DNA of 46,211 bases, the filler included, from Catajapyx aquilonaris (lineage: Eukaryota), in assembly GCA_000934665.2 (NCBI GenBank). It is 2 parts of 2 records of this genome, joined end to end, with 100 filler letters (N's around TTAATTAATTAA, not from the genome) between each part and the next. Parts side by side here need not be neighbours in the genome. Positions count along the whole stretch, not along the records: positions 23,171 to 46,211 come from JYFJ02005765.1; 1 more part is not named here. One strand, 5' to 3'. How positions within the stretch are numbered: position 1 is the first letter of the stretch; the number at the start of each line of letters is the position of its first letter. The notes beneath the pieces were generated by a model. The model did no database searches. It was not told the origin of the DNA and saw nothing but the letters and a program-made list of their open reading frames with translations. The translations under genes and the position numbers were made by a program. Shown one piece after another: positions 1 through 46,211 of this stretch.

Positions 1-97
1 GCGTTTCCGGACACGGGTTCCTATGTCAAAAATACTTGTATTGGTCCCCTCTATTACCCCTGAAAATCTTTGCAGAGTTACAATAAACACCCTGTAT
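1..97. mobile_element. Tc1/mariner-type non-autonomous element, terminal remnant (copy 1)
   Basis: Similar to ~1003-1097 (tttcYggacacgggtt..tggtcccctc.attacccc..acaccctg); both end CACCCTG|TA, a mariner-like terminus next to a TA target. Confidence 0.5.
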
Positions 98-346
98 TAT
101 TTATAAATCCGAGTTTCTTCTTGAAAAATCCTCAGTTTTCATTGTTGACAACAACGGTTGCTATGGCAATTCTTGTTATAACTGAGGTTCTAAGTTATAC
201 TGATGAGCTCCATGTAACCAAGAGCTCTTGGTGTAACTGGCCCTTCGACTTTGCAGCTATTTTTAACATAGGCCCATGGGGTATACTAAAAAGAAACAAA
301 TTGAATTTAAATGAATCCCTTGAATAAAGAGTAAGTAGGTGCAATT

Positions 347-601
347 TTTAATAATTAATAATTCATACCCCGTTTATCAGCCATCGGCTCTATAGGGCGG
401 AAGTTTGTTTTGCCTGGAACTCTTTGCTTTTCATTTTACTGTGCTCTTTATGATAGGATAGGGACGGAAGGAAGTGGCTGTGGCCTATTAATTACGGAAG
501 CAACTCCGGAATTGGTCAGAGTTGCCGGCCCTGGGATTTGATCCCAGGACCTCCCGATTAGCAGTCTGACACCACATCCCCTCCTCCAAACTGCTTCGGT
601 C
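347..601 (-). mobile_element. tRNA-derived SINE, copy 1 (internally deleted)
   Basis: Reverse complement begins GACCGAAGCAG, has a degenerate B box (GGATCAAATCCC) and the body motif GGCCACAGCC.CTTCCT shared with the copies at 25981 and 39242. Flanked by a perfect 15-bp TSD TAAGTAGGTGCAATT (332-346, 602-616). Confidence 0.85.
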
Positions 602-1002
602 TAAGTAGGTGCAATTAATATTTCCTAATGTTTTCTCAATCGCTGCTTTAGATTTTGAGGCTACTGCCAATCTAGGACTACAAAATGCATGAAAAGCACT
701 ATAACCACTCCAAAAGTAACAGAAAACAATACACCCATGTAAAATGCTGTTGAAACACACATCTTTCTTCTGATTCATCAGTCAGTGTCTGTGTCCTTGT
801 TAATTACAGATAATATGTTGTTTACTATTCACAGGCTACCTAGCAAGTGCGCTTTATTTGCTAAGTGGGTCTGTTGTTGCCAGGCTATTGTGCATCGTGC
901 CATTGTTCACTATCTGCGTGCCACCTAGCAACTAAATGGTCCGCTCGCCTATCTCCTCCTCCCTGATGCGCCTGAGCGCACCCATTGTCCCCCTCTAGAT
1001 GG

Positions 1003-1097
1003 CATTTCTGGACACGGGTTTCTATATGAAAAATATTTGTCTTGGTCCCCTCGATTACCCCTACAAGCCTGTCCCAAATTACAGCCTACACCCTGTA
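1003..1097. mobile_element. Tc1/mariner-type terminal remnant (copy 2)
   Basis: Diverged direct copy of 1-97, ending CACCCTG|TA. Confidence 0.5.
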
Positions 1098-1454
1098 TAC
1101 AGAGGCCCTGTAAGTAATTTTTCAATATAAAGTAGACCATCAGTTTCTTCACCCACCTTCCATGTATAAATAAAGCCTGAATGAGATGTATACTAAGCAC
1201 TTGAAAAAACGTATGTAGGAAGTACCAACAACCCAAATTGGAACATATTGGGCTGTAGCTAGTTTTTTCATGGGGCTTCCATTATTCAGCTGAGATATTG
1301 CAGGCTCACAGATGTAGCATCACATACCAGACACTTTATCAAGCACATTGCAAACCTGAAAGTGAAAATGGCTTCATTTGTTTGCCAGTCAATTTTTGAA
1401 AATCAGGCATATCAATAAAAAGCGTCCCACTTCGTCATCTACCATGGTCTACAG

Positions 1455-1724
1455 CAGCGGTTCTCAAACTGTGTTCCGCGGAACCCTAGGGTTCCGTGAC
1501 ACCAGCGTAGGGGTTCCGCAAAAGATAGGGAAAATATAAAAAATCAATTTTTGTACCTAAAAAACAATAGCATGATTGGCTTGAAAAAAAAATTAACATA
1601 ACCTTGCCCTAATACTTATAGGTATTCCTAGCACAAATTATGAGTTATGATTAGGGTTCAGGGTTCCGCGAAAGAATTATGAGGTAAATAGGGTTCCGCA
1701 GCCCAAAAAGTTTGAGAACCGCTG
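1455..1724. mobile_element. hAT (Charlie/Buster-like) MITE
   Basis: TIRs CAGCGGTTCTCAAAC / GTTTGAGAACCGCTG, perfect 8-bp TSD GTCTACAG (1447-1454, 1725-1732) and repeated subterminal GGGTTCCG motifs. Confidence 0.92.
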
Positions 1725-2447
1725 GTCTACAGTATGAATCTGACAAAATGGAAACTGAAAATTGGAATTGGTATTTCCAGGACAGCATACAGTAAGCTCT
1801 AGATATAACAGACTTAAAAGAACCACATAAATCAGAACGCTAGACTGAGGTCTGTTATAGCTGAGGCTGTTCTTTCATGAGTCAATTGTAATTTTGCAGT
1901 AGAGCAACCAACAAGAGAGAGAGAGAGTGATCCCCAAAAGTTAGTCTCTTCAAAAATTAGTTTTAGTTTAGTTGTTCCCTGAAATAAGTGAAAATACCTG
2001 GGAAAATACTTACACATTCCTTTTCACCCAGTAAATGCATTCATCCTTTTTAATGTCAGTGTCGTCATAGAACCAGCAGGGCAACATCAGCTGTATTTTT
2101 GAGGAGAGAAAATGGTGTGTTCTTCAAACTAAGCCCAAGGTCTGGTTATCTACAATTCACATTGTCTCCAATTTGGAAGTATTCATTCGTGCAGGTGTTA
2201 GGATTCCCATCCCCATCAGCCTATGTTTGTCTGGCCACCTAAAAAATAATTGAGTTAAAAATAAATAGCACTTTACATTATAATATTGTACATGCATTTG
2301 CCTGGTTCTTCACCAACACCAATGATATCATCAGTTTTCAAAATCTGCTAGCAGCCACTGACTTCCTCTTGCCACAGACATCTCACTTCATCTTTGGGCC
2401 TCATGCGTTGCTCATCTACAGTCAAAAGCGTTCTTCTGCATGGTCGG

Positions 2448-2828
2448 TTACATCCTCCTGACTGTGGAAAGCAAGCTTCTCTTTCTTCTCCTATGCTTTT
2501 GATGCGAATAGGTGAAGGCAGCACTCGTGTCCATGGTGGAGAACCCTTGTGCCGATGCTTCCTGCAACATGCTTGCTTCATGGTTGGTACCCATCATGAG
2601 CAAGTCCTGCAAACCACCAGAGTAATGTCACTATGCGCCTCCTGAGCACTGCCAGTACTTTCCTCACGTCATGCAAGAGACTGCCCACCTTGAGTCATAC
2701 CTCCATGAAGGCCAAGGTACAACGAAGTGAACGAACTCGAAGCAAGCTCGAAGAGACCTCCTCGTGTCTCGCCTCCGCCTCAGACAGCATCAAACATGGC
2801 CTCTCTTTCTGCTCATCAGTTGCGCCAT
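2448..2828 (-). CDS. Possible last two exons of a small uncharacterised gene
   Basis: Candidate exons 2828-2701 (ggacag|..TLAFME|gtatga) and 2606-2448 (ttgcag|DLLMM..TVRRM*), phase-compatible and more GC-rich than flanks. No recognisable domain and no start exon found. Confidence 0.25.
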
Positions 2829-3178
2829 CTGTCCCAAAAGGATGGATGTGAGCTTGGACACCCGCCAATTACAAACGTATGACGGGACAGAGGCTAACAG
2901 AGACTGGCCTTGAAACTTGGGAAGACAATTTGCACTTTGACGAGTCAAAATAAAAAAAATAACTCGCAAATCAAGATTGGATAACCCGAGATAACTGGAT
3001 AACTCGCAACTGTATTGTACTCACAAATATCCTGCAAATATCAGAAGCGAAAGTAAATTCCTACTGTAACATTATCTGCATAATTGAGTTTATATTGAGT
3101 AATTATGAACTTAGTATTTGCACTTATGGTAACCAGGTATACTAACGTGATTCACTTGAAATTTTTGTATCGGTAACA

Positions 3179-3538
3179 CAGTTGAATCCAGATATAACAA
3201 TCTTCAGGCAAGTCTTCAAGAGACCGATGAAAAAGTCGGTTATAGCCAAATCGTCACTTTTGTAACGAAAACAGAGATTTCTGCTTTCCATGTGGCTGTA
3301 ATGCACACTACTATACATACTGATTAGTGAAATCCATCAAAAACGCAATATTAGCTCATTTTTGCCAATTTTATACCAGAAAAGGCATATTTCCCCCAAG
3401 AAATGGTCTGTAACAGCCGATGTGAAGTGAAAATGAGTCTGTTATACAATATCAAGAGTAAAAATACACGGCCGTGTGGAATGGAAGTAAGCCTTTCGAG
3501 TCGGCTATAACTGAGGCTGTTATATCCGGATTCAACTG
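3179..3538. mobile_element. Tc1/mariner (pogo/Tigger-like) MITE
   Basis: TIRs CAGTTGAATCCAGATATAACA / TGTTATATCCGGATTCAACTG, right end followed by TA. Related end fragments at ~36792-36840 and ~42330-42390. Confidence 0.8.
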
Positions 3539-3640
3539 TAGTTCACACAACAATCATCATCAACAACAACAAATAACAATAACAGCAACAGGAGCAGCAG
3601 CAGCAACAATGCATTAAAATTAATAAATAGCCATCAGTGT

Positions 3641-3645
3641 AAAAA
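3641..3645 (-). terminator. Pol III terminator (T5) of tRNA-Asn
   Basis: TTTTT on the minus strand 4 nt past the tRNA 3' end. Confidence 0.7.
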
Positions 3646-3649
3646 GAAG

Positions 3650-3723
3650 CGCCCCCGGGTGGGCTCGAACCACCAACCTTTCGATTAACAGTCGAACGCG
3701 CTAGCCGATTGCGCCACGGAGGC
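3650..3723 (-). tRNA. tRNA-Asn (GTT)
   Basis: GCCTCCGTGGCGCAATCGGCTAGCGCGTTCGACTGTTAATCGAAAGGTTGGTGGTTCGAGCCCACCCGGGGGCG, 74 nt, full cloverleaf, anticodon arm TTCGA-CT[GTT]AA-TCGAA, intact A and B boxes. Confidence 0.97.
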
Positions 3724-6700
3724 TTCCTTGTAATGGTACGGAAAGACATATCAGCCTACCCGGTACCACACATGATTGCATCAGACCTGGCCGGCGACGG
3801 ACGAGCTGTATTGGAAAAAAGAGTGCTGTTTCCCCCGCCTTTAGATATACCTGAGCAAAGTGCTGTGAAGTCTCAGAAATGGAAATTTGCTATGGAAATT
3901 CGATTCAAAACATTCACCCTATAGTGATCGTAAGTAGGGAATAAAATGCAGGTCACTTTTGTAATAAACTTTATTCCACTGATAGGATTACACAGAGAAC
4001 ATGCTAAAGGAGTGGTAGTTGTACAATGCAAAAGCGAAAAGCGAGTCTGCCGAGACGCGCCTCTTTTTTTAAAACTCCGTTTTTGTTTTTGTTTTTTTTC
4101 GGGGGGTGTGTCCATTATTTTCAAACCATTTATTTCTCGAAGAGGTCGCAGGTGGGCGAGTATCGGCGGGCTCAACTCGTTTTATTACTATGAACCTTAT
4201 ATTATACTTTTTGTCTTTATATAAATTCCCCTCCTGCACAAAAAGAAACAACGTTTTTTGGGTCATAGAGACGGCCAAGTGGGAGACAGCAGGTGTAAAC
4301 CAAAAAAGACAAGTCGGGGAGAGAGCATTTGGAGAGTAGTTATGGACTATTTCTTTTTTCGGTTTTTTAAAAGCGGGTCTAAGCCAGCACCTGCCACACC
4401 AGGATTGACCTGGCGAAAAACAATCAATCGAAATTGCAATAAATATATTATTATAGGCGCTGCTCGCAACAAAACCACAACACAGAATGTATACGGGGGT
4501 GTAGAGTTGGTCGTACTGATAACGGCACGTCAGAGTCAACAAACAAGAGTGGACATCACCAGTAAAATATTCTGCTTGGAAGAAGAAGAAAAAAATCTGT
4601 TTCAAATATAACGCCTACGGCACGGACACAGTAAACGCTACGTGGATTAATAATTAATCGAATAATAATAGGAGAACACGATGTTTCCCAAAAAACGGAA
4701 GAACGGTCAACAGCACGCGGTAACTACTGTACGGAAAAAATCGGATTATTCCCTCCCATCTCCTCCGGTTGTATTTTTGGTCTGCTTAAAAAAATTCGGC
4801 TCTATTTATTGCTGGTCCAATATGAGATATGTCAACTCTGGAGAGGACCACAGTATGTGATTGGTATTAGACGCATTGGTTTATTGCCTTGAGAAGATTA
4901 GGAGGAGATGAGAAGCGGGAGCTGAAGACAAAAAACTGGAGATGACCGTGGTCATCAGTACTGGTGGCAAAAAGACGGGTTTGACTGGGTTTCAGGTGTA
5001 TTATTTTTAAATATCCAACGCAAATCTCTCCCTTTCCGTGTGGAAAAAAAAAACTATTCAACCCCCACTGGGAATTAAAAGCAACCAGCCTAACGCTTAG
5101 GTAGCTTCTTCTTTTTTTCTCCCTCCCTTTGTTATGAAAACATGCATGAGACAACAACGATGATTGGTTTGCACTGTACAAGTAACCAGCAGTAGACATC
5201 AACTATAGAATAGAGGAGGGAGAGGGAACAAAGTATATCAGGCAGGTGTGGATAGAAATAGATAGATAGAGATGGGGGGAGAGAAAAAAAACATTCAAGT
5301 GCCAACAATCGTCATTGTCCCGAGCAAAATCTGGCAACAGTTGGCAGCAAGAGGAATAATATTGCAGCGGTGAGAAAGGAAACAACGGGCAGCTTTTGGT
5401 CTCGAAAGTTGCGATAAAGGAATTCTGTTCAAAGGAGAGAAAAAGAAATAAGCACGTATCCCGCATTGGCCTAAAATATTCATCATTCGTTTCTTTTTCT
5501 CTCTTCGCTTCCTAAAAATGTACGGGATATTACAACCTTTTTTTTTTAAACAGGCGCAGTTCTCAGGACAAGGATGAGAATCTGAGTTTTTCTTTTTGTA
5601 CAAAGGGCTGGTTTGAGACCTTGTTTTGAGAACTGTGCCATTGATTGATAATGGGTGTGTGGGCTTTGTTACGTTTTAAGTGCACATCTCTCGCTTATGG
5701 ATCCTTATTCCTCCTCGTTCCTTTGCCAAGGGAGAAAATACATCGTATACTCAGACTCTGTCACGGTAGAAACGTAAGACAATCATTGGCTACATGCAGC
5801 TCTACCTACGCAAGCAATTTTCTTTTCTGTGGGCCTACTCAGCACATAGGACTTATTCTTTCTTTATGTGATTTTTTTCACTTTTGTACCAAGCATTTAC
5901 GTTGCGCTAAGAATAATTGATGATAAGAATAATAATAGTGGCATGTATTCTCTAATAGTATTGTAATAGTAACAGTAGTAGTATAGGAGTATTAGTAGTG
6001 GTAGTATTAGTATTAGTAGTAGATTCCCCGGGCCCACGCGTCCAAATCATCGAGAGGCCACCGCAAAAAAATATCTATTTTTCTCATCCTTGCAGATGTA
6101 GTTTCTCATCAATCATTATATTACAGGCTCTAATAGTTAATTGCAATAGTAATAGTTTCATCTGTTAGGTATAATTGTGGGGTTGGGGAGGTTTCAAATT
6201 TGCACCGTGACACTGACTATGACATCATAGAGCTGGGCGACCTGGCTCGATTGGGAAACGCGGCATCAAACTAACACTGTTACAAATTTGTTCAAACTGT
6301 CTTTTGTTGATCCATTAGGAAACAATCGCCTCATGTGTATGTATGTATGTGTTTCTATTTTTTTTAACGGTCGTTACCGGATTGCGCCCCATCTGATGCG
6401 ACGAGTCAGTGGAGATAACGAGTGGGGCGTAAAAATACAAGAGGTGATGGGCTTTATTTTTAGGGGGGGTTAGTTAGTTACTTAGTTAGTTAGGGTGATG
6501 AGTATTACAGGCACAATCTCTCCGCTTCACCAGCGAGCCTCGCATTCCAACATGGCTTATACTTATACGCACACCTGGCCAGAAAAAAAAACAACAATCG
6601 AGTGTACGCATGTCAAAAATTCCATATCACACCACCCACGAAGCAGCCTACAAAAATTACACAGCTTTGCTCCACACTAGACTCACCTACGATACAAAAA

Positions 6701-9700
6701 CACGTTCAAAACATGGTACAATATTAATGTTGAAAATAAGGCAAGTTTTATATCACTGCTAGACCTTTCCTAGACTAAATTTAGCCGACTAGAGTGTGGA
6801 AAAACTTGCATGCACTTGTAATTCTCCCTAATTCAACTACACTTGTAACTTAGGCAGGTGACAATCAACGAACGAATGACGGAGTTGAGGAGCAACACTG
6901 GTTTTTTTCCCCCATTTTTATTCCTTTCTCGCGCTCTATTTTTGTGTCATTGTCACCTCTCTTTTTTTTTTCTTGTTCCTTTCAGTTTGAGCAGAGGGGC
7001 CGGATCCAACTAGCCGAAAAAGAAACGGATTGATTGATTGACTGGGGTTGGCACAGTCCTCGCCAAAAAAAAAAAGGTTTTGACCCAATAACAGAGGGTA
7101 CATTTATCTCGGGAGCTGCATCTCTTTACAATAAGATAGGCCTACTGTCTCTCAGTCTGCGAGTTTTTGTTCGACGGTCTTTACAACCGGTTTCTCGGAC
7201 CAAGAGCAATTATATTAATACTAAAATACTGGTGCTCCACCAACAAACACAAAAAATTGTACACCGATGAAAAATAACACGCTCAAAATCCCCCCTCCTC
7301 TCTTCTCGCAACACCAATAGTAATAATAATTATTTAATCCCCCAGACAGCTCAAATAATTAACTACTCTAATATGTTACAGTTGTTATAAATATCACAGG
7401 GCGAGAACGTAGGGTCATTAGCCAACTGGGCGAAGAAAAAAAAATTAACAAAAATCTTTGGAAAAAATCTTTGGCCACGAACATAACATTCCGGTTCATT
7501 AATAAAAAAATTGCATTGTTAATTGTTAAGAATAATAACGTAACATAAAAATGTACTCTCCCCTCCCATTCCCCGAAGACGTTGTCTTCTACTCCGTTTG
7601 CTCATTGGAAGACGTGCGAACGTAATATTCTTTCCTTCTGGTTGGATGGGAAAAGCAAGAGAGAAAGCAACAGAAATGAGTTAGGCCTAAGCGGTCCTAT
7701 TATTTCTTATAGATTATAATAATATTATTATTTATGCTTTTTTGTACCTCCGAGACCAACTTAACTGCCCCATTTTCATTGGGTTGGCACATGACCCTAG
7801 CAACAGGACAATACCAGAATATTATCAATAAACATGACGACCCATTACAGTCGTGGAATAATCATTGCGATTACCGTACCGAAAAAAAAATTCGTATTGC
7901 TGTGACGCCACAAACGCTTTTTTTTGTTGCAGTCTTTAACTGACAATGTCTCCTCCCCCGTTTCCACTTGTTTCACTTTTTCTAAGCCTATGGTATAGAT
8001 GCAGACGGATGGACACTTGTTAATATTGAAATCAACATGGCGGGTAATTATTTGTAAACAAAAAAAATGTGCAATGCGTTTGTCTCCCGGAGAAACCAAC
8101 CAACCAATCAGCTATCCAACCAACCAACAAACGAACAAACAAACATCAACAGCTGAACCAAAAGTGAGGATGGGAAAAACAGAAATGCAAAAAAAAAATA
8201 ATATTGAGATCGTTGGATAGATGACGACACAAAGCGAGGTTTTCCCGTCACTTATTTGTTTTTGGTTACATATCACTTTCACTCACACATACGCTCCATG
8301 ATTATTATTTTTTTTCAATTCTCTTTGGAAGAGTTGGTTGGTTCTCCATGGGTTCGTCGTCTTCCTCTTCGGGCCTTTCCTGTGGGCGTGTATGAAAACC
8401 AATCCCCATCTCGCGCCACAACACAACAAAATACGTAATAATTAGTTGCCAGAAACATAACTTTTTCCAGTTTTTTGTGTGGTGCGTAGGAACTCGTGTA
8501 ATAATTCTACGGTATTGGTAGTCGTTCAGAGCGTGGTTTTGGTCCTTTTTCTTACATAAATAAAATTATGCAGGCTGCGTTGCCAGTTTCTTTTGCATTG
8601 TAAATCCAGTGGGGTGTGTGGTCAAGGGTTCAAGTTTGGCTTGAAAAAGGCTGACGGAGTGCAAGAGGAAGAAAAGGAGCCACCAAACTAGTCATGAAAA
8701 AAACAAAGTATCCAAGAAACAGGCAAGAACTGCATGGGCTACGTTTATCTATGGACACAAAGTGTTGTGTTGGAAATAACTGTAGGTTAATGGCTTCTGC
8801 TATGGGTCCATTGTATGTTTTTTTTAAAAACCTAGTTGTAACACTACTAAACACCATGTGAGTGGAAACCACGTGTGTACATACACACCCATACATTCGC
8901 ACTAAAGGAATCGAGGGAAAAGTGGACTGATTTTATATTGTTAGGTTCATGTTCGTGACTATTGAATCGCGTGCTTATTACTGTGTTGATCTACTCCAAG
9001 TAAGTGACACTATCATTTCTGTTCTGTTCATGTTATAAATGTGGTTTTGAGCAATCCCTGGGCCGACCGGATTGGCTCCCCTGCCAAATATTAAATAAAA
9101 GAGTAATCCCATGCGTGTAAAACCACCTCCGAATATTCGTTGTCATCATGACGCGAGACTTGCCCACTCGCAGGCCTAAGAACTTGAGCAAAGATGGTCT
9201 GAAAAAACCAGTTTGCTAGTTGTGGTCCCTAAGGCCATTCACAGCCTAACCTCGCTTCTGTATCAACTCAAAATTTTTGATATAATATACACCATCTCGA
9301 AAATGAATGCCTGAAGTGTATTCGGGTCTATCGTGTACAAAAATGTGGTGATGCTTTGTTATGAGGGGGGAGTGAGGGATAAATTACGACTGAGCTGAGA
9401 CGAAACATTGTTGATGAGTGGGCAAAAACCGGGTATACTGTAAGTATCCGCTGCGGTCAAAGTGACATGATATTTCTCTGGCCTCCTTACACAACCATTG
9501 ATATCAGAATAAATTGCACTATTATCATGGCAGGTAGAGCGACCGTATTGGCCCAGGTGTATGCTCCATATGATACAGTCCACTTCTCTTCTCCTCAGAA
9601 AAACGTAAAACGCACCCGATTCCCCAATCCCGATAAAAATAAAGAGCGCTTGCTGGCAGTTAGGGCCTAGCTTGATCTCTCTCCTCTCCATGTTACAGCT

Positions 9701-11570
9701 TAACGGAAAAACGCAACAAATTAAAGTGCTCTCTAAAATGAATAATAAAATAAATGTAATCATATTACAGAGAGGAACTCATGGAACACGCACCACACGT
9801 ACTCTCGCACATACGGTATTATTATTATTTTTTTAAGTACACACAGCACACAGATCGAGGACCAATACTCAATCGACTTGGATCCCACGCCATGAACAAC
9901 GGGGGCTTGGAAAATGGTATCACAGCTAATGCATTTTATCTGTTAATCAGTTGCAGCGCAAATCCAGCCCAAATCTGTCTGCGTCCGTGCATCCCAAGTC
10001 TTATATGCACACACGGATATACATGGTTCAAAAAAATTGTGGAGGGGTTGGGGGTTGGGGGAGATCTCCTGTGGTACATTGGAACCTTCTGAGATAGGAC
10101 AGGCTGATACCATTCACAGCAAAGACACTGCCAGTTTATAAATATTGTTCAAATGCATCTGAGTCATTAACCAAGTCTTGATTGTCAATCGGCTGTTCAG
10201 GACTGCTGAATGTGCAGAATCAGAGCACAGTGTTGTGTCCCAGGTTTAAATGCTTTCAAGTTGCAGGTAATTGGTTACCGGAAGGGTTTCGGGTCTGATT
10301 GTGGTCCAAGGGCACCCCTGTAGGGGGGTTGGGATATAAACACCAGGAGCTTTAATATTGTGTGTGGGCGACATTCACAGAACCTAATCTCTAAGAGCTG
10401 ACGACTCATTCTGCCAGTATAATTATGTATGTGACGTGTGCTGAGATATAACAGTACTAATTGTCCAGCTGCAGTGCCATAGAGCACAAGGTAATCATTT
10501 ATTACTTGAAACTGTTTTAAATGGGGCTTCTTGAATACTTGTTGCTTGTAGGCGATGAATCGGGAATATGCAAAACAAGTCAGCTCCTCATGTCGACTGT
10601 AAATTGTGATTATGAATGCTACAGTGGTCCTGGTCTGACATCGGATTTGGTTATTACTATTTCAGTATATGGACTTCAGGCTGTGGAGATCCTACTCAAT
10701 AGCGGCATAACTGAAATAAGCAAGGTTGTTCAGACAGCAGTTGGGTGTATGTGTGTGGTGTGGATGTATGGTACTTAACTAGGCGGCTACTTGGTCAATG
10801 CCTCAGAGTGGCTGTTGTTTCATTAAGAGAGCTAAGGTGAATGTTGCAGCATTAAAATATTGAATGTACCGTACCTATATGTACTGTCGCAGTCGCGACA
10901 GTTTTCGCTACATATGTGTTATATCACTTGTATCACGGTCAGGAACAGTTGCATTATGGCATGTAGGCTTGAAGTAAGGAACATTACGGTTCTCTCAGAA
11001 GGCTCCAACGATCCGAAGGCATATAATTATATCTGCTGCGACCAGGTATATTGTAAGAATAACCCGGGTAGGGAACTGTACCAACTATTGTTGTGTATGT
11101 ATGCATTGACATCATGTGGTAAAGAGAGTGTTGGTTGGCTCGTCCCTTGGGCAGGGCGAAGATGGATTTGGATCTGGACCTGGGGCTGGTTGTAGTAGAT
11201 CTGGTTCTGCTGCTTGCGAAAAGGCAGTAAGAAGCTGCAGTGACTATGAAGAATTCTGGGGTGGGGGTGGGGGGAGGGGGTTGATCAGGTATTAACTGTC
11301 TGTTTTAGACTGTCCGTCTGATCAGAGGGCGTCCAAGAGACCGTCCAGCCAAGAGTCGAGGAGGCCCTGGGGCGGCCTAGTGGCAGAGGAAGGGTGGTAG
11401 GAGTGGTGGGACAGAGATCCGGCACTGGCGGCTGCGGCTGCCGCTGCCAACACGTGGTGATGGTGATGGTGGTGGTGGGGTCCGTTGCCCGATGCTGTTC
11501 CCGCTCCTCCTCCTGTTGTTGTTCCCGACCCCGACCCGGCCCCTGCCCCGGAGCCACCCCGTCCCTTGCC

Positions 11571-12658
11571 TCAGGGAGCAGCCGTGCCCGCTCCGCCCTG
11601 GGATGGCCCCGGCAGAGCGAACCCCAGGGCGGCCCTTGGGTCCGTGTGCAGGCGTAGGGCTTGCTCTAGGCGTTGTTCTTGCAGTCTCAGCGCTTCACTC
11701 AAGGTGTCAGCTGCCGTCTGCTGGTGCGACCCTCCCGACGCCGCTGCCGACGCCACCGACGCTGCCGCCGCCTGACTCACCGCCAGCCGGAGGGCAGCCT
11801 CGGCCTGGCTCCTCAACAGCGCCTCCGCCTGCATCCGCATCGCTGTTTCCGACGGCGCCAGCATCGCTGCAGCCTCTGCAGCACCCAAGCTCCTCATCAC
11901 CTGCGTGACAAAGAAAGACAACAATCAGCAACATTTCTTTTGCATTCCTGTTGTTTATTTAGCTCTTGGTCTCTGACCTGTTCGGCGGTTTGTTGACCTC
12001 CGACACGCATACCCCCGTCTGAAGGTCCGCTGAGCCGTAGTGGACTTTCGGACTGGCCCAGACCGAGCCTCCCCGCTCCCCCTTCGACACCACCGACTCC
12101 CCCACCTCCTCCTGCACCACCCCCACCACTGCCTCCNCCCCCACCACTGCCTCCTCCTCCTCCTCCTCCACCGCCGCCGCCGCCGACTCCTCCACCTGCT
12201 CCTCCACCACCTCCGCCGCCAACTCCCCCGACACCCACACCGCCGACGCCGACGCCCCCGACGCCCCCGACGCCGTGAGGGTGGGAGTGGGCGTGCTGAG
12301 CGTGGGCGTGCGTGGGCGCGGGGGTGTGTCCATGTGAGCTACCCCCACTTCCCCCTCCACCCCCTCCTCCTCCTCCTCCTGTACCTCCTCCTCCGGTGCC
12401 CACCACCTGGTCGACATACCGTTGTAAGTCACCACGAATGCCACCGCCAAACTTGAACCTGGTTACCTTGTCTCCATGCACTAAACCCGCCAGGCCCACG
12501 GGACCTCCTGACCCCGCTCCCGACCCCAACCGTCCGTCTTGTTGCTGCTGCTGTTGCTGCACCGCCGCTGCTGCCGCAGCCGCCACCGCCGCCGCCTGTT
12601 GGGCCGCCTGCTGAGCCGCCTGCTGAGCCGCTGCTACCGCCGCCACCGCCGCCGCCGT

Positions 12659-12691
<33 letters not shown>

Positions 12692-12993
12692 TTGTTGCTG
12701 TTGCTGTTGCTGTTGTTGCTGTTGCTGTTGAGATTGTTGTTGTTGCGGGGTGTTGCCTCCTCCTGGCGTTCCTCCTCCTGCTGCTCCGCCACCGTTGGCT
12801 CCTGAAGACACGGAGGCCGCCGAGACGGCTGCTGCGGCCGCGGCTGCAGCCAGTATGCTATCCCGCTCTCTCCTCTCGGCTGCGGCTCGGCTCAGCACAT
12901 ACTGCGCCGCGAACTGATGCTTTGGGTCCATCCGCATGTGCTCCATGTGGTTCAGTAGCCCTGTCCGGGGGAAAAAGACGGTGAGACGTGCGC

Positions 12994-13033
<40 letters not shown>

Positions 13034-16000
13034 TGGCTCTCCCAGGCCGGGGCGGGGTTAGGATAAGGTCCTATAGAGGCACAGGCGCCTACCCAACCAC
13101 CCCCGATAGACCCCCTGACGACCACGACCCTGCAGTCCAGCCTAGCGATGCTCTCAGGCCCTTTCGGCTCCCTCACATGTGCGCCATTTTGATTCTTCTT
13201 CTTTTCCCAAGGGTGAGTATCATATCTGCATTAATCTCAAGATCTTCAACCCCTTATCCCCAAAAACCTTCTCAAGTCGACCTATGTTGCCGGTTCGCCC
13301 AAAAATTCAGCATGATGGCATGTGGTTGCATTCTGCATTATTAATAAAACGGTAAGCTCTGGGGAGTTATGGGGATTGGATAGGTATTGTGAATGTGAGG
13401 CTGACATATCAGGAGAAAAGCTGAGCCCAACGCCATTTTTGCACGCACTGCGGTGCTTCCCTTTCCTCCGTCCAATCGATAGGAACCCAAAAATGAAATA
13501 CTGCGCAACCTCCATCATAACTCTTGTCTTGAGCTTCATCTATAAAAAAAAATATCTACAAAGATAGTCACGGACTATTGCGGCTAATTGGCGCAAAATC
13601 CCAATCGGGAATGGGTAAGAGGCATGAACTTCTTGGCGACCGCCTCAAGGAGAGACTTGAACGCGAGAAGGCCAAGGAAGCACCACCACCTCGAGATTTT
13701 CTACCATCGATCTGGAGATCTGCAAATGGCGGACCAGGGATTCGGAAGGATGGCTCCCATTGGGTCCATATTTTTTAAAGAGTGGAAATGTGTTTTGAAT
13801 TGAAGCGGTTAATTGTGTGACATCAGTCGGTGGCTTGATTTATTAGAGGGTGTCGTGCATGGTGCAACCCGCCCACGCCAGGACTAAAAGATGGCAATCG
13901 TCGCAATAGAGGGGGTCATTTAGCTCTAGTTACTCGCAAGGGAGAAGGCCATATTAAAAGTTTCAGTCGGAAGTCATAAAACACACCAGAATAAATTGCA
14001 GATCAGGGAGCCCAAATTAAACAGGGCACTGCTCAGAAAATTGAGCTTTATAATATTATTTTTCCATATTTGCAAATCTCTCGAGGTAATCAACCTCCGT
14101 GCCAACCGGAAATCTAAAACCCGCTAATTCAATTTGGCGACGGAGAAAATTTTCAAATTAGAAAGTCTCCGCTGCTCACTTTTCGCTCTCTGGCCAGGTT
14201 GCGAAAAATACATATACCTGAGCTGGCAATCACAACGTAACGTGTACTTAGCCAATTGCTAGCACATTACGCCTCATTTGCATACATACTTTATAACTAT
14301 TTCCCTGGAAATTGCCAGCAAATATCGAAAGAAACCGGCCTTAATTACGAGGGCGGGGCAAGATTAAGGGGTAAATATGTATATGATTAAGTGTTTGGTC
14401 ATGTTTGGTACGAGCACTCAAAAAGTGATTATTCTCATTTTTTTTGTGAAGATCTTTTGATTTCCCCCCTTCCCCACCCTTCCACTCCACCCACTTCTGA
14501 TCAGGGCGCTATAACTGGTCATATCTAACGGATGATCGTAGGTGATTTGTAGCCTCGTTTCGTGTCTGCTGAACTAATGGACACGGCGAATAAAGGCAAA
14601 CATGTGAGTTGCAAAATTCCGAGCTTAATCTGTCTTGTTTTGTGCATTTGGCATACAGCTAAGTGGACTAACTACCTTGATCAAAGATAGAGAAAATGAC
14701 TGGGTTTCTCATGAGTAATGGATCAACTGAACGGAAATGGCAAACAAACCGGCCACATAGCACTTCCGTGCACAATTTCTAAAGACTTGTGTTTGCACAA
14801 CTCAGTACCTTAGCCGCATGAATAACTCGAGGGTGAACCAGACATGGACTTCTGCCACTAGTCGATGGTAATTGCCCGGGGCATATTCATATGAGGCCAT
14901 GTAGTACATATCACGTCACAAAAGTGCACTAATTGTGGTTAAGATAATTTAGAAGCTGATATACTGAATACTTATTGGATGGATGCTACAGGTAAGTGAT
15001 CTGTTGATGGCCCCTGGCAAGTGCACCATGCTGTGAACAAGAGAGGCTTTTGGGTTGCAGAAGTGTCCAGGATACGTTAGTTTACCGCTCGGCATTCTGG
15101 GGGTGGAGTTCTCTCAACTTTGTTTACTATTCTATGCTTTGTATGTTGTAACTGCATGGAGCTGCCAGGTATTTATATGCGCATTCATATTAAATATCTT
15201 AACCACTGTGGCACTGTACTGTATAACTTATGTATAGTTTTTTTCCAAGGTGGGCGTTGCTTATACGTTACGAAATGATAATAGCGGAGTGTTACAAACA
15301 TGTGTCGGATCATGGGTGTGTCGGCCTTGGCTGGTTTCCAAGTTTGTGTTGACATGTTTACACTGTCTTCGCACCTGAGGCATCTTGCACAGATTTGGAC
15401 GATAAGGATACCTAGTGCAAAATAATCACATTTCTGGAGGGCGAACGACAGTTATAGAATGTATACAGATCTAGTAAAAAAGCAACTAAAATGTTTAAGT
15501 CTGTGCAATATTACGCGTAATTATCTGTCAATATTCTGAAACTATAAGTTTATCCTAAAATCTGGATATAGCTTCTCCCCAGCTATAGTTTCATTCTGCC
15601 ATCCAACTCTCATTCTTACGTATCAACTTCTGTAATTGTGTACTTGCCTTAAAGAAACAACGGTCAACCATTACAGGGTTACATACCCTAATGACACTTT
15701 ATCAAGTCCCACTTTCAAAAATGCGCGCACTGAAAAGCACATTAAGTACCAAGCCCCCAAGAATTTTCTTCAATCTGCATTTCTTCACAATATTATTTTG
15801 TATAAATTTAAACAAAATAGTCATCATAACAATGACTAAACCAAATTCTGGCAACCCCAAATTATGTCCCCCATTTTCTGCCCCAGCCAGGAAGAGACTA
15901 TTAGCACGTTGCTAGTCCGAGATTATAGGTGAAATCCCACCTGACTCATGGGTGAAGACGGCCTGACAGACGCTGCAGGGCCACATTCGGAGCGAGGACG

Positions 16001-17868
16001 TAAGCTGGGAGGTTTCCGGGTGACAGGCCAAATGTTTCCGGAGGCTGCCTTCGTTGACGTAGTGCTTTCCGCAGACGGGGCAGGGATGGTTGGCGGTGCG
16101 GCGCTTGGCTGTCGGGGGCAAAGAGATACAGCCCGTGGGGGGAGGCCATTCGGGGCACAACAGGTCACAACGCAGCAACCCTCCCCATCCCTTGAATATA
16201 TTCATCTTGCTCTCACACACATCCAATTTTTTTTTTTCGTTTTCATTTCTTTCTCACCAATCCCAACCTTTCTTCTACTCTCGACCAATCAACCGCCATC
16301 CCAGTTGGTAATAGCCCTTGAAAAATTTTGGACCCCCAGGAGCGCCAAAAAGGAACCCCCTTTTGTACATCCCTCCGCCCCTTTCTCAGCAGGCGATTTC
16401 GGGGGACAACCAACAGCAGTGTAGCTTCAGAGTGACGTCGATTGGCGATGACGAGAACTACACAGACACACAAACGCACAACACTATTGCAGTAGTCAGC
16501 GAAGGGGAAAAAAATTTGTTTGCCAGGTTGACATATTCCCATCGGCGGCCAAAAATATTGAGTAGTGTGTTTATTTATTATTTTTTTATTACTTTGTGGT
16601 AGTTTCTTTTCTCAAAGAACCCGCTTTTCGGGGCCGCCGCCTGACTCAAGCAAACCCGTGCAAATCCCTTGGGAGCCCAATTTGGGATTTATGCCCGGAT
16701 TGCCTTAACCCTTTGCCACAACCACGCCGGAAAAAAATAAGTGTCACGGTATACATTCCAGTATACAAAAGAGTACGCCTAGAAGAATTTATTGCAAAAC
16801 GGTACAATAAGAAATTAACACAAGCATAAACAAAAAAAGGAGGGTATAAATCCGCACATTCTCTCGTTGTCTTCACAATTAATCTCAAAATACTGGCCCA
16901 ATACGTACGGGCACAACAATACTGCACAAAAACCATACGTCCTGAGTGGTTTATTTCTGCACTGATAACACTGATACCAGGGGGGCCACTTTAACTCCCT
17001 CAGTCTACAAAAAACTCCCCGTCAAAAAAAACCACACGAAACGACAAAAAAGTTTCTTTTTAAACGTTGTGGCAAAGAGTCAGGCAGCGCTTAACCATAT
17101 CCGGGCAAAGTCAAAATCGGTGCCTCGAAAAAAACAAAAATGCATTGGAACCGGGGCTTGATCTACAAGAAAAAGCCTCTCACAAACTACACTACAGTGT
17201 TGGGAAAGTCGATTCAGAAAAGTAACAAGTTACGGTTACATCTGGGCTTATGCCTCCTATGTTACTATAGTCTATAGTATTTCATGTATGAAAATTTTAG
17301 GTTGCTGTGGCGCTAAAAGGCTGCATGACAAAGGCGCCATTTTGGCTTTGTGACATCACACACACTTGACGCTAGCAATCAAGCGCATGTGACTGTTCTA
17401 ATATTATGCAACCAAAAATCCCTATACTGTAACTAACCTACATGCTATCCAAAAATGCAAGTAACTAGTATCTCGTTACTTTACTTCCCAACGCTGACTT
17501 CAGATCTGACTTTTTAATTATTTTTTGACAATATGAGAGCTGAGCACTCTGTAATAATTAATTTGAATGAAGATGAAGCCCCGGCGCCATATTGTGTATA
17601 TAGTTTTGAATGCTTATTTTGTCGATGGGGAGATGGCCCCCCGCCCAATAATCTCACCGTCCACGGGGCCCCCTTGTTGGTGCGGCCACTCTTGGAAGCC
17701 ATAGGCAGAGGCAGAGGGGAAGTCGGGCCACTTACTGGCGACGCCGGAAGCGTTGGGGTCCTTGTGCGTGTGCTTCATGTGCTCCATCAGCACCTCGCCT
17801 CCCAGGAACATCTTGTGGCAGATGGGGCAGCTGGTGGCGTTCGGCCCGCCAATCAGCGCCGCGTGTTG
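11571..17868 (-). CDS. C2H2 zinc-finger transcription factor, 5'-incomplete (~537 aa in window)
   Basis: Exons 17868-17736, 16108-15941, 12960-11978, 11900-11571, all GT-AG and phase-consistent (1,1,0). Fingers CPICHKMFLGGEVLMEHMKHTH, CPVCGKHYVNEGSLRKHLACH and CSVCQAVFTHESGLLNHMEH (spans an intron), followed by polyA/polyQ/polyG tracts and a helical C-terminus. Confidence 0.88.
12659..12745. repeat. Coding CAG/CAA trinucleotide repeat (polyQ)
   Basis: (ctg/ttg)n on the plus strand, encoding QQQQSQ(n) in the zinc-finger gene. Confidence 0.9.
12996..13030. repeat. (CT)n/(GA)n microsatellite
   Basis: Pure dinucleotide run in the intron, just upstream (minus-strand sense) of the 12960 acceptor. 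Confidence 0.95.
17195..17496. mobile_element. Degenerate hAT-like MITE in intron
   Basis: Ends CAGTGTTGGGAA / TTCCCAACGCTG with subterminal GTAAC/GTTAC motifs; TSD not recognisable. Confidence 0.55.
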
Positions 17869-20800
17869 CTGCAGGGGGTGGTCAAGGGGGGAAGAAATTT
17901 GATTGTTTACTCACCTCACATATCAACACATACCATCGTACTTACTATCAAATGTCTTAAGCGCTATGAAATCAAAGGCATTTTTTTTTGGAGTCGAGTA
18001 ACACATGATTGCTTACGCCATTAGGGAATATTTCAAATTCCCGTATGACCAATGGGCATATTGCACGTTTTTAACAGGTATAGTTAATCATGCATGTTTA
18101 AAATTTTGGGTCGAATCGACTTCAAAATGTGCCTTTGATTGTTCGTATTTTGCTTCTCAGTTCATGTTCACGAAAGTTGGCGAAATATCAGTCTTAAGGC
18201 TGAATTAATCCTAACGTTCGTGTAGAATTAAAACAAAATAGATTTGAAAAATGAACTAATAGATATGAGTAATTTCACATCATTGCATTTACCAACTGTG
18301 GAGATTTGCAATTGCAAGGGCTTTTAATATTTAAAAAACACAGCTGCTGAATGCGCAATTTCTACAGCAGATAATGCAAAATGCAGCCTATATACTATTT
18401 TAAGTATTATTGCCAATAAAGTTAAGGAAAGAGGAAATGAACACTACAAAAAAGAGACGGCATCAGCATCAAGATGCATATGAGGCATACAAACATATTC
18501 ATGCACATAGCTATATAGCCCACCATAGCAACATTAAAACCGACAGGCAGCAAGGCCGGACACATGCACATTATTTGCATTATCGTTAAGGACACAAGCA
18601 GACTTATTTTTTAAAGGTTTAGTGCCTCAGATTTTCTTAAATATTCTCCTAAAATAATTCATGCAGAAATCTTGCAATAGATAACTCAGCAGCTTGTTGG
18701 CTCTCCACAATATTACAGTTTTTAAGCAACATACTGCCCTGGGCTGAATACATGCCAACTTCGTGAATCTCACGTCTCATCACACACTGCCTTGTCAATG
18801 CTGATTCTTACTGATATTACTGTGAGGTCAATCCTTCAAAATTCGATTACGAAGGTTAAGCTTGATATTGCAATGGGACAACAATGTGACATGTCTGAAG
18901 ATGTCGCTAATTGCAGAGCATCATTAACGCACTTTCTACCTTTCAGATTCCGACATCTAACTGCATCTCCAAGCACGGTAAGTCCCCCCCCCCCCCAAAA
19001 AAAAAGTCCAGCATGGTATTCAAATCGCCCATAAACCAACCCAGAAAATGCCTGTCCCTTTGGTTTGTCAAATGTATGTACAACATCGGGTCCTTTACCC
19101 CTTGGGACCCCCCTTCTTTTTTTTTTGGTTGTTAGTGGCCTGATGAGAATAAGAGCTGTGCAGCCTTCCGTGAGATGGTTTCTTTTCGCTCCACGCGACT
19201 CGTGCCTCTCTTTTACATTTTCATTTCGGGCTTGGTTTCCTCATCTCCTCATATGCACGAAGGCAGGATGGATTATGGTCAGGTTTCTCTCTCCCTTTTC
19301 CCCTTCCCACCCCCTCCGCGACCCAAATGAGATTCTCCTATTGATGAGCGCAGAAATGACTCTCATTGGAAATCTTTTTCCCTCTCAAAGGGAGAAAAGA
19401 GAGAGAGAGGGGGGGGGGGGNGGGGGGGGGGGGGGTCCCAAGTCCGGAGCCTTCACAAAGTTACATGCAATCAGTGGCCCGGTTCGTCACTTCCACTACT
19501 TTTGCGCGAATTACGCTCGATGCGGATTGATGGGTGAGGAACAAAATTATTCAGAAATCGTATCAAGGAAGAGGATCGCGCGACTCACTCTCAACCATTT
19601 TCTCATTTGCATGTCAGATGTGTTCGTATAGTTGCAATGTGAGCGTGTGCATGTGGGTTAATTGAATGTGGTAAATGTTATTAGATGGCTCGAATGCAGG
19701 TTGGAGTTTGTTTGGAAGCGCCTGGCGTATCCTGCGCGTTATGCAACACACCTTACACGGGGTGGAATCGGGCGTGAGTCTCTCCCGCTAGTGATGAGAA
19801 AGCCTTATATTAGGCGCATCAGTGTCATTAGATATTCTCCACCTTCAACAATGCTTTGTGAACATGGACGCCGACGAACTTTCACAGGGTGCTCCAAAAC
19901 TATATTCCACTTTAAATGTGACGTATAATTTGCAATGGGTCAGTTGCTATTATCCTTTGAAGATAGGTCGTGGTAACAAAGTTTGGGCAGGGCATTGTAA
20001 TATTTTCGATTTATGATGATTAATATCCCTACAAGCATAATTAAAATGAAGATTAATATAATTATGCTCGACTATGTCACAATAGTAAAGGCAAAGCGGT
20101 ACACTTTATAGGCTTGGATAAGTAAGCAAGTAATTATTAACAAAACGATCGTTGGTTAACTGCCGACGACAAAATCACCCGCCTTCGTTGGGGCCATATA
20201 TTACTGTAAATATACTGTACAACGTCAAATATGGAGCAGGCAAATATTTTAGATGAAGCCATTCCCTGACGCCAAAGAGCGGCAGTTTTAATATTTTGCT
20301 CTGGATATATTTGATGTACTGATATGATAATTGCGATTATTACTTGGACTACAAATATACTACAAAAATATTTATCACGCAACCAGAGCAATAAAAAGCT
20401 GCTTACATTTACCATGCAAACGTTTTTTTCTGGGAAGCAAAAAATTGTAGCAATTTCAGCATTAAATTTTCAATATATACCATTTAAAATTAGACAGATA
20501 TAAATTTAATATTTACTACCATCTCGGTGGAATCGAGTAAATTTTAACGTTCTCTTACTTTTAAAAATTGAAAAATATCCTAATTTACAAACAGGCTCGA
20601 GTACATAATTTAACCGCTCAAAACGCAACAATCCCACCCAAAAACGTCCTCAACTCGCAATCTGACGAAGAGCGCCTCATAGGTTGCAATAATAGGAAAA
20701 AGTCCCTCCCCCCCCCCTCCCCCCAATCTTTTTATCGATCATCCCCTGAACAAATGCGCAGCCACCTAGCCACAACCACCATCCTACGAGTGTTACAATC

Positions 20801-23070
20801 GAATCATATATATATTTTTCTGAGCCCCCCAAAATCTCCAGACACCAAGCCCTTGTATGTATAATGATCCTCTAAAAAACCAACCCTACGAGCGGGTGCG
20901 CAGGGTTGCCGCCGAGAAGCGCTGGCATTTATTTGCATGTGAGAGATACCCGGTTGACTCCGGGTTTGAACAGACACCCACAGATGGCGGTCGCATTTCC
21001 TTCCCCATCCGGCAGCACTCTCCCCTTAGGAGACGCACTTTTGTATCTACATGCTAATGTACGTAATTAATTTCATTGCTAATTGTTATGCAGTGGCACT
21101 TTTTATTCAAAAAAAAAATGATTTAATATTGGTGCCATTTTTTAATAGTAACTTAAGGACTACTGTAGGCTTGGTGTCTGGATGGTCGGCGGCTGGTCCG
21201 TTGATTGTTGGGGTCTTTATTTATTGGTGGTCTTCATTGCGGATGGTTGCTGCAAGGCGTATTGTTGAGGGGGGTTGACGGAATTTTATTGTGTGTGGAC
21301 AGAGTGGAGGTAACAAAAAATTGGTAAAATAATGGGTACCGTACGTTATGTAGTTTGCATGCAAATTTTACAAGCGCAAACTGGCAGGTGCATTACCTGG
21401 TTCACAAAAACAGGGAACAAACTTGCAGTTTACATTGCGGATTAATAAATTACTAATAATGGATTCATACATGCTAATATTTTTACAACATTGATCCGTG
21501 TTGTCGGCTACCTACAGGTTGACAATGGGGGCAGGCAAGGATAACAAAATGATAGGGGGGCTACAAAAACTGAAAATGAACATTTAAATGAAACTGAAAA
21601 TATAAAAATAATTGTACACAATTTCATTATGTAATTATTGTAAGAAAAACAACACTACTGAACACTACTGAAAACATAGTGGATAGCAATACAGGTCCTA
21701 TTCTTGTCAGGCTCGTAAGTTGGGGGTTAAACTATAGGAAGGCAGGACTACATACACCAGTACAGTAACATCTGGCTGCATTACAGCAAAACATGACATA
21801 CGTCGGTGTAATAACTACCTATAGGTCAGGTGTAACATGTTTACTTATGATACCTGCATGCCAACCCATAAACAACATGGGAGAGAGGGTGTACAACATA
21901 CATTTGGTGGAGGGAAGGGTTGGAGGCAGGTTAGCCCTGCGTGACATAGGTCATAAAAGCTGAAAATCAGCATGACATACTTTATGGACGAGCCCTTAAT
22001 TCCAATATGCATACCCTGCACATGAAGCGCCATTCAATAAACCTTCCCTTCTATTAAATCGCCAAGTAAACTCATTACAGTGTAGTGGAATCGGGGTGCC
22101 AAGATAATATTTCGTACTGATCAGATGGTTGTTGTATAAGATAAAAGTTTGCTAAAAGGATAGTTTCGTGCCAAAGGGTAAAAAAATGTTGAATTTGCAA
22201 TAATCAGACACGACACCATCAGGCCGTGCCATGCCCATTCAAAACTACCTGCCATGAACGCCTCCAACGACTTATACAATTTTTTTGTACCCTCCATCCA
22301 TCCAAGACATCCCACCACACCCTACCCATTTTTCTACCTATCCGATGAGAAAAGCAGAGGACATTTGCCCTCGCCATGCAAAAAAAGGAACCGAGGCCCA
22401 TCTGAATGAGTCTCTGTCTGATGGTGGGGCATTTATTAGCAAGGTCCTGTACAATGAGAGCCTCCCTTTTTGCTGCCTGCCTCCCCCCCCCCCCCTCATT
22501 AATTTCGCCCTGTAATTCATTATCCGCAACCTTTCAAGGGAAACTCTGGCCCAATAAGCGGATGCGTGTCTGTCTCTACCTCTTCCGTTGGCCTGCTAAA
22601 CACTTCTTCCCAGGGTGCCATTCCGGTTACGATTTGCACTCACATGTACCGGTCTGAAGGTGCAAATACACTTCGATTACACTGCGGTACTTTCAGGATT
22701 TTCAACATGTGTAGTTAAATCAAAATTTGGACCAAATATGGCGTCGCTTATGTCGTTTAACCGACCTTGGCATTGGAAATCCGGTCAGTTTAAATATTTT
22801 AAAAAAAATGTGCTGGGTAAATTTTAAACCCGGATTGCGGTTCTCCCAAAGTTGAGAAATGTTTCCCGGATTGGGATTCCAGCCCCCGCAGGGTTAAAAG
22901 TGCCAAATGGAGTTGGTGGTCTCCAGAAGAAGAAGGATTGCGGTTAACATTGTGGTTCTTGGAGAGGGTTTTGGCTGACATGCCGGCTGGTACAGCCTCG
23001 TGAAAAGGTGACTAATGACACGATCTGGATCTTTTTTCTTAAAAAAAAAGAGGGGGGGGGGAATGGTTTG

Positions 23071-23170
23071 NNNNNNNNNNNNNNNNNNNNNNNNNNNNNN
23101 NNNNNNNNNNNNNNTTAATTAATTAANNNNNNNNNNNNNNNNNNNNNNNNNNNNNNNNNNNNNNNNNNNN
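23071..23170. other. Assembly gap/linker with six-frame stop
   Basis: 44 N + TTAATTAATTAA (23115-23126) + 44 N, exactly 100 bp. Confidence 0.95.
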
Positions 23171-23961
23171 TTTTCGAGATCGCCAAATTAAATGTAGACG
23201 CAAACCCGAGATCGCGAAATTAATGTATACCGCCAACTCCCCCGGTTCCCCGAGAACAATAGCCCACTCCCTTCTCTCCCCCCTCCTCTCCAGCCGCTGT
23301 CACTCAATCCAGCCGGTGAAGTTCGTTAAAGCCCGAGAACAATAGCCCAATCCATCACCCACTGACAGCTCCATTCACTCATCCCACCCAGCCTTTTTTC
23401 ATGATACGTCACCTAGGGCGCATTTTAATACTCCACAGCTTTGTGAACCGTGACGTCACGGGTTCTGTAACCGGATGGATTAGGCGGAACATGGTCACTC
23501 CGTTGACGACGAACTCCAGGTTATTATTTCCAGCTCTCTAGCGGTGCTGGGTACGCCCGGGCGGGAACGCGTAGCGCCGAAGGCGCGCCAATTGGGGCGC
23601 AGCCCCAAGGGGGGGTGTGGGGGGGGCGGAGCCCCCCCGCCTCGCAAAGCGAGTATATTTTATATACTGTCATGGCAGACAAAGTGTGAACGTCACCTCT
23701 CAGTTTCACCAGCAGGCGACTGACTCGCTCGTCTGCATGCGTGTCGTCCGTGTCGTCCAACTACCTCCGCGCCGTGTCCAACCAAATTAGGGGTTGCCGA
23801 TAATGCTGGGGGACCGCATACGGCTGATGGCCAGGCCATGGGCAGGCCTAATGGCGGTTATGGCCATATGGCGGATGACGACTGCCCTGCCCAATAAGTG
23901 TAGCCACCTGTCGGCACTTAGATACACTAGTGCCGACAGGTGACGCGGCGCTCGCGCGCGA

Positions 23962-24272
23962 GGAAATGTTCACGTAACGTTCAATGAACATTCCAATAGA
24001 GCATTCTATGTATGTCCAGAGATGAACATTCACAGAACATTCCCTGAACATACGGAACATTCAGATCATTCCCTGCACATTCACGAACGTCCACTTCATG
24101 TTGGTGTGTCAATGGGGAACATTCACTGAACGTTCACAGAACATTCAAATAAAACATTCCATGTATGTCCCTCTACGAACATTCACGGAACGTTCACTGA
24201 ATGTACAGAACATACATCACATTCCCTGCACATTCACGAACGTCCACTGAACGTTCGTGTGTCAATGGGGGT
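23962..24272. repeat. Degenerate GAACATTC/GAACGTTC motif array, probably TE-internal
   Basis: Many gaacattc/gaacgttc motifs; block cattccctgcacattcacgaacgtccact..gtgtcaatgggg occurs twice (~24067 and ~24220). Confidence 0.7.
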
Positions 24273-24546
24273 ACTGAACCAAGAGCTACCAATTATAGTT
24301 CCAGCAATGAATGAGAGAAATTACCAATGTTAATTACGTACACGTAGGCTACAGGAATAACTTGCCCAACTATAGGACTGCAGTTTGAAAGGCTCTCTCT
24401 ATATACGAACCTGCAAGCGCACCTTATTATTACATGAGCTGGAGTCTCGGCCTGGCTTCTGGGAGTGTGATTTTGCCACGGGGCAGGGGCAGGGGCAGGG
24501 GCAGGGGCAGGACCCGAGGCGAGACACGTACGAGAAGAACCTGAAC

Positions 24547-24650
24547 CAAGATGGCCGCCAGAACGTTTATTCCAAGCCCCGCCCACTTTGAATGGCTGAC
24601 GTCATCGAGCTATACACGAGCGAAAAATGAGGCGTGGCTTGTGACGTCAC
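24547..24650 (+). promoter_or_regulatory. Putative promoter of the ankyrin-RING gene
   Basis: YY1/Pho-like CAAGATGGCCGCC (24547), GC box CCCCGCCC (24577) and two perfect CRE palindromes TGACGTCA (24597, 24642), ~310 bp before the candidate first coding exon. Confidence 0.5.
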
Positions 24651-24960
24651 GTTCGAATAACGAAAGCGCGGTGTTGTCAGATCATGCAAGAGAAATTAAC
24701 GTACACGAATTTAATCGGCATTCATTTGAAATATGCAAAGTTAAATTATAATTAAGTGTTAAGATAGAGTCATCAGGTTCGACTCCATTTGTTTCTTAAG
24801 CAATATAATAACATATGATGATGGTGGCGCACTTGTTCCTTGTCCATTGTTTATTCATGTTGGAGACAAAAGCAGCAGCAGCAGCCGTCGTTCTCGTCCA
24901 GTTGTTGTCTCCCTAAATAATCCATCACTTATTATTCGAAGTAGGCCTCTCAACATCAGC

Positions 24961-25056
24961 ATGAAGGTCGAGATGAAGCAGCAGACTCGTCCATCGTCAG
25001 GAACCAGGGGAGACGACGACGAAGGCCTGGACCACCACAAAGGAATAAAGGATAAG
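24961..25056 (+). CDS. Candidate first coding exon of the ankyrin-RING gene
   Basis: ATG..MKVEMKQQTRPSSGTRGDDDEGLDHHKGIKDK|gtgggt, phase 0, compatible with the acceptor ttccag|26699. Confidence 0.45.
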
Positions 25057-25639
25057 GTGGGTGAAAAGCCCAGCAAAGAGAATGTTTGGAGGACTTGGAA
25101 CTCAATACGGAGAATCACTCGCATTCGAACGTTTAAAAAAATATTTAAAAAAATCCCGCAGGTCCTTCAGGTTGGAATATAACAGCGAAAAGAACATAAG
25201 AATAATGATTATAATAATAATAATAATAATAATACATCAACAGCAACATCATGACATTTCCCTATGAGGGGTAGTCAGCGATGAAGGGAGAATAATAATA
25301 ATAATACATAACTCACATGATAACTAACAGATGATGGTTTAATATAACTAATAGGTAATAGCAAGAGCTGGTAATAGATAATTAGTAGTAATAGTAGTAG
25401 TCGTAGTCTTACTAGTAGTATAGCCTAGTGCGAATAAGAAGATTAACATAGAAGGAGTAGAAGACGACCAACAACAATAATCATAATCACCAGTAGATGA
25501 TAACTAATAAATAGCCGATGATGGATATTGAAGCTAATTAATGATAATGAATAAATAATTAGATATATAGGCCTAATAATAAACTAGCATATAGTAAATA
25601 ATAACTGATAATTTACTAACAGCTCATTCATTGCAATTG

Positions 25640-25925
25640 TAATTTATTAATTTCAATGATCATGTATTAATTTCAATGATCATGTATTAATTTCAGTTGC
25701 TATTATTAATTTCAATGATCATGTATTAATTTCAATAGCTATTATTATTTATTAATTTCAGTGATCATGTATTAATTTCAATAACTATTATTATTTATTA
25801 ATTTCAGTGATCATGTATTAATTCCAATAACTAATGTTATTTATTAATTTCAATGATTATGTATTAACTCCAAAAACTATTATTATTTATTAATTTCAAT
25901 TAGTATTTATTAAATCTAATTATTA
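25640..25925. repeat. AT-rich minisatellite
   Basis: Tandem degenerate units built from tattaatttca(a/g)tgatcatg and aactattattatt. Confidence 0.85.
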
Positions 25926-25980
25926 TGCTTCTTCTTACTAATTATGTATGAGATATTATGTTATTAACTAGCAGTTGATA

Positions 25981-26266
25981 GACCGAAGCAGGTTGGTGTA
26001 GTGGATATGGAGTCCGCCGGCTAATCGGGAGGTCCGGGGTTCGAATCCCGGGGCCGGTGACCCTGACCGTGGTTTTCTGTGGTTTCCCATGGTCCCCTCC
26101 AGGACAATTCCAGGGTCGTTTCCGTAATTAATAGGCCACAGCCGCTTCCTTCCTTTCCTATCCTATCCCAAAGAGCAAAGGAAAAATGAAAGCAAAGACA
26201 AAAAAGATAAAAGACAAAACAAAATTGGGACGAATTTTTTTTTCTTCTGTACGAATTAATAATTAT
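25981..26266 (+). mobile_element. tRNA-derived SINE, copy 2
   Basis: GACCGAAGCAG head, A box TGGTGTAGTGG, B box GGTTCGAATCCC, body CCGTGGTTTTCTGTGGTTTCCC..GGCCACAGCCGCTTCCT; purine-rich tail resembles copy 1. 3' boundary approximate. Confidence 0.85.
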
Positions 26267-26698
26267 AACTAACAGAGCGATAGATGATAACATAACTAAT
26301 ACATGATGATGATGATGATGATGATGATGCAGACCCAGAGGTTTGCCTTCTATTGTTGAGGATTGTTTGGAAGACAACAGTGGAATGCAAGGAGACAAGA
26401 CGAGTTGCTCGTAAAATCAGGAATAGCGCAGGGTTTGTGGAAATAGAAATAGAAAATAGGCACCTATTAAATGGGATAGAAGAGCGGACAGACTGTGTTG
26501 AAAGTACTGAGCAGTTGCTACGTACTCGTACGAACAATGTCGTTCCGAAGCTTCGGGAGGGAATTCAAGTTTTTTGAGAGCAAGCCTCACGCTTTCACGA
26601 TTCGCATTAACTTATTGGGAAACAGCATTAAGCGTATGTCTTGAATTATGCAGCGGCTATATGTAACATGTCATTAATGTTTGCACGGTACATTCCAG

Positions 26699-29600
26699 AT
26701 GATGCAGGAGAATGGGTGTCCACAAGGCTGCGAGACTGAACCGGCCACGAATAAGCCGGGATATGACGGGATGCCATACTTGGACCTGTGGGAAACCGCT
26801 TGCATCGCCGCCTCGACTGGCGACTTGGACGTGCTGGGGTCCATCCTGGAGGAAGGCATAAACTTGAACCAGATCAGAACGAACGGCAAGACCCTGCTGC
26901 ATGTGGCTGCGTCCGTTGGCCACATGCAGGTTGTAAGACTCCTGCTGCAGCATGGGGCAAACCCTCGGATCCTCAACAACTGGGGGGGCACGCCCAGTAT
27001 GTTGGCACTGTTGCGAGGTCACTACTCGGTTGCACGGCTCCTGCAGAAGAAGGAACTAATGGTGGATCAAATGTCTGACAGTGAGGCCACTGCAGACGAT
27101 TCCAGTGAAGGAGAGGTAAGCCGGACACAGAAAATCATCGCATGAAGTTCACACATGTTTGATCCCGCAGGATGTAACGCCGGACGATGAAGCGTCAGCA
27201 GTTGTGATGTTCCTGCAAGTGTGTAAAGCCGGAATATTGCAGGCGGTGAAGGAAGCCGTGTCCTGTCGTGGTGCTGAGGCGATGCTAAGTAGCGAGAGGA
27301 GCGCACAGATAAAATGCGGACTCCACATGGCTGCAGGGGAAGGAAAGGCTTCCGTCATGATCTACCTTCTGAGCCAGGGTTGGCCGGTGAACTTCTACGA
27401 TGAGAAAGGTGCCACTGCATCGGGATAACATCTGCTCTTTTTAAACGATGTGCTATTCCATAGGTATGACCCCGCTCAGTTATGCGGCCAAAGGCGGTTT
27501 CCTCTGCATGTGCGAGCTGCTTATGGGACGCGGCGCCAAGATTAATTCGAAGGACCAGAACGGAAACGAGCCTCTCCATGCTGCGGTGTTAGCAGGTCAC
27601 TTGGAGATCGTCAGGTCTCTGCTAAAGTCGGGAGCTACTTTGGAGGCCAGAAACACGTTGGGGTTGGTTCCGCTCCATCTGGGAACGTTGCGAGGACATG
27701 TGGAGGTTGTCCGTCTGCTGCTGTCCGAAGGGGCAAATTCCACGGCTAGAAGCTTGGACGGGAAAACTTACATAGACTTAGCCAGAGCCATCGGCGTAGG
27801 ATACACGTTTGAACCGCTGGGAGAGGTACGCCTGATTCGCAGTAAAAGAATTCGACTTAATTGTGTAATTTCACAGGCAGAACGACATGCGTTCATTTAC
27901 GCCTGCCTGCAAGGTAATCTGGCCGAAGTGAAAGAGTGGGTGTGGATGAGGGCTGCGGACGTGGTGCGGACGGTGGATCCGGACAACGGAAGCAGCGCGA
28001 TCCACTTCGCTGCGAGCACCGGACGCTACGAGGTCACCCAGTTCCTGCTGGACCACGGAGCTGCGATCAACCAAACGGACCACGACGGACGGACTCCCTT
28101 GCATTTCGCCGCAATGTCCGGAAACGAGACGATGGTCCGATTCCTCCTGCAGAAGGGAGCGGACCTCAGGATAAGAGCCGCTAACGGCGATACAGCTCAG
28201 TACGTCGCTTTGAGGTGCGGGCACGAGTTGATAGCCATCCTGCTGGAGCTTAAGGAAAGAGAAACGGAGCAGTTGACTCCAAACGAGCTTCAACCGGACA
28301 GCCCTAACGAAGGGGTAATTACCAATTTACATTCAATGTGTAGATTTTTTGTGATTGACCATCCCGTGGGTGACGGATAATCGGAGTTGTGCTGTACCGT
28401 TTGTTGCTCCCGTACAGTCCCGATAATTGTAAATCTGGCAGTGTATGACGTTACATCGTTGATGATAATTTTTCTCCAGGTGACCGATCGCAATCATGTC
28501 TTCTTTGAAGCGTGCAAGGGGAACAAATTGACTGTCGTGAAAGAGTGGGTGTTGGTTCAAGCCGTGGATGCTCTCAGGCTTCGGGATGAGGACGGACGGA
28601 GAGGGATTCATTGGGCTTCGTTAGGTGGAGCCTTCAACGTCGTCCCGTTCCTGCTTGACCTAGGGGAGGACGTGAACTTAACGGATAGAGCGCAGTGGAC
28701 ACCCTTGCACTTTGCTGCGGCTTCCGGAGAGGACACGGTGGTCAGCTTGCTGTTGGTGCGAGGTGCTGACCCGCGGAAGCAGGACATCCGGGGGCACACG
28801 GCGCGAGATGTGGCCGAACTTCGAGGCTACACGTCCATAACGTTGGAGCTAGAACAGAAGGAAAAGGCCATGCCGCCTGCACACGAAGCGCATGATGAAG
28901 ACGAAGAGGTACGTACTTGCGCATTGACATCGTGGGTGTTACATTGCCATGCATTTTCAGGATGAATACAACACGCACCCGTTTCTGCAGTGTTGCTGCG
29001 ATGGACGGCTCGAGGACGTGAAGGACTGGGTGGTCAGGAAGAAGATGGACGTGAATCTGAAGCGGGACAAGAACGGCTGGGGATCGATGCATCTGGCAGC
29101 CTGGGATGGTCACCTGGAGGTCGTCCGCTTCCTGCTGGACCACGGGGCGGACATAGACCTTGTGGGAACATACGACACAACCTCGCTGTACTTGGCCTCA
29201 CTGTTCGGCCATGAACTGGTGGTCAAGCTTCTCCTGTACCGAGGCGCAAATCTGAAGCCAAACCACAGTTTGGGCGACTCGCCAAGACACGCGGCTGAGA
29301 TGGAAGGGCACTGGACAATCGTGCGGCTTCTGCAGCAGAAGGAGAAGGAATTGGCGAACCGGCCCAGGAAGCTGAACAAGCCCATCAAGCGGGAAGTCAC
29401 GACTAAGCTGATGGTAAGGATTGATGTACGCACTGTACGTTACCTAATCGACGGTCTTTGCAGCCGTCACTGAACGACATCAAGTCGGAATCGTCCCTGA
29501 AAGACCTGAACTGCCTCCAGCTGCGGTTCCTCCTGCGGAACCAAGGCGTGCGGTTCAGCAAGGCCTGCAAGAAGTTGGATCTCCAGGAGAAGGCGGCCGT

Positions 29601-29853
29601 GCTTCTGCGGGCCAAGCAGGCTGGGACGCTCCCGCCCAGCGTCCCCAGCATCCCGCCCAAGACCAAGTCTCCTGGACCACCGCCTGCGTCGTCACCCGAG
29701 GGGTCATGCAGGGTTTGTAAGAAATCGCAGATGGACTGCATCTTGCTCGATTGCGGCCATTTGGTCGCATGCTTCACGTGCGGACAAGCATTGAGCGTAT
29801 GTCCCTGCTGCGCCAAACCAGTCGTGAAAGCCGTGAAGATTCTGAAGGCCTAA
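26699..29853 (+). CDS. Multi-module ankyrin-repeat protein with C-terminal HeH/SAP-like domain and C3HC4 RING (putative E3 ligase; 908 aa, 940 aa with upstream exon)
   Basis: Exons 26699-27115, 27171-27408, 27464-27825, 27877-28314, 28480-28908, 28961-29413, 29464-29853; GT-AG introns mostly 50-55 nt; continuous frame. Many G-x-T-P-L-H-x-A-A motifs; RING C-x2-C-x11-C-x-H-x3-C-x2-C-x6-C-x2-C. Confidence 0.9.
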
Positions 29854-30735
29854 CGAGCGTGATAACAGTGCAAGGAAGCAGCAGTAATTAGCGGTAATGT
29901 GTGAAACCGAGCTTTGGAGTTCAGAACCAGGCACAAACTGTAATTGTCCCAAAATGTAATTAGCGAAAGTGCGAAAATCAACATGCAATTTGCGCGGTTT
30001 CGCAATGCTTAGACATATTTGGCGTTGTCACGAATAAGCGGTAATAATATGTGAAACCGAGCTCTGGAGTTTGTGTCTCAAATCGAAGCACTTTAATTAG
30101 CCAACTACAAGCTGAATTGTCACCAAAATGTAATTAGCAAAAGTGCGGAACTCAATGTGCAATAATTCTGAAACTGCAAAGCTTGGCATCGCAATGTTTA
30201 AACGTATTTGACGTCACGTATTCGACTCGCAAACTTGTGCGTCGATTCATAAGTTATGGAAAGTTAAATTATTTTTTTTGAGCCTATAAGTTACATTTAA
30301 AAAATTTTTAAATATTCACATGATGTATCGGACGTTAACAAGTTCCCAAGATATGCTGCGACACTCAGGGATTTAAAAGTCTGAATCGTTGTTGTACCTG
30401 CTTTAAGACTGAAAGTCATGTGATTTTTACTGTTAGTTTAGTACAATTTTTTAAAAAAAGTATTAATGCTCAAAATATTTGTTTGATACTTGTTGCAGTT
30501 AATAGGATGTAAGTGCAAATCTGGTTTTGTGTATGTGACACATGTTCGTTACAAGTATGATTGTCCGTTTGTTCTTCGTGACACAAATCTCGCAAGACTC
30601 GCTACATTCCATAAGAGCCAAACGTTGAAAAAAAATGTACTGTGATAATATTTTATTATTAATATTTAAGTGAGTACATGTCTTTTTGTGTGTTACTGTG
30701 AGTTAATTTTCATTTCAAGCAAAACTTGTTGCAGG

Positions 30736-30741
30736 AATAAA
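30736..30741 (+). terminator. Candidate polyadenylation signal for the ankyrin-RING gene
   Basis: AATAAA ~880 nt after the stop, just before the satellite. Confidence 0.35.
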
Positions 30742-30867
30742 TGCCATTTGGCAAGCTCCTGCTTGAAAACTGCATTTTGAATAGATCGTCGATCCGTACT
30801 CGCTAACGCAACAACAAATTGGGGGAAACTTTTTTTCAACTACTCGGCCAACTAATTTTGAGTCGAC

Positions 30868-31515
30868 GAAAATATTAAACGTGCAGATTTGAGTCGTTCA
30901 AAAATTAAACACGCAGATTCGAGTCATGCAAAAATTAAATGTGCGGATTTATGTTGTACAAAAATTAAACGTGCCAATTTATGTCGTTCAAAAATTAAAC
31001 ACGCAGATTCGAGTCATGCAAAAATTAAATGTGCGGATTTATGTCGTACAAAAATTAAACATGTGTAAATTTGAGTCGTACAAAAATTAAACGTGCAGAT
31101 TTGAGTCGTGCAAAAATTAAGCATGTGTAGATTTGAGTCGTTCAAAAATTAAACGTGCCGATTTGAGTCGTACAAAAATTAAGCATGTGTAAATTTGAGT
31201 CGTACAAAAATTAAACGTGCAGATTTGAGTCGTGCAAAAATTAAGCATGTGTAGATTTGAGTCGTTCAAAAATTAAACGTGTAGATTCAAGTCGTGCAAA
31301 AATTAAACGTGCCGATTTATGTCGTTCAAAAATTAAAGACGCAGATTTGAGTCGTTCAAAAATTAAACGTGTAGATTCGAGTCGTACAAATATTAAACAT
31401 GTAGATTTGAGTCATACAAAAATTAAACTTGTGGAAATTTGAGTCGTACAACAATTAAGTGCGTGTAAATTTGAGTCGTACAACTATTAAGCACGTGTAA
31501 ATTTGAGTCGTACAA
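30868..31515. repeat. 30-32 bp tandem minisatellite (~21 units)
   Basis: Consensus AAAATTAAACGTGCAGATTTGAGTCGT(T/A)CA repeated head-to-tail with no unique spacers. Confidence 0.95.
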
Positions 31516-32008
31516 CCAGCCCTTAATTAAACATGAATATGAACATGGCAATTAACCATGCCCATCAAAAACTGTGAAAGGAATGTCTAATGGCAGTAAT
31601 TAGAAAGCGTACTGACAGCACACGGAATCCCTCAGATTTATTTCCAAAGAGACGGAGGACCATTTTTTCGGGTAGGATCCAACAGTTCCCAAGTAATTGA
31701 AGGCACACCACACGGAAGACCATCCTGCAGTGATGCGTCGCTGTACATTCCATCGATAAATAACCATTGCTACGAGTCGGATAAATCTCCACATTCATCC
31801 GCAGGAGGGTGAAAAAAGACATTTACAATCCCATGGTGATCGAAAAGTACATTTCAGCCCGAAAGTACAACTATGTAAAAAATTTGCATTGCAAACCTGT
31901 CTATTTTACCTTGCGGACTTAAGTGTGCCTGACAAGCTAAAATGGACAGGTCCAATACGATCATTTCATAGTTGCGGTGTACGCAAGTCCTTTGCAGTCA
32001 GTTGCACA

Positions 32009-34357
32009 TCACTTCTTTGTCGTTCCAAATCCGGAGAAGCCCATGATCGCAGCCATTTCCATGTCCGGATCGCCACTACCTTCGCCTTCTTGGAGCTTCC
32101 GCTTCTTCTCTTTGCGCTTTTCCTTCCTGTACTCCTTCATCTTTTCCTCCTCCTCCTTCAGCTCCTTAACGCGCTGCTCGATGTCGTACTCTTTGTGCTT
32201 TTCCTCCATTTTCCGCTTGTTGGAGTCGAACCTCTTCCGCACCTGCAAACCCAATTCATTAGTACAGCTTCTTGTAAATTAATTGAGGGAATTCTAGACG
32301 AGGGGAAATGGTTCCCGACTCATTCACAGTATATTGCATGAATGTGCAAATATATGTTATTTGTAAAAGGATCTCTTCCGAGATTGATTCTGCAGTGTTC
32401 ATCAATAATTTTTATTCAAGGTTGTTCCTGATAATTATTAGATGAAAAAGTGAAACTCAATTTAAAAATGACTGTCCCCCAAGGAGGGAAAAACCGGACT
32501 CAAAATGTCGAGAATTTGCAAAAAAGATTTTGCACTTGAAATGGCCAAAGCTAAAAAGATTCCGGAATTTTAATATTAATTTTTCAGACACTAGTTGATT
32601 CTGGCCAATTTTTTGAGTCATTTGTCATAAATGGCAGTTGCACACTGTGGCAACACTGCAAATGGCGGGTATTACAATGTGCAATTGCCTGCAGTTAAAA
32701 TTTCAATAAAAATTATATTTCTTGAACTACAAACTCAAAAAATTCGCCATCATCAATACATCTGAAAAAATTAATATTTAAAAATAATTCCAGAAGCTTT
32801 TTTAGTCCCAGCGGCGACCATTTCAAGTGCAAAATAATTGCAAATTCTCGACTTTGGAGTCCAGGTTTTCACTACTCGGGGGGGACAGGCATTTTTAAAC
32901 TACGTTTCACTTTTTCATCTAATATTATGCGGAACAACTTCCAATAAAAATTATTGCAGAACACTGCAAAATCAATCCTGAGAAGGAATCCTTTAAAAGT
33001 TTTTAGGCCGCGTTTACATGCAAGCGATATGATCAGCAATGTGCAGCGATCATCGTTGAACAAATTGAAATTAATGGTTTGGGAATAATATTAGTTTCAT
33101 TGTTTTTTAAACCCTAGAACTGTGACATAGGGTCTTTTAGGACCGCATCCATATTTTAATTTTTATTAATTAATACTTTTTCAATGTATTGACTATATGC
33201 AATCATTCTTTGAACAATGCCTAAAGTGATCGCTAATTCAAAATAAACATGCACTTCCTGTTATATACTTTTTGTTAAATGGCAAAAAGTTAATTGTAAT
33301 TATTTTAATTCCTTTGGGGTACTAAAAGACTCCACGTCATGGTTCCAGGGTTAAATAAATTCATTTCGGGACTTCTAGACAAGTAAAATTGTTCCCGGTG
33401 CATTCATTTTGAATGAACCTGTAAATGTGTCTTGTTATTATTTGTAAAATGTGCTGTCATTTGGGCTGGATTCATCAAAGTAATGTCGTAAGTCATATTT
33501 TCTTCATGACCGGTTACGACAACACTAATCGCGGGCTGAGAATCATCTTCGGTTGTCTCCACTTTTCAACGAAATCGAGCCAACAGCGGATTGACATTGG
33601 ATGCGTTATGTTCGTTCATATCCACCCAATGTAGGTTGTAATAACGGCATCATAAACCTTCTGAGAGTTGGAAACAGTTTCGTTCAAGTCCATAAGTGAC
33701 CAGAATTATTCAGTTCTGAATATGTAAATGACTCTCCTGAAAAAAAATTAAAAAGTGGAGTTAACCAAAGATGATTCTCAGCCCGCGACTTGATGGATCC
33801 ACCCCAGAGTATGTGTAAGTGGAAATGATGGCGATGGGTCACCTGGTCCAGGCTGGACCGCTCGATCCTCATGGACATCCCGAGGTTCCGCTGGTGCTTC
33901 TTCCCGTTGATGTGGTCCAGGAAGTTGATGGAATCCTTCACCACGCAGTCGCAGACGTTGCAGTAGTACCCGCCCGTCTGGGAAGTGGGCGTGTTCTTTG
34001 TGATAACCAGGCTCTTCCCCAGCTTGGAGTCCAGGTCGACCCTGTATTCCCTCTGGCGCAGAAGCTCCCTCTTGACCGGAGGCTGCTTCTGCTTCCCTTT
34101 CTCCTGGGCCTCCAGCTCCGCCCTGATGCGGTCGGCCGCCATGGCCTCGTACTCCTCCGCATCCCACTTGCGACGGTGGTCATCCGGACGCTGCCCCTGC
34201 AACACAATTCAACAAAGTCATACCACAAAAATGATCTGCACATTCCATAATTAAGACCTTGCACTGCACGGAAACCGTTCCAATCATGCGCATCACACAA
34301 TGCACCTCCGCACACCCTTCCTTCAACCCCAGTTATACTCACACTTGTACCCGCCAT
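32009..34357 (-). CDS. ZMAT2: Zinc finger matrin-type protein 2 (Snu23 homolog, spliceosomal B-complex), 200 aa
   Basis: Exons 34357-34343 (MAGTS|gtgagt), 34196-33843, 32242-32009. Diagnostic [42 protein letters not shown] and [11 protein letters not shown]. Confidence 0.97.
32368..32992. mobile_element. Foldback MITE with ~250-bp imperfect inverted arms (AGG..CCT termini, Kolobok-like)
   Basis: Left arm aaggatctcttccgagattgattctgcagtgttc..ttagatgaaaaagtgaaac is the reverse complement of right arm gtttcactttttcatctaa..gaacactgcaaaatcaatc..ggaatcctt; right end followed by TTAA. Superfamily is inferred. Confidence 0.75.
33112..33350. mobile_element. piggyBac-like MITE (empty copy)
   Basis: CCCTAGAAC..GTTCCAGGG ends with TTAA flanks, subterminal GGGTCTTTTAGGACC / GGGGTACTAAAAGAC; homologous to 37964-38709. 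Confidence 0.8.
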
Positions 34358-35019
34358 CCCTCCGGTCCTTTCGGCAACACCAGTCGACCCTAATTAATGC
34401 CCTAATTAACCCTAATTAACTCCAAAACTTAAAATCTTCCTGGAACGAAGCAGCTCCAGGTGATTGGCTCTCCAGGGTTGCCAATCCGCAAGCCGATGCC
34501 GCCAGGGTAGCCAACCGACACGGATTGGGGGGGCCGTTCATAGCGCAGCGGTTATATGTAGCTCTTAATATTCGTTCCCGCCTGGAATTCAAAAAAAAAT
34601 TAATTGTGATTTTTTTATTAATTGCTTTTATGTTAATTGCACTTTTCTTTTTCGTGTTAGAACCGGTTCTTAGCACGGCCTGTTTCGCATGGGGCTGTTG
34701 ATGGCCGTGGCAACCGGTTGCCGTGGCACCCCTAACGTGGACAAACAAACATTTTTTTTTCGCCTGAATTATTTTATACATCCTGTAAAATTGAGAAGTA
34801 CAAAGGGTATAAAAATGATGTAAAAACTGATTATACATTAGTGCACAGTGGGTATAAAAATTGGGATAAATCGATGTGAATGGGACCTGAAATCGATGTG
34901 AAAGCTGCGTACAAATTGGTATAAAATATTCGTGTACAATAATAATTGGTATGAATTTTTTTGTGTACCGTGGCCACAAATTGATGTGAAAAATGGGTAT
35001 AAATCGGTATAAAATAAGT

Positions 35020-35710
35020 GTGCATTAGGTATGAAATTGGTATAAATTGATGGTAAATTAAATCTGGTATGATATTGGTATGAATTGATGTTAAATGAAA
35101 TTAAATCTGGTATGAAATTGGTATAAATTGATGTTAAATTAAATCTGGTATAATATTGGTATGAATTGATGTTAAATTAAATTAATTCGGGTATAAAATT
35201 GGTATAAATTTATGTTAAATTAAATCTGGTATGAAATTGGTATAAATTTATGTTAAATTAAATCTGGTATGAAATTGGTATAAATTGACGTTAAATTAAA
35301 TTAAATCTGGTATGATATTGGTATGAATTGATGTTAAATTAAATTAATTCTGGTATAAAATTGGTATAAATTGATGTTAAATTAAATCTGGTATGAAATT
35401 GGTATAAATTGACGTTAAATTAAATCTGGTATGAAATTGGTATAAATTGACGTTAAATTAAATCTGGTATGAAATTGGTATAAATTGACGTTAAAATTAA
35501 ATCTGGTATGAAATTGGTATAAATTGAAGTTAAATTAAATTAAATCTGGCATGAAATTGGTATAAATTGATGTTAAATTAAATTAAATCTGGTATAAAAT
35601 TGGTACCAATTCATCTAAAAAATTGGGTATAAATGGGTATGAAATTAGTGTACATTAGGTATGAAATTGATGTCAAATTAAATTTGGTATAAAATGGTAT
35701 GAAATTAGTG
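35020..35710. repeat. 38-43 bp tandem minisatellite with degenerate flanks
   Basis: Unit AAATTAAATCTGGTATGAAATTGGTATAAATTGA(T/C)GTT repeated tandemly. Confidence 0.95.
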
Positions 35711-36119
35711 TACAATGGGCATAAAATGTTCTAATTTGGTGTAAAATTGATGATAAATGGGTATAAAATAGGAAAAAAAAAATACCTACATACCGGTACT
35801 GGATATAAATGAAATGGGTATAAAACGTGCGAACAAACTTCACCTTTTTTATAATATTATACACTCTGTGTCAGTCTCGCAATGATGTGGCGCTACTGCT
35901 CCGGTAGGTTGCGAATGAAATGGGGGGAGCAAATGAGATGACGATGAGCTTGAGCGAGCAAAAGATCTTTATTTGAATGCCACCCCAGAACAAACTGTGG
36001 GGAATAATCTCGGCAAGGTGTTTCATACAATACCCAACATGGGTTGTAGAAAAGGTAGGAATGAAAAAAATAATTTTACTGGTCAGCAACAATGAACAGG
36101 CATATCAATATTGAAAGAG

Positions 36120-36855
36120 TCACCCTTCCAGTGTGCCTAGCTCCTCCTCGAGCTCTCCAATCAGCCGGTCAAGGTCCTGCTCTTCCATGTCCAGGTCAGC
36201 CAGCCGCTCTAGGGTTTCCAAGGCCCCCGCAACATTCCTCGCGCTTTCTCGGCATTCCTTGGCTTCCTCTCGGCCCTTGCTGACAATGGAGTTCGGGTTG
36301 GTGATGATGACGGGACCTGCACCAGCGCCTGACTTAGCCATTTCCATGGCGGACTTCACATGTGGCGGGATATTCGCATGGTAAGTAGCCGATGTCTGTG
36401 TAAAAGGGGAAGTGAAGGTAAGCTTTACGGTGCAAGGGCAAGCCAGCTCGTACCAATATTTCCATCTCCTTCTTCTGCGTCTCTTTCATGTATGCTGACA
36501 GGTGGCGATGAAACGACTTGCGCATGGCCACCGTCATCCTCAGGTTCTGCTCGCACGCGTCTTCCAGCTGAGCTGAAAGGGATGAGACCAGTCCTAATTA
36601 ACGCACCGTCCTACTGCGAATAAGAATGCCCTAAGCACCTTCAAGAGTGGTGAATTCTGAAGGCGTCTCATCCTCCTCCTTGTCTGCCGCATCTCCTTCC
36701 TCTGGGGGCTTATCCGGCGCCATCAAGGCATAATCAACGTGCTGCATAAATGTCTGAAAAATGCAAAATATCATTATCATAACTATTGACGTACAGTTGA
36801 ATCCGGATGTAACAGCCTCGGTTATAACGGACTTTCGGTTATGGGTCAATAGTGA

Positions 36856-36928
<73 letters not shown>

Positions 36929-37114
36929 GAGGTGCTTTGTGGTGGTGATGCAAACCCTTTGCCATCGGTCGACTGTGTCTTGAGCTTCTTCTTCTTCGAC
37001 CCCATGAGTTTCGATGAGGAGATTGAGCATAGCGGGCCCGATCTGTTGGAACATCTTGAGGCTGACGTCCCTGGGGTTGCGGGGCTTGGGTGGGTCGCTT
37101 GCTGCGGAGGCCAT
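36120..37114 (-). CDS. NSL1: Kinetochore MIS12-complex subunit NSL1-like protein, 222 aa
   Basis: Exons 37114-36956, 36753-36639, 36572-36454, 36395-36120 (GT-AG, phases 0,1,0). The gene model is solid. Identity rests on recalled colinear similarity to vertebrate NSL1 (WQRTF, LED..RK, EIL, KG..AKE blocks). Confidence 0.6.
36857..36928. repeat. (ATT)n microsatellite in intron 1 of the NSL1-like gene
   Basis: Pure ATT run; source of the spurious poly-I and poly-N ORFs. Confidence 0.95.
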
Positions 37115-38073
37115 CGAGCAAGAAACTGGAAACAGAATAATAAAAAAACCCGTCGAACTGTCGCTCGAAATTGGAAGAAAAAAATGGAAGGAATAATAAT
37201 TTAAAGAGCGAATGAAATGGTGCCTCTCCGGATAGGACAGAAAATCGCAGAGCAGTTTGAAAAAGGTAGCCGCTACTTTTCTGAAATAGCTTTGCACATG
37301 CTGAATCTTCAGCTGCATCTCAACAATCGATTTTCAAATTTTCAAACGCTCTTTATATTTAAGTTAATAACAATTCCAATACGTACGTGCATAGTAAAAT
37401 GTAGTGTACACATTTAAAAGAGCAATCGCTACTTAAAAAAGAGCTGTTAACACATTTTAAAAAAAAGAGCAGGAGCAGGAACGTGGGGAGAAGCCAATTC
37501 GTCGGGAGAGGAGAGAAGCCATTTCGTCGGGACAGGAGAGAAGCCATTTCGGCATTGCCCTCATGGCGGATGGGCCTCATGAACTGTCATTTTAAAACAT
37601 TTTTTGTTGAGGCTTCTGGCTTTGATCCTGAAGGACCCAACGGGTGCCACCCGGTTCCCCCCTCGCTCTCTGCTTGAATTGAGTCCACAACTAGGCTGCA
37701 CAAAAAGGAAAAAGATGGGGTTGTTAGCAGCTACGAAGGGAAACTGATTTTTTACGTCAGGTTTGCATGTGATCATCACTATATAACATGTTGCAGTATC
37801 ATAATGCTTAGAGCCTATAAAGACATTCGCAATGTAAATAAGATGTAATAATGAGTGTCTAAGTAATCACATTATTCAAGCAATTCAGTTAGCTGTACCA
37901 TAATTACCCTTAACCGCCAACGTGGGGTCTTTTTGGACTCCACAATAATACCATCGCAATTAACCCTGGAACCGTCCCGTGCCTGAAAGTTACGTTAACC
38001 GTGCCGTGGGGTCTTTTAGGACCCTACGCCATTAATTTTTATTAATTTAATACTTTTCAATGTATTGACTATA

Positions 38074-38536
38074 TCGTCGGCCGGCGATCAAAACCTCGTA
38101 ACTCCTCAAGACCAAATTTTACAGGAGGGACAAAAAAACATTTTGTAAAATCATGTTTTCTGTTCATGCTGACAATTATTCCTACAGTATAGCATAACGT
38201 AAACCTTACCTTTCCTGAGGATGATGTTGAATTCATGTACTATAGGACGCAAAAACAATGTCCGGGGAGAGTCTTCGTTCAGCCTGGTGGAGGCAAACCA
38301 TTGCACCTGGGTAGCTAAGGGAGGAGGGAAAAAACTCAGCAGATAAGCACGGACGTACACACAAGTGTGTGTGTACACATCTGTGCAATGGTTTGCCTCC
38401 ACCAGGCTGAACGAAGACTCTCCCCGGACATTGTTTTTGCGTCCTATAGTACACCGTTGCAAAGTTGTGCAAAGGGACTTACGAGGTCCACTTTCGCGCA
38501 AAATGGAGTTACGAGGTTTTGATCGCCGGCCGACAA
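38074..38536. mobile_element. TA-targeting MITE nested in the piggyBac-like MITE
   Basis: ~32-bp TIRs TCGTCGGCCGGCGATCAAAACCTCGTAACTCC / GGAGTTACGAGGTTTTGATCGCCGGCCGACAA; TA duplicated relative to the empty site gacta-TA-tgcaatc at ~33195. Confidence 0.88.
38236..38453. mobile_element. Innermost element with perfect 71-bp inverted arms
   Basis: 38236-38306 is the exact reverse complement of 38383-38453. Confidence 0.8.
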
Positions 38537-39241
38537 TATACAATCATTCTTTGAACAATGCCTAAAATGATAGCTAATTCAAAAATAAACATCCACTTCT
38601 TGTTATATACTTTTTTTTTAAATGGCAAACAGTTCATTGTAATGGTAATTTTAATAATGCATTTTAATTCCGTTGGGGTCCGACAAGACCCCATGGCACA
38701 GTTCCAGGGTTAATAAATTTTGTATGAAATGAAAAATGGCAGGCCTATATTCCTCGGACATACTTTCTTCGATCCAATGAATAAACTGCCTGCACGCAAC
38801 TTTCGCCTTAACATATGTTGTGCCTCGGGTGTTTCATCACAGGATGCCATAAACGTCGGCCATAAAAGTGTAAAGCCCAAGGGGGGGGTTTTTTTTCCCA
38901 CAGTTTTTAACTAAGTAGTAGTATCCATTGACAAAATTAATTTTTACCAGGCCCTTTCGAGATATTTGACCTTGAAATCTGCAAATTTCGAACTTTTCTA
39001 ATTTTGGACCGGATAATCGGCCAGAAGGGCTTGCAAACCCGGATTTATTTCAGTATGGCTGGATACCATTCCAGTCGAAGTCCTTGAAAAAAAAAGTTCC
39101 ACCCTGGGATTTCAAGCCCTTTTGGTTTTACAGGCCTTTGAAATTGGAAAAAAAATGTATCATTTTGATAGTTATATTGAAGCCCATTAAAGTCCCAGTT
39201 ACCAAAGTTTTATCCCACATGTATGTATACATATTCTGATA

Positions 39242-39645
39242 GACCGAAGCAGTGGTAGCAGAGGGGATTTGGTATCCGGCTGCAAATCGGGAGGTCCAGG
39301 GATCAAATCCCCAGGCCGGTAACTCTGACCGTGGTTTTCTGTGGTTTCCCACGGTCACCCCCAGGTGAATACCGGAGTTGTTTCCTAATCGTAGGCCACA
39401 GCCGCTTCCTACCTTTCCTATCCATGTCCCACACTGGAGGAGGTGCAGTGTTTGTGGGAGGTCTCTGACCCGCATCTAGAGGGTCGTCTTTCAACCTAAG
39501 CCCTCTGGGGGACTGCACACGGCCTCCGCCATGAGACATTGCACTTGCACCACTGTCCCCCCCTCCATCCTAGCACCGGAGAGATTGAAAATGGTCGAAA
39601 AACCTCCCCCCTATATAAGCCTGAAGGCTTCAAGGGGTGTAATTA

Positions 39646-39688
<43 letters not shown>
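39242..39688 (+). mobile_element. tRNA-derived SINE, copy 3 (full length, (AT)n tail)
   Basis: Same head and body as copy 2, different 3' half, ends in (AT)n; TSD ATATTCTGATA at 39231-39241 and 39689-39699. Confidence 0.88.
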
Positions 39689-39694
<6 letters not shown>

Positions 39695-40009
39695 TGATAG
39701 GCCAAGATCTCTACTTTCAGGAAGTGAAAACCAGAACATCCTATCTTGAATAGACACCAAAAAGTAGCCTTTTTTCAGAAATGCTTGGTTTTGCTCGCCG
39801 CGGTGAAGAAAAATGAGTATAAATTCAACATGGTGGCGGATTTAAAAAAATAACAAAAATTGTTTTGAGCAAGTCAATATTAAGGCCACCCATGGTGAAA
39901 ATATTAAAAATTAACTAGAGGATCGAGCAACCACCACTGGGCCATTTCACATGGAATGACCCAATTGATAGAGATCGGTAGTAATGATATAAAAAGTACC
40001 TTATTGAAG

Positions 40010-40600
40010 CCATTAATTCATAAGCTGAAATACCATAATTATAATTAAATAGATAACTAAATGGGTAAAATAATTAATAGTAATAATATAAGCAATATAT
40101 TATTCAAGTAATTAAGTAATACATAAGGTACCCTAATTCATTATAATTAAATAATGAAAAGAAAAAAAGTAATTGGTAATAATAATTATATAGAATATTG
40201 TAGATAGTACAAATTCATAAGCTGTATTATAATTATAATTAAATAACTAACCCAGTAAAATAATTAGTAATAATACAAGCAATATATTATTCAAGTAATT
40301 AAGTAATACGTAAGGTGTAATACCATATAATTCATTATAAATAAATAATGAAAGGAATAAAAATAATTGTTAGTAATATAGATAATACATTATTCAAGCG
40401 TCAAGTAATATTCATAAGCTGTAATGTACCATAATTTAAATTAAATAAATAAATAAAGAGTACAAATAATTAGTAATAATAATAATATAAGTAATACATT
40501 ATTCACAAGCAATTAGTAATTAATAAGCTGTAATGCCATTATATTTAAATAAATTATTAAATGAGTAAAAATTATTAGTAGTAATAACATAATTATATGT
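40010..40600. repeat. Degenerate AT-rich tandem repeat (~100/200-bp period)
   Basis: Recurrent cataagctgta..ccataatt..gtaaaataattagtaataat..tattattcaag blocks. Confidence 0.7.
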
Positions 40601-41029
40601 ACAAGTGGTGTTCAGAAAGTTCACGACTTTTATGATATTTTATTTTTCCACATCGTCTCCTTTCATGTTAATAAGCGTTGGAGTTTCTCCCATTGTTCTC
40701 TCCGGCCCCCCCAAAAAATTGTTTTTTTAAAACCCCACCCAACATCTCCACAGCAGAAATCACTTTATAGACAGATCCGTGGACCCTTCCATGAAGTTGA
40801 TTTTGATATTGGGGAGTAGGAAGTCGTTTTGTAGCACTAACCATGCGAAAGAGTCATCCTTGTCACAGAAAATAAAATCATGAGTTGGTCTGTGACAAGT
40901 GGTCGAGAGGTCATCACGGTAATTAAAACAATAAATATTTGAAAATTGGTCGGAGGAATGAGATATATGTAATCAATAGGCAATTAATGCAGGATAATAT
41001 CTTTTCCAGAGCATATTTGAAGAGATGAG

Positions 41030-43149
41030 ATGGATCCCATGCCCTTCCTGTATGCCTGCAAGGAGGGGAATCTGCAGGAGGTGACCCAGATGGTTTGGTG
41101 GAGTGGCGGGCTTCCGGGTGTTGTGAACTTGCGGGACGGATGGGGCGACACTGGACTCCATGTTGCTGTCAAGAGAAGAAGGGTGGGCGTGATCACGTAT
41201 CTCTTGGATTTGGGTTGGCCCATGGATCAGGAGGGCGAGTACAACAAGACCCCTCTGCACTACGCGTGCGAGACAGGCCACTACCGCACCTGCAATACAC
41301 TGGTGCTACGAGGAGCAAACATCCATGCCAAGGACGTGTTTGGAGATACGCCCTTGCACCTGGCTTCGTACGGAGGCTATTTCTGGATAGTCAGTCTCTT
41401 ACTGGATGCTGGGGCATGGCCAGAAGAACATGGAGCAAACCACAGGACACCGCTGCACTGTGCCGCATACAACTCTCGGCTGAAGGTGGCTGAGATGCTC
41501 ATTGATAGTGGGGCGGACATCATGGCAGTGGATGAGGAACACATCACTGCATTGAACATCGCTGTGCTAAACGTGGATCAGGATATGGCCAGTGTAATTA
41601 AAGCGGTGAGTCTTCATTGTTAGCACTTGAGCATCTTCCACTCCTGCTTTTGTGCTTGACAGGGGCACCAGAAATACTTCCTGAACGCTTGCTGGGAAGG
41701 CCGGCTGGACAGAGTGAAAAAAATGGCTGAAAGTGAAGGAATTGTACGACTGACCGAGATGAGGAACGATATGGGGAGGAGCGGGATTCATCTGGCTGTA
41801 ATGGGAGGCAGGACGTCAGTGGCCAACTACCTCTTGAGCGTCGGGTGGCCTCTAGAGCAAAGCTGCAGCAGTCACGAAAGGACTCCTCTTCAGTACGCAT
41901 CATTAAATGGCGATTTGCACCTCGTCCAGGTTCTGATAGGAAAAGGGGCAAATGTTGAAGCGAAGGACAACTGTGGGTATACACCTATTCATCTCGCCAC
42001 ATGCAGAGGCCACGCTGACTTGGTTGCCCTCCTTCTGCGGAGCAATGCTAACGTCGAGATCTCGGACAACACAGGCAGGACACCTCTGCACTGTGCGGCA
42101 TTCAAAGGAAGGAGCCGGGTTGTCCTACACCTGCTTGCAAACAGAGCCCAACAAACGGCCCAGGACAAAGACAAAATGACTCCTCTTGATCTGGCCAGGA
42201 AGGAAGGAAAAGAAGAAATTGTAAGGATTCTGGAAGTAAGTACTTCTGATGTTTGGAAGCAAAATCAATCATCAATTTATTTGTTTATTTATTTATTTAC
42301 TTACTCATATGTATGTATGTGTATGCTTGTACAGTTTACTCCAGATGTAACGACCTCGGCTGTAGTGACTTTCGGTAATAACAATCTCGAATTTGCTGGT
42401 CCCGCCATACTTCCATAAGGCCCTGTGTACGTTGCAAAGTACGTATAATTACCTCTCAATACGCAGGTGAGTCCGCAGGCGTTTCTGGGCAGCTGTATGA
42501 AAGGAGAGCTGGACAAGATCAAAGCGGATGCTGAGGTATCGGAAGGGATGATTGAATGGCTGTCACAAATGAGTGACTGGGATGGACACAGCGGCCTGCA
42601 CTTGGCGGCAAAGGAGGGAAGGGCCGAAGTCATTGCGTACCTTTTGGACCTACAATGGCCAGTTGATCAGAGGAACAGGGAAGGCAACTCTGCCCTTCAT
42701 CTGGCTGCTGGAAGGGGTGACCTCTGCACATGCGAGGTCCTGATGCAAAGAGGGGCAAAGGTCAACCTGAGGAATAGGGACGGACATGAGCCCATCCACC
42801 TGGCCGCCGTGAAAGGCCATACATTGACAGTCATATTTCTTCTGCGATCTGGAGCCAAGGTTGATCTCATGGATAGCAATTGCCAGTTGATGACAGAGGT
42901 AAATGATCAGTAATCAATATTGTAATTATTTTGAAAAAAAGGTGTCCTTGTGAGCCAAAACGTGTGTAAGTCTACGCTCGCAGTATGTCTAATTGCATAT
43001 CTTTTCAGGACATGAGGAATGTCATTGGCAGCGTTACCACCCCCACACCTTGTCAGGAAACCTTGTCGGCACCTCCTGAAGATGAAGTACAGTTTGTTTG
43101 CGCTTACAATCGTAACTATACCGAAGTCGAGCTGTGTGATTCAGATTGA
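41030..43149 (+). CDS. Ankyrin-repeat protein, three exon modules (~573 aa; may have upstream exons)
   Basis: Exons 41030-41605, 41663-42235, 42467-42898, 43009-43149, all phase 0 GT-AG. Many TPLH motifs. An acceptor-like cttttccag at ~41001-41009 suggests an upstream exon; the last exon is less certain. Confidence 0.85.
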
Positions 43150-44006
43150 GATCCTGCCCTTCCGACAGAAATGTTTGCTGCTTATTATTTCATAATTCCC
43201 AGTTATTTTCATAGACCGTTCTTATCAGTGATACGTTTGGCGGAACGTACTGAGGCTTTGATTTAGTTTCTGTCCCTCCAATACACCAAACATTTCATGT
43301 AGGCATTACTATTAGTCTATTACACATGTGACCTTTTTTAAACTGAAGAGTACAATTTTGGAAAAAAGTCACAACCGATTTTTTTTAGTAAGAGCAATTA
43401 AAGTGACCAATTATTGGCAGGGCTTAATGCGTCCAGTTTATGCCATATTTAGATTATGGACCAGAATTACATGCAGAAATGAAGATAATTAGTTGATCAT
43501 GAGTTACATTGTAATGTTGGATTTTGCATAGGAAAAAAAACGGGTATAAAATAACAAAGGTCATACTTTGGAAAGTGGAATGAAATGTTTAAACTCTGCG
43601 CTTTTCTGCTGCAAGACCTGTTTTGATCAATGAAGAAAATGAGTGAATACAAGCGCAACAGCAGAGGATTGGATCTCGGGACAAAGTGTATCTGCGAAAG
43701 GACCTACTTTCTATTCTGTTTATATGGAGTTTTTGTTTTCAGTTATTTAATTTATTTTACACTGTGAGATTAGTGAAGTGGCGACATGAAAGACTCAGAA
43801 AGAAATTAGGTCAAGGCTGTAATTGTGCTGGTGATGTTCCTGCGTGGTCAGGACTGTCTGCATTTATGTATGGTAAATCCATAGCAAGTAATTAAATCCT
43901 GTGGATCAACCGCTTGTTCAGGATTCACCGTCAATCATGCAACAAGCCGTGAGTCCAATAACAGGTGATAGTGTCTGATGCAAAACAAGTGACGAATAAA
44001 AAAACG

Positions 44007-44269
44007 TGATGTTAATCGAAAGAACGATGTTTTACCGCCTCCTAGTCAAAGGAAATATGCCAAACGCACCTCTGGAATCTTCCGCTTTTCCTAAGCAGTG
44101 TCAACAAAAAAGAACAATGTTTACTCTTATTGTTGTGTGAGGAAGATGTCTCCATGCTGGAAACAGGAAAAGTGGAAGGTTCCAGAGGTGCGTTTGGCAG
44201 ATTTCCGTTGACTGGGAGTCGGTAAACAAAACGATGAAGTCAGATCGTTCTTTCGTTTAACGGACATCA
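44007..44269. mobile_element. Imperfect inverted-repeat (MITE-like) element
   Basis: tttaccgcctcctagtcaaaggaaatatgccaaacgcacctctggaatcttccgcttttcct pairs with aggaaaagtggaaggttccagaggtgcgtttggcagatttccgttgactgggagtcggtaaa; outer arms cgaaagaacgat / atcgttctttcg. Confidence 0.7.
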
Positions 44270-46211
44270 TAAATCATGTAAAGTGATCCGGGTAATAAAA
44301 TTACTTGCATTTTACCTTTAGTCTCATGTATTACAATTTATCAATGCATTATAGCAAAACATGTCGGGGAGATGTTGGCTGCAGAGATGGTTTATCTCCC
44401 AGCAGCAATTTCTGCAAAAAAATATATATAATTACTCACTGGATGCAATGAAGGAAGTGAGGAGCCNTACAGAAAATGTCACCAGATATGTCTCACTGCG
44501 GCTCACATATGAATGTACACAACAGATGGGACTTGATATTTTACATGTCGTGAACGCTCTGAAAAATTTGGTTGGAATAATTAGCTATAATATATTACTA
44601 GCAGGTTACTCGGGATGGTCCAGTCATATTGTGGTGGTAGTGGTCAGATTATCCATATCTACAGTATATTAGTAATAATTAATAAATAATTGTGTGTAGT
44701 GCCATACCTCGGCTTGAGGTCTGGGCACGGGTGTTTATTTTTGTCAAGATGGTTCATTAGTTCTGACAACTTGTAGAATGGCCCTTGGTCCAAGGGCAGG
44801 GTGACTGGGAGGGGATGTGCAGGGCAATGTTGGCACTATGGTCATTTTGTGAGCTTCCCCGGGTGGTTCGTCTATCGGAAATCCCACCCTAGGCGAAGCT
44901 GGAGATGACCCCGAACTCCGCATGAGATGAAAGGGGGGAATGCCCAGGCCGGTTTGAAAATGACATTATAAAATGTTTAAATTGAAAAATAGTGAAAAAT
45001 ATGACGATATCAACACAATCTGAACATAAGCACAACATTTCAACACTTTTGAGGCCAAACGCACAACCATGAAATAATGCTATTTTTTGTCTTTCGTGCT
45101 GGTGTCTTGTGGCGGGTGCTATCAATGCTTGCATCTATGGAAATTACTTGAAGATGCAGGGTGATTGCCTCCACAGTCTTGTGCACAAGTCTCCTTACCT
45201 ATAGTAATTAGCCCGATAAACATACCATCGGAAGTATGCAAATCCTGGTCGAGAGATGAGCTTGAATGCAAAACTTCTGTTTCGCAGGAATTTTATTAGT
45301 GCCCGTAACATTCTGCAATACTATTGTTAACATACTGTCAAATTAAGGAATGGTATCCTGGAGGATAATGAAGCATTAAAATGGATGCACAATCAACTTC
45401 GGTTAATGAAACCTGGCGGTGCGAAGAGCATTGGAATGCATTTTTGAAAAATCCAGTCAATTCCTAATAAGGAAACCGTGTAATGAACATACTCATTATG
45501 TCATATAGTACATTTAATACAATGAAATATTCAGGAGTCGTCAAATATATACAATATTTGAAATATATACTACAACAATAAATTACGCGGTACCAGTTTG
45601 AATGGGAGTGGTTGGAGACTCCTTCCGCTAGGGGCAAACAGCAGCTACGCCACCTAGGCGGCCTCGTCCGAACTTCTAAGCAGCGGAGGAGCCTGGGCGC
45701 CACCACGAGAGAGTGTCCGCACTCGCTCTCGTCTACCCGACGTCACGCGATGACGTCACCTTTTCTAAATGGCCTACCACTCGCTAGAGTCTGTCGTGGC
45801 GCCACTAACCATTTTCGGCAGCGCTAATTAAATTATTTTAAATAATTACGTTTGCCTATGAACTTTAATGACATAATAGTGACATTTAATAACAAATACA
45901 CATGCAATTTTGTAAACTATTATCAAGTAAATAAAGACCACGTCACGTGACATATTCCAAAACATTCGAATCGGAGTTATTTCACGGACGAAAAGAGATG
46001 GACTGGAAACTTGGGCCGATATCGCAATTTTCCTTGCCCCGTTTTTTGTCCATTTAGTTCTAGTGCTTCCCGCTTCGGCCGCAGGGCGCCGCGTTCCATC
46101 TTCCTCTCACTGTAGCCAGCTGTGGCGCGCGTGATTTGACTGGTTTCTGCTGGGATCATAATTCACTTACTAAAAAGGTGCCGTAACATAACGCAGGTGG
46201 TGGGGAGAGGC

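Follow-up and report, generated by a model that had tools for sequence, protein, structure and literature searches.

Mind bomb proteins combine at least two RINGs with a MIB/HERC2 and ZZ region. In the plant XB3/XBAT C3HC4 RING ligases, an ankyrin array is followed by a single C-terminal RING (PMC3596331, in part). RNF34 and RFFL (CARP1/CARP2; PF22968, PF23632, PF13920) engage membranes through a FYVE-like domain and through palmitoylation (PMC12211564, in part), and their N-terminal region serves substrate recognition (PMC8959631, in part). Here we report on a gene of Catajapyx aquilonaris in which ankyrin modules are followed by a helix-extension-helix (HeH) and a RING of RNF34 type. It lies in a window of 46,211 nucleotides, the window being the whole stretch of DNA that was analysed, filler included. 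This chimera is real, spliced and selectively maintained, its donor can be traced, and its family is local to the genome.

The gene was modelled at 26699-29853 on the plus strand as seven exons, separated by GT..AG introns of 50-165 nt, whose translation contains no internal stop; with a tentative first exon, the resulting eight-exon model encodes 940 aa, again with no internal stop. The first six of the seven exons form five ankyrin modules, all bordered by phase-0 introns, with about 21 repeats counted by eye. Module 1 (26699-27115) has about three repeats by eye and an acidic linker. Module 2 (27171-27825) is of a long type with about six repeats and is additionally cut by one phase-1 intron into exons 27171-27408 and 27464-27825. 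Module 3 (27877-28314), of a short type, module 4 (28480-28908) and module 5 (28961-29413) have about four repeats each, the last of them followed by a basic linker. Each of the four single-exon modules that were scanned matched Pfam ankyrin families (best E 7e-17, 4e-26, 2e-15 and 2e-19), and module 2 was assigned from the model and its alignment with the remaining modules. A 50-nt phase-0 intron (29414-29463), which we refer to as the fusion intron, leads to the last exon (29464-29853). This exon encodes an HeH of SAP/LEM-like type (29464-29625), homologous to the second HeH of RNF34/RFFL according to profile scores, shuffles and predicted helices, a Pro/Ser-rich linker (29626-29700) and a C3HC4 RING of RNF34 type with a 13-residue tail and the stop codon (29701-29853; Pfam zf-C3HC4_3, E 1.4e-09). 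A preliminary description had reported five ankyrin modules ahead of a phase-0 terminal exon; the model and Pfam agree with this, and the peptides that it quoted are all present.

Splicing was assessed with contigs of one public run, X1, the kind of which is not on record, no run being recorded as RNA. The X1 contigs skip three of the seven modelled introns (27826-27876, 28909-28960 and 29414-29463, all with GT..AG ends), thereby joining the 3' end of module 2 to module 3, module 4 to module 5, and module 5 to the tail. Each joint is carried by a single contig at a depth of 3-5, and the remaining four introns have no bridging contig. The fusion junction 29413^29464, which the preliminary description had predicted to be spliced, is bridged by one of these contigs with 55 letters on its short side. 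Module 5 is covered by contigs 4 and 5, whereas exons 1-3 are uncovered and no contig spans the whole gene; such gaps were not counted against exons. The contig pieces listed over the gene differ from the modelled sequence by zero letters, and the genome search returned no identical intronless copy of the gene. Contigs 5-7 extend in the 3' direction to 30719, shortly before an AATAAA at 30736, which delimits a probable 3'UTR at 29854-30741. Thus, the X1 contigs over the gene behave like spliced RNA, as judged from their sequence.

At the 5' end, the tentative first coding exon (24961-25056, +; no X1 cover) encodes 32 aa, has a phase-0 donor and is in frame with the rest of the model. Upstream of it, a probable promoter was delineated at 24548-24649 (+) by AAGATGGCCGC at 24548 and by two occurrences of TGACGTCA, at 24597 and 24642, motifs that we take to be YY1-like and CRE-like. 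The region is conserved in two further genomic copies, at 79% and 70%, and from its sequence it probably acts as a promoter. These copies, L086 and L087, hold the cassette of promoter and first exon (24500-25120 in the window). A similar short ORF and the phase-0 donor are retained in L087, and the alignment shows an early stop in L086. They may be the 5' ends of paralogues, the gene bodies of which are out of view because each copy lies only 2-4 kb from a contig end. Intron 1 contains a tRNA-like repeat at 25990-26165 with a summed X1 depth above 10,000, probably a SINE. Tandem arrays occur at 23969-24270 (period 153) and 25626-25958 (20-46 nt) and, beyond the gene, at 30857-31515 (30/62) and 35028-35605 (38/81).

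The genome's own RNF34 was found on contig C1238. Its last exon shares about 60% identity with named RNF34/rififylin proteins of arthropods, and FYVE and SAP_RNF34_RFFL exons lie upstream, both matches being below the Pfam cut-off (FYVE, E 2.6e-05). The last intron of this gene is 56 nt long and in phase 0, and the exon behind it starts with PSL, as the last exon of the chimera does; the acceptor of the fusion intron is homologous to that of the last intron of RNF34. The phase-0 boundaries of the RNF34 exon and of the ankyrin modules thus allow the join to be spliced in frame. The chimera HeH scored 26.9 bits against a profile built from database RNF34s only, among 7889 ORFs, and 29.1 bits compared with a best score of 9.3 in 1000 shuffles. 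Pfam PF22968 did not match it; among seven aligned exons, that family matched the true RNF34 only. The structure predicted for the tail comprises a helix-extension-helix (helices at residues 9-13, 17-26 and 37-53), a disordered linker (pLDDT below 50 at residues 58-78) and a RING. The HeH fold gave Z scores of 4.4-5.3, values that are common, to Rho N-term, EndoVII, emerin LEM, PIAS1 and CARP2. In the Atlas, RNF34/RFFL clusters rank first for the tail (0.91, 176 shared features). No HeH match was obtained in the MIB, BIR-bearing IAP, MYLIP-like and Neuralized-like loci that were searched; the comparison loci yielded a single row, which scored 7 bits and lay on the strand opposite to an IAP-like locus. 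A tree of HeH and RING together places five ankyrin-linked copies in a single group (94/86). This group clusters with the genome's own RNF34, apart from the 17 RNF34-type rows from outside (88/82, not starred), which is compatible with a local origin but no proof of one. Taken together, the tail is very probably a copied RNF34 last exon, with the second HeH, the RING and the stop codon. The colinearity with the RNF34/RFFL C-terminus and the exon shuffling at a phase-0 boundary put forward in the preliminary description are both borne out, by the HeH profile, the RING scores and the acceptor position and phase in the one case, and by the same phase-0 start of the genome's own RNF34 last exon in the other.

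The chimera is not alone. A genome search with the RNF34 exon returned 29 matches, the best 17 of which are RNF34 itself and 16 copies of its tail. Two pairs of copies, each at 96% identity, could represent alleles, hence a count of up to 16. Ankyrin modules lie upstream on the same strand in 14 of the 16, and the other two sit near contig ends. The copies show three junction types. In type A, the whole last exon is used with its native acceptor (the window gene, C5378, C4056, C4915 twice, C8307 and C1055, the last without the intron). Type B copies consist of the RING only, with a new short exon start (C5397, C3192, C10179, C15414 and C3887 twice); C1618 is a RING-tail copy with a different leader. 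In type C, which is intronless, the last ankyrin helix runs into the apparent end of the last helix of the HeH (C5974 and C10715). In-frame phase-0 donors were predicted in all 11 intron-bearing copies examined, and the ankyrin module next to the RING is of the short type in A and of the long type in B. Type B proteins are 71-75% identical to RNF34. For four of the six copies, the DNA alignment continues about 140-210 nt into the RNF34 3'UTR (72-74% overall), and for the other two it stops about 0-30 nt beyond the stop codon. The last exon of the window gene gave no DNA match to RNF34. There were probably two or more captures of the RNF34 tail, and on the simplest reading type A is the older and type B the younger, with later gene conversion as an alternative to a younger type B capture. 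C5378 has an identical seven-exon layout with the same splice sites as the window gene. Two multi-module ankyrin genes (L063-L065) were also seen downstream of RNF34, at C1238:21900-26600 (+) and about 41400-43500 (-), the first about 7.6 kb from the stop codon of RNF34. An origin by tandem duplication with this first gene was not supported, since its five modules in the tree do not group as sisters with the modules linked to the RING.

The Met and CPxC positions of a RING have roles in contact with the E2. All eight zinc ligands are present in the window RING. Four further positions are near-fixed in the 252 of 257 RNF34-type database proteins that matched the RING pattern: a large hydrophobic residue after Cys2 (252), I/V/M/L/F in the CPxC motif (252), the linchpin R/K (251) and an aromatic F/Y in the tail (251). 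At these positions, the window RING has Lys, Cys, Ala and Leu, respectively. Three of the departures are shared with C5378, the linchpin of which is Val. The C4915/C8307 and C5974/C10715 subgroups bear other degenerate signatures, and five type B paralogues retain every canonical residue. The partly available text of PMC12326332 places Ala among the weakest linchpin variants, with one E2 used, and also reports that some human RINGs naturally carry Ala there, that XIAP is still active with a non-Arg linchpin (Tyr), that activity is tuned by the linchpin, which can also change the E2 that is used, and, in the Discussion, that heterodimers of an inactive and an active RING are a precedent. The tail Leu aligns to XIAP F495, for which an F495L structure is available (4IC3). 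The F495A change abolishes chain formation (PMC3944466, in part), and XIAP is activated by dimerisation through its C-terminal tail (PMC5655547, in part); by analogy, we infer that RNF34 RINGs may dimerise as well.

Compared with C5378, the window gene has a dN/dS of 0.32 (0.24-0.40) overall, 0.25 in the HeH and 0.15 (0.03-0.48) in the RING, the linker being the least constrained part. Ankyrin variable positions (11 of 70 differing) did not depart from the framework (30 of 258 differing; p 0.41, dN/dS 0.37), so no signal of immune-type diversifying selection was seen within the scope of that test, namely one pair, 10 repeats located by pattern and one set of variable positions.

It is very probable that a copied RNF34 last exon was set behind an array of exon-bounded ankyrin modules. 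By this step, the FYVE-like N-terminus of RNF34, with its endosomal membrane tie and substrate binding, would have been swapped for five capped ankyrin blocks, and the product would probably be a soluble, multivalent adaptor that binds proteins. Its RING is predicted to fold, under purifying selection, without the usual residues that prime E2~ubiquitin. Targets bound by the ankyrins could then be brought to an active RING partner, either RNF34 or a paralogue with an intact RING, as MDM4 does for MDM2; alternatively, an unusual E2 would be used. A weak or partner-dependent ligase, relying on such a partner or E2, is the function that we somewhat favour for the window gene.

Other readings concern both where the tail came from and what it does. 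That it derives from Mind bomb or an IAP, its likeness to RNF34 being convergent, is largely refuted and appears very improbable. The RING tree that the preliminary description had suggested as a check gave a divided answer. In AU tests over 52 columns, an IAP-like grouping was rejected (p 0.0008; a BIR is confirmed in C321a only, the other two IAP-like labels being a guess), whereas grouping of the chimera RING with three MIB RINGs was not (p 0.15), and RING-only trees place MIB RING3 on the side of RNF34. A 26-row RING tree, from which 23 of 49 rows had been dropped, supports the RNF34-side branch at 97/97 with two long-branch outsiders also inside it; the RINGs C321b, C567, C14086 and C184 did not fit the RING pattern and were excluded from the trees. 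Arthropod clusters combining ankyrins with zf-C3HC4_3 exist in the Atlas (408 aa with 200 members and 402 aa with 60 members), one of them named mib1-like, and the top PDB matches of the RING are IAP RINGs. As RNF34 RINGs are absent among the PDB matches, however, this ranking does not run counter to an RNF34 origin. Moreover, RING alignment scores are about twice as high to RNF34 (133-166 to 20 rows) as to the three MIB RINGs (67-83), with 96 for the BIR-bearing IAP, MIB and BIR-bearing IAP loci gave no HeH match, the acceptor position is common with RNF34, and MIB ankyrins are merely 26-38% identical to the window modules. We therefore retain RNF34 as the source of the tail. Just as improbable is a neutral transcribed duplicate heading for loss: X1 depth is low and stops are found in the second C3887 copy and in an ankyrin exon of C4915a and C8307, but the window gene and C5378 are both open over about 907 codons at a dS of 0.26, a distance at which dN/dS values of 0.32 overall and 0.15 in the RING indicate that the protein is maintained.

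As regards activity, a partner-dependent or weak ligase has two competitors. The gene may encode an autonomous, fully active ankyrin-RING E3 ligase acting on ankyrin-bound substrates like plant XB3/XBAT; this is the view of the preliminary description, and we regard it as possible but rather unlikely. The zinc ligands and tail length are retained, the RING is under purifying selection and a changed linchpin may tune activity or redirect E2 choice (PMC12326332, in part), but four simultaneous departures at positions fixed in 251-252 of 252 RINGs, three of them common to C5378, speak against it. Since five RING-only paralogues keep the complete set of canonical residues, this reading suits those paralogues. 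The same four changes, together with the degenerate signatures of the C4915/C8307 and C5974/C10715 subgroups, could also be those of a catalytically dead decoy or scaffold, whose RING and HeH only bind and would, for example, inhibit RNF34-type ligases or shield ankyrin-bound targets. The E2-binding loops and the tail length are kept, and sequence cannot separate this decoy, which we find improbable, from the partner model. The departures at the linchpin, tail aromatic and other positions thus favour a weak or partner-dependent ligase, then an autonomous one, then a decoy.

The wider genome provides a setting for these copies. The ankyrin module is very abundant: of 846 candidates, 150 were scored, and 125 of these matched at E up to 1e-10. 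Related modules flank kinase (Pkinase match) and TPR ORFs. At L077 (C5288), a TPR_10/TPR_12 ORF is followed on the same strand by several ankyrin modules of the family type, a possible TPR-ankyrin fusion. One could imagine a mix-and-match system of intracellular surveillance across the genome, in which an ankyrin sensor has been joined repeatedly to the RNF34 RING (probably at least two captures, with three junction types), to PERK-like kinases and to TPR arrays, and in which intact RING ligases pair with degenerate ones that broaden or tune the range of targets; we consider this unlikely at present. Two loci were set aside as lying outside the RNF34-tail family, L080 (ANK+SAM) and L079 (VPS9+ANK), probably conserved genes that we assume to be ANKS-type and VARP, respectively. 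Within the window, a second gene at 41021-43100 (+) consists of three ankyrin modules of the long type, and no RING was found downstream of it up to the contig end. A conserved gene at 32009-34208 (-), with a U1-type zinc finger (Pfam zf-met, zf-U1, SNRNP27) and presumably ZMAT2/Snu23, converges on the chimera, and 11897-13057 and about 17700-17850 (-) contain exons of an unrelated gene, which encodes C2H2 zinc fingers and a long low-complexity tail of Ala, Gln and Gly. The genome holds 89 zf-C3HC4_3 (PF13920) matches, many for one animal, and about 30 of the 89 loci were inspected. The gene with three RINGs on contig C6 is presumably this genome's MIB.

The preliminary description knew of no named family with this architecture and regarded the gene as a lineage-specific ligase. 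The former holds for the RNF34-type database proteins examined, since ankyrins occur in 0 of 257 among the matches listed (the best 120 of 277 and the best 150 of 15,635, 13 being shared). The latter has in its favour this absence from the top matches and the moderate tree support (88/82). The gene is also not a one-off but one member of a family with as many as 16 copies. Neither HeH nor RING was present in the 87 top database matches to an intronless paralogue, and a search of longer proteins with the window last exon gave 0 of 300 candidates scored, which is weak evidence either way. An unnamed earlier occurrence of the fusion may exist among the arthropod Atlas clusters mentioned above. 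A combination of ankyrin, HeH and RING was not found in the literature covered, which leaves out most subscription journals and supplements. Another rearrangement of the tail was seen in P0121, an unnamed database protein of 1331 aa with nine RNF34-type HeH repeats followed by an RNF34-type RING.

The donor gene, a splice position in common with it, a younger capture with donor 3'UTR and a spliced junction are all available in one genome, which makes this a well-documented birth of ubiquitin-ligase-like genes by exon shuffling. Because ankyrin-RING ligases such as XB3/XBAT and Mind bomb arose before, no new mechanism is established; what goes beyond routine is that the tail was probably captured more than once and that surface residues of the RING were lost by degrees. 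With related ankyrin arms and RINGs that range from intact to degenerate, the family is a natural series for the tuning of RING residues and the origin of pseudo-ligases.

The chimera shares with RNF34/RFFL the second HeH, the RING type, the 13-residue tail and the last-exon boundary. It differs in that the ankyrin repeats replace the FYVE-like finger and the first SAP, the Pro/Ser linker is longer and four RING positions are changed. No FYVE was detected in the exons scanned by Pfam, and the modelled N-terminus has no Cys cluster; the first SAP (PF23632) was unmatched in five exons scanned, exons 3-4 being ankyrin and the 32-aa exon 1 lying outside the scan. Lacking both domains, the chimera is not a member of RNF34/RFFL. 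With Mind bomb it has in common ankyrins upstream of a zf-C3HC4_3 RING, but it has one RING, an HeH and different ankyrin modules, and the exons scanned contain no MIB/HERC2, ZZ or BIR domain, in line with the lack of ZZ/MIB domains noted in the preliminary description. The XB3/XBAT ligases, which the Atlas ranks as most similar to an intronless paralogue (0.95), have the same order of ankyrin array and single C-terminal RING; their origin is independent, the RING of the chimera being preceded by an RNF34 HeH. RING_XB3-XBAT31 (PF24921) did not match the window exon at E up to 10 and matched three other aligned exons weakly (best E 0.16). By fold, the chimera RING belongs to the class of the MDM2-MDM4 heterodimer, which offers, as an analogy only, a precedent for the pairing of an inactive with an active RING (PMC12326332, Discussion, in part). 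If the layout of the chimera functions at all, by analogy it would be as an ankyrin-RING adaptor-ligase like XB3/XBAT or Mind bomb.
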